Assembly (NCBI GenBank): GCA_029838215.1
Contig: JALGVI010000009.1
Location: forward strand, 1-49,014
Reading direction: 5' to 3'
Length of the DNA: 49,014 nt
From: Candidatus Helarchaeota archaeon
GTDB taxonomy: Archaea; Asgardarchaeota; Lokiarchaeia; Helarchaeales; RDOG01
A program made the position numbers and the translations under genes. This document shows positions 1-49,014 of the stretch, piece after piece; positions within the stretch are counted from its first letter, which is position 1, and the number at the start of each line of letters is the position of its first letter. The notes under the pieces are model-generated. The model did no database searches. It was not told where the DNA came from and was given only the letters and a program-made list of their open reading frames with translations.

Positions 1-918
1 AAGCGATTCCCTTTCTTTAAGGTATTGCTTCATCAGATGAATTTCTATAACGTGTATGAGAATTTTTCGATGTTTGAGCGGTTTGAAAGGAAAAAGAACA
101 TTAGGTCTGCGTTCTACTTGCTCCCTTCGGATTATGATGTCAAGAGAATTGAAGGCAAGGTCAAAAAACTCGATCGTTCGGGTTGGGATATTGGATTGCA
201 CGGCAGTTTTGGCACGCACGAAGACTTGGAAAAACTAAAGGACGAAAAGCAATTAATAGATGGTTTAATTGATGGTAATGTTCATGGTAACAGGTTTCAT
301 TTTTTGAAGTTTTCATATCCCGAGTCGTGGGGCATCTTAGAAAGGGCGGGTTTCGCGTATGATACTACTTGTGGTTCCAGCACGCACGTTGGCTTTCGAA
401 ATGGCTTTCCTTTCCCATTTTTTCCACCTTCAGATAATTGGGACACGCTGAGAATAGTTGAAATACCCTTACAAATCATGGATGCAACGCTCTGGACATA
501 TAAAAAATTCACGGAATCGGAAGCTCTTGAGTTTCTAAGGAAAAATTATTCGTTGATCAAGCAACAAAACGGAATGTTCTCGTTATTATGGCATTACGGA
601 GTCCTAAACATGAAGGGAGGACGAATTTATCCCGAAATCCTTGAATTTCTTGACACTTCTAAAGTTTTAACGGCACGAGAAATAGCAGATTGGTGGAATA
701 AAAGAAATGATTGCAATATCACGATAAATAAAAAACACTCGAGCCACGAAGTTCGCATTTATACGAGTGATGGAGATCTTGCGGGAATTGGACTTCAATT
801 GGTAACCGACTTAACAGTAAAAAAGTGTTCGTCTAACGTAAAAATAATGAACATGGAAAACAATATCGGGAAACTTCTCATTACGGGGAATTCCGAAGCA
901 CGAATCACGTTGGAATGA
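1..918 (+). CDS. Polysaccharide deacetylase (NodB-like) family protein, 5'-partial
   Basis: The frame is open from base 1 (KRFPFFKVLLHQ...), so it starts before the window. It contains IGLHGS, GNRFHFLKF, GFAYDTT and EIPLQIMD...LLWH motifs typical of CE4-like deacetylases. Confidence 0.75.
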   Translation, partial: KRFPFFKVLLHQMNFYNVYENFSMFERFERKKNIRSAFYLLPSDYDVKRIEGKVKKLDRSGWDIGLHGSFGTHEDLEKLKDEKQLIDGLIDGNVHGNRFHFLKFSYPESWGILERAGFAYDTTCGSSTHVGFRNGFPFPFFPPSDNWDTLRIVEIPLQIMDATLWTYKKFTESEALEFLRKNYSLIKQQNGMFSLLWHYGVLNMKGGRIYPEILEFLDTSKVLTAREIADWWNKRNDCNITINKKHSSHEVRIYTSDGDLAGIGLQLVTDLTVKKCSSNVKIMNMENNIGKLLITGNSEARITLE

Positions 919-1038
919 AAAAACAATTACCTATAAGAGAATAAAAAATCAAATAATTTAAGAGATGAATTTTTCAGAAAAAAAATTGATCATTAATTAA
1001 TAATTAACCTTGATAAAAGATGAACACGGAGTGAAAAA

Positions 1039-2763
1039 ATGACAGAAGAGAATAATGGTTGCGAATATGACCATGAAAAGTTGTATAATTTTGATAATTA
1101 CGCACCTTGGGTACGTCCTGACAGACTTTGGTTCAAGAACATTCCCGATTTCATTCCAAAATCGATCAATTATCCTAAATTAAAGGGATTGTGGTGCCTT
1201 TTAAAAACCACGGCGAAAAAATTCCCTTACAATTGTGCAATTCTATATGAGCCTGACTCACCATTAGAACGAAAATACATGTACATGGAGTTTGATCATT
1301 GGGCAAACAAGTGTGCTAACATGTTATACAACTTGGGTGTAAAAGAAGGGAAAGGTGTCTTGGTTTTTACACCAAATAATCCTGAATTCATGTTCTCCTT
1401 GTTTGGTATTCTTCAGACTGGCGCGGCAATAGTTCCTTGCAATCCACTCTTGAAGAAGAAAGAAGTTTCTCATATCATCAGCAATTCTGAGATAACGGAT
1501 ACGGTAATCGTTCACCAGTCATTATTATCAACGATTAAAAGAGTCCGCAAATCCATTTCCATTCCAAACATCATTGTCATCCCCGGTGATAAGGAAGTAG
1601 ATCCCGAGTTCATGGATTTTAATAAGTTGATAAATGAAGCAGAACCCAAACCTCCAAAGATAAGCATAGATGTCAACAAGACCATTGCTGCCCTGATGTA
1701 CACGGGAGGTACGACAGGGTTACCGAAGGGAGTAATGCTCACTCATGATAATTTAATAAAAAACACGTTTCAAGCAGGTCTATTCTTGTATGACAAGCCA
1801 AAGACCTTGGATTTACTCGGAACGAGTGCTAATTTGGCGGTCTTGCCATTATGCCACATTTTCGGGCTATATCTTTCCTTTGCAACCACCGCAAGTGCTT
1901 ATCTCAATATCATGATGAAGTTCGATCCTGCTCGGGCATTACAAGTCATTGAAAAATACAAGCCTTTCATGATCAGTGGAGTGCCCACGCATTTCCAATT
2001 GCTTTCGACACCTCCAGAATTCAAAGATAGAGATATTTCGAGTTTAAAATTAATTACTTCTGCAGGAGCAGCCCTTGCACCAGCCATTGCAAAAAAATAT
2101 GAAGCAAAAGATGTTGTCGTAAAGATGGGCTATGGACTTACGGAATGTTCGCCAGCCACGCACCTCCAACCCGAGTGGTTGAAATACAATTCTGAAAGCA
2201 TTGGGGTTCCCATTCTTGATACCGATGCCAAAATCGTGGACCCAACAAATTATGAAAGAGAGACAGAAATAGGTCAAGCCGGAGAATTGTTGATTCGTGG
2301 TCCACAAACGATGAAGGGTTATTGGAGGAATGAGGAGGCAACAAAGTCGGTGATTTTAAAGGATGGTTGGCTACGCACCGGAGATATCGCAAGAATGGAT
2401 GAAAATGGTTATTTTTACATTGTTGGTCGAAGCAAGGAACAAATCAAGTATAAGGGATATCGCATTCTTCCATTCGAAGTCGAGACCACGCTTTTCGAAC
2501 ATCCTGCGGTTGCGGATTGTGCAGTCATTGGCATTCCCGATGAAAACGTTGGCGAAATCATTCGAGCATTTATAAAATTAAAGCCGGAATTCAAGGGAAA
2601 AATCACCGAACAAGAAATCATCGAGTGGGCAAAAGAAAACATGGCGGGTTACAAATGGCCGAGGCAAGTAGAGTTCATCAGCTCCATCCCAAAAAGCCCT
2701 GTTGGAAAAACATTACGCCGTGGACTTCGAGAAAAAGCCTTGAAAGAGATTTCCAAGCAATAA
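1039..2763 (+). CDS. Long-chain fatty-acid--CoA ligase (AMP-binding family)
   Basis: YTGGTTGLPKG P-loop, GYGLTE, WLRTGD, IVGRSKEQIK and C-terminal PKSPVGK adenylate-forming motifs; GGAGTGA SD-like site upstream. Confidence 0.93.
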   Translation: MTEENNGCEYDHEKLYNFDNYAPWVRPDRLWFKNIPDFIPKSINYPKLKGLWCLLKTTAKKFPYNCAILYEPDSPLERKYMYMEFDHWANKCANMLYNLGVKEGKGVLVFTPNNPEFMFSLFGILQTGAAIVPCNPLLKKKEVSHIISNSEITDTVIVHQSLLSTIKRVRKSISIPNIIVIPGDKEVDPEFMDFNKLINEAEPKPPKISIDVNKTIAALMYTGGTTGLPKGVMLTHDNLIKNTFQAGLFLYDKPKTLDLLGTSANLAVLPLCHIFGLYLSFATTASAYLNIMMKFDPARALQVIEKYKPFMISGVPTHFQLLSTPPEFKDRDISSLKLITSAGAALAPAIAKKYEAKDVVVKMGYGLTECSPATHLQPEWLKYNSESIGVPILDTDAKIVDPTNYERETEIGQAGELLIRGPQTMKGYWRNEEATKSVILKDGWLRTGDIARMDENGYFYIVGRSKEQIKYKGYRILPFEVETTLFEHPAVADCAVIGIPDENVGEIIRAFIKLKPEFKGKITEQEIIEWAKENMAGYKWPRQVEFISSIPKSPVGKTLRRGLREKALKEISKQ

Positions 2764-2806
2764 TTTCTTTTTTTTATTTCACTTGAGAGATATCAAGCAC
2801 GGCATA

Positions 2807-3241
2807 TCAGTCTTCAAGATCCTTTAGATCTTTTTCTTTTAGGCATCTTAATAGAGCTCCCGTGAGCAGTAGTTTGGATATCCTTCGCTTCCCCGAGATT
2901 TTCAAACCACCGAGAATGGACTTTAACGTGCTCATTTGCCAAGATGAAAATTCAAAAAATTTACTCAATGGAGCATACATCTCGAGGTGGGGATTCTCAA
3001 TCTTTCCCCTGCTGAATTCATACGTGCCTTTCTGCGGGTCGAATACAATGCCAATCGTGCCCACGATCTTACTCTTGTCATATTTCTCATCGGTAAGAGA
3101 AAGATTTAGCCGCAGATCTGCTTTTTTTATTTTTTCTCTCCATTTTGGATGTCTCATCTTTTCTTTTAAAATGTCCTTGAGGCTTTTTTCCAAAGAATTA
3201 ATCATGTTTTCGTTCGGATTCCAATCACTCAAAAGAAACAC
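2807..3241 (-). CDS. Small protein, probably SCP2 (sterol carrier/lipid-binding)-like
   Basis: About 140 aa with a pattern (G.IENPHLEM...F..F......L..ILGGLKISG) resembling SCP2 domains; convergent with the acyl-CoA ligase. The start may be TTG at 3232. Confidence 0.45.
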   Translation of the reverse strand: MFLLSDWNPNENMINSLEKSLKDILKEKMRHPKWREKIKKADLRLNLSLTDEKYDKSKIVGTIGIVFDPQKGTYEFSRGKIENPHLEMYAPLSKFFEFSSWQMSTLKSILGGLKISGKRRISKLLLTGALLRCLKEKDLKDLED

Positions 3242-3461
3242 ACCACATCTTTCTATCGTATTTTCAGATGCTAATCAGATGGATAATCTTTAAAGAATTT
3301 CCTTAAGAAAAGCACTAATCAAATAACGACTCATAATACTTAACTTAATAAATATCAAGTTCAAAATCCAATCAAAAATAAAAGATTTAAGAAATCATGC
3401 ATTTTTCCGGTATTTATTAAAAACCAGTCATGAAGGGCTAATTTCGTGGAGAGTTCATGAG

Positions 3462-5330
3462 ATGGAAGAAGACGAAATAGAAATGTATCTGGACATCTTA
3501 AGAGAATCCTCGACACCATTTGACCGATTCGTTTCTCATGGTCATACAAAAGATCCATTAGAAATGGACATAGAACGTCCTCGTGCACAAGCAGAACGGA
3601 TTGTTAATCGGGCCTTGAGATCTACCTTAAATGATAGGAGGGCACGATTTTGTCCGATTGTTGGTGCAGCAGGGACAGGTAAGACGCATTATTATTGGGT
3701 ATTGCAGGACCGTGAGGAAACAAAGGAAGGCGAGAAATGGGCAGTGGTGTACGTGCCATCACCTCCCGCTCAAGTTCGACTCTTGTTGCACATTTACACT
3801 TGTCTCGTCGATGAATTGGCGCCCCGCGGCTTGTTGAAGGACATATCTAAAAAAATCGTTGATAAATACAAGCCGGGCTTCCTGACAGGAATGAAAAAAG
3901 TCATTGAAAATGCCACGAGAGAGAACCCGGGTGTTAGCGGTGATGTTGTTCGGGCTTTGATCACGTATGAGATGTCAGATTCACGGAGAAAACGACGGTT
4001 TGCAGAAAAATGGTTATTAGGAGAGCCATTATCGGAAGAAGAGCTTGAATTGGCGCAATTAAATTCCGTGATTGAAGATGATGATGTCTGCCTGGCAACC
4101 ATAAAATTATTTGCACAATATAGCCCTCGCGTGTTGATTTTTTATTTTGATGAATTAGAAATTCCATACAGGACGTTTGGTGAAGAAGCGGAAATTAGCT
4201 TGCTGGAAACGATCAAGCGAATATATAACGAAATCCCAAACATATTGATTATCACGGCCTGTTTAGACACGGTATGGGAGAGAATTTATGAGAATAAGCC
4301 TGATCGTCCTGCTTTGGCGGATGCCGCCTTGAAAGGTAGGATGGAAACGGTTGCGGTTCTCAAGCCTTTTACCGTCGAAGACGTGGAAATTTTTTATAAG
4401 AGAGCCATGAAGTATTTTTGGGAGAATGAGAAGAACATGGCTGCACCTGCGGATCCCTTGTTTCCACTAAATGAGGATATATTCAAGAAGATTCATGAAA
4501 GAAGCCGCGGTAATCCCCGCGATTCCATCAAAATTATTCGAGATTACCTCGATAAGGTGTTGTTCGGGGAGGAAGGAGTAGAAATTAGCCGTGAAGAGAT
4601 TGCAACATTTGAAACGGAAGAGGTTCCTGCGAGTTCTGCACCAGTTGAAATCACGGTTACTGAAGAAATCATAGAAGAAACAGAAAAAACGACAACAAAA
4701 CCAGTAACAGAACAGCAAACATCGGTCAAGGTCGAAACATCCAATGCAACTGTTGAGGAAGAACTTCCTTCAGAAAAGCTCAAGAAGACACTCGTTCAAG
4801 TTGCAATAGAGGAGGATGATTACGTCATTGAGGTCACGCCTTCTGCAGTTACGGGTGCCGCCACGGATAGCATAAACATCCTGAGTAAAAAGCTGGGAGA
4901 AGAGATAGAAATTAAGATTGGGAGTTCCTTTACTTTTAAAGGCAGGTCGAAAAATATCGGTGCGGAGATAATTAAGGGTGATCTCCACATAGCATTGGAT
5001 GTTCCCTCGGTCAAGAGTTTTGATAGGAGTGGAGGCGTGGCAGCATTTTATGCTATCACTCGTTGTAGAGATGGAATTGAGTCAGGAACATATCAAAAAG
5101 CCATCCTGATAGTTCCTCGAGGAACCGGTGGTGCAAAATATTCTTCGGTTCGTGATTCGAATAAGGAAAACATCACGGTCATAGAAATAAATCAAAAAGA
5201 AGCCGAGCAACTGATTGCCCTTTCAAAGAGCGAGCCTTCAGAAAAGGGATTAGAAATTGCAAGCGTCGTTTTTCCAGAATTGAAGAAAGAAGAAGCAGAA
5301 ACATCCGAAGAAACTGGCACTCAAGAATGA
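3462..5330 (+). CDS. AAA+ P-loop ATPase (Orc1/Cdc6/ExeA/BrxD-like) with acidic linker and unknown C-terminal domain
   Basis: Walker A GAAGTGKT, Walker B LIFYFDELE, ALKGRM and RGNPRD sensor-like motifs; E/T-rich low-complexity linker around aa 375-435. Confidence 0.75.
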   Translation: MEEDEIEMYLDILRESSTPFDRFVSHGHTKDPLEMDIERPRAQAERIVNRALRSTLNDRRARFCPIVGAAGTGKTHYYWVLQDREETKEGEKWAVVYVPSPPAQVRLLLHIYTCLVDELAPRGLLKDISKKIVDKYKPGFLTGMKKVIENATRENPGVSGDVVRALITYEMSDSRRKRRFAEKWLLGEPLSEEELELAQLNSVIEDDDVCLATIKLFAQYSPRVLIFYFDELEIPYRTFGEEAEISLLETIKRIYNEIPNILIITACLDTVWERIYENKPDRPALADAALKGRMETVAVLKPFTVEDVEIFYKRAMKYFWENEKNMAAPADPLFPLNEDIFKKIHERSRGNPRDSIKIIRDYLDKVLFGEEGVEISREEIATFETEEVPASSAPVEITVTEEIIEETEKTTTKPVTEQQTSVKVETSNATVEEELPSEKLKKTLVQVAIEEDDYVIEVTPSAVTGAATDSINILSKKLGEEIEIKIGSSFTFKGRSKNIGAEIIKGDLHIALDVPSVKSFDRSGGVAAFYAITRCRDGIESGTYQKAILIVPRGTGGAKYSSVRDSNKENITVIEINQKEAEQLIALSKSEPSEKGLEIASVVFPELKKEEAETSEETGTQE

Positions 5331-5364
5331 ATTTCAATGTAGAAAAAATGAATTGAAATCGGTG

Positions 5365-6012
5365 TCAAAAACCTGCGGCTTTTTTACCTTTTTCATATCC
5401 TGTCATTAGAGCCTTTTCGTTTTCTTCAAATGCTCTTGACCATTGTTGCTTAAGGGTTTTCTTCATTGCATCCAATGGAACCGGAAAGTTGGGATCCACG
5501 CCCATTGCAAAGCCGATGAGGACAATGTTCATGCGATCAAATCGCCCGAAGAGGTCCTTTGCGATCATGTTTGCATTCAACGTGAATATGTTTTTAGAGA
5601 AATCCTTGAGAGAAGCCATCCATTCTTCTTGCGAGGGGTATTTTACGCCACTAAAGATGTGATCGGAGGAAGGCATCGTATATTCGTTGACGATGACGAT
5701 GGTATTCTCGTTTAGGTATAAAGAATTTCGCAATCCTTCAAGAGGTTCGCTGAAGATCGCCATGTGTGCCATTCCCGTTCCAACGGTTCCTGCGTAGATC
5801 TTGGAGCGTTCACCCGTGATGTCTTCATCACCTGGTTCAGGGATGCCATATCGAACCGTTGCGGTTACCGAGCCTTCCCTCATGGTGGCACCGCGGGTTT
5901 CGGTTCCATTCACGTGAAGATTTGCTTCGATGCCTGCAATTTTTAGGAGTTGGGCGAGAGTCACGATACCCTGCCCACCTACGCCACTACATACAATATC
6001 GTACTTTTTCAT
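5365..6012 (-). CDS. iorB: Indolepyruvate:ferredoxin oxidoreductase beta subunit
   Basis: N-terminal GVGGQGIVT, ETRG..MREGSV, and E.LRN...L; directly downstream of iorA. Confidence 0.9.
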   Translation of the reverse strand: MKKYDIVCSGVGGQGIVTLAQLLKIAGIEANLHVNGTETRGATMREGSVTATVRYGIPEPGDEDITGERSKIYAGTVGTGMAHMAIFSEPLEGLRNSLYLNENTIVIVNEYTMPSSDHIFSGVKYPSQEEWMASLKDFSKNIFTLNANMIAKDLFGRFDRMNIVLIGFAMGVDPNFPVPLDAMKKTLKQQWSRAFEENEKALMTGYEKGKKAAGF

Positions 6013-6021
6013 GTCAACACC

Positions 6022-8010
6022 TCAAATCTGCGGTCTTATTAGAACCGTTTCTACAATTGCACCGTTGGGACATACATCCTTGCAAACTCCGCAATTGGTG
6101 CATTTTGCCTCTTCAATGTAGTAATATTCAACGCCGTTTTCATCCTTATCTTGCCGAATGGCAACGCATCCAAAGACTTTCGTGCATTCATCGCATCGTT
6201 CACATCGCTCGGGAATGATTTGATATCGGAATTCAATTTCTTCAGGGAGTTTGGCGCGTCTTCTTCGTCTATCAACTTGAATATTGCATTCACGCGTAGA
6301 AATCACGACTTTTGGACCTTTATTCTTTGGATTCAAGCAATCAAGAAACACTTTTTGCAGCGTTTTGATTCGATATGCGTCGACGACCTTGATGTATTTC
6401 ACGCCCATGGACCTGCAAATATCGTATAATTTAATTGGGTCCATTTCTTCTCCAAGGCTATTCACGCCCGTATGTGGCAATGGTTGATGCCCGGTTAAAG
6501 CCGTCCATCGATTATCCATGATTATTAACGTGATGTCGGCATTTGAGTATATGGCATTCAAGAGAGCAGGCATTCCAGAGTGGAAGAACGTTGAATCCCC
6601 AATAAAGGCAAAGATAGGTTGATCGGAAGTATTTATTCGATGGGCAAGACCCTGACCGATTCCAACGCCTGATGACATGCAGATTAAATAGTCTCCCATG
6701 GAAAGTGGAGGTGCTGCCGCAAGAGCATAACATCCGATGTCATCACCAATTACTGCTTTATCGGAAATACCGGCATCATTAAGTGTCTTTTTGAGAGCAT
6801 AAACAGTCGCACGATGTGGACAACCCGCACAAAATGAAGCCATCCGTTGTGCCAGTCCACCTTTTACTTTAGAATACTTATTTGTAATGGTTGAAATATC
6901 GATTTTTGGTTTTGCATCGGGCAGGACTTTCATTATTGCTTTCGTCACGATATCATGATTGAATTCTCCTGAAATGGGAAGAACCCCGCGTTTATAGATA
7001 TCCTTTCCATAAATTTCGAGCTTGATGCCGGCATCAAAAAGCACGCGTTTAATTGAATCTTCGAGAAAAGGGTCCATTTCTTCGACAACAATGATTTTAT
7101 CTAAATTCGAGCTGAAGTCGACAACGGTTTTTTCGGCAATTGGAAATTGAATGCCAAGCCGCAGTATGGGAATATCATCAAGTTCTAATAGGTTACAGGC
7201 TTCAAGAACGTAACCATATGACATGCCACCCGTGATTATTCCGACTTTGGCACTTTCGGCACCAGGGACGATCTTGTTCAGTCCTGCTTCATTTTTTTCA
7301 GCCCACTTTTTTGCTTTTTTCAAGCGCTTATGAAGGCGACGGTGATTTTCGAGTCCAATTGCCTGTGCTTGAATGTATCTAGATTTTGCAGACTTGAATT
7401 TGCCCACGGGAGAGACATTTGACAATGCCTCAAGAGAGCCCAGTTCAATATCACCCATTGAATGAGCAAGACGAGTGTTAAAATTAAACAGAACAGCCAG
7501 ATCCCATTTTTTTGACATTGCTACGGCATGTATCATGAAATCTTTTGCTTCTTGAATTCCAGAAGGTTCGAAAATGGGAAGACCCATGTGTCGAGCAATA
7601 TCCCTGTTATCAGCTTCATTGGTGCTTGAAATCAAACCGGGATCTCCGGCATGAACGATGACAAGTGAGCCAGGTTTAGTACCTGCATAATTTGAACATT
7701 GTACTATGTCGGCAGCTACATTTAACCCCAACATTTTAAAACAGACAATTGAATTGGCACCACCCCATGCACCTCCCCAAGCGCACGCGCTTGCAACGGC
7801 TTCATTTGCAGAATATTCAAAGTAAATTTCGGGTATTTCCTTGGATACTTCCATGAAAGCATCAGCAACTTCTGATGCGGGAGCACCCGGATAAGTCGTG
7901 ACAAAGTTTACCCCTGCTTCTAAACCTCCACGAACAATGGCTTCATCTCCAAGTGTCAATATCCGTTTTCCCGGTGCATCTAACATTAATTTTTTCATGA
8001 TTTCACCCAT
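6022..8010 (-). CDS. iorA: Indolepyruvate:ferredoxin oxidoreductase alpha subunit
   Basis: LGDEAIVRG, YPGAPASE, FCAGCPHR, GDDIGCY, TPP motif GDSTFFHSG, and C-terminal ferredoxin Cys clusters. Probable start is ATG 7998. Confidence 0.93.
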   Translation of the reverse strand: MGEIMKKLMLDAPGKRILTLGDEAIVRGGLEAGVNFVTTYPGAPASEVADAFMEVSKEIPEIYFEYSANEAVASACAWGGAWGGANSIVCFKMLGLNVAADIVQCSNYAGTKPGSLVIVHAGDPGLISSTNEADNRDIARHMGLPIFEPSGIQEAKDFMIHAVAMSKKWDLAVLFNFNTRLAHSMGDIELGSLEALSNVSPVGKFKSAKSRYIQAQAIGLENHRRLHKRLKKAKKWAEKNEAGLNKIVPGAESAKVGIITGGMSYGYVLEACNLLELDDIPILRLGIQFPIAEKTVVDFSSNLDKIIVVEEMDPFLEDSIKRVLFDAGIKLEIYGKDIYKRGVLPISGEFNHDIVTKAIMKVLPDAKPKIDISTITNKYSKVKGGLAQRMASFCAGCPHRATVYALKKTLNDAGISDKAVIGDDIGCYALAAAPPLSMGDYLICMSSGVGIGQGLAHRINTSDQPIFAFIGDSTFFHSGMPALLNAIYSNADITLIIMDNRWTALTGHQPLPHTGVNSLGEEMDPIKLYDICRSMGVKYIKVVDAYRIKTLQKVFLDCLNPKNKGPKVVISTRECNIQVDRRRRRAKLPEEIEFRYQIIPERCERCDECTKVFGCVAIRQDKDENGVEYYYIEEAKCTNCGVCKDVCPNGAIVETVLIRPQI

Positions 8011-8728
8011 TTTTAACCATGTGTTGATAATAACTCGTAATCGTGGTCGCTGTAAGAAAATCTCATCAATATTACATCAATAATTTACAAAGAAGTTCTT
8101 ATTCTTCATAATATGAAACAAATTTAAAAATGATTCGTCAAGCTTTTCATCTCTTTTCAAGCAATTTCGATAGTTTCGGGCAAGATTGATTGATATTTTT
8201 CTTCCGTGCTGGTTTGAAGATCTTTTCGAGTAATTTTACATCGGCACGATTGGAATTTAACAATAATGAATTTTTAAGATGCATTTTCGACTGGAATTTC
8301 ATCCGACAATGGAAGTATAATGACGAAAAATGCATGATTTTGATTTTCCACTAAATTTCATGATATAGAAAAAAAAAATCATTAAAAAAAGCACTTTGAA
8401 TAAATGACATAGTCCGAAGAGATTCATCACATCAGTTCCACTCAAGCAAATCAGAGGATTTCGAAAGGGATTTCAAGCTCAGCATGTAATTTTTATTAAT
8501 TGTGGCAAATCTTTTGAATTTTTTCGCGTAATCAGGTGAGAATGGTGTTTTTCTTAAGAGCAATTCAGCCGTTTACTCAATTTGTTAAACGAAGTTCTTA
8601 GGAAAATATAAAAATATAAGAAAGAAGAGAAATAAAAGAAACTGAAATTCGCTTTATGACTTTACGCCGAAGTCATCAAGTCAAATACAAACGTAAAAAG
8701 ACGAGAAATACACTCTCCCAAGAAGGAG

Positions 8729-9247
8729 TTGATAAAAATTCGAGAAGAAGTTGATTATACAGAAGCTGTTAACGAATTCAAGAATGACGATACCGTGAAA
8801 ATCGAACCGTGGGTTGATAGACTCGATCATCTGCGAGTGACGATTACAGGAATCAAGAATACACCCTATGATAAGGGTAAATTTGTTTTTGAGATAAAAA
8901 TGCCCTCAAATTATCCTTATGCTCCACCATACTGTTATTGTCAAACTTTGATTTGGCATCCAAACATTGACCCATCAGTACCACCTGGAAAAACAAACAT
9001 CTGCTTAGATTTGATCAATCCGGACCTGATCGGAAAGGTCGATGCTGCTTCAGGTGCAAGTGGATGGACACCTTCGAAAACCCTTATCAATGTCATTGAG
9101 GCTCTCAAGGGAATGATTCATTGCCAGGCTCCGTTCTTCAACCCTGCTGATCCCCTGAATCACAAGGCGGGTGAACAGGCTCAAAAAAACCCGAAGAAGT
9201 TCGCTGCAGAAGCTCGCAAGTGGACGGAAAAATACGCAAAAAGATAA
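8729..9247 (+). CDS. Ubiquitin-conjugating enzyme E2 (UBC fold)
   Basis: TPY..G.F..EI..P.NYPY.PP, HPNI, catalytic ICLDL, W.PS.TL, DPLN..A; TTG start after AGGAG. Confidence 0.93.
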   Translation: MIKIREEVDYTEAVNEFKNDDTVKIEPWVDRLDHLRVTITGIKNTPYDKGKFVFEIKMPSNYPYAPPYCYCQTLIWHPNIDPSVPPGKTNICLDLINPDLIGKVDAASGASGWTPSKTLINVIEALKGMIHCQAPFFNPADPLNHKAGEQAQKNPKKFAAEARKWTEKYAKR

Positions 9248-9266
9248 AGCAGGTGGGGATGGAATC

Positions 9267-10619
9267 ATGGGCGAGGAAAAGAAAGAGGAAGGAAAGGACC
9301 AGAAGGAAAAAATGCAACACAAGCCACCTTCTGATTTTAAGGAACAGGGCATTGTCAAGGTATCCTTGGATGCATATAAAACAATTATCCTCCATGCATC
9401 TCGGTTTGCCAATTCCAAGTTGCCAATTGACACGTGGAAGGAAATCATGGGATTCTTAATTGGAAAGATCGAGGGCGATGACGTCATCATCACCAAAGCA
9501 ATTCCCATGACACACGGTTCATCAGTCGAAGTCGAATTTTCAGATGAGCATTACATTCAAAGTGCTCAAATCAATTCATGGGCTGCAGAGAGGGATCTCT
9601 TCATGGTGGGTTGGTATCATAGCCATCCCGGACTTGGATTATTCCTCTCAAGCACGGACATCAAGAACCAGTTAGCCTATCAGGGACCAAACCCGAAGGC
9701 GATTGCACTGGTGTATGATCACACGTTATTGGATCCACCAAATCATCATGGTTTCTTGATATTCAAGCTTGATAGTCCTGACATGGGCGTGATGAGTGAT
9801 TTTCATGAGGTTCCTTTCGAAATTGAAGACATGGGTGTTAAAGATTTTACTACGACCTTAGTCGAGATGATTGAGAAACAGTCCGCTCGTCAGCCATTAA
9901 TTGCCGAATACGGCGAAGATACATCACTGATGAAAGGAGTTGAGGGCGGTTCCGATAGTGCCACATCAATGGTTTCGACAACTCCATTAGGCGAAGTAAA
10001 AATCACAGTTCCTCCTTTAAATTTTGATCTTGTCACTGAAGGAATGGTAAACACGTTCAAGGCAATGATTCAGGAGGTTCTACCTGCGATGTTCACGAGT
10101 TTTTCCGACCAAACTCAAGCAATTGCAGGTGCCTTCCAAGATTTGGCTAATAGACAAGTGAAAGCAATGAATGAATTCACCGAGCTCATTAGCTTGGGCA
10201 TTGGTGAAGTCCGTGAGAAGATCATGAGTAAGATCGAGGAGAGTCATGAAGGTACCACGAATATAATGGCAACAAATTTTCAACATTTGACGGAAACCGT
10301 GGAAAAATCGTCTGATGATGTCAGCGACATAGAAGATCGCATTATTGATGACATTGTCAAGACTAGAGAAGAGTTGGGCGAAAAATTTGGCGTATTTAAA
10401 GCTGAATTCACCGACGATTTTGGCAAGGAATTTGATAACATCAAATCAGAACTCAGTGATGTTGAAAAAGAAATTGTTGACAAGCTACGATTGTCGCAAG
10501 ACGCGGCACAAGAAGAACTCGTCAAGATCATTGAGATGAAAATCAACGATGCCATCAAGAATCTGAACATTAACGTTACCAAGCGGTTCAATGATCTTGA
10601 AGAAAAATTAAATAAATAA
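9267..10619 (+). CDS. MPN+/JAMM metalloprotease (Rpn11/CSN5/BRCC36-like) with long C-terminal coiled coil
   Basis: KEIMGFLIG and an intact GWYHSHPGLGLFLSSTD JAMM motif, followed by ~200 aa of acidic amphipathic helix. Start moved from 9171 to ATG 9267, just after the E2 stop. Confidence 0.88.
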   Translation: MGEEKKEEGKDQKEKMQHKPPSDFKEQGIVKVSLDAYKTIILHASRFANSKLPIDTWKEIMGFLIGKIEGDDVIITKAIPMTHGSSVEVEFSDEHYIQSAQINSWAAERDLFMVGWYHSHPGLGLFLSSTDIKNQLAYQGPNPKAIALVYDHTLLDPPNHHGFLIFKLDSPDMGVMSDFHEVPFEIEDMGVKDFTTTLVEMIEKQSARQPLIAEYGEDTSLMKGVEGGSDSATSMVSTTPLGEVKITVPPLNFDLVTEGMVNTFKAMIQEVLPAMFTSFSDQTQAIAGAFQDLANRQVKAMNEFTELISLGIGEVREKIMSKIEESHEGTTNIMATNFQHLTETVEKSSDDVSDIEDRIIDDIVKTREELGEKFGVFKAEFTDDFGKEFDNIKSELSDVEKEIVDKLRLSQDAAQEELVKIIEMKINDAIKNLNINVTKRFNDLEEKLNK

Positions 10620-10841
10620 AAACTTCATCATTTTTTCATTTTTTTGCACTCAGAACATTCAAAAATCATTGGAATTCTGCCGAATCGGCGTTTTTTTATT
10701 CTTCATTCAAATTTCTCTTTTAATTTTAGCAGGGCATCATGAGCATCAATCATGACACTGAAATGAAAAGCATTTAAAAAAGGCAGAAAGACTATAAATA
10801 ATAATTCCTTGTTCAATTTTTGCTTTGGAGGTATTCAGAAT

Positions 10842-12002
10842 TTGCCTTATCATTATGAAGATATTCCCGATATTAATGCAAGACCATTCTGGCCTTTAGG
10901 GCGCCATGTCTGGAGAATTTTTAAAGAGCTGGGATTTGACTATGCGGGCGATGCGATTTCAAATCTTGACAAAATTCTCTATGATGAATTGAATTCACGA
11001 TTGTCCCAAACCATACTTACTTGTCAACAGGTACAATCAGGAAAGATCCCGCCAGAGAATGCCGCGAAAACACTCACTTATATGCTCCTCCCACCGATAA
11101 CTAGTATGAGAACGGATCTAAGTCAGGGCACGATGAAACTCCTATATGGAGACAGCGTTGATTTGACGTTTGTCGTCATCAATGATCAGACAGATGAGAT
11201 CTTTTTCTTACTAAACGGACATTGTGAGACAGGGGTTCCTGTTGATTGGTGGGTTGTCGGACCCGATGATGACCTATTGGAACGAAGGCATTTAAAGCTC
11301 GGCTTCAAGTTGCGAGACATCTATAAAAGGCTGAAAGATTTTACAAAGTGTGGATTTCGTGCCATTGACATATTAAAGGACGTGAGAAATGAAAGGACGC
11401 CACAATTTGCTCATAGCACGTATCTCTGCGGCATAATATGGTCAAGTGGAATGGCACAACAGTTAATGGAACGAAGTAATTGGGAGACGTGGGCTTCAAT
11501 TCACGATGGCGTGAATGCAAAATCACATTATAAGCTTCCAGATTATTGGTTTTGTTACATCCCTTGGCCCCAGATGGTGCGGACTCTTCTCATGTTATCA
11601 AGACCTCGATTCACCTCGAAGATCGTTGGGATGACAAATGAGCACCGATTATACATACAACCAATTGAAGATATTGGTGCGAATTTCCTGAAAGATAATT
11701 ATCCAGAATTGTGGGAAATCGGCGTGACAAAAAATCTGAAAGAACTCGGCATTCCGTTGCCTGCAATGACTCTTGAGTGCCAGCCGCCAAATTTTCAAGA
11801 CAAGAAAATATTCAAGACGGAAGAATTCGACTTCAATTATCCCAGAAACGATTTCATACTTGACAAGCATTTGGGAATGGAAGAGTCTGAGATATTACAG
11901 GGCGTATTTTTAAACGTGAATCACGAAACGCCTTTCAAGGAAGATTATCGAGACGATATTTTATCGATTGGGCTAGGAACGGAAACGAAATTCCCCACAT
12001 AA
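10842..12002 (+). CDS. Uncharacterised protein, paralogue of 13100..14266
   Basis: Long ORF; TTG 10842 follows GGAGG and aligns with the N-terminus of the paralogue (PYHYEDIPD vs LYNYGDVPD). No family recognised. Confidence 0.85.
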   Translation: MPYHYEDIPDINARPFWPLGRHVWRIFKELGFDYAGDAISNLDKILYDELNSRLSQTILTCQQVQSGKIPPENAAKTLTYMLLPPITSMRTDLSQGTMKLLYGDSVDLTFVVINDQTDEIFFLLNGHCETGVPVDWWVVGPDDDLLERRHLKLGFKLRDIYKRLKDFTKCGFRAIDILKDVRNERTPQFAHSTYLCGIIWSSGMAQQLMERSNWETWASIHDGVNAKSHYKLPDYWFCYIPWPQMVRTLLMLSRPRFTSKIVGMTNEHRLYIQPIEDIGANFLKDNYPELWEIGVTKNLKELGIPLPAMTLECQPPNFQDKKIFKTEEFDFNYPRNDFILDKHLGMEESEILQGVFLNVNHETPFKEDYRDDILSIGLGTETKFPT

Positions 12003-12061
12003 ATTAATTAAATGAATATTTTCATTTCTTTATTGGATTTATTTAAATTAAAAAGCTTCAT

Positions 12062-12997
12062 TTGATGATAGTAATGCCGGACATCCTCACGCCAATCATC
12101 CTGAGCATGATTGCAGGCAGTGCCACCGTTTTGGGCGGAGTTTTGGGCATATTTAAACGACTTTCAATGAGACAATTTGACACGATCATTGGATTTGCAG
12201 CAGGTGTCATGCTATCCGTTGCCACGTTCGGACTCATTGACGAGGGTTTGACACTTTTATTAAGCTTACAAGCCCTGCAGATCATCGGAATCTTGATCAC
12301 GCTCACCGTTATTATTGGAGGGATATGCTTGGGAGTCTTGAGCCTTTATCTGATGGATAAGTTCATTCCGCACATCCACATGCTTGCGGGAAACGAGGAT
12401 AAAAAATCCAAAAAGGAAATGGATTTGTGTGAACGTGAATGCCTCTGCCCGAATAAAGAGCGATGGTTTGAATGCCCATACTTGGAAGATGGAAAATGTC
12501 GAAATTTGGGAGGATGTTTCTGTCCTAAAAAAGCAAAATTTCAAAGAGAATTAAAGTATTCAGGGATTTTACTTGCCATTGGTCTAACGCTCCATAACGC
12601 GCCAGAAGGAATTGCCGTCGGTGCGGGATTCATGGCCATTTCTTCACTCGGTATCACGATTGCCATCGCCATTTCGTTGCACAACATTCCAGAAGGACTT
12701 GCCATCGCAATTCCTCTCATGCAAGCAGATTACCCGCGGAAAAAAATACTCTTGATCACGTCAATCTCCGGAATGGCAGAGCCACTCGCGTGCCTTTTTG
12801 CAGTCTTGTTCCTTCAAGCATTGCCCAGTGCTTATCTTGCATTTTTTCTGGCATTTGCAGGTGGAGCAATGATTTACATCACGTCCGACGAATTAATACC
12901 CGAATCCCACAAGCACGGGTTTGAGCATGAAGCGACCTTAGGTTTGGTTTTAGGATTCATTCTAATGCTAGTTCTAATGGTCGGGTTCGGAATCTGA
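12062..12997 (+). CDS. zupT: ZIP (ZupT/GufA) family divalent metal transporter with Cys-rich loop
   Basis: FAAGVML, HNAPEG, HNIPEG and ELIPE motifs; multiple hydrophobic helices. Confidence 0.92.
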   Translation: MMIVMPDILTPIILSMIAGSATVLGGVLGIFKRLSMRQFDTIIGFAAGVMLSVATFGLIDEGLTLLLSLQALQIIGILITLTVIIGGICLGVLSLYLMDKFIPHIHMLAGNEDKKSKKEMDLCERECLCPNKERWFECPYLEDGKCRNLGGCFCPKKAKFQRELKYSGILLAIGLTLHNAPEGIAVGAGFMAISSLGITIAIAISLHNIPEGLAIAIPLMQADYPRKKILLITSISGMAEPLACLFAVLFLQALPSAYLAFFLAFAGGAMIYITSDELIPESHKHGFEHEATLGLVLGFILMLVLMVGFGI

Positions 12998-13099
12998 GAC
13001 TTGCAATAAGTAGTTCTCAGACACACGACATTGATAGAGTCTTGATGTGAGTCAAGTTCATCTTGACTTGATAAAAATGGTGAGTGAAAGTCTTCGCTT

Positions 13100-14266
13100 T
13101 CATTTAAAGAATTTTGTTTCGGAACCCATTCCCATGCTGATTTTCAGGTCAGGAGTCAGTTCCACGTCTAATGGGGTTTGATGATCAATGTCGAACAAGT
13201 AACCCTTGCTTGATTCTTCTTCCGTGATGTTCATGTTTTCCAGCGTGAGCCGAGCTCCGTCGGGTATGTCTCTTACCCACCAGCCATCAGGTCCGATCAT
13301 ATCTTTTTTCTTTGTTGGGATCTTCGTTCCGAGCGTTATTGCAGGAATCGGAATTCCATCGGTCGTCCACTGTGGCAAGTAACTGATGGGATAAACTTCA
13401 GCAAGTTCCGTCTTGACCCATTCCATTGCTCCGTCCTCAATGGTGTTCGTTATCAATTTGTGGCTCGTGGTCAAGCCTTCTATTGATTTTGTAAAATTGT
13501 CACGAGTCAAAAGGAAAAGAGTCGAAAACAATGGAGGTACCGGGTAATAGAGGAAGTGGTAATCCTTGATCTTATAGAGACGCTTCGCGTTCATTCCATC
13601 ATAAATGGAAGCCATTGTTTCGTAACAGGATTGCTCTGCGAAGATGTTGAACATTGCACTGCTGAAGCAAGTTGAAATGGTGTATAGAGAATTGGAAAAT
13701 TGCGGAGTTCGTTCATTTCGAATGTCCCTTAGGACCGATTCTAGCCATTGTGCACATTTTATCATGTTTTTTGCCTTTTTGGGAATGTCCCTGAGTTTGA
13801 CACCATATTTTAGATGCCTTCGCTCCATCAGGTCATCGTGCACGCCCGCCAGCCACCAGTCGACAGGAACGCCACCTTCGAGGTGACCATTAAATACGAA
13901 TAATAGTTCATGAGTGTAGTCATTGATGATTGCGAAGGAAACATCCGTCGAATCACCGTAAAGTAACTTGTTTGTTCCTACTTGCAAGTCAGACCTACAC
14001 GTCACGACGTGTGGAATGGTATAAAGAAAGGTCTTTTCGGCTTCTTCCTGTGATATTTCTCCGGAAAGAATCTTCCTGCCCGTGAAGATCATGTTGTCCC
14101 AGCGGGCTTTGGTAACGTCATATTGAACCTGCCGAAATTTCGAGAAGACATTTTCCATGTATTCAACGCCAAAATGTCGGAATACCTTGAAAATATGTTT
14201 TGAGATGAGCATGAATTCCTTCGTGAAATTATCATCAGGAACATCGCCATAATTATACAACGACAT
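13100..14266 (-). CDS. Uncharacterised protein, paralogue of 10842..12002
   Basis: Shares KLLYGDS, NGH, GVPVDWW, ERRHLK, KLRDI, RNERTPQF, DG.NAK and terminal S.G.G.ETKF with 10842..12002. Start is likely ATG 14266 (ORF track gives 14323). Confidence 0.85.
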   Translation of the reverse strand: MSLYNYGDVPDDNFTKEFMLISKHIFKVFRHFGVEYMENVFSKFRQVQYDVTKARWDNMIFTGRKILSGEISQEEAEKTFLYTIPHVVTCRSDLQVGTNKLLYGDSTDVSFAIINDYTHELLFVFNGHLEGGVPVDWWLAGVHDDLMERRHLKYGVKLRDIPKKAKNMIKCAQWLESVLRDIRNERTPQFSNSLYTISTCFSSAMFNIFAEQSCYETMASIYDGMNAKRLYKIKDYHFLYYPVPPLFSTLFLLTRDNFTKSIEGLTTSHKLITNTIEDGAMEWVKTELAEVYPISYLPQWTTDGIPIPAITLGTKIPTKKKDMIGPDGWWVRDIPDGARLTLENMNITEEESSKGYLFDIDHQTPLDVELTPDLKISMGMGSETKFFK

Positions 14267-14413
14267 TGAAATCCCCATTTTTTTGGAATAGATTACTTGA
14301 AACTCAGATTTTAATCTTTTCATGAAAAAAAACTAAAAATGCTTGTAAAATCGCTTTGTTCGATATATCTCCTTAAATTTTTTTTAAAAATAAAATGCTA
14401 AATTTGGTAATTG

Positions 14414-14447
14414 ACTTGAGAAAATACGAATTCCTGCACTCAGACAA
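14414..14447. repeat. 34-bp exact direct repeat, copy 1
   Basis: acttgagaaaatacgaattcctgcactcagacaa, identical to 14808..14841. Confidence 0.95.
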
Positions 14448-14779
14448 CTTTCTTATCTTGGTGGACGATCACGATTGATCACGTGGAAAACCCATTGGTA
14501 GCACTATTATCCCCCGTGACGGCAGGAACGGTACTCGGCAATCCGGGCACTTGGCATGATGAATTCGGTCGAGTGGAATTGAGCATAGATTACGGAATGA
14601 GTAGTCACATGGCTCCGTTCCTGATGTTTGACCAAACACTACGAACAACCTATGAAAACAAAGTCTGGCAACTAATGACGGACTGGGAGGCATTCAAGAG
14701 CAATACCAGCATCTACGATCAAGCCAGCATGGTGCTTGCTGGTTGCTTATATTACAGCCTCGATGAAAGTCAATTATGA
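14448..14779 (+). pseudogene. Probable gene fragment enclosed by the direct repeats
   Basis: The frame of the 98-aa ORF (GTG 14483) is open back through the left repeat. The sequence is protein-like and visibly more GC-rich than its flanks, with no convincing SD or start. Confidence 0.45.
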
Positions 14780-14807
14780 TTTTCATTAATGGCTTGCTTG
14801 ATTTTGA

Positions 14808-14841
14808 ACTTGAGAAAATACGAATTCCTGCACTCAGACAA
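14808..14841. repeat. 34-bp exact direct repeat, copy 2
   Basis: Identical to 14414..14447. Confidence 0.95.
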
Positions 14842-14907
14842 AAACCAGATTTGAATCTTGAAAAATAAATTCAAATACTTTTTTTTTATTGTCAAAAAAA
14901 GAATCTT

Positions 14908-15165
14908 TTGGAGCATCGCATGATGGAACCCTGTTATATTTGTAATTCCAAGACGGACTTGATTTGTGAGAATTGTGAAAGGCCGTTTTGTGATTCCTGC
15001 AGCGGCATCACGGCAGGCGTGAAGGATGCAGGAGCTTATTGTAAAAAATGCACCTTAAGGTTATTTACGGTGCGTTGCACGAAGTGTGGTAATAGATTTA
15101 AGTCCAAGGATGATTTAGAAGAACATTTCAGAAAACATCCTGTTCACAGGACTCAATTTGATTAA
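14908..15165 (+). CDS. Small multi-zinc-finger protein (8-Cys module plus classical C2H2 finger)
   Basis: CxxC-x7-CxxC-x4-CxxC-x13-CxxC followed by C-x2-C-x3-F-x5-L-x2-H-x3-H. Confidence 0.8.
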   Translation: MEHRMMEPCYICNSKTDLICENCERPFCDSCSGITAGVKDAGAYCKKCTLRLFTVRCTKCGNRFKSKDDLEEHFRKHPVHRTQFD

Positions 15166-15173
15166 TTTTATTC

Positions 15174-15584
15174 ATGAATTCTTTAGAGAGGAATGATCTC
15201 ATTCACGAATTTGGAACGGCTCAGAATATAGCGCGTGTTTGTCAGAGGGTGGCACTCCAACACAGTGCGAAGAAAATCACGCAAATAAATCTTGAAATAG
15301 GCGAATTCACGTTTATCAATCCCGATCAGTTGCGTTTTGTATTCAAGATTGCAGCCCAGGGGTCAATTGCTGAAGATGCATATCTTAACATCACGAAAAA
15401 ACCCGGAGCCATTCGCTGCAAGGAATGCGGATTTGAGGGAAAGGTCACGCTTGAAGATAATCCAGAGTACCATTCACTTGGAACCATTAGCTTGGGATTG
15501 GATTGTCCAAAATGCAAGAGTAAGAATACGGAGATAATTGGGGGAAGAGAATTAAACATTAAGGATATAAAAGTAGAGGATTAA
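15174..15584 (+). CDS. hypA: Hydrogenase maturation nickel metallochaperone HypA
   Basis: HE...A..I, I..I.LEIGE.T..NP.QL.F, CKEC...CPKC and I.GG.EL.I..I motifs. The true start may be ATT 15201. Confidence 0.92.
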   Translation: MNSLERNDLIHEFGTAQNIARVCQRVALQHSAKKITQINLEIGEFTFINPDQLRFVFKIAAQGSIAEDAYLNITKKPGAIRCKECGFEGKVTLEDNPEYHSLGTISLGLDCPKCKSKNTEIIGGRELNIKDIKVED

Positions 15585-15585
15585 T

Positions 15586-15975
15586 TTATTTCTTAATTAG
15601 TATTCCATTAACCTGTCCGTGTTGCCCGGGACGACTGGTTATTTGAACGCGTCCAATTTTGGTTTCAACGATTGTCCCTTTGGTTATTACCTTTCGACGG
15701 TGATAGTCCACGTTTGTCGGGTTCTCAAGAAAAGCCTTTATCTTTACCTTCTGAGTTTTTCCAGATTTTGGATCGGACACGTTTACGTATTCAGTTTGCA
15801 AGACCTTTAACTTGTAGTTGCCACCATGAACTCGCACGAGTTTAAATTTCTCAGGGGCCAACATCGTTTCGATTGCAGGTCGAGCCATTTCTCTCTTGCG
15901 TTTTTTATGAGTTGCACGATTTTTTAAACGACCGCCAGTGGGTTTTCGATTACTTTTTCCTTGCCAATTAACCAA
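15586..15975 (-). CDS. rps8e: 30S ribosomal protein S8e
   Basis: WQGKS.RKPTGG, RVHGGN.K, ITKGTIV.T.IG...ITSRPGQHG.VNG; TTG start. Confidence 0.97.
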   Translation of the reverse strand: MVNWQGKSNRKPTGGRLKNRATHKKRKREMARPAIETMLAPEKFKLVRVHGGNYKLKVLQTEYVNVSDPKSGKTQKVKIKAFLENPTNVDYHRRKVITKGTIVETKIGRVQITSRPGQHGQVNGILIKK

Positions 15976-16084
15976 ATCAATCCACCAAATACGTGGTTAT
16001 AGATGTGAAATTAAAAATGAATATAAATTTTTTCTATCAAGTAAATCTCAGTACAGAAAGAAAAGATGTGAACTTGAAAAGAAA

Positions 16085-16450
16085 TTAAAGCACCTTATCC
16101 AGTGCCACGCGCAAGTTTCTTTGTATTAATCCTAGGCTTGACGTGGCATCTGTACCCGTAATGGCAGCAAAAAGCAGGTCGCCAGATCCTACGATGATGA
16201 CATATCCTTCATTAGCGCGGATGTTGACTTCTTTGACATTACCTTTTTCAATTATTTGAGCCATTTTGGAGGCATTTTCGAGAATTTTAACACCATTTTC
16301 TGCAACACCGGAATGATCCAATTCGGTCAAAGTCTGACCCACGATGACTTTTCCTTTTTCAGCAGCAATTAACCCTTCAATTTCGGGTATGTTATCCATT
16401 AAATTCGCCAAGAGCTTTTCTATTTCTTCTTTTTTTGCCATGCATTTCAC
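16085..16450 (-). CDS. Roadblock/LC7 (MglB/LAMTOR-like) protein
   Basis: About 120 aa, IPEIEG...A..G..I pattern, G....V.I...EGY.IIV...D, terminal SLGLI..NL helix. Confidence 0.8.
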   Translation of the reverse strand: MKCMAKKEEIEKLLANLMDNIPEIEGLIAAEKGKVIVGQTLTELDHSGVAENGVKILENASKMAQIIEKGNVKEVNIRANEGYVIIVGSGDLLFAAITGTDATSSLGLIQRNLRVALDKVL

Positions 16451-16472
16451 CCTTATTAAGAATGCACTATCA

Positions 16473-16496
16473 AGTTCTTGAACAGGTTCGAGAACT
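16473..16496. promoter_or_regulatory. 24-bp near-perfect inverted repeat upstream of a roadblock gene (possible operator)
   Basis: agttcttgaac-ag-gttcgagaact: 10 of 11 arm positions are complementary; lies in the divergent intergenic region. Confidence 0.35.
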
Positions 16497-16726
16497 CAAG
16501 TTCTGGAATTCGTACAATTGTTATAGTTTTAGCTTAATAAAAATCATGCTAAAATATATCAAATTTCATTAAAAAGATAATTGTGTGATGATGGAAGAAA
16601 AATATTAAATATCGTGAGAATTATTTGAATAATGTTCAAGTAAAAATCTCATGATTACCACGCTCCAAAGTCATGGAACAAAATTCTCGTGGAGCGTAAT
16701 TAGGTATGATGCAGGATTGAAAAAAC

Positions 16727-17032
16727 ATGTTTGGACGCAGGATTTTTGACGAAACGCTGAAAAAATTAAAGCGTTTTGAGGGTGTAAAAGGAGTTATCGT
16801 CACGGATGTAACGGGACTACCGATCTCAACGACTTATGACACGGAGAAAACAGAAAAAATTGCGGCTTTAATTACTTCGCTTGTAGGAAAAGCTCGGAGC
16901 GTGGTCAGCGAGTTAGAAGAAGGTGCCATGAGTTTTCTAACCATTACGACGCTCGAAGGCGAGGTCCTGATTGCTCCAGAAGAGGAGTATATCTTGATTG
17001 TTCTCAAGGAAAAAGGAGTTAAGATATTCTAG
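16727..17032 (+). CDS. Roadblock/LC7 protein
   Basis: [29 protein letters not shown]....I....GEV.I...EEYILIVL. Confidence 0.9.
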
Positions 17033-17259
17033 ATCTTTTCAATTTTTTAAGATTTAATTTATAAATTGGGATATTTGGAAACGATTCAAATCGTTTGATA
17101 GATGTTTTTTCTAGTCTAACTTTTTATGGAGAATTTGGGGAAAGCGCATGTTGCGATCAAGAAGAATTTCTTATTTGGAAGTTAATGGATAAAGATATCG
17201 CAGATATCATGAATTTAAATATGTATTCCTAGCGGAAACGATAAAAGTAGTGGAAAGAA

Positions 17260-17736
17260 TTATTTTTCCAGTTCAGCCAAGAGTTTTTCAACGGTCCTTT
17301 TCATGTCAAGGAAAATCAAGCCCAGACGTACCTTTTTCGTAGCACTAACAGTAAGGACAGCATTTTCACCGACAGCCATTGAAATGAGATATCCCTCAGA
17401 GCCGCGAATCATCACCTGTTCGAGTTCTCCTTTTGCAAGCTCTGCGGCAGCCCGTTCACCTAATGAGAGGATGGCAGCCGTCATTGCAGCAACTCTTGCT
17501 TCATCAACATCTCTTGGTAAAGCGCTGGCAATGGGTAACCCTTCAGCAGATACAATTGCCGCAGCTTCAATTTCGGGTATGTTCGATTCTAATTCTTTTA
17601 GAATTTCCGTTAATTTTTGCGGCTTATCTCCAGTTGGCATGATTCCAAACTGAAAATCGCTTAAATCCCCGAGGTCATTTACATCAGGGATGTCAGGCAT
17701 CTCAGGCAAGCGCATTGGATCCGGATCTTCACCCAT
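17260..17736 (-). CDS. Roadblock/LC7 (MglB-like) protein with acidic Pro-rich N-terminal extension
   Basis: IEAAAIVSAEGLPIAS, RVAAMTAAILSLGERAAAEL.KGELEQV.I.G.EGY, LGL.FLDMKR. Probable start is ATG 17736. Confidence 0.92.
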   Translation of the reverse strand: MGEDPDPMRLPEMPDIPDVNDLGDLSDFQFGIMPTGDKPQKLTEILKELESNIPEIEAAAIVSAEGLPIASALPRDVDEARVAAMTAAILSLGERAAAELAKGELEQVMIRGSEGYLISMAVGENAVLTVSATKKVRLGLIFLDMKRTVEKLLAELEK

Positions 17737-18086
17737 TTTTTTGACTCCCAAATTGGTTTCTTATTAAGTCTTTTTTCATTGTCTCAAGAGATTTATCAGG
17801 TTTCTTGTAATTGCACAGGATTTAATAGTAATTTACATCCTGTTTTTTATGATTTGTGTTACCTACAAAATATTTTGATGAATTAACACCTTATATTTTT
17901 AACCGCAAGTTTTTGAAGGTTTTCAAAAATTTAGATCCCCTAAAGCAAAAACTTCAGCATGAAACAGCATGTAAAAAGCAAATAACTATTCGGTTGACTA
18001 AAAACATGGGCGTGAAAAAGAAGAGCGTGAAAAATAGTAGAGTGAAGCCGAGTTATAAGAATTTAATTGTATCCTTAATCGATTTA

Positions 18087-18614
18087 ATGTATTATTTGAG
18101 ATACCTTGACCCAGATACGCAAAAATATAGAAAAGAGTTTACAACGAAAACCAATGAATCCGTGACTTTTCGACCACTGAGCCCAAAAGATGACCGCAAA
18201 GTTCTAGAGTTCTACAATGGATTGAGCGGCGATACCATATATTTTCGATTTTTCAGTCATAAGAAAACGGTTAATCTCAGGCTTGTCCGGAAGTACACGC
18301 GAATAGACTATGAAAAACAACTCGTAATCGTTGCAGAACGTGAAGACGAAATAATCGGTATCGGGCACTTGATGCTTGCCGATGAGCAGTCTGCAGAGAT
18401 GGCGGTGATAATAGCAGACAGGTGGCAACATAAAGGGGTTGGGACGCAGATGCTTCACTTTTTAGTGGACATAGCCCGTGACAAGGGCATTCATCACTTA
18501 TACGGGACAGTTCTCCGTAATAACGTGCGAATTCTCAAGACAATTGAAAAACTAGGCTTCAAGACCCGAAAGCGATTTGATCGCGGAGACCTAGAAGTAG
18601 AGGCTTATATTTAG
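18087..18614 (+). CDS. GNAT acetyltransferase (Pat-type GNAT domain)
   Basis: FRPL...D, LS..TIY.RFF, AEMAVIIADRWQHKGVGT, L.G.VL..N. Start moved to ATG 18087 because the upstream part of the 17856 ORF looks non-coding. Confidence 0.85.
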   Translation: MYYLRYLDPDTQKYRKEFTTKTNESVTFRPLSPKDDRKVLEFYNGLSGDTIYFRFFSHKKTVNLRLVRKYTRIDYEKQLVIVAEREDEIIGIGHLMLADEQSAEMAVIIADRWQHKGVGTQMLHFLVDIARDKGIHHLYGTVLRNNVRILKTIEKLGFKTRKRFDRGDLEVEAYI

Positions 18615-19195
18615 TCCATCAGATGATCCTTGAATGGCTCGAACATCCGTCTAAAAAGTGAAAGCGGAAATCCGACAATGTTTTCGTAATCACCTTGAAT
18701 TGAAGCCACGAATTTATCGGCATGTTCTTGAATTTTATAGGCTCCTGCAGCATCTACGGATTCTCCTGTCTCCACGTATGCGAAGATTTCGGAATCGCTC
18801 AATTTTTTAAAAGTGACTGCCGTGACCTCGTGATCAAGCTCTTGTATTTTTCTAAAGAGGATGCAAATGCCCGTGATCACGTGGTGCGTAGTTCCGCTTA
18901 ATTTGCGAAGCATTTTGATTGCGTCTTTTTTATCTTTCGGTTTTCCCAGGATTTCCCGATCAACCATGACCAAAGTATCGGCTCCAACGATGATGTCTTC
19001 GAGATTATCCTTTTGAACATCCTTGGCCTTAGCGAGTGCCAGCATTTCAGTCAGACGTGCAGGAGAGAGATTCTCGTGTTCTCGGATGAGAGTTTCTTCA
19101 TCGACCATGCTTTTAATTGCAGTAAATGGGAGTTTTAAATCTTTCAGAAATTGAATCCGTCGTGGTGAAGAGGAGGCAAGAATTAGACGAGTCAT
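18611..19195 (-). CDS. maf: Maf family nucleoside triphosphate pyrophosphatase
   Basis: LILASSSPRR, IVGADT, ILGKP, LSG.TH.V.TG, DAAGAY.IQ, NIVGFPL. Confidence 0.95.
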   Translation of the reverse strand: MTRLILASSSPRRIQFLKDLKLPFTAIKSMVDEETLIREHENLSPARLTEMLALAKAKDVQKDNLEDIIVGADTLVMVDREILGKPKDKKDAIKMLRKLSGTTHHVITGICILFRKIQELDHEVTAVTFKKLSDSEIFAYVETGESVDAAGAYKIQEHADKFVASIQGDYENIVGFPLSLFRRMFEPFKDHLMD

Positions 19196-19223
19196 GACAT
19201 CACGCGATTAGGCGTGTTTTTCT

Positions 19224-19433
19224 TCAAGACTCAAGAGTAACGGATTCTATCTTTTTCTTTACCAGATTAAAATGTTCAGGTCGTCGAGAACCGGGATCTA
19301 TTAGAACAACTGTATCGCCTTCTACAATCAAATAAGGATTATTAGAAAATCCCGCCTTATTATCACCGAATCCGATCCAATAAATGCCGTCATTAACTTG
19401 AATCGCTTTATCGTTTTCCATTTTCTTCACCAA
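19224..19433 (-). pseudogene. Truncated N-terminus of an MBL-fold (FprA/ODP-like) protein
   Basis: GIYWIG...NPYLIVEGD..VLIDPGS is the start of a metallo-beta-lactamase fold. It stops before the metal-binding His motif, with only 29 bp left before maf. Confidence 0.75.
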
Positions 19434-19642
19434 AATAAAAACACGTGCTTTAGATCGATTTATGACCGATCAGATCGATCTTTTTTGAACATCAATCATT
19501 CATTAAAATATCTTTGATTTGATATGAGTTTTTCCACGAATTAGTTCAGAAATGGATTAATTCCAATTGAATGAACAAGTAGGATATCATAATAGAGATT
19601 CCTTTTTTTGAAACTAAAACGATTTTATTTAACAAAAAAAAA

Positions 19643-20722
19643 TTAGTAGAGAGGAAACACGCGTTGTTGTTCGTTCAGACCCTTTCCATTCGTCAACTTG
19701 ATCGTTGGAGCATTTTTCCGAATGAATTTTCCTTCTATAGTTATCGGAGCATCATAAAAAAGAAAACTCCAGCCTGTAATGTTGTGAAGTGTCAATTCTT
19801 CAATGCGACGTGGATGTCCTAGAAATTGGGGATATGTTGAGAGGGTCGTTTTCAATTTTAACGTTCCCTTATCCGTCGTGATTCGAATTTTTTGGTGAAG
19901 CGGGATAAAACGACATGCTTCCTTTAAAAAAACCCAGTTTTCAGGATGACAAGTTATCTTCTTTGCGTGCAAGTATTCATCTTCTTCAATGAGATAGATG
20001 GCTCCAGTCTCAAAATGGTCAGGACAACCATTATTGTTACTTGATTCGACATGACACAAGTACGTGCATAGCTGATCGAAATTTGCATAAATCCAGTCTT
20101 GAATTCGGATTTTCATGATTCGTAATTTAGGAATCCACACGTGCTCAAATAAGCCGACACCATCGATCTCAATTTCTTTTCCATTTATCGTTAGATTTCC
20201 CGTAATTGTAGAAAGCGATTCGATTCCATCAACCATGCAATCTTCAGCCACAGAACATAATTCGTTTCTCGTGTGTCCCCACCAGTTTACGGGGCCACGC
20301 GGTCTTGCGATCAATTCACCGGAAATTTTTTCGTTTCTCGAGATGATCTTTTGCTCTTTTGGTTCTGCGATCACTGTCAAGTCATCCTGCGTGATGGTAA
20401 TCTTGTCCTGTTCTTCCTTAATCGTGAAATTATTGGATTTCTGGACATTGACAATGTCGATTTCGTGCGGTTTTTTCTCTAAATATTTCACGTATTTATC
20501 ATATTGTTTTAGGGAGATCGGTCCTTTCGACAACTTCATTCGATTTGCCCCTTGTCCCATGAAAGTTCCTTCGAAAAGTGCCATGACAAGAGAACATTCG
20601 GTTCCATTATCAGTGAAATTCACGCCAAAATACCAGTCGTTCCACCGTTCAGGACGATCAAGGTACCTGGGCTTTAGATCTTCTAATTCAATAAAATATC
20701 TTTCTGTTGAACTAATCACCAC
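19643..20722 (-). CDS. Hypothetical protein, possibly tocopherol cyclase/CrtC/AttH-like lipocalin double barrel
   Basis: WNDWYF near the N-terminus, beta-rich Trp pattern, G.L.ING.EIEIDGVG..EHVW, QDWIY. Confidence 0.5.
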   Translation of the reverse strand: MVISSTERYFIELEDLKPRYLDRPERWNDWYFGVNFTDNGTECSLVMALFEGTFMGQGANRMKLSKGPISLKQYDKYVKYLEKKPHEIDIVNVQKSNNFTIKEEQDKITITQDDLTVIAEPKEQKIISRNEKISGELIARPRGPVNWWGHTRNELCSVAEDCMVDGIESLSTITGNLTINGKEIEIDGVGLFEHVWIPKLRIMKIRIQDWIYANFDQLCTYLCHVESSNNNGCPDHFETGAIYLIEEDEYLHAKKITCHPENWVFLKEACRFIPLHQKIRITTDKGTLKLKTTLSTYPQFLGHPRRIEELTLHNITGWSFLFYDAPITIEGKFIRKNAPTIKLTNGKGLNEQQRVFPLY

Positions 20723-20880
20723 TCAAATCCTCCTAACAATTGTAATAACGAGTCATTATGAGATAATATCATAAGTTGTATGTATAATCTCAGACCGTCA
20801 CTTATGGTAAAGCTTTATTTTATTGAATGTTTGAATCACTTTATATAAAAATCTAATTTTCTTTTGAAAATCTGGAGCTG

Positions 20881-22350
20881 TTGATCGGCATGTCATCTAA
20901 TTTGAAAAAACTCTTCAATCCCAGAACTGTGGCCGTCTTTGGCGCATCAAACGAGCAGGGTAAGGTCGGGACGCTAATCATGAACAACATGATCGCCTGT
21001 GGATATGAGGATAAGATATTTCCAATAAATCCGAATCGGAAGTATGAAAATAAGAGCATCTTAGGGCATGATGTATTTCCGAGTTTGGATAAAGTTCCGG
21101 AGCAAGTCGATCTTGCCGTGCTGATTGTCCCAGGAAAGCTCGTCAAATCAACGTTAATCGATTGCGTCGAGCATGACGTTAGGGCCGCCGTAGTGATTTC
21201 TGCAGGATTTGGTGAGGCAGGTGAGGAAGGGAAAAAGAGAGAACTTGAATTGGTGAAAATTGCAGAGAAGGGAAATTTAAAATTCGTTGGACCAAATACA
21301 ATGGGTCTATATTCTGCAAATGTCAACTTGAACGTGGCACTGGGATATACTTCACCGTTTCCGGGAAATGTTTCACTCATCTCTCAAAGTGGTTCGACTG
21401 GAGTCGTCATCTGTAGTGAGTTACGTGGCATGGGCATCGGACTTCGATATTTCGTGAGTAGCGGCAACGAAGCCAGCTTGACTTTCGAGGATTATCTTGA
21501 ATATTTTATTAATGATGACCAAACCAAGGTCGTTGCCGGTTTCCTCGAAGGGCTGAGAAACGGAAGTAAATTCCTCGAAATTTGTCAAAAATATAAAGGA
21601 AAAAAACCGATCATCATTCTAAAAGCAGGGACGACAAGGGCAGGGACCAAGGCGGCAAATTCACATACGGGTTCGATAAGTGGTTCCTACGAGATCTATT
21701 CGGGGGCATTTCGACAACTTGGTGTTACAAGGGCAAGAAGCCTCGATGAGCTGTTGGATTTGATCCGTGCATTCTTATACCTGCCGCCTCCGAAGGGAAA
21801 TCGCGTGGGAATAATTCCCGGAGCAGGAGGCATGGGAGTTCTAATGGCAGATGCTTGTGACAGGATTGGACTCGACGTGAGCAAGCCTTCTCAACAATTG
21901 ATAGAAAAAATTAACGAGATCTTGCCTCCTTATTGGAGTCACTCCAATCCATTCGATCCTGTTGGAACTCAGGATTTCATGATATATTCAAAACTACTAG
22001 ATATCATTTTAGAGGCAAATGAATACGATAGCATCATCATGAACGTCATTGAAGTGCGGTCGCTTTTAGAAAAATACTTTCCGCAGCATGAAACGGGCAA
22101 GCAAATTAAAAAAATGTTCATCGGTGTCATGGATTCCATTGAAAAATCCCTTGCGAGAAAGCAAATTAAAATCATAAAAAAGCATTCCAAGCCAGTAATT
22201 TTCATGTCTCACGTGTATCCTTATTCAAAACTTTTCAGAAGATTCGAAAAAAATAACGTCCTGGTCGTCAAGAATCCTGATGCAGCCGCTTTTGTCATTA
22301 ATGCGGTATTGGAACACGCGAAAATCCACGATGGTGAATCTCAAGGATGA
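20881..22350 (+). CDS. ADP-forming acyl-CoA synthetase alpha subunit (AcdA-like), no ATP-grasp domain
   Basis: VAVFGAS, VISAGFGE, VGPNTMG, SQSG, SSGNEA, phospho-His motif SHTGS, NPFD. Probable start is ATG 20891. Confidence 0.9.
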   Translation: MIGMSSNLKKLFNPRTVAVFGASNEQGKVGTLIMNNMIACGYEDKIFPINPNRKYENKSILGHDVFPSLDKVPEQVDLAVLIVPGKLVKSTLIDCVEHDVRAAVVISAGFGEAGEEGKKRELELVKIAEKGNLKFVGPNTMGLYSANVNLNVALGYTSPFPGNVSLISQSGSTGVVICSELRGMGIGLRYFVSSGNEASLTFEDYLEYFINDDQTKVVAGFLEGLRNGSKFLEICQKYKGKKPIIILKAGTTRAGTKAANSHTGSISGSYEIYSGAFRQLGVTRARSLDELLDLIRAFLYLPPPKGNRVGIIPGAGGMGVLMADACDRIGLDVSKPSQQLIEKINEILPPYWSHSNPFDPVGTQDFMIYSKLLDIILEANEYDSIIMNVIEVRSLLEKYFPQHETGKQIKKMFIGVMDSIEKSLARKQIKIIKKHSKPVIFMSHVYPYSKLFRRFEKNNVLVVKNPDAAAFVINAVLEHAKIHDGESQG

Positions 22351-22511
22351 GCCGTGAGAAATACAGTTAATTCTTAGATTTTTAAACGATTTTTTTTCAT
22401 TTTTCGTGTCACTTTTTAAGAAGCCGTGAATTGGTTTTATCATCGATCTGTTGGTTCTTGGGGCGGCTCCAAGTGCTAGTATTAGTTTTAAAAAAAATAC
22501 GGGCAAGATGA

Positions 22512-24620
22512 TTAAATTTTATCTAATCTGACGGGAATTCCATCAAGCAAAACCATTCCGGCAAATGTTTCAAGATTATTCCAATTATCATCGGTAATCA
22601 CGTTCACATTAATGCCTCGCTTTTCTATTGCTATTTCAGGAATATCCTGAATCGTCCGCCCCCAACCGTGTGGAATCCAGATGACGCCACTCATGAGATC
22701 AGGTGTTGTTTTTATCGGAATTTCAATAGAACCAGTTTTACTTGAAACTCGAATGACTTGAAAATCCTCGATTCCGAGCATTCTCGCATCGTCAACATTG
22801 ACAAAACAATAGTTGGTCTCACCTCTTGCGTGAAGCCAAGAGTTGATTGTTTCAATTTGTCGTCCACTTATTAGAGAGAATGGGAATTCTTCGCTTGTGG
22901 GAAGTTGCCAATTGCGAAGCTTTTCAAATTCAGACTCATATTCTGTCGGAACCAAATCAATCAAGTGGTCACCATGTTGAATTCTTTCAGGTAAGAGGCA
23001 ATTGCGTTTTATTTGTTTCTCTTCGTTCAGGTAAATGCCTCGTTCAGATTTTAGCAATTCTCGAAATCTTTTACGATCTTCACGACCTAATGTTGATTTA
23101 AAAAATTTTAATGGGGGTCCACCCAGCGAAATGAGACCCATTTTTTCTTGCAGGAAGTTAAAAATTTCCCATTCGGGTTTTTCTTCATTTTTCGGCGCCA
23201 CCATGGCTTCAGAATATCCTGCAAAAGGAATTGGATTGAATGAAGAAGTCGTGAGCATGAAATCTTCTCTTTCCAAAAACGACACGGCGGGAAGAACGTA
23301 ATCCGAGATCGTGCCCGTATCATTCATGAACAGGTCGATCGAAACCAACAAATCAAGCTTTCGAAATGCCTTCTCCAATTTTTTCGTATTTGGACAGCTC
23401 ACCAGAGGATCTCCTGCCACGACTAACATTGCTTTAATTTGGCCTTCTCCAGGAGAAAGGATTTCATCTGCTATTGTTGCAGCAGGAAACATGCCTAGAA
23501 CATGAGCGAACTGACCAATGCGGCTAAGAATTGGAGCCTTTTTTGGTTTTTTACTCGAACTAAATCCTCCAATTTTCGATACTTGTAACGCATCGATGAG
23601 TCCATGACTATAAAAATTTCCTTTTTTATCTACATTACCCGTAATGAAATTTAAAACGTCGATTGCCCAAGCGAGTAATGTTGCGAATGAGCCGCGGTCG
23701 GTTCCAGCTCGCCCATAAACAGAAGCACCCCCTTTTCTTGATGCTTTCAGAAAATCGTTGATTATTTTTAAAATGATTTCTTTTTGAATTGTAGTTATTC
23801 TTGCCACTTCATCGAGATTTCCTCCAAACTCTCTCGCAATCGGGCGGAGTTTCTCGATTCCTTTCGAATATTTAGCGACAAATTCTTTATCTTCCAAATT
23901 ATTATCCAAAATGTAGTTTATCATTCCAAAAAGAAGATAAATATCGGTATTTGGCCTGATGAAATAATGCATTCCGATTTTTTTTGCAGATTCCGTCTTA
24001 CGGGGATTGATCCAGACGATCTTGCAACCGCGCATTTCCATCTGCTTCAATCTTTGAGCAGGTCGTGGATATACCACAAAACTAAAGTGAGATGCAAGTG
24101 GATTCGTTCCCAATGCTAAAAGATAATCGATTTTATCAAAATCTGGAGCGATGATGATCAAGCTTGAACCAAAAAAACGCCTTGAGTGTGCAAATTTATT
24201 GTTGCAATCTTGCGAACCGGCACCATAAATATTGGGAGAACCAAGAAATTTCATAAACGCTGCAGAATAGATGGCAGTTGAATACGAAAATGCCGCAGGA
24301 TTGCCAACATACATGCCAATTGAACGTGGACCGAACTGATTTTTCAGATTTAATAATCTTGAACCGATCTCATCAATTGCCTGTTCCCACGTGATTCGTT
24401 CGAACTCTCCATTCACGCGTTTTACCGGATGCTTGAGTCGTTTTGGATGATATTGAATTTTTAGCATCTCTCGACCCTTGATGCAAGAATATCCTTTCGA
24501 GACAGGATGCTCCTTGTCAGGGTAATATTTCAACACGCGATTGTTCTCGATTTCAGCCACGAAACCGCAAGATCCTTCACAAATGCGACAATACGTGAAC
24601 TTCTTTTTCACCAAAATCAC
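22512..24620 (-). CDS. Molybdopterin (bis-MGD) oxidoreductase catalytic subunit with N-terminal 4Fe-4S site
   Basis: YCRICEGSCG...SCIKG, HPKRL..P.KR, ISW(E)QA pattern, GTNPL.S, DLF.N.TG..SDYVLP, C-terminal LISGR and IPHGWG. Confidence 0.9.
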   Translation of the reverse strand: MILVKKKFTYCRICEGSCGFVAEIENNRVLKYYPDKEHPVSKGYSCIKGREMLKIQYHPKRLKHPVKRVNGEFERITWEQAIDEIGSRLLNLKNQFGPRSIGMYVGNPAAFSYSTAIYSAAFMKFLGSPNIYGAGSQDCNNKFAHSRRFFGSSLIIIAPDFDKIDYLLALGTNPLASHFSFVVYPRPAQRLKQMEMRGCKIVWINPRKTESAKKIGMHYFIRPNTDIYLLFGMINYILDNNLEDKEFVAKYSKGIEKLRPIAREFGGNLDEVARITTIQKEIILKIINDFLKASRKGGASVYGRAGTDRGSFATLLAWAIDVLNFITGNVDKKGNFYSHGLIDALQVSKIGGFSSSKKPKKAPILSRIGQFAHVLGMFPAATIADEILSPGEGQIKAMLVVAGDPLVSCPNTKKLEKAFRKLDLLVSIDLFMNDTGTISDYVLPAVSFLEREDFMLTTSSFNPIPFAGYSEAMVAPKNEEKPEWEIFNFLQEKMGLISLGGPPLKFFKSTLGREDRKRFRELLKSERGIYLNEEKQIKRNCLLPERIQHGDHLIDLVPTEYESEFEKLRNWQLPTSEEFPFSLISGRQIETINSWLHARGETNYCFVNVDDARMLGIEDFQVIRVSSKTGSIEIPIKTTPDLMSGVIWIPHGWGRTIQDIPEIAIEKRGINVNVITDDNWNNLETFAGMVLLDGIPVRLDKI

Positions 24621-24789
24621 CTCTTATTATCTCTTTAAATTCAGTTAAATAAATTAAGGTTAATCATCAGTTTGAATCAGTTATTCGGGTGGAAATTATT
24701 CGAGCATTGGTATTTTTGCAATATGTTTAAAAGTTTAGATTTTACCTACATAATAACGAGAAATACAATAAATTTGAAAGGTGTATGAT

Positions 24790-24969
24790 TTGCCCGGTTC
24801 GCACGGATCATTAACAAAAGCAGGAAAAGTACGAAGCCAAACACCGAAGGTCGAATCACATCAACCACCCACGCCCATCCCGCGGGTACGAAACCGCCGC
24901 AATTACGTGAAGCGCGTGTTGAAAGGTGGAATTGCAGGACAAGAGAAGAATCGACCTCGCCGAAGATAA
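24790..24969 (+). CDS. rps30e: 30S ribosomal protein S30e
   Basis: PGSHGSLTKAGKVRSQTPK...PRVRNRRNY; TTG 24790 after an AGGTG SD-like site. Confidence 0.96.
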   Translation: MPGSHGSLTKAGKVRSQTPKVESHQPPTPIPRVRNRRNYVKRVLKGGIAGQEKNRPRRR

Positions 24970-25089
24970 TCCTTCTTTTCATTTTAGGCATGACGGCGCG
25001 TGGCTCCTAGTTTTTAAAAAAATCTAGCCATTTAATGCGATTTTTAAATCATTTTGTTTGATTTTACATTGAGTTATCATTGAATATTT

Positions 25090-27531
25090 TTGGTGAGTAA
25101 ATTTCCAGTTATTTCAGAGAGTTCTTTTATTAATGTAATTCGGCAATTCGTGGATTGGTTATCGGGCACGATAGAAGGGTTGATTCGTGAAAAAAATGGG
25201 CGAGAGAGTGGTTTCAACAGGAAATATGAAAAATTAGTAGATGAATACCAATATTTCACAAGTCCAAAACAGCTTTCCAAGGAAATTGCCTACATTTTTA
25301 CCAACAAAATTCTCTTTTACAAGTTGCTTGAAAGACATTACCCCGAACTTGCCAAGCATGAATTAAAGCCTCTATCGGTTCGAGATTCCAAGACATATAT
25401 TCGAGAGTTGGAGCAATACTTTCAGCGTGCAGTCAATGTCACGGGTGCCTATAAGGCGATTTTTTCAACAGGCATTCACGATCACTTGGAGATTCCACGA
25501 GATGTTGGAGTGATCGATAAGATTAACAATTTTATCTCGAAAATGGATGAATTTCGACTTGATGATTCTGATTCTGACGTGATTGGAAGAATCCACGAAG
25601 AATTGATCCTGTCAAGTGAAAGACATGCACAGGGACAATTTTACACGCCGCCTTCCATTGCTGAATTGATAACCAAATGGTCGATTCGTCATAAAAATGA
25701 TAAAGTCCTTGACCCAAGTTGTGGTTCAGGAACTTTTTTAATGAAGGCCTACGGGCGTTTTCTCGATTTAAAAGGACTTGATAGCACTAATGAATTGGTT
25801 CATCAAGATATTTTGGGACAAATTTACGGAATTGACATTAATTCTTTCCCGTTACAACTTGCAACCATGAATTTAATCTCGCGTTATCCGAGACGACCTT
25901 TGAAAAACGTGAACATTTCTTGTCAGGATTTTTTTTCATTTCAAGGTGAATGTTTTGATGTAATTCTCACCAACCCCCCGTATACTCGTTGGACAGAAAT
26001 TCCCGAGAATACCCGGAATTTAATACAGGAGAGAATTGGAAGCACGTTAAAAAGATACCGGTTAACAGCACAGGTACAAAGAGGCATTGAACCGGGCATC
26101 TACATCCATTTCATCATGCATTCGTGCGAAATGTTAAATAATAAGGGAAGAATCGGGATGATCATTTCAGATAGTTGGCTACAAACTGACTATGGAGTTT
26201 TTTTTGGACAGTATCTCTTAGATAACTTCAAGATAAAGGCAATCATGGATATTTCTTCACGAGTCTTTCCCGTGCCACTTATCGGAGCTTGCATCATACT
26301 TCTCGAAAAATGTCAGGACTTTGAAGAAAGAGAAGAAAATCACACGATTTTCATGTATTTAGATTTGAAGGATGGAAACGATTTTGATGTTGATGCGCTT
26401 TTAAAGATCATTGAAAATCCAAAATTGAATGATGGTAAGTTCTTGGTTAAATCAGAACCGCAAAAAAAGCTCCACGTTGATGACAAGTGGATAAATCGTT
26501 TTTTTGATTCTAAAGACATATTGAAAAAAATCAGATTGAAAACCTGCCGGCTAGGCGATTTTTTTGAACCGTCATATGGAAATGCAACATATCTTTATCT
26601 AACGTCTCGTGGAAAGACCAGGGGACCCAGAAATCTCGGCACCAAGAATTTTTTCTATCTCAATAAAAGCAAGGTTGCAAGATACGGTTTGGAAAAACAT
26701 GCACATCCTGCACTTACGAGTGTGAGATATTCAAGATGGTTTACGTTTACGGAAGATGACTGGAAGAAGCTCCGAGAAAAAGATGCCCCTTGTTATCTTT
26801 TCCTATGTCATGAACCCAAAGAGGAATTAGCCGAGAACGTGCGTTCTTATATCGAATGGGGTGAAACAGAATGTCGAACTTCCATTCGAGGATCGCGAGG
26901 TGGAGGAAAACCCTGCAACGAAGCCCTAGCATGCTTGGCTAGGGAACGGTCAAAAGACACATTCCATGGTTGGTATGATCTTGGTGGCGTTAAGCACTCA
27001 CCCATCATGGCAGTATATCAATCCCAATATAAAACCAGGTTTATCTCATTTCAATTTCCCGTCATAACCTATCATGCGGCACTAACATTCATTCCAAAAA
27101 TAGATTTCAATCAAGAACAGTTGAAGGCTTTATTATGTTTCCTCAATTCAAGCTTTGCTCAACTCTACATAGAAACACGTGCAAGGATCACGGGAATGGG
27201 CGTGGCTGCCTTGGAGGTAAAACACGCTGAAGAAATGCCAATTTTAGACGTGAGTAAATTAAATCAAGAAAATATAAGAAAAATGGCAACATTATTTGAT
27301 GCTCTGGAGAAGAGAGCTCGCAAATTAGGGGGGGCAGATAAATCTCAAAATGTTGAAGCTCTCTGGGATTCCATTATCATGGAAATAGATGCGGAGATTT
27401 GCAAGATTCTTGGCATCCCTGTAAAGCAAGCAAGAGCTACAAAACGCTTGGCGCAAGTAATGATGAAACGGAGATTACAACGCACGCAACGAACGAGACC
27501 AGAAGGAATAAAAACTCTGAAGACAAATTAA
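25090..27531 (+). CDS. N6-adenine DNA methyltransferase (type IIG/Eco57I-like M-S fusion), no evident nuclease domain
   Basis: GQFYTPP, LDPSCGSGTFL, YGIDIN.F, catalytic NPPY, C-terminal TRD-like region ending LCFLNSS..QL.IE. Confidence 0.88.
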   Translation: MVSKFPVISESSFINVIRQFVDWLSGTIEGLIREKNGRESGFNRKYEKLVDEYQYFTSPKQLSKEIAYIFTNKILFYKLLERHYPELAKHELKPLSVRDSKTYIRELEQYFQRAVNVTGAYKAIFSTGIHDHLEIPRDVGVIDKINNFISKMDEFRLDDSDSDVIGRIHEELILSSERHAQGQFYTPPSIAELITKWSIRHKNDKVLDPSCGSGTFLMKAYGRFLDLKGLDSTNELVHQDILGQIYGIDINSFPLQLATMNLISRYPRRPLKNVNISCQDFFSFQGECFDVILTNPPYTRWTEIPENTRNLIQERIGSTLKRYRLTAQVQRGIEPGIYIHFIMHSCEMLNNKGRIGMIISDSWLQTDYGVFFGQYLLDNFKIKAIMDISSRVFPVPLIGACIILLEKCQDFEEREENHTIFMYLDLKDGNDFDVDALLKIIENPKLNDGKFLVKSEPQKKLHVDDKWINRFFDSKDILKKIRLKTCRLGDFFEPSYGNATYLYLTSRGKTRGPRNLGTKNFFYLNKSKVARYGLEKHAHPALTSVRYSRWFTFTEDDWKKLREKDAPCYLFLCHEPKEELAENVRSYIEWGETECRTSIRGSRGGGKPCNEALACLARERSKDTFHGWYDLGGVKHSPIMAVYQSQYKTRFISFQFPVITYHAALTFIPKIDFNQEQLKALLCFLNSSFAQLYIETRARITGMGVAALEVKHAEEMPILDVSKLNQENIRKMATLFDALEKRARKLGGADKSQNVEALWDSIIMEIDAEICKILGIPVKQARATKRLAQVMMKRRLQRTQRTRPEGIKTLKTN

Positions 27532-27555
27532 AGATAAAAACATGATGTTAAAAAA

Positions 27556-27951
27556 ATGAGCGGCCGATTTAAAATTCGCATTCCCGAACGTGATCTTGAA
27601 GTAATGGCAGAGTTCACGGATGAATCACCAAATACGGCGAAAAAGATCAAAGAAATTTTGCCAATTCACGGAAAAGTGAGTCGATGGGGAGAGGAAATTT
27701 ATTTTAAGATTCCAAACCTGCCTGAGAATTTACCATTAGAGGCAAATGCCCGTGCAGATGTAAAAATCGGAGAAATAGGGTTTTGGGATGGAATGAGTGG
27801 TTGTTTTTGCGTGTTTTTTGGGAAGACACCAGCAAGTTCAGGAGAAGATCCCGTGGCAGCTTCCGATGTCAACATTTTTGCTTGCGTGGTTGAAGGAGAT
27901 CCAAAAAAACTTTCCGGAGCACGAGATGGAGACGACATCATCATTGAATGA
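27556..27951 (+). CDS. Cyclophilin-like fold protein (DUF369-type)
   Basis: P.TA..I...LPI.G.V.RWGEEIYF, G.IGFW......CVFFG.TP.S, ASDVN. Confidence 0.85.
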   Translation: MSGRFKIRIPERDLEVMAEFTDESPNTAKKIKEILPIHGKVSRWGEEIYFKIPNLPENLPLEANARADVKIGEIGFWDGMSGCFCVFFGKTPASSGEDPVAASDVNIFACVVEGDPKKLSGARDGDDIIIE

Positions 27952-28152
27952 TGAAAAAAGAAGATTTAAAACATGAAAATTTAAATTGCAGACGACTTGC
28001 ATGAATTTGCTCAAGATTGAACAAAAGACTACAAGAATAAACCAAGAGCTCGATCTAGCTCCTTTTAAAGCTTTGTAAATATTTATAACCAAGTAACTCG
28101 CATCATACACATCTCTCATTTCTATAATGAGACAACAAAAAGGGACCTGTCG

Positions 28153-29499
28153 ATGAGACAAATTCAACTCACAATTCCCAATGAAAAGCTTCAAAGTATC
28201 ATCAACGTGTTGGTGATGGACTTTAAGTTGAAGGGAATTCACACCTTATCGGGAGAAACCGACTCCTTGATCATCATCCGTTCTAGCGTGTCTAGGGTGG
28301 ATGAAATAGTTGAACATTTGAATAACATAGGAGTTGGAATCACGTATGGAATCATTGACATTCTGGACCTCAAGGCGACCATCCCTCCTTTAGGTGAAAT
28401 TGAGCGAGTTGTTCCCGATCGCGTGACAACTAAAACCGCAATCGAAGAAATTTATAATGAAATCATGAGGAATGCACGAATTTCCATTAATTTTATTGTT
28501 TTTAATCTTCTGGCAGCCATCGTGGCGGGATTGGGAATCATCACGAATAATCTGGTTACGATCGTAGCTTCGATGATCCTTTCCACGTTCATGGGCCCCA
28601 TGCTTGGTTATTCATACGGTTACGTCATTAAAGATAAAGATTTAAGAAAAGAATCCAGCAGAGCTCAGATAATCGGCTTTCTCATGTGTTGGATCACGGG
28701 ACTGGTAATTGGAGTTCTGTACTTCCCTTACAATACAATTTTAAAATCAATGGCACTGAATTTACCTATGGATACTTTATATGGAATTACGGGATTTGAA
28801 CCCATCATAATAATCACGTCAATCGTGATTGCAACATGTTCCGGAATCGCTGTTGGTTTCTCACTCACGGTGGGTTCTTCCGCAGTGGCTCTCGTTGGCA
28901 TCGCAATTGCTGCAACATTGGTGCCTGCCATTGTTAAATCGGGATTGAGCATTTCGATAAGTTTGGGAAGCCTTCTGACGGGTAACATTCCATTTTTCTC
29001 GTGGGAAATGTCCATTGCTCTAGGAAGCCTGACGGTTTTTGGCATTAACCTATTTTGTATAATTGTAAGTTCCATCATAGTATTCCGGCTCAAAAAAGTT
29101 CGAGCGCCCATAAAAACATGGCTGGCGTGGCGTGGACCTAAACTTCCCAAAACGGAGACCCTCCAACCGGAAATCATAGAGGAACCACAAGGCGTTTTTG
29201 GAGGCTTCTGGAGACGGCTTAGGGGAGAAGGACGGCAAAAGGGCATCAAAAAACTTCCTGCACGGCGAAAAATCACAAAGGAAGAAATTAAAAAAGAAAT
29301 CGAAGAAGAACTTAAACGTGACATGACAGAGCGCGTGAAAAAGGAAATGAAGGAAGAATTGAAGCACGAATTGAAAGAAGTTGTCAAGGAAGAACTCCAA
29401 GATGAAGTAAAAGAAGTCGTGAAGGAGAAAGTCAAGGAGGGCATGAAGGAAGCGGTAAGAGATGTCATTAAAGATGAAAACAATGACAATAATGATTAA
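28153..29499 (+). CDS. DUF389/TIGR00341 membrane protein with repetitive charged C-terminal tail
   Basis: LAAIVA.LG, IVASMILS.FMGP, LVG.AIAA.LVP, IN...I; tail rich in KEE(L/V)KE. Confidence 0.85.
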   Translation: MRQIQLTIPNEKLQSIINVLVMDFKLKGIHTLSGETDSLIIIRSSVSRVDEIVEHLNNIGVGITYGIIDILDLKATIPPLGEIERVVPDRVTTKTAIEEIYNEIMRNARISINFIVFNLLAAIVAGLGIITNNLVTIVASMILSTFMGPMLGYSYGYVIKDKDLRKESSRAQIIGFLMCWITGLVIGVLYFPYNTILKSMALNLPMDTLYGITGFEPIIIITSIVIATCSGIAVGFSLTVGSSAVALVGIAIAATLVPAIVKSGLSISISLGSLLTGNIPFFSWEMSIALGSLTVFGINLFCIIVSSIIVFRLKKVRAPIKTWLAWRGPKLPKTETLQPEIIEEPQGVFGGFWRRLRGEGRQKGIKKLPARRKITKEEIKKEIEEELKRDMTERVKKEMKEELKHELKEVVKEELQDEVKEVVKEKVKEGMKEAVRDVIKDENNDNND

Positions 29500-29546
29500 A
29501 AAAATAATTCATGACGCTATAATTCCTTAGAAAATTCCATTCATAA

Positions 29547-30695
29547 TTACATGTTAACGCCAAAGATTTGCATTCCGAGGATTATACCACCGTATAGAAA
29601 ATAATTTGAGATAAAAAGAGTAATTGTTCCAAATAAAAGAGCACAATATGTCAAGAGATCCTTGGGAGGGCTAATCTTAAAAATCTTCTTTTCGTTCGGA
29701 CTTGACACCTCTGCTTCCGGTTCAATTGCAACCTGAAAGACTTTTAAGTTCAAGATGATCAAGGTCGTCCCGAGACTCATTATGCGAATGGCATTTAACG
29801 CGTTTAGCCAATTAAAAATGAGGATGAAATTTAAGATTCCGATAAACGCCAAATCTTGGTTTTTTCGATAGTACAATGAAAAGCCAATTAGAAAAAAGAA
29901 AAAAATGGTAAATGTCCATAAAGCGATCCCATCGATGATGAAGCGTGAACCAAACAGAAGACCAATAAAATATCCGCCGACAACCATTTCCCGCATGTTT
30001 ATTCCTTGTTGAGTGAGAGTAATGAAGAAATCACCCGTGAGAAAGGCAAAATAAGCATAGTGAATGACTAGAAAAATGCCTCCTTGGATGTACCAAAGCC
30101 ATTGAACCCAGCGTCTTCTTGCAAGCATGATCAGGGCATATGCAACGGGAAAAATGATCCCTATAACGTGGGTTATTGCCGTCAATCCGATTAATAGCCC
30201 AGCCACATGGTGAAAGTCTCGACGATAACAATAGTAACCTGCGGTGGTCAATAAGACCATTAATGAAATTAGTCCGTTCGTGGAACCAAACAGAACAAAT
30301 ACATTAAATGCACCCATGAAGCCAATGAATAATATGGGGCGAAATTTTTCATTGATACCCTCTAATTCGCAGATCTTGAGGAATACTGCACCTGATGCAG
30401 CCCAACAAAGCATGCTCGTTATGTATGAACTAACTACCATATTTGGTGGGAAAACAACTCGCATGACGAGAGGAAAAAAAATCAAGTGGGTGAAGTAACC
30501 GTACTGAAAAGAAGACCAAACGGCAGGATCCAGATATAGAGTCGTTGCAATTGATATGTAATGAGTAATGTCAAAACTGTACAATAATGGTCTCATAAAA
30601 ATAAGGTGATTGATCAAGATGAGGACGATGTTCGTGATCATTATTAGAATGATCAAGGAAAAGTATACAAGCCAATCTATCTTATTTAATTTCAA
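29547..30695 (-). CDS. Polytopic GT-C fold membrane protein, PIG-V/GT76 mannosyltransferase-like
   Basis: D..HY.SIA after TM1 (FDITHYISIA), FFPL, about 10 hydrophobic segments; paralogue of 30716..31882. Confidence 0.6.
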   Translation of the reverse strand: MKLNKIDWLVYFSLIILIMITNIVLILINHLIFMRPLLYSFDITHYISIATTLYLDPAVWSSFQYGYFTHLIFFPLVMRVVFPPNMVVSSYITSMLCWAASGAVFLKICELEGINEKFRPILFIGFMGAFNVFVLFGSTNGLISLMVLLTTAGYYCYRRDFHHVAGLLIGLTAITHVIGIIFPVAYALIMLARRRWVQWLWYIQGGIFLVIHYAYFAFLTGDFFITLTQQGINMREMVVGGYFIGLLFGSRFIIDGIALWTFTIFFFFLIGFSLYYRKNQDLAFIGILNFILIFNWLNALNAIRIMSLGTTLIILNLKVFQVAIEPEAEVSSPNEKKIFKISPPKDLLTYCALLFGTITLFISNYFLYGGIILGMQIFGVNM

Positions 30696-30715
30696 AACGA
30701 CATCGCCTTATTTTC

Positions 30716-31882
30716 TCAAATTATATTCAAGAAATCCAATAGATTTAATGCAACGATTGTATAAGAATATGAAATATATTGTTGGATGCAGAGTCCGACA
30801 CAAAATCCAATCAATAACCCAAGTTTAAGTTTATTTTTTGAATCGAATAATGATTGTAAATCTTGGTTCAAGTTTAATAAAAGCACGCTCATTGGAATGG
30901 AAAGTAGGCGAATTGCACTCTGTGTCCACGTCCAATGTACTAAAAACGCAAAAAATCCCAAGGTAACGAATGTGAAGTCAAGGTCCTGCTTTTGCTTTAC
31001 TGCGACGTAAACAGAGTAGCAAAAGATAATGAGGAAAACCGTGCTATAGAAAATGTAATCCGGAAGTTGAAATCGAAATGGGGGAACAAATGGATAAACA
31101 TCTGCAAAAATCGGCATGAATGGATAACCCAAGAAAAAACCAAATGGGAAAAATCGGCGTACAGTTATGTCAGAACTGAAAAAAAACGCCAAGAAATACA
31201 AGGGATTGAATGCACCCGTCACGACTGTTATTGCCCAAAGGAAATAAAAGAAATTAACACTCAAGAAAAGGGGAATGAAACAAAGATAATAAAGCGATTG
31301 CCAGTATTTCTTTTTCCACAACATCAGCAACCAAAACAACGGACAGAACATCGCACCAATTACATGCGTCATTGCCATTAGACCGAAAAAAATGCTTGAA
31401 TACAAGTATTGCTCGCGTGAGTAGAAGAAGTAACCCAGCAAGGATAGGAAAAGTAGCATCGAAATGCCACCATTTGAGCTCCCAAAAATAACATATATGT
31501 TATAAACACCTGCAAAGATGAGAATCAGTAGAGAAAGTACGTTTTCAGAAATTTCCTTGAGTTTTCCAATTTTTAGGAACACGTAGAGGCTCAGAGAGTA
31601 AAAAACAAAAGAAATAATTATCATTCCTAATTCAAGGTTGAAGGGAAATAATAAACGAACTAAAAATGGATATGGGAAAAAATGCCCAAAGTATCCAAAG
31701 GAGAAATCATCCCATACACTAGGATCGAGATAGAGAGTTTTAGCAATCGACAAGTAATGATCGGCATCAATTTGATATAAAAACCATTTATGAAAAAAAA
31801 TGAGGTTAATCAGAACGATCATGAGATTTACGATGAACGTGCCGATGATGATACCGATAAAAACTTTCAGAGTTTTTTTCAA
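30716..31882 (-). CDS. Polytopic GT-C fold membrane protein, PIG-V/GT76 mannosyltransferase-like
   Basis: IDADHYLSIA, FFPYP.LVRLL, GL.A.TH..G; tandem paralogue sharing SIA.TLYLDP.VW..F..GY with the next gene. Confidence 0.62.
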   Translation of the reverse strand: MKKTLKVFIGIIIGTFIVNLMIVLINLIFFHKWFLYQIDADHYLSIAKTLYLDPSVWDDFSFGYFGHFFPYPFLVRLLFPFNLELGMIIISFVFYSLSLYVFLKIGKLKEISENVLSLLILIFAGVYNIYVIFGSSNGGISMLLFLSLLGYFFYSREQYLYSSIFFGLMAMTHVIGAMFCPLFWLLMLWKKKYWQSLYYLCFIPLFLSVNFFYFLWAITVVTGAFNPLYFLAFFFSSDITVRRFFPFGFFLGYPFMPIFADVYPFVPPFRFQLPDYIFYSTVFLIIFCYSVYVAVKQKQDLDFTFVTLGFFAFLVHWTWTQSAIRLLSIPMSVLLLNLNQDLQSLFDSKNKLKLGLLIGFCVGLCIQQYISYSYTIVALNLLDFLNII

Positions 31883-31899
31883 TTTAGGTAATTACTCCT

Positions 31900-33210
31900 T
31901 TAAACATCAATCCCGAGTGCATGAGTTAGATCGCGGAAGAAAATTATTGTTGCAGACGTGGTAACGGTATAAAAACACATTAAAAGCACGCACAATATTA
32001 TTCCCACGATAGAAGGAATCATCCAATAACTCAGGAATTTCTTTTCGAATAATAGCTTTAAAATGACAATTATCCCGACACAACACCCAATGAGATAGGA
32101 ATAAATGTAGTATTGCATCGCCTTTGCTGCAGGGATACCATAAGACCACGTAACGATAGCACTTGCCCCGAAAGGCGTGATCTCCATTGCCATTCCATTG
32201 AAGGCATTCCCGATCAAGATATTACCATTATCAAGTATTTTGGTTTCATAAGGAGAAATTAGATCATACGTGAATTGCCAAATTATTTGTTTTGCACGAG
32301 TAACCTTAAAGATACGACCATTTAGGGAATCAGTCACGATAAATGCCTGCCCACCGTCAACTTCATTTATATCTCTTGGCCACCGTAATCCTCCAGAATA
32401 TGACCATACGATTTGTTTATACGGTGAAAGAGGAGTTCCAGATGAATAGTCCAATTCAAGAAGACGTGCATTTTCAGAATCACTCACGACAATATTACCG
32501 CTATCCAGATAGTCGGGATTATGCTGGTGGTTCAATAACGTGTAGTTATCACGTTCGCCATAAAGCCAGACAATATTCGAAGCATTCCCCCAATTTCCTT
32601 GACCGGCAGCAATTTCTGCTGTATAATTGATTTCAACGATGGTGTCAAAGTTCCGAAGCGAGATCAAGCACGCTTCAAATGATGAATTATACTTTTTATA
32701 ATCCACATCGTTTAAATGGCTCCAATCCCACGGTGTTGGATTCATGTACCAAGAATTCTCGTCCCACTCGGGATTGATTTCGGTCCAATTAACATCATGA
32801 GGATTCCATTCCCATTCTATCTGGTTTGTCTGTGGATTTACCTCAATCATGCGATCATTTATCGTATCTGCAATCCAAATATTACCATTTGGGATCTTGA
32901 TGGCTTCATGCGGAAAAACGACATCCGAGAAGCTCCAAACAATTTGACCTTGTGGAGTCACTTCAATTACGGCATGTTCACCAAGTAAGATGGGCTGACT
33001 TCGATTTTCAATAAGTCCCTTCTGATATTTTGCAATAAAAGAAGTCTTGGAATAACAAAGCAACGTGTTGCCATTGTCAAGACGCGTCACGCCCATCACG
33101 TGTAAATTATCCGTCACTTCTAGTGCAAGCTGCAAGGCAATAACCGTCGTGAATAACATGCCGACCATTATACCTCCTAAAATGAACACGAGTTTTATCT
33201 TTTTTCTCAT
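31900..33210 (-). CDS. Membrane-anchored arylsulfotransferase (ASST)-like beta-propeller
   Basis: PHEA, WSHLNDVD, LISLRN, HQHNPD and WPRD motifs; N-terminal hydrophobic anchor and two C-terminal TM helices. Start is ATG 33210. Confidence 0.75.
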   Translation of the reverse strand: MRKKIKLVFILGGIMVGMLFTTVIALQLALEVTDNLHVMGVTRLDNGNTLLCYSKTSFIAKYQKGLIENRSQPILLGEHAVIEVTPQGQIVWSFSDVVFPHEAIKIPNGNIWIADTINDRMIEVNPQTNQIEWEWNPHDVNWTEINPEWDENSWYMNPTPWDWSHLNDVDYKKYNSSFEACLISLRNFDTIVEINYTAEIAAGQGNWGNASNIVWLYGERDNYTLLNHQHNPDYLDSGNIVVSDSENARLLELDYSSGTPLSPYKQIVWSYSGGLRWPRDINEVDGGQAFIVTDSLNGRIFKVTRAKQIIWQFTYDLISPYETKILDNGNILIGNAFNGMAMEITPFGASAIVTWSYGIPAAKAMQYYIYSYLIGCCVGIIVILKLLFEKKFLSYWMIPSIVGIILCVLLMCFYTVTTSATIIFFRDLTHALGIDV

Positions 33211-33302
33211 CGACCTCAATTCCTAACTCAAAAATCGGTTTTAAAATCTAAAAGACAACTTCTTTTAAGAAACTTTCGTTCAGATCTGTCAAAGAATTGA
33301 TA

Positions 33303-34922
33303 TTACAAGCTTTCTAGTGCTTCAAAGTGAGATCGAAAGATGTTCAATTGCTTGAGTTCCCACGCGTTCCGTTTTCGGTCCCAAGGAGATAGAAAGCCAG
33401 ATACTTCATGATATTCCATTAAAAAATTCTTGGCATCGTCATACTTGAGAGAAATCAAGCTTGCAGCGACACTTCGAAGTTTCTCCAATATTAATTTTTG
33501 CTGAGGAGGGAGTTTATTTTCTCCATCTTTCAATAACATTAATCCTTTTTGCTTAAAGAAATCATTTGCTTCTTTTATTTGATATTCATACAGAAGACTT
33601 AGAGTTTTTAAGAGAAGTGCGTGTCCTTTAATAAATGCATCGTTGGATTTTAACGCTCTATCGAGGTGGATACGAGACTGAGAAAACCTATTTTGGAAAA
33701 ATAGCAATTCACCCATTAGATATTGGATCCTTGAATCTTCGATAAATGGAAATTTTTGCCAGAACCGCTTGCATGTTTCTTCAGCTTCAATATAGCGCGT
33801 TGATAACTCAGAAAAGCGAACTAGAAACTCTGTTATTTGTTTGGCGAGTAGGACTTTTGTTGGAAATCGTTTTTTCCAGACTTTCACCATGTCTTTAACG
33901 ACATCAATAACCGGTTTTGTTTCTTTCATGAAGCGGCAGATATTAATTAGGACCAGAGCGATGGGAATCCTGTTGATTTTTTTGCTATTTTTAAATATTT
34001 GAATTATGTCTTCTTGTTGAACCACAAGAGAATTACCTTCGGTTTCACTTAGACGCACGAGGATTGCTATTGCCAGTTCATCAGGTTGTTTTTCTCGTTG
34101 CAAGATCGATATTAATGGCTTGATAATGGGGAGCAAGTAATGAGTTTTTGATTCGGAGTATTCAAGCAGAAATAACCAAAGAAAGTGTCTGACGGGAGGA
34201 TTGGTCCTTTTCAAATGTTTTGACAATTCAATTACTAGTTTATCCTGTTGTTTTTGAATCAATACGTGCATCAATTCGGTGATTTTAGGTTGTAACGGTC
34301 GGATAGAAAGTAAATTTATGAGGCTGGTGATGATATCGCTCAGATATTTCTGGCTTTCTTCGGACTTGCGAACGAGGAATTCCACGGCTTCAAGCTGAAG
34401 TTGCCGATTTTTCTCGGATAAAAAATTTACAAATTTCTCGATCTCATCTTCTTTTGGTCGGAATGACTTCGATAATTTCTTGAGTGCAGATAAAACGACC
34501 ATTCGCACTTCATCATCACTCTCATCCAATAACGGCATGAGAGCAGGCACGACTCGTGCTACAGCTTTAACATTAATGCCCGCCAAGTATTCAATCACAC
34601 GTGCAGCTCGAAATCGTATCTTTTTCTTTTTATGCTGGAGAAAATTGCTGAACAACGGGACTTCGTAAATGAGCAAATCCGGCTGAAATTCCTTAATTCC
34701 TAAAATGAAATATAAGCCGTTTTCAATGACTTTTTCATCATCAGTCTTCAATCTTTCAAGAACATCAAGAACTGTCAGTGTCTTGTATTGTTGGTGCTGG
34801 AAGCTCATGTCATACAAAAAAGCGGCTTCCATTAACGCTTTAATCTTGCCTTGTTTAGCCGCATGTATGAAACGAGCAAACTCAATACTTGGATAACTTA
34901 TTTTTGCTTTATTCTTCGTCAT
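33303..34922 (-). CDS. HEAT/ARM-repeat protein with C-terminal TPR-like helices
   Basis: IRFRAARVIEYL and VVPALMPLLDESDDEVRMVVLSAL HEAT units; YLMGELLFFQNRFSQS..HLDRAL is TPR-like. Confidence 0.7.
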   Translation of the reverse strand: MTKNKAKISYPSIEFARFIHAAKQGKIKALMEAAFLYDMSFQHQQYKTLTVLDVLERLKTDDEKVIENGLYFILGIKEFQPDLLIYEVPLFSNFLQHKKKKIRFRAARVIEYLAGINVKAVARVVPALMPLLDESDDEVRMVVLSALKKLSKSFRPKEDEIEKFVNFLSEKNRQLQLEAVEFLVRKSEESQKYLSDIITSLINLLSIRPLQPKITELMHVLIQKQQDKLVIELSKHLKRTNPPVRHFLWLFLLEYSESKTHYLLPIIKPLISILQREKQPDELAIAILVRLSETEGNSLVVQQEDIIQIFKNSKKINRIPIALVLINICRFMKETKPVIDVVKDMVKVWKKRFPTKVLLAKQITEFLVRFSELSTRYIEAEETCKRFWQKFPFIEDSRIQYLMGELLFFQNRFSQSRIHLDRALKSNDAFIKGHALLLKTLSLLYEYQIKEANDFFKQKGLMLLKDGENKLPPQQKLILEKLRSVAASLISLKYDDAKNFLMEYHEVSGFLSPWDRKRNAWELKQLNIFRSHFEALESL

Positions 34923-34950
34923 TTCAATTTCGCATCAAAAAAATAAAGGA

Positions 34951-36189
34951 TTATTCACCAATATTAATTGGATACGTTCCATATTTGCGTGTCGTTTCAA
35001 TCATTGCACGATAATTGACATATGAAACGGAAGGATTGATTGAATGCCCGGATGCAACGATCAATCCTCCGCCAGGAGCGCACTCTTTTATCAATCTCTT
35101 TACATATGCCTCGACTTTCTCAGGAGTTCCCTTTGCCAAGAGATGGATTGGATCCACGTTTCCAATTATCGTGATTTTGTCTCCGTAATCTTTCTTTACT
35201 TGAAAAGGATCCATGAAAGCAGCAGGTTCTAGAGGATTTAGACCATCAATTCCCGTGTCCACGACTTTATCCAGGATTTTATTTATGTTTCCACAAGTAT
35301 GGTGGATGACCTTTATTCCATTCTTGTGGCAAAAATTGACGAGGTCTTTCATTTTTGGATAAATCAACCTTGAATATTGTTTCGGACTTATGAAAGTGCC
35401 GGTTTTATAACCCTGGTCATCCCAAACCATTAGTAATTCCACGTCATATCGAGCTACAAGATTTTCGATGATGCCTTTCGAGAATTCGCCATTTTTTCTT
35501 GTTACTTCTTCGATGAAATCGGGATGTTCAAAAAGAAGCCTTGCATAATTCTCAAACCCGATTGATTGCCACGAGACTTCCATGAAACCGGTTAAACCGG
35601 GGATGACGTACGGTCCTTTATCACCTGCGAGTTTCACGGCTTCTTCATATGCATAGTATCTTGCTTTAATATCGGGATCTAACGGAGCCCATTTCTCATA
35701 TTTTGCCATCACTTCTTCTAAATCGCCTGTTTCTGATTCAAAAATGCCGCCAACGTAATTCATCAACCGCAAATCCGAGTCTTTAGATTCCCAAAAACTG
35801 AACATCCTGCCGAATTCATCAACCATGTTTGACCATTTTGGCGTGTTCAGGCCGGGTCGGGACATCCCAAATCCCGCACTTTTACCTAGAGGAAGCATGC
35901 AGGTGGGCATAGCCAACAAATCGGTTCCAATTGTTTGGAAAAGCTTGATAATCCGTTTTGAACTCAACCTGAAAGTCCCCCTTCGGTTAGCAAGGAATTT
36001 AATCCATTTTGAGTAAAACGGAACAAAACGGGCAAGTCTTAAAATGGTCACGAGGTCTCCTAACGAACCCGCAGATTCCTGATCATAGCCCTTAAGGACA
36101 TCAAGGCTATCTATTTGTGACGTGAATATCGGCACGCGATCAGGCTCTTCGTGGTTCATTGTCGTGAGAACGCGCTCTTTCGAGTTCAT
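34951..36189 (-). CDS. Uroporphyrinogen decarboxylase family / MtaA-CmuA-like protein
   Basis: MNSKERV...M.HEEPDRVP, VWDD.G, HTCG, D.LNPLEP, IGNVD, GGG.I..SGHSI. Confidence 0.88.
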   Translation of the reverse strand: MNSKERVLTTMNHEEPDRVPIFTSQIDSLDVLKGYDQESAGSLGDLVTILRLARFVPFYSKWIKFLANRRGTFRLSSKRIIKLFQTIGTDLLAMPTCMLPLGKSAGFGMSRPGLNTPKWSNMVDEFGRMFSFWESKDSDLRLMNYVGGIFESETGDLEEVMAKYEKWAPLDPDIKARYYAYEEAVKLAGDKGPYVIPGLTGFMEVSWQSIGFENYARLLFEHPDFIEEVTRKNGEFSKGIIENLVARYDVELLMVWDDQGYKTGTFISPKQYSRLIYPKMKDLVNFCHKNGIKVIHHTCGNINKILDKVVDTGIDGLNPLEPAAFMDPFQVKKDYGDKITIIGNVDPIHLLAKGTPEKVEAYVKRLIKECAPGGGLIVASGHSINPSVSYVNYRAMIETTRKYGTYPINIGE

Positions 36190-36266
36190 CTTAATCACTT
36201 CAAGTAAATCTTAAAAATCATCAGATCAATTTTCTCTCATTTAAAAATTCAGGAAATCATGCGATT

Positions 36267-36578
36267 TTAAACAAACGATACGACTTTATCATAATCATCC
36301 ATAATTAAATTAATAAATTCGTTGTAGTCCACTAGCTCAATTTTGTCTCCAAATGCTTCTTCGATGCCTCTCAAAACGAAATCTCTAAAAATACCGAACA
36401 TTGGAATTTTTTTCTCTTGGAATTCCGAGATTTTGTCTTTATCAGGAGATAGCAGTGGAAGATAGGCACCGTTATGAATGAAAAGAATCCCAGGCTCATC
36501 ATGCTCCATGGTTTCTATGCATTTATAAGCCAATTCCTTGAAACCATTATCATCAATCATTACTAGTATCTTTGTCAT
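36267..36578 (-). CDS. DsrH/TusB-like sulfur-relay subunit
   Basis: ILFIHNGAY, D..LRG, VDY.EF..L pattern; third gene of the dsrEFH-like triplet. Start is ATG 36578. Confidence 0.75.
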   Translation of the reverse strand: MTKILVMIDDNGFKELAYKCIETMEHDEPGILFIHNGAYLPLLSPDKDKISEFQEKKIPMFGIFRDFVLRGIEEAFGDKIELVDYNEFINLIMDDYDKVVSFV

Positions 36579-36588
36579 GTTTTCACCC

Positions 36589-36933
36589 TTAAAACCTGAT
36601 AGAAAAGTCAGCTTCATGGCATTTTCTTGCTAAATCCTGTCTTTCTAAAAAAACCAAGTTCTCAATAAAATCGCTTTTTTGTAGTTCCATTTCGTTAACA
36701 TCTTCAATGCAAACGTATCTTTTTACGTCCATTTCATCGAATAATTCGAAATAACTTTCAAACTTGCTTTTTTCGCAATCCTTCAACAAGTTTAGAATGC
36801 CTTTTCGTGCGAATATTATTTCAATTTTGAGGTCGCTGACAGTCAAGCCCGCAGCGGCTCGGATGCCTTCGTAGGAATACACATCACCATGAGGTGGGGA
36901 TGTTATCAAAAAGATTATTGACTTACTCGTCAT
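36589..36933 (-). CDS. DsrF/TusC-like sulfur-relay subunit
   Basis: I.FLITSPPHG....EGIRAAAGL, IF..KG...L; middle gene of the triplet. Confidence 0.8.
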   Translation of the reverse strand: MTSKSIIFLITSPPHGDVYSYEGIRAAAGLTVSDLKIEIIFARKGILNLLKDCEKSKFESYFELFDEMDVKRYVCIEDVNEMELQKSDFIENLVFLERQDLARKCHEADFSIRF

Positions 36934-36942
36934 TTAAACACT

Positions 36943-37293
36943 TCACAAGCTAATGATTCGGTCAGCCTCTTCAAGAGGTAGGGCAAGACCCGAATAAATA
37001 CCGCCAATTTTTACACCTTCAATCAAGTCATCCTTAGATAATCCGCGTGTTTTCACGCATTCACTGCAAAGAGATATCACTGCACCATTTTTAATTAATT
37101 CTGCAAACAATTGAGAGAAAGTCTTTCCTTTTTCCAAGTGTTGTTCTCGAAAAGGTCCGTATACACCATCCATGTACATGAAAATGCTGACTTCATGACC
37201 TTCTTGTAGAGCAGCCGTTGCCATGTTAATTAACGTGCTTGTTTTTTCATGTTGATATGGAGTTTCCTTGCTTATGAATACAATCTTACCCAT
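36943..37293 (-). CDS. DsrE/TusD-like sulfurtransferase subunit
   Basis: TPY, GHEVSIF.Y.DGVY, active-site-like CSECVKTRG, EADRIISL. Start is ATG 37293 after GGTGA. Confidence 0.88.
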   Translation of the reverse strand: MGKIVFISKETPYQHEKTSTLINMATAALQEGHEVSIFMYMDGVYGPFREQHLEKGKTFSQLFAELIKNGAVISLCSECVKTRGLSKDDLIEGVKIGGIYSGLALPLEEADRIISL

Positions 37294-37304
37294 TTTCATC
37301 ACCA

Positions 37305-38138
37305 TCAAGTCTTCATGAAGGAATCCAAAGGAGATGTAACTTGTTTTATGCGTTTTCGAGCGATTTCACAGTATTTTTCGGAAATATCAAACCCAATGAA
37401 GTTACGCCCCAGACTTTTCGCCGCAACCGCACTCGAGCCGGAGCCAATGAACGGGTCAAGAACGATTCCGTTGGGAGGGCAAAAACACTGAATGAAATCT
37501 TTAGGAATCTGATCGGGAAATGGGGCAGGGTGCTTTCGTTTCAAGGGATTCTTATCGCCAGCCATCAAATAGTTCCATATCGTTCCCCTACACTTTGTAG
37601 GATTGATTTTCCGCCGAATCGTGGGATTCACCCTGCCATCAGTTCGCCGATTCCCGCTTCCCGTCATTACTTTTCCACCGTGTTTCGATGGAATTTTTAA
37701 GGGTTCCTTGTCGAAGTACTGAGGGCGTTCTCCCTTGAGAAATATGGGCATGTACTCATGATCCACTCGAAAACGCGTTTTCCACCACGCCCCTTCAGGA
37801 CCGTGCTTGCGATAGATCACGCATTCGAATAACTTGAATCCGATATTATCACACCAATCAATAATTGTTTTAAAGGAAGTCAATGTCTTGGCGAAATTTT
37901 TGGTCTGGTCTTGAAGAACCATGACTGCAATTCCACCCTCTTTAAGAACCCGATGGACTGCTTCTCCCGTGGCGTGCAGGTCAACAGAGAATCCTTCATA
38001 TGTTCGAATCGAGTCATATGGAGGGGAAGTAATGACCAAATCTATGGAACATTCGGTGATTTTTTTCATTCCTTCTATGCAATCCATGCAATATACCCTG
38101 TTTAACTTGAGATCTCCAATATTTAACAAGCATATCAA
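37305..38138 (-). CDS. Beta-class site-specific DNA methyltransferase (N4-C/N6-A)
   Basis: DCIEGM, catalytic TSPPY near the N-terminus, HPAPFP, C-terminal SAM motif DPFIGSGS. Confidence 0.93.
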   Translation of the reverse strand: MICLLNIGDLKLNRVYCMDCIEGMKKITECSIDLVITSPPYDSIRTYEGFSVDLHATGEAVHRVLKEGGIAVMVLQDQTKNFAKTLTSFKTIIDWCDNIGFKLFECVIYRKHGPEGAWWKTRFRVDHEYMPIFLKGERPQYFDKEPLKIPSKHGGKVMTGSGNRRTDGRVNPTIRRKINPTKCRGTIWNYLMAGDKNPLKRKHPAPFPDQIPKDFIQCFCPPNGIVLDPFIGSGSSAVAAKSLGRNFIGFDISEKYCEIARKRIKQVTSPLDSFMKT

Positions 38139-38472
38139 ACCTGTTTTGCTTGATTTCCTTGCATTTACGTTAATATTCGTGCATTTCTAAATGAACTTGC
38201 CTTTTGTATTTCAAAAAGTACTTCCTCGAAAACCGACTTACAAGATGCAAATATTACTTGATTAATAATAAATAATCGTGATCTAGATCTAAAAGCAAGA
38301 CTATCATTCCATTTCTTTTTTATTTTGGCAGGATTCGTCATGAATTTTGTCGGATGAAGATTTGAGAAAAAAAGTTTAAAATTCCAAATCATTTAAACGA
38401 AATACAAGAGAGAAATAATTTCTTTTTCCTGCATTCAAATCTTTATCTTAAAGAAACGAAGTGATTATTATT

Positions 38473-40143
38473 ATGTCGCATGATGAATGGTGGCGTCGAA
38501 CCACGGTATATCAAATTTACCCGAGATCGTATAAGGATAGCACGGGAAATGGTATTGGAGATCTGCCGGGGATCATCGAGAAATTAGATTATTTGGCAGA
38601 GTTGGGCATAGAAACAATTTGGTTAAGCCCCATATATCCATCTCCGCAGGAGGATCATGGTTATGATATTTCTGATTACAGGAATATCAATCCAGAATAT
38701 GGGACGATGGCAGATTTTGACAGGATGTTGAAGAAAGCACACGACCTCGGGCTGAGGATCGTTCTTGACATGGTCTTGAATCATTCTTCGGACAAACATC
38801 CTTGGTTCATTGAATCCAAATCGAGCCGTGATAATCCGAAGAGAGATTGGTATATATGGCGTGATGGTAGGAAACCGGGAGGTAAAGCACCTCCAAACAA
38901 CTGGAAAGCCATGCCCGGTGGTCCTGCGTGGAGGTATGATCCGGGAACGGAACAATGGTATTATTTTCATTTCTTACCATTTCAACCCGATCTAAACTGG
39001 TGGAATCCCAATGTCCAGAAAGAAATGTATGATACCGTAAGATATTGGTTAGATAAAGGCGTTGATGGGTTCCGTCTTGACATATTCCATGCCGTTTATC
39101 AAGATAAGAATTTTAAAAATAACCCATTCTCCTTTCGGGTTCTTCCATCAGAGAATAGCACGGCATCCTTGTTTCAGAACCACGTAAATGACCTACATCT
39201 GCCAGAAACATTTGAGTTAGCCCGCAATCTTCGTAAAATCCTTGATGAATACGACCCGCCACGGTTCATGGTGGGTGAAATTACTGCCACGCCCGAAATA
39301 TGCCATAAATACATGGGTGGAGCAGCAAATGATGGATTGCATTTAACATTCCAATTTAACTTTTTAAGGTGCAGGTTCAATGCAAGACAACTTGCAAGAC
39401 AAATCAAGCACAATGAGCGCGTTTTCATGCATCCTGCTCTTCCAACTTACGTTTACTCTAATCACGATTTGATGCGCATTTTTACGCGTGTTTCAGAAAA
39501 TTGGGACAAGATGAAGGTTCTTGCAACGCTTCAGCTAACCTTGAGGGGCGTGCCCTTCATATATTACGGAGATGAAATAGGCATGTCTCAAGTTAAAGTC
39601 AAGCTCAAGACAAGCGAAGATCCAATTGGACGAAAATTTTGGTGGTCTCCCATCAAGCAATCAAAGTATTTTGCATTTGCCTTTAGCAGGGATGGTTGTC
39701 GAACTCCAATGCAATGGAACAGTGAACCAAATGCCGGTTTTTCGCCAGATGAAGAGGTAAAAACATGGTTGAGAATCGGTCCTAAATACAAAAAAGTTAA
39801 TGTCGCCATCCAAGACAAGAATCCCAACTCCTTACTAAACACGTATCGTACTCTGCTGCAAGTAAGAAGGGAAAACATAGCACTACAAGCGGGTTCCTTC
39901 GAATTCCTACATGAATCAAGTGGAGCTTTGGTCTATAAAAGGACGCACCCGGAACAAGTCATCATCGTGGCATTAAACTTCAAGAAAAAGAGAAATTTCA
40001 TTTCTTTGGCATCCCCTAGACTCGAATTGATATTTTCCACGGACATTAAGGCTGGCGAGACTGATGCTTGGAAGACTGATGCAACACTTAATCTCAAACC
40101 CTACGAAGGAATGATTCTTCGTGAGATGCAATCAGGTTCCTGA
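38473..40143 (+). CDS. GH13 alpha-glucosidase / oligo-1,6-glucosidase
   Basis: YQIYPRSY.D..G.GIGDL.G, DMVLNHSS, GVDGFRLD (nucleophile), VGE (acid/base), SNHD, IYYGDEIG, RDGCRTPMQW. Confidence 0.95.
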   Translation: MSHDEWWRRTTVYQIYPRSYKDSTGNGIGDLPGIIEKLDYLAELGIETIWLSPIYPSPQEDHGYDISDYRNINPEYGTMADFDRMLKKAHDLGLRIVLDMVLNHSSDKHPWFIESKSSRDNPKRDWYIWRDGRKPGGKAPPNNWKAMPGGPAWRYDPGTEQWYYFHFLPFQPDLNWWNPNVQKEMYDTVRYWLDKGVDGFRLDIFHAVYQDKNFKNNPFSFRVLPSENSTASLFQNHVNDLHLPETFELARNLRKILDEYDPPRFMVGEITATPEICHKYMGGAANDGLHLTFQFNFLRCRFNARQLARQIKHNERVFMHPALPTYVYSNHDLMRIFTRVSENWDKMKVLATLQLTLRGVPFIYYGDEIGMSQVKVKLKTSEDPIGRKFWWSPIKQSKYFAFAFSRDGCRTPMQWNSEPNAGFSPDEEVKTWLRIGPKYKKVNVAIQDKNPNSLLNTYRTLLQVRRENIALQAGSFEFLHESSGALVYKRTHPEQVIIVALNFKKKRNFISLASPRLELIFSTDIKAGETDAWKTDATLNLKPYEGMILREMQSGS

Positions 40144-40164
40144 ACAAGCAAGTAATTGACGTGA

Positions 40165-41076
40165 TTGATGATGGAGAAGAAATTTGAGAAATTATTCAAG
40201 AAGGAAGACGTTGCAGGACTGCTCGATCAATTCGATAAAGTTCTGTTAGCAAAGAAACCGAAAGAGAATGACGTAAACGTGGCAATCCAAGCGATTCAAG
40301 AATTTCTCAAACTCATCAAGGACAATAATTGGCTTTTACCAAAAGAATTAATCATCACGATTGGTTCTGCAATGAACCAGAAATTGGCTTGGCATCAACG
40401 ACAACAACTAATAGTAGCTCTTGGTGAAATGATCGATGCCTTTCCAAACGAATTGGTTACGAACCTTGAATATGCAGATGAAATAATTGCCATTTTAAAG
40501 GATAGAACGGAGAATGATGAAGATCCGGATAATCAGTTTAATGCAGTAATTGGTTTGGGCAAGATAGGGTTGCTCCTTCCTGATAAGGTCTTGGACTATC
40601 TGAAAAAAAACGGTCTAAAGAGTCTTAATAAAAACATACGCATTAATTCAATTTTAGCACTTAAGGAAATTGCAAAAAAATTTGATAAGACTCACGTCAA
40701 GCAAATCATTCCGTTCTTTACGGAAATCATTCAAAATGATACAGAATATCCCGTGATCATTCAATTAACGACGAGAGCCATTCAAGAGATCAACGAAACC
40801 ATGTATGAAGATGACGTTGTATTTACAAATGTTCTTGCAACAGAACAGGTCTTATGTCCATATTGCAATGAATTTTATCCAAAGAATTCAGAAGTATGCA
40901 CCAATTGCGGAAAACCATCTCCGAAATGCCTAATTTGTGGTAAAAGAATTGATTTAAACGATGGATCTTCCTATCAAGAGTGTGAACACTGTCACTCGTT
41001 CTTTCACGTTGAGTGCATCAAGGAATGGAAAGAAAAAAGCCCTTTTTGTCCCCATTGCATGAAAAAATTAACTTGA
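40165..41076 (+). CDS. HEAT-repeat protein with C-terminal zinc ribbon and C4HC3-type RING (candidate E3 ligase)
   Basis: HEAT-like helices, then CPYC-x10-CTNC, then CLIC...CEHC-x4-HVEC...W...CPHC. Confidence 0.78.
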   Translation: MMMEKKFEKLFKKEDVAGLLDQFDKVLLAKKPKENDVNVAIQAIQEFLKLIKDNNWLLPKELIITIGSAMNQKLAWHQRQQLIVALGEMIDAFPNELVTNLEYADEIIAILKDRTENDEDPDNQFNAVIGLGKIGLLLPDKVLDYLKKNGLKSLNKNIRINSILALKEIAKKFDKTHVKQIIPFFTEIIQNDTEYPVIIQLTTRAIQEINETMYEDDVVFTNVLATEQVLCPYCNEFYPKNSEVCTNCGKPSPKCLICGKRIDLNDGSSYQECEHCHSFFHVECIKEWKEKSPFCPHCMKKLT

Positions 41077-41211
41077 CTTGAATTCATCATCGCAGATTTT
41101 ATTAACTTCGAAAACAACACAATATATCACTCAAGGAACTCAAGATTTTATTTAAAGAAAATTTAAACAGATAATAAGTTAATAAATTAGATAATTGGAG
41201 AGTTTTGGACG

Positions 41212-42108
41212 TTGATTAAATTAGAAGGCGTTCTAACAGCAATAATAACACCCATGCAAGCCAATTTGGATATTCATGATGAAGATCTAAAGAAATTCGT
41301 GGATTTTCAAATTGAACAGGGTGTTCAAGGGATTGTCCCTTGCGGCACGACAGGTGAATCTGCAACCATGTCTCATGCAGAGCATAAACACGTGATTGAC
41401 ATTGTAGTGAATCAAGCAAAAGGACGTGTCCCGGTTGTAGCGGGATCGGGAAGCAATTCGACCAAAGAGGCAATTGACTTGACAAAACACGCGGAGAGTG
41501 CAGGGGCTGACGCGGCTCTACTTATCACGCCATATTACAACAAGCCCACGCAACGAGGTCTCATTTACCATTTCGAAAAAATTGCCGAAGCCGTATCTTT
41601 GCCTCTGGTCCTATACAACGTTCCTGGACGGACAGGCGTAAATATGCTACCCGAAACGACCATCAAGCTCTCGAAAATCAAAAACATCGTAGCAGTCAAG
41701 GAAGCGAGTGGTAGCATAAGTCAAATTCAACAAATCATCGCCGGCACCCGTGATAATCCGGACTTTTGTGTTTTGTCAGGAGATGATAGCTTGACTTATT
41801 CTATTGTAATGCTTGGTGGAACTGGTGTCATTAGCGTGGCTTCCAATATTGCACCAGGCTTAATGGGTGAATTCGGGCAAAAAATCATTGACAAGGACAC
41901 TCTTGGTGCAAGAGAACTCCATTTCAAGCTTCTCAAACTGTTCAAGGTGATTTTCATAGAGACCAATCCCATTCCTTCAAAAGCTGCAGCTCGGCTCATG
42001 AATTTAGGAGGCATTTATAATTGGTATCTTCGACCTCCATTAATTGATCCAACGCCTGAGCATCTAGAAGAAATCAAAAAGGTACTAAAAAGCCTTCAGT
42101 TATTATAA
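41212..42108 (+). CDS. dapA: 4-hydroxy-tetrahydrodipicolinate synthase
   Basis: GTTGES, AGSGSNST, TPYYNKP, LYNVPGRT, Schiff-base KEAS, LSGDD, ETNPIP.K. Confidence 0.97.
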   Translation: MIKLEGVLTAIITPMQANLDIHDEDLKKFVDFQIEQGVQGIVPCGTTGESATMSHAEHKHVIDIVVNQAKGRVPVVAGSGSNSTKEAIDLTKHAESAGADAALLITPYYNKPTQRGLIYHFEKIAEAVSLPLVLYNVPGRTGVNMLPETTIKLSKIKNIVAVKEASGSISQIQQIIAGTRDNPDFCVLSGDDSLTYSIVMLGGTGVISVASNIAPGLMGEFGQKIIDKDTLGARELHFKLLKLFKVIFIETNPIPSKAAARLMNLGGIYNWYLRPPLIDPTPEHLEEIKKVLKSLQLL

Positions 42109-42150
42109 AACTCATTTTTTCTTATTTTTTCATTTAATTTGGTGTTAACC

Positions 42151-42963
42151 ATGATTAGAGTTTGTATTAATGGTGCAGATGGTAACATGGGAGGTCTTGT
42201 TGCAAAAAACGTCATTCAAGACCCCGACCTTGAATTAGTTGGCGCCTTGACCATGGTGGATTCTCCCAACGAGGGAAAGGATATTGGCACTTTTTTAGGA
42301 TTAGATAAAATAAACGTGCCCATGACCAGCATTGTAAATTTGGGCGAAATTCTTAAAAACAACGTTGACATGTTCGTGGATTATACCATTACGGAAGCGG
42401 CAGAAAAGAACATTCCCATTGTATTAAAAAATGGCATCAATTGTATTATTGGCACGACGGGGTTATCCGAGACGTTTAAGGACGAATTTGCACGACTTGT
42501 CAAGGAAAATAAGGTCGCAGGAATGATATCTCCGAACATGTCTTTGGGCGTGAACATTTTCTTTAAAGTAGCAGAAATCCTTACTGAGCTCCTTCCAAAT
42601 TATGATATTGAAATAATCGAAGCACATCATCATCGCAAGCGAGACAGCCCAAGCGGGACTGCAAAAAAAGTGGCACAACTCATTGCTGCCAAGCTTCACA
42701 AGAATTTGGAGAACATTGCAAAATACGGAAGAAGTGGATTTAGCCCTCGGAAGATAGGGGCAGAAGAAATCGGGATTCACGCCATTCGAGCTGGAGATAT
42801 CGTAGGCGATCATACCGTTCTTTTCGCAGGTAACGGCGAACGCATTGAACTCAAGCATCAAGCACATTCCCGTCAGTGTTTTGCCGCCGGTACAATTCTT
42901 GCAATAAAATACATGACGCAACACGGTCCTGGACTTTATCAAATGTCGGATCTCCTCAAGTGA
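42151..42963 (+). CDS. dapB: 4-hydroxy-tetrahydrodipicolinate reductase
   Basis: GA.GNMG, IGTTG, PNMSLGVN, EAHH.RK.DSPSGTA, IHAIRAGD.VGDH.V. Start is ATG 42151. Confidence 0.97.
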   Translation: MIRVCINGADGNMGGLVAKNVIQDPDLELVGALTMVDSPNEGKDIGTFLGLDKINVPMTSIVNLGEILKNNVDMFVDYTITEAAEKNIPIVLKNGINCIIGTTGLSETFKDEFARLVKENKVAGMISPNMSLGVNIFFKVAEILTELLPNYDIEIIEAHHHRKRDSPSGTAKKVAQLIAAKLHKNLENIAKYGRSGFSPRKIGAEEIGIHAIRAGDIVGDHTVLFAGNGERIELKHQAHSRQCFAAGTILAIKYMTQHGPGLYQMSDLLK

Positions 42964-42969
42964 TGAAAA

Positions 42970-44280
42970 ATGGAATTAACGGAATTTCTAAAACGCAAGA
43001 ATCTGTCCGCAAAAGGGAATGAACTTCTTATTGGCGGAGTGTCAACCGTTGATTTGGCAAAGAAGTATGAAACGCCTCTTTATGTCATTAATGAGGAGAC
43101 TATAAAACAAAGAATTGAAGCGTTAAAAAAAGCATTTACGCCATATTATGAGAATATACGCATTCATTATGCGGTAAAAGCAAATTCAAATTTACAAGTT
43201 CTAAAGATAATGAATCGAATAGGAATAAGTCTTGATGTCGTATCTCCCGGAGAAATATTCTTGGCACAAAAAGCAGGATTCTCTCCCGATAGAATACTCT
43301 ACACGGGGAATAACTATTCTCAGGATGATCTCATTTACGCCGTTAAGACAGGAGTAATGATCAACCTAGATGCACCTTCCCAATTAAATCGACTCGTGAG
43401 GTTGTTAGATACCGTTGAAGGGGCGAATCCAAACCTTCTCATTTGTTATCGAGTGAATCCAGAATTTGGTGGAGGGCATCACATGCATGCCATTACCGCA
43501 GGTCCCGACGTTAAATTTGGCATATTCGAAGATGACATTATTGATGCCTACAAGAATGCAAAAGACGCGGGTTTTGCAAAGTTTGGCATCCACATGCACA
43601 TTGGATCGGGCATTCTCGATTTAGAAACATTCGAAATCGCATCAACGAAATTTCTCGAAATAATTGAACTTATCGCAACAAGATTAGGCATCACATTTGA
43701 ATTCGTGGATTTTGGGGGAGGAATTGGCATTCCTTATCGTCCTACAGAAAAACCGCTTGATTTAGATGCATACGCAAAGAATTATTCCACGAAACTCAAG
43801 GAATTATCTGAGAAATTGGGATGGAACCCGCCAATTCTTGCAATAGAACCCGGAAGGTTTCTCGTGGCAGAAGCGTGCGTGCTACTCTCCACCGTGACCA
43901 CGATCAAGCCCGTGAAAGACAAGGTTTGGGTCGGCATTGATACGGGTCTAAACGCGCTCATTCGACCGGCAATGTACGGAAGCTATCACCATATCTTGGC
44001 GGCTAATAAGATGGACGAGAAGGAAACACGAGAATACCAGATCGGCGGACCCATTTGTGAATCGGGGGACGTATTCACGCGAGACCAAAAACTTCCCACC
44101 CTGGAAGAAGACGATTTATTGGCTATTCTTGATGCAGGGGCATATGGATTCACGATGGCATCTCATTACAATGCAAGGTTACGACCTGCAGAGGTCTTGA
44201 TTCGTCAAGGAAAACCCATTCTGGTTCGAGAAAGAGAGACTCTTGAAGATCTTCTTAAACACCAAATAATTGACATTTGA
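42970..44280 (+). CDS. lysA: Diaminopimelate decarboxylase
   Basis: TPLYV, YAVKANS, HIGS, GGG.GI, EPGR.LV, GPICESGD, GAYG.TMAS.YN.R.RPAEV. Confidence 0.97.
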   Translation: MELTEFLKRKNLSAKGNELLIGGVSTVDLAKKYETPLYVINEETIKQRIEALKKAFTPYYENIRIHYAVKANSNLQVLKIMNRIGISLDVVSPGEIFLAQKAGFSPDRILYTGNNYSQDDLIYAVKTGVMINLDAPSQLNRLVRLLDTVEGANPNLLICYRVNPEFGGGHHMHAITAGPDVKFGIFEDDIIDAYKNAKDAGFAKFGIHMHIGSGILDLETFEIASTKFLEIIELIATRLGITFEFVDFGGGIGIPYRPTEKPLDLDAYAKNYSTKLKELSEKLGWNPPILAIEPGRFLVAEACVLLSTVTTIKPVKDKVWVGIDTGLNALIRPAMYGSYHHILAANKMDEKETREYQIGGPICESGDVFTRDQKLPTLEEDDLLAILDAGAYGFTMASHYNARLRPAEVLIRQGKPILVRERETLEDLLKHQIIDI

Positions 44281-44286
44281 TTCCAG

Positions 44287-44706
44287 TTATTTGAATGCCG
44301 CAATCACCCGAGCTTCTGCAAGCTTTTCGTGACCGGAATTCTCAGACCAAGTGTTGCAATCTATTTTTTTCATACCTTTTTCCGTGAATTTCCGCAACAC
44401 CTTTCCCTTGTAGGTAACTACATCATTTAGATAGGCGGGATTAATGAATTTGACAGAAACGCGTTCTATGCTCACGATGTTGCCCAACCAATCAGTGATA
44501 ATCTTGGGAAAGAACGAAGCAGTAAATATCCCTGCAATTACTATATCCTTGTAACCGAGTTTTCTAGCATATTCGGCATCGAAGTGAAGTGGATTGATCT
44601 CGTGTTCCAAACGACAATAGCGCTTATTCTTATCTGCAGAAAACGTAATGGTCAAGGCAGGAATCTCCTCTTGTTCGTTTATTTGGTCATAGTTGATAGG
44701 ATTCAT
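44287..44706 (-). CDS. MaoC-like (R)-specific enoyl-CoA hydratase, hot-dog fold
   Basis: NPLHFD.EYA..LGYKD..IAG, V.F..P....D. Confidence 0.85.
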   Translation of the reverse strand: MNPINYDQINEQEEIPALTITFSADKNKRYCRLEHEINPLHFDAEYARKLGYKDIVIAGIFTASFFPKIITDWLGNIVSIERVSVKFINPAYLNDVVTYKGKVLRKFTEKGMKKIDCNTWSENSGHEKLAEARVIAAFK

Positions 44707-44718
44707 CTTACATCACGA

Positions 44719-45210
44719 CTAGATCTTAGTCTTTAAGAAAAATACATGATTATCGAGGACTAAAAGATTGTCACTCTCATCGACGACTTCATGAGGACAA
44801 TTCAAGACAAAATATTCGCCCATTTTTCCAGTCTTTGGTATCAAATCGGAAACCCTGATTTTCAACATGTAAGGAGTTTCAGAATATAATTGAGCATGAA
44901 ATTCAATTTCAGACTGGACGTGGATGATTCCTTTAATCACGTTGTTCAACAAGTGTCCGATACCCGTCGTGAAGAAATCTTGAGAAATTGGAGCAATCAA
45001 AGTCAAGAGATAGGATTCTGGGAGCGGTATTTTGTCGTGCCCCGCCTTTCGTGCCGCCTCCAAGTCGAAAAATATCGGATTTGTTTCATTTATAATTTCA
45101 CAGAATTTCTTAATTGTTTTCTGACGGACTTTTACCTTTTTGGGACGTATTTGACCCACACCGTCCTTTATTTTTCTATTTAATGTTTCTAATGAGATTT
45201 CCTGCACCAT
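44719..45210 (-). CDS. MaoC_dehydrat_N (HadA-like) hot-dog partner subunit
   Basis: I..F...I.ETNPIFFD.EAAR.AG...IP.P..Y, IIH..SE.EF..L. Start is ATG 45210. Confidence 0.82.
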   Translation of the reverse strand: MVQEISLETLNRKIKDGVGQIRPKKVKVRQKTIKKFCEIINETNPIFFDLEAARKAGHDKIPLPESYLLTLIAPISQDFFTTGIGHLLNNVIKGIIHVQSEIEFHAQLYSETPYMLKIRVSDLIPKTGKMGEYFVLNCPHEVVDESDNLLVLDNHVFFLKTKI

Positions 45211-45259
45211 TTTTCCCCTCAAGTTTAAAAAAAATATAAGAAACGGAAAAAATCAACAG

Positions 45260-46771
45260 TTAACTACAATTCTTTGTCAAGTAATCTTGATAATCAACCA
45301 AATGACGGCAGGCGATCGCAGCATTCATCGTCGTGTCGAAGAATGGCAAGTTCTTTTTATGAAGAACCTTCTTAAATTCCTGCCCGACACGCGTGTCAAA
45401 CTCGCTAATTTCCAAGACGGGATTGATCATGAAGAAGAATTTTGAGATTTTCTTATTGATCCGACCAAAAGACCGAGCAACCGATGAAACGAAATTTTTC
45501 ACACCCATTCGTTCAAGTTGTGAAATCCAGCTAACGGGCAGGTATAAACCAATCATGTCAATGTTAGGATCGGCATCCAGAATTTTCATGGTCCTGAACA
45601 GAAGTTCAGCCAGCACGCCTGATGCGCCAGTATCAATGGGATTTCGAAATGACGTGTTCACGTCGGGAAAAATCTCCCCGATTTCAGCTTGGCTCTTTTC
45701 TGTCAGCACGGGTATGTCAATACCATAATTACTAAAAGTATCGGCCATCTCGACGCTATTTCCACCACCCGGTACCAGAATACCGATGCGATTCCCCTTC
45801 GGAAAACGAGTTCGATCGACATGCGAAAACAAGTGGAGACAATCCCAAAATTCCGAACTGGTGCGGACAAAGATCCCACCAGCTTGTTGAATGGCAGACT
45901 GCCAGACTTGGAGCGATCCTGCAAGAGCTCCAGTATGAGATTGCGTGGCACGCATGCCTTGTCGTGTTTGACCACCTTTCCATATGATGACGGGCTTTTT
46001 CTTCGTTACTTCACGAAGCCGAATGATAAAATCTCTTCCGTGCGCTTTCCCAAGTGATTCTAAATAAAAACCAATGACTTTTGTCAATGGATCTTGAGCG
46101 TAATAATTGAGTATTTCCAAGCAGTTGATATCTATTTGGTTGCCGAAAGAAAGACCTCTTCGATAATATAGCATGCGATTTTCTTGAATCTGAACCAAAG
46201 TACTTGCATGTCCACCAGATTGTGACGCAAATGAAATATTTCCAACTTTCATGAGTGCCTTGGGATTATAACTGACCCGAGCTTCAGGATCTAACGGTCC
46301 CAAGCAGTTAGGGCCAATTATTCGGGTCGAAGTTCCTTTTATTATGTCCAGCAATTCTTTTTCAAGAGTTCTTCCTTTATCTGAAAGAGTTTCCGAAAAA
46401 CCAGAAGTAAAAACCAAAACAAATTTGACGCGTTTCTTTACACACGTTCGCAATAAATCAGGGACATATTTTGCCCTAATTGCTGATATCACCAGATCAA
46501 GATCATCGGGTAGATCCTCCAAAGAGGCATGTATTGGTAAATCTTTAATCTTGGTTCCGGCATGTTTCGGGTTAATTAAATAAATTTGCTCGGGCGGATA
46601 TTGGCTTTTGGTCAATGCAGAAATAAAAAAGCCGCTTCCGAAATTGGGATTTTTGGATGCCCCCACGATGGTGATATTACGTGGAGAAAATAGTCGGTTA
46701 AATGGATGCTCGGAAATATTTGAGCCTTGATCTGAAAGATTCATCTTCGTATCTAGTCTATCAGTTACCAT
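45260..46771 (-). CDS. ADP-forming acyl-CoA synthetase alpha subunit / CoA-binding protein
   Basis: IVGAS, FTSGFSE, IIGPNCLG, SQSGG, GNQ.D, SHTGALAG, NPID. Confidence 0.9.
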   Translation of the reverse strand: MVTDRLDTKMNLSDQGSNISEHPFNRLFSPRNITIVGASKNPNFGSGFFISALTKSQYPPEQIYLINPKHAGTKIKDLPIHASLEDLPDDLDLVISAIRAKYVPDLLRTCVKKRVKFVLVFTSGFSETLSDKGRTLEKELLDIIKGTSTRIIGPNCLGPLDPEARVSYNPKALMKVGNISFASQSGGHASTLVQIQENRMLYYRRGLSFGNQIDINCLEILNYYAQDPLTKVIGFYLESLGKAHGRDFIIRLREVTKKKPVIIWKGGQTRQGMRATQSHTGALAGSLQVWQSAIQQAGGIFVRTSSEFWDCLHLFSHVDRTRFPKGNRIGILVPGGGNSVEMADTFSNYGIDIPVLTEKSQAEIGEIFPDVNTSFRNPIDTGASGVLAELLFRTMKILDADPNIDMIGLYLPVSWISQLERMGVKNFVSSVARSFGRINKKISKFFFMINPVLEISEFDTRVGQEFKKVLHKKNLPFFDTTMNAAIACRHLVDYQDYLTKNCS

Positions 46772-46791
46772 TTTACTTCATGCTTCCTGAT

Positions 46792-47697
46792 TCATGATGA
46801 ATATAATTGCATGTACGATTCAATCACTTGGTCCATCCATCCAGGACCTCTCGTGAATTCCTTCCATACGATCGGGCGCACGGACAACACGCCTTCGAAG
46901 GCATTTAACCGATTTGAAATTTCTTGCACTTCGTTCATTGAAGGCGTGACTAACGTGATTAGGAAGGCAGGAGGGAGTTCAAACCAAACGGGGAAAAAGG
47001 AATATGGCTCGCATGTTTCAAGAAGCCTTGTTAAATTGTTTTTCGTGTTTTCATCTAATTCCACGAGAAGAAAAGAGACTGCATGATTTTTAACATTTAG
47101 TGGGTTGAAGTTGATCGTGAAGTTTACCAAACCCTGCTCCTTCAAGAAACGGATCTTTTTACCGACCAATTTAGGACTAATATGGAGATCCTTTCCCAGC
47201 TGTTTGTAAGTCAATTTAGAATTTCTACGAAGTGCTTTGATGAGCAACCAATCTATTTTTTCCAACCTAGTGATGACATCACTTCTCTTTTTGAAAGGAA
47301 ACACGAAATGAGATATCGTTGAAATAAAAGATTGAGAATTGAGAAGTGCCGTTTTTTTCTTTAAATCATTCATATCTTCATAATCAAAGAAAAGAGCATA
47401 ATCGCCACCCAAATCTTCGATATAATACAAAAAGCCTGAAACATTATTCGTGAGAAATTGCCTTGCATCACGCCCTTTCGTCTTGACGATACGCACGTAT
47501 GAAAAAATAAAACCTTCTCTAAACACGTTCGCAGCCAATTCGGTAACATAATTCTCGATAATGCGTTTTTGTTCCAGTTTTTTCAAGCGAGCTCTCACTT
47601 GAGAAACAGATCCACCCACCCTTGCAGCTATTTCAGCATGAGTCTTGCGGCAATCATGCATTAATTCCAACACGATCTTTTTGTCAAGTGAGTCCAT
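46792..47697 (-). CDS. Lrp/AsnC-family transcriptional regulator, tandem duplicated architecture
   Basis: Two HTH starts: LDKKIV.EL..DCR....IA..VG and IDWLLI.AL..NSK......LG..L. Confidence 0.85.
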   Translation of the reverse strand: MDSLDKKIVLELMHDCRKTHAEIAARVGGSVSQVRARLKKLEQKRIIENYVTELAANVFREGFIFSYVRIVKTKGRDARQFLTNNVSGFLYYIEDLGGDYALFFDYEDMNDLKKKTALLNSQSFISTISHFVFPFKKRSDVITRLEKIDWLLIKALRRNSKLTYKQLGKDLHISPKLVGKKIRFLKEQGLVNFTINFNPLNVKNHAVSFLLVELDENTKNNLTRLLETCEPYSFFPVWFELPPAFLITLVTPSMNEVQEISNRLNAFEGVLSVRPIVWKEFTRGPGWMDQVIESYMQLYSS

Positions 47698-47873
47698 TTC
47701 AGTTCGCCATTAAGCCATGTAGATTGGATTCGTGATCACTCACGTGATTTATTTCTTAGAAAAAAAGATCATTCCCTTTATTTCAAGTTATTCGTTAATT
47801 CATGTCAAAATTTACCGAATAATACATGAAAGTCAAAGGATTTTTTAGCCCAAGCATCCATTATACAAGTAGA

Positions 47874-49014
47874 ATGGTCGAACTTTTAATTCCTGCACAA
47901 AATAAGAAGTCAGTTCAAGCCGCAATTGGAAAGGCGGATGCGATCTATTTTGGAGTAGAGACTTTCAACATGCGAATGCATGCAAGGAACGTCAAGCAAG
48001 CAGATATGAAAAAAATCATTAATTTTTGCCACGAACACGGTCTCAAGGCATATCTCACCACAAATATCATCATTTATGAAGGCGAACTCGGGCTATTACG
48101 AAGCCTGATCGAAGATGCTTCGGCTGCTGAAGTCGATGCATTCATCGTTCATGACATGGCGACAATTCAGATGGTGAAAGAGCATGAAATGCCTTTTCAC
48201 GTGAGCACGCAAGTAAGCATTTCGAATTCACTTGCTGCAAGATTCTACGAATCATTGGGTGCGACCCGCATAAATTTGGCACGGGAATTGACACTTTCCC
48301 AGATCTCGGAAATCATTCAAAAATTAAAAAAGACAAAAGTCGAAACTTTCATCCACGGTGCAATGTGCACCTCGATTTCGGGACGTTGTTACTTCAGTCA
48401 AGCTCTGAATGAAGATGCTTTTTTTTCGGCGAATCGAGGTAAGTGTCTCCAGCCTTGCAGAGATCAGTGGCGTGTCGTCCATCAAGATGGGCACGAACTT
48501 GACTACGATGGTTATTACTTCATCAATGCCAAGGATCTCTGCATGATCGAATACATTCCCGAACTGATGAATGCCGGGATTCATGCGTTCAAGATAGAAG
48601 GCAGGATGAGACCACCCCGTTATGTGGAAATCGTGGCAAGAGTATACCGTGAGGCAATCGATGCTCATCTTGGCGGAACATTCACAAAAGAACGAGCACT
48701 TGAATGGAAAAAAGAGTTGGAAAAGGCATATAATAGAGGCTTCAGCACGGGTTTCTATTTTGGACGACCAACTGCAGATGACGTGAATCGTCAGACAACA
48801 GGAAATTTGGCAACCACTCGCAAGACAGAAATTGGACGAGTCATCACTTATTACAAGGACAAGCAGATCGCAAAAATCAGATTATTCAGGGGTCAAATAA
48901 AAAGTGGAACAGAATTATACTTCGAAGGAAGCGACATGGGCACCTATTTTAAGCTCGAAGTTGCCGGTTTCTACCACAAAAATAGGCTTTATCAAGAATC
49001 GCCCGAAACGAGCC
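47874..49014 (+). CDS. U32 family protein (peptidase U32 / RNA hydroxylation-type), 3'-partial; absent from the ORF track
   Basis: Translated by hand from ATG 47874: MVELLIPA...ADAIYFG, HVSTQ.SISN, LARELTL, ETFIHGAMC...SGRC..S, SANRG.C.QPCR, KDL, FKIEGRMR, YNRGFSTGFY. No stop before the window end. Confidence 0.93.
   Translation, partial: MVELLIPAQNKKSVQAAIGKADAIYFGVETFNMRMHARNVKQADMKKIINFCHEHGLKAYLTTNIIIYEGELGLLRSLIEDASAAEVDAFIVHDMATIQMVKEHEMPFHVSTQVSISNSLAARFYESLGATRINLARELTLSQISEIIQKLKKTKVETFIHGAMCTSISGRCYFSQALNEDAFFSANRGKCLQPCRDQWRVVHQDGHELDYDGYYFINAKDLCMIEYIPELMNAGIHAFKIEGRMRPPRYVEIVARVYREAIDAHLGGTFTKERALEWKKELEKAYNRGFSTGFYFGRPTADDVNRQTTGNLATTRKTEIGRVITYYKDKQIAKIRLFRGQIKSGTELYFEGSDMGTYFKLEVAGFYHKNRLYQESPETS

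Follow-up and report, generated by a model that had tools for sequence, protein, structure and literature searches.

The analysed window (the whole 49,014-nt stretch of DNA) belongs to a metagenome-assembled genome of Helarchaeales type within Lokiarchaeia and carries, on its forward strand, a gene pair encoding an E2 ubiquitin-conjugating enzyme and a JAMM metalloprotease. The features of the locus are as follows:

8011–8728, no strand assigned: AT-rich non-coding spacer of 718 bp between a divergent oxidoreductase gene and the E2 gene, with short open reading frames only, which carry no conserved features
8729–9247, + strand: E2 ubiquitin-conjugating enzyme, 172 aa, TTG start (Pfam UQ_con; class-wide Lokiarchaeia orthologue group)
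8957–9004, + strand: E2 active-site stretch, from HPN (8957–8965) through the Cys92 codon (9002–9004), read from the sequence
9017–9064, + strand: 16-residue loop insertion between the catalytic Cys motif and a conserved Trp, from alignment to UBE2T
9248–9266, + strand: 19-bp intergenic gap between the E2 stop codon TAA (9245–9247) and the JAMM ATG (9267)
9267–10619, + strand: MPN+/JAMM metalloprotease with a long helical tail, 450 aa (Pfam JAB; Helarchaeales orthologue group)
9354–9884, + strand: MPN domain, residues 30–206 (AlphaFold, pLDDT mostly 75–92)
9441–9443 and 9618–9659, + strand: JAMM catalytic residues, Glu59 and HSH-x7-S-x2-D respectively, from the sequence and an alignment of 35 homologues
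9885–10022, + strand: linker, residues 207–252, mostly predicted disordered (pLDDT <50 at residues 219–252)
10023–10613, + strand: acidic helical stalk of ~18 hendecads, residues 253–449 (AlphaFold helices 253–381 and 386–449)

The initial annotation had described an E2 with intact HPN and catalytic Cys ending at 9247, and both the motif positions and the Pfam assignment agree with that description. Pfam UQ_con (PF00179) matches the protein at 96.7 bits (cut-off 27, E-value 1.2e-27) and assigns it a UBC fold; HPN occupies residues 77–79 and the predicted catalytic Cys92 lies within NICLDLI, at the HPN/Cys spacing of an E2. The TTG start agrees with a GTG at the aligned position in the orthologue of a relative, G001. 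HPNID and NICLDLIN are invariant in 30 E2 orthologues, across which 44% of all positions are invariant, and the loop insertion is nearly invariant across the class and is therefore under constraint. Matches to the E2 were found in 61 of 61 Lokiarchaeia genomes searched, full-length at 65–82% identity in most. The best solved relatives are UBE2T (2.7e-18), then UBE2K and Ubc13 (~1e-15), a modest preference for UBE2T of about three orders of magnitude in E-value. NCBIfam has no named family for either the E2 or the JAMM protein.

The second gene starts at the ATG at 9267 and encodes, 19 bp after the E2 gene as claimed, a JAMM protease with its motif intact. Pfam JAB (PF01398) matches at 3.3e-16 (59.6 bits, cut-off 22.5), identifying an MPN fold, and the five zinc-site residues E59, H118, H120, S128 and D131 (E...HSH-x7-S-x2-D) are complete and invariant in 35 aligned homologues. 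Orthologues fall into about 40 clusters at 50–75% identity, labelled mostly Helarchaeota, and in an MPN-domain tree of archaeal paralogues the protein sits in its own Helarchaeales clade, apart from the short operon-type JAB proteins. Comparison of the MPN domain with PDB chains using phmmer returned Caldiarchaeum Rpn11 at 3.2e-14, CSN5 and Rpn11 at ~1e-12 and BRCC36 at 1.7e-6, and at the sequence level the domain is nearer to Rpn11/CSN5 than to BRCC36. Foldseek matched the JAMM model to Rpn11, CSN5 and BRCC36 with a probability of 1.00 each; at fold level all eukaryotic MPN subunits with C-terminal helices match the model about equally.

Whether this protein is simply an ordinary Asgard JAMM with an unconserved tail is answered by its separate clade together with the tail itself, of which residues 253–381 are 53–56% identical among orthologues compared with 65% for the MPN domain; the linker is 49% identical. 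The tail had been read as an acidic coiled coil of ~200 aa. An acidic helical tail of that length is indeed present (net charge −19), and its period is not that of a heptad (left-handed) coiled coil: the hydrophobic period is 3.67 (11/3, a hendecad), with a power of 272 (500 shuffles reached at most 118), whereas the power at period 3.5 is 5. The 3.67 period is present in all JAMM orthologues sampled, and AlphaFold models the tail helices at pLDDT 55–70 only. We considered a membrane-binding amphipathic helix of the apolipoprotein type, which is disfavoured by a polar face that consists mainly of Asp and Glu and is almost purely acidic, with no Lys or Arg at the interface; the Pfam Apolipoprotein model matches the tail at 26 bits against a cut-off of 90. 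Outside the family, a HMMER search of 1.8 billion representatives with the tail recovered two related clusters only, plus low-complexity matches in giant helical proteins, and a feature search of the ESM Atlas gave no usable match.

Upstream, the pair is flanked by a gene pair for indolepyruvate/2-oxoacid:ferredoxin oxidoreductase (IOR) and, downstream, by a gene for a protein without a Pfam match. The order IOR, gap, E2, JAMM is found again on an independent contig from another sample (L091), with a comparable gap 5′ of the E2 gene and a JAMM protein 75% identical to the one studied here; because the same order recurs there, the arrangement is not an assembly artefact. The E2 and JAMM genes are likely co-transcribed, judged from the sequence, with an SD-like GGTGGGGA inside the 19-bp gap, 7 nt before the JAMM ATG, and a putative promoter of the pair presumably lies within the spacer at 8011–8728. 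The spacer has no Rfam match, and no small ubiquitin-like open reading frame or RNA was found either there or between the E1 and E2 genes of G001. No ubiquitin, E1 or RING gene adjoins the pair, as had been stated: a genome-wide search with ThiF and ubiquitin HMMs gave matches on other contigs and none on the contig of the window, and the nearest RING is that of a HEAT-RING protein 30 kb away (40165–41076).

We examined the synteny of the pair at 15 Helarchaeales loci, 13 of which are informative for E2–JAMM adjacency. The E2 gene adjoins the JAMM gene in 10 of the 13, so that conservation of the pair holds within the order. It does not extend to Lokiarchaeales, in which no JAMM gene neighbours the E2 orthologue and homologues of the JAMM-tail protein occur in tandem arrays; with these and the three Helarchaeales loci where the JAMM gene has no adjacent E2 (L089, L090 and L028), the link is order-specific and could be partly historical. 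Relatives usually encode a larger module comprising an RWDx3-RING ligase, a UBA3-like E1, the E2, the JAMM-tail protein, a short ThiF-like protein and a VWA-RING ligase. The E1 and RWDx3-RING genes lie immediately 5′ of the E2 gene at four loci (L085, L093, L087 and L092), and VWA-RING, present at 12 of 15 loci, accompanies the JAMM gene more constantly than any other neighbour; genes for a VTT-domain membrane protein and a large Arf/Roc-like GTPase often lie nearby as well. The E1 aligns along its full length to UBA3 (residues 21–389, ~1e-36); for its adenylation domain the match is to UBA1/UBA6, at 4e-43. No ubiquitin gene and no ESCRT gene occurs inside the module at any locus examined. At one locus, L089, a separate Ub-E1-E2-JAB operon lies close to the module.

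All four missing components are encoded elsewhere in the genome studied here: contig C155 carries the E1 and RWDx3-RING genes, C62 the ThiF-like gene and C131 the VWA-RING gene, with identities to the G001 locus of 70%, 60%, 47% and 61%, respectively. The reduced form, E2 and JAMM only, occurs in this genome and in its 75%-identical relative L091. With the parts present on other contigs, the absence of an E1 near the pair reflects a break-up specific to the lineage and not a system of two genes: the module is rearranged here so that the E2 and JAMM genes alone remained together. The proposal that the pair is a dedicated, self-contained unit thus gives way to a module that in relatives also comprises the E1, RWDx3-RING, ThiF-like and VWA-RING proteins.

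The same genome holds two ubiquitin-bearing clusters, Ub-E2-E1 on C112 and Ub-E1-E2-JAB on C122. The window holds no canonical operon in which ubiquitin and E1 share a cluster, an E1 being adjacent in relatives only, and with the canonical Ub-E1-E2-JAB cluster on C122 and the JAMM protein in its own clade, the view of the pair as distinct from the ordinary operon stands. In addition, the genome encodes an orphan 86-aa ubiquitin-like protein that ends in Gly-Gly (C1:59091–59351), matched in 51 of 61 class genomes and 87–98% identical within Helarchaeales. Taken singly, the E2, its E1 type and this orphan protein occur in most or all of the searched Lokiarchaeia genomes. What ties the orphan protein to the E1 and E2 is parallel conservation alone, and the E2 might instead use the genome's two other ubiquitins.

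Together, these data make it probable that the pair is the E2 and the MPN+ isopeptidase of an extra eukaryote-type ubiquitin-like system, apart from the two ubiquitin-bearing clusters, whose gene module is broken up in this genome. We infer a pathway in which the E1 encoded on C155 would activate a ubiquitin-like protein, the best candidate being the orphan 86-aa protein, and would hand it on to Cys92 of the E2. The two RING ligases, RWDx3-RING and VWA-RING, would guide the modifier to substrates, and the JAMM protein would cleave the isopeptide bond of the conjugates. Since the candidate already ends in Gly-Gly, it would, if indeed the modifier, need no precursor processing, which suggests a JAMM protein acting as an eraser or editor rather than as a maturase. 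A straight helical bundle is the most likely form of the acidic hendecad helix (~200 residues), and through it the JAMM enzyme would oligomerise or dock to partners.

The proposed system shares with the Caldiarchaeum subterraneum operon (Ub, E1, E2, small-RING and Rpn11, with the ubiquitin precursor matured by CsRpn11; PMC5654768, PMC6043591) the joint encoding of an archaeal eukaryote-type E1, E2, RING E3 and MPN+ isopeptidase, and no solved protein is closer to the MPN domain of the JAMM protein than CsRpn11. Unlike that operon, the Helarchaeales module lacks a ubiquitin gene, its candidate modifier is already GG-ended, its JAMM protein bears a 200-residue hendecad stalk, its ligases are RWDx3-RING and VWA-RING and not a small RING protein, and in the window it is cut down to E2 and JAMM. 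Asgard ubiquitin clusters have also been linked to ESCRT-I/II/III genes, with a UEV domain N-terminal to the Vps23 core (PMC9192718; bioRxiv 10.1101/2023.07.25.550441). The module resembles these clusters, including the Helarchaeota UEV-Vps23 cascade, in organism group, in its eukaryote-like E1, E2 and RING proteins and in its UBC-fold pseudo-enzymes, and differs from them in having neither ubiquitin nor ESCRT genes at the loci examined.

An alternative is that the pair forms a self-sufficient two-gene writer and eraser, in which one of the E1s from the canonical operons charges the E2 and one chain type or substrate is controlled without a dedicated E1 or E3. Both genes are intact and constrained, this genome and L091 link E2 and JAMM alone across a gap that is 19 bp here, and E3-independent E2s occur in eukaryotes. 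We nonetheless consider this arrangement unlikely, since in most related loci a dedicated E1 gene lies immediately 5′ of the E2 gene and two RING proteins are encoded close by. The module orthologues in this genome are retained at 47–70% identity, which argues for their continued use, and at five of the Lokiarchaeales loci inspected, a gene with similarity to the C-terminal half of this type of E1 is found close to the E2 orthologue (E2 > HAD < E1).

A second alternative places the JAMM protein in a deubiquitinase complex like BRISC/BRCA1-A or the proteasome lid, with JAMM, RWD/UEV and VWA proteins as counterparts of BRCC36, BRE and MERIT40 (or of Rpn11 and Rpn10) and the E2 as an associated factor. 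The domain types match: the JAMM protein combines MPN+ with C-terminal helices, as in BRCC36, where such helices serve assembly, and tandem UBC-like folds and a VWA domain among relatives' gene neighbours are the domain types of the BRISC partners BRE (tandem UEV) and MERIT40 (VWA). BRCC36 chains are among the top Foldseek matches of the JAMM model, VWA-RING is the protein whose gene accompanies that of JAMM most regularly, and its VWA domain is nearest to Rpn10. The model of RWDx3-RING (pLDDT 80.8) has BRE as its second-best family (1.7e-6), yet its best PDB match is FANCL, across the full length (E-value 1.3e-8). The BRCC36 layout proposed in the initial annotation is not specific to BRCC36, which is matched at 1.7e-6 compared with 3e-14 for CsRpn11; since Foldseek scores are alike for BRCC36, CSN5/6, eIF3 and Rpn11/8, the layout of the JAMM protein is generic, and its tail is a hendecad four times longer than that of BRCC36. 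RING fingers on both putative scaffold proteins give them a ligase-like appearance, and an MPN− partner of the Abraxas/KIAA0157 kind is encoded at none of the 15 loci. Two proteins without a JAMM motif are encoded elsewhere in the genome (C71 and C64). Rpn11 and CSN5 are the closest solved families after CsRpn11 and likewise use their C-terminal helices as an assembly element, but no Rpn8-like MPN− partner, PCI or proteasome family occurs among the neighbours at any locus examined, a setting unlike that of a lid Rpn11, and the helices of the lid are much shorter than this tail. On balance, we regard a complex of this kind as improbable.

UBE2T is the partner E2 of FANCL, and the module recalls this couple in that its E2 has UBE2T as best solved relative and RWDx3-RING consists of three UBC/RWD-like folds followed by a RING, the order found in FANCL. 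The resemblance has limits: TM-scores of RWDx3-RING to FANCL are low (0.22–0.25) because domain orientations differ, the E2 prefers UBE2T modestly, and other Fanconi components are lacking. A more far-reaching reading, to which we give little weight, is that an Asgard assembly, perhaps ancestral to the eukaryotic MPN–VWA–UEV machines (BRISC/BRCA1-A, or the Rpn11–Rpn10 corner of the lid), survives here with this pair as its core. In such an assembly the JAMM protein, on a rigid 30-nm hendecad stalk, would be held with VWA-RING and the FANCL-like RWDx3-RING and, with the UBE2T-like E2, would write and erase a dedicated, class-conserved ubiquitin-like mark; the neighbouring Arf/Roc-like GTPase and VTT-domain genes hint that it could act at membranes.

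E2–JAB couplings are known in defence systems, and an analogy with bacterial defence had been drawn for this pair; we reject an anti-virus E2/JAB module like those of bacteria (CBASS Cap2/Cap3-like or Bil-like) as highly improbable. The PADLOC matches (JAB 1.5e-6, E1–E2 0.001) are weak, and far weaker than those to eukaryote-type Pfam models, and the E2 is class-wide, whereas defence genes are patchily distributed. Pfam analysis of the neighbours shows no cyclase, effector or other gene of a defence system near the pair, and in relatives the pair is accompanied by E1 and RING genes of eukaryotic type.

The reading we favour thus remains an additional ubiquitin-like system whose module was dispersed in this lineage. 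A search of mainly the open literature, made on the question of whether the locus had already been characterised, found no published description of the module or of the JAMM-tail family, and one may exist, for instance in the supplements of the asCOG survey of Asgard genomes. What looks like an orphan pair is a cluster that has been broken up, so that the two genes read on their own give a misleading picture. Asgard archaea offer the best view of how the eukaryotic ubiquitin system diversified, and published work on them has centred on ubiquitin-containing operons and the link to ESCRT. The present module sets itself apart by having no ubiquitin gene of its own, by an E2 and E1 type that most or all of the searched Lokiarchaeia genomes share, by two multidomain, eukaryote-like RING ligases (one FANCL-like, the other a VWA-RING protein with an Rpn10-like VWA domain) and by a deubiquitinase with an unusual hendecad stalk. 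All module proteins are small enough for reconstitution in vitro. If the parts work together, the pairing of an E3 with a deubiquitinase, ligases of the RWD-RING type and the assembly of MPN proteins through long C-terminal helices would already be archaeal.

The window carries an E2 gene followed closely, in the same direction, by the gene of a JAMM metalloprotease with a long acidic helical tail (hereafter JAMM-tail protein). The relevant features are:

8729-9247, + strand: E2, 172 aa; Pfam UQ_con 96.7 bits against a cut-off of 27
Within the E2, + strand: active site by sequence reading, HPN at residues 77-79 and catalytic Cys92 within NICLDLI
TAA 9245-9247 to ATG 9267, + strand: 19-bp gap containing the SD-like GGTGGGGA
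9267-10619, + strand: JAMM protein, 450 aa, ATG at 9267; JAB/MPN domain 3.3e-16
40165-41076, + strand: HEAT-repeat protein carrying a RING finger at its C-terminus, whose zf-RING_2 score of 27.3 bits just equals the cut-off; sole RING gene found in the window

These open reading frames and motifs bear out the initial annotation of an intact E2 with a JAMM gene 19 bp on, and its statement that ubiquitin, E1 and RING genes are absent beside the pair also stands: profile searches of the genome gave no ThiF or ubiquitin match on this contig, and the closest RING gene is 30 kb distant. The neighbours of the pair are, upstream, two 2-oxoacid:ferredoxin oxidoreductase genes and, downstream, a protein without Pfam match. 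The order oxidoreductase, gap, E2, JAMM is repeated on an independent contig of a different sample (L091, with a JAMM protein 75% identical), and the arrangement is therefore not a misassembly. Further features of the surroundings are two paralogous ~400-aa proteins without Pfam or PADLOC match (10809-12002, +, co-oriented with the JAMM gene and 190 bp 3′ of it; 13100-14323, −) with a ZIP zinc transporter between them (12062-12997), a 387-aa protein without Pfam match downstream of the pair in L091, and a 622-aa protein (3462-5330, +) whose long middle region is acidic and Thr-rich and which shows only weak P-loop matches (AAA_16, STAND NTPase, BrxC/D; E ~0.005).

In the genome set, the window's MAG belongs to a small order and the rest of the class is mostly one large Lokiarchaeales-type family. 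We compared 15 distinct loci with a JAMM-tail orthologue, 13 of them informative for E2 adjacency. The pairing recurs in Helarchaeales: of the 13 informative loci, 10 have the E2 directly beside the JAMM-tail gene (six co-directional, four divergent), and a VWA-RING gene lies a few genes or fewer away in 12 of 15. Two relatives (L085, L093) encode an RWDx3-RING protein, E1, E2 and JAMM-tail protein in that order, then a ThiF-like protein on the opposite strand, VWA-RING and a VTT-domain protein; two others (L087, L092) read VWA-RING, (VTT), Arf-like GTPase, RWDx3-RING, E1, E2, JAMM-tail. None of the loci showed a ubiquitin gene inside this module, and in L089 a separate canonical Ub-E1-E2-JAB operon lies a few kilobases upstream of the JAMM-tail gene. 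Recurrent companions of the module in Helarchaeales, a few genes away at most (L087, L092, L093-L096), are large Arf/Roc-like GTPases of 450-656 aa and a membrane protein with a VTT domain (DedA/VMP1-like).

In the window's own genome the remaining parts persist on other contigs, with orthologues of the nearest relative's RWDx3-RING (60% identity) and E1 (70%) on C155, where unrelated genes follow the E1 at the expected place of the E2, the ThiF-like protein (47%) on C62 and VWA-RING (61%) on C131. Because these parts are retained elsewhere and L091 shows the same reduced order, the lack of a nearby E1 reflects a shared rearrangement, not a simpler system. The MAG (3.6 Mb, 94% complete, 6% contaminated) holds four UBC-fold, nine MPN and eight ThiF matches and three ubiquitin-like genes. 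Two clusters have their own ubiquitin genes, a Ub-E2-E1 cluster with an adjoining small RING-like ORF (C112) and a Ub-E1-E2-JAB cluster whose ubiquitin ends in GGF and so needs C-terminal processing (C122), making the window's pair additional to the standard operons. The C122 cluster (24920-28278) also shows a 50-residue acidic N-terminal extension on its ubiquitin and a 95-aa ORF between E1 and E2. The proposal of a dedicated writer/eraser pair thus survives in part, as something beyond the standard operons, but the two genes are the stranded core of a larger module that in relatives includes an E1 and two RING proteins.

Outside the order, E2 orthologues of the Lokiarchaeales-type family are followed by a HAD hydrolase and, in five of the examined loci, by a gene in convergent orientation with similarity to the C-terminal half of this E1 type, which extends the E1-E2 link beyond Helarchaeales. 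The JAMM-tail homologues of this family are arrayed in tandem, two or three paralogues at a time, with no E2 or VWA-RING gene within 1.5 kb (L032-L053), and only Helarchaeales showed the E2-JAMM link. The arrayed proteins (G007-G053) have 470-530 aa, some with hendecad tails.

The JAMM zinc site (E59...H118-S-H120-x7-S128-x2-D131) is complete, as first read from the window, and is invariant across 35 aligned homologues. In an AlphaFold model built on a 35-sequence alignment, residues 30-206 fold as the MPN domain, a disordered linker follows, and helices span 253-381 and 386-449. Orthologues form a Helarchaeales group of ~40 clusters (50-75% identity), which carry no annotation beyond Mov34/MPN/PAD-1. 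The group emerges as a supported clade (94/95) when archaeal MPN domains are placed in a tree, and the short operon-type JAB falls elsewhere on a long branch, in line with the proposed distinction from the Rpn11 operon. Sequence comparison ranks Caldiarchaeum Rpn11 first for the MPN domain (3e-14), followed by CSN5/Rpn11 (~1e-12), AMSH (7e-7) and BRCC36 (2e-6), and by fold the eukaryotic MPN subunits that bear C-terminal helices all score similarly; the suggested BRCC36 layout is thus one common to MPN assembly subunits in general and no specific likeness.

The tail, described initially as ~200 aa of acidic coiled coil, is indeed acidic and helical (net charge −19), but its hydrophobicity has one sharp period of 3.67 residues (11/3), where the power is 272; the highest value among 500 shuffles is 118, and at period 3.5 the power is just 5, which rules out a classical coiled coil. 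This period is present in each 56-residue sub-window and in all orthologues sampled, and the top self-similarity lags are 11 and 22. The tail is conserved, with 53-56% identity among orthologues over its first two thirds, and has essentially no homologues outside the JAMM-tail family. The apolar arc covers ~6/11 positions and the polar face is nearly pure Asp/Glu, which disfavours apolipoprotein-type lipid binding. The most economical reading is a straight hendecad-based helical bundle, which could act as an oligomerisation or docking stalk up to ~30 nm long.

Among the partner proteins, the E1 is of eukaryotic type: its entire length aligns with UBA3 (residues 21-389, ~1e-36), its adenylation domain matches UBA1/UBA6 at 4e-43, and its C-terminal region could recruit an E2. 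Across 30 orthologues 44% of E2 residues are invariant, among them those of both loop insertions near the active site, and the best solved relative is UBE2T, the partner E2 of FANCL (2.7e-18; UBE2K and Ubc13 ~1e-15). In the RWDx3-RING protein (P0129), three UBC/RWD-like repeats are accompanied by an invariant Cys/His cluster, and its model (pLDDT 80.8) best matches FANCL over the whole length (1.3e-8, 4.7e-8), then BRE/BRCC45 (1.7e-6), with low TM-scores because domain orientations differ. A UBE2T-like E2 alongside a FANCL-matching partner is suggestive only. A parallel to BRISC is possible, given the shared domain types of JAMM-coiled coil, tandem UEV/RWD and VWA, but is not favoured: the RWD protein matches FANCL better than BRE, the VWA domain is nearest Rpn10, both partner proteins carry RING fingers (that of VWA-RING closest to Arkadia/RNF38), and none of the compared loci encodes an MPN− partner. 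A defence role, raised initially by analogy to bacterial E2-JAB modules, is disfavoured, since defence profiles match only weakly and each of the 61 class genomes searched has an E2 match (in most genomes a full-length one at 65-82% identity).

The best candidate for the modifier, by inference, is an orphan ubiquitin-like protein of 86 aa whose last two residues are Gly-Gly (C1:59091-59351, −; L023/L097), which has no ubiquitin-system genes beside it and whose broad conservation runs parallel to that of E2 and E1 (51 of 61 class genomes; 98% identity in the nearest relative, 62-72% in other families). On several contigs of G029 it also matches the N-terminal ends of 623-1593-aa open frames, suggesting a giant protein family with a ubiquitin-like head.

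The literature searched covers neighbouring topics, namely the Caldiarchaeum reconstitution (PMC5654768, PMC6043591), Asgard ubiquitin-ESCRT (PMC9192718) and a kinetochore paper noting an RWD-like domain in Asgard, and contains no description of the module or the JAMM-tail family. Together, these data identify the E2 and the isopeptidase as the stranded core of a ubiquitin-like conjugation module of Helarchaeales, itself a variant of the known archaeal eukaryote-type ubiquitin systems, with the hendecad stalk on the JAMM enzyme as its most unusual single feature.
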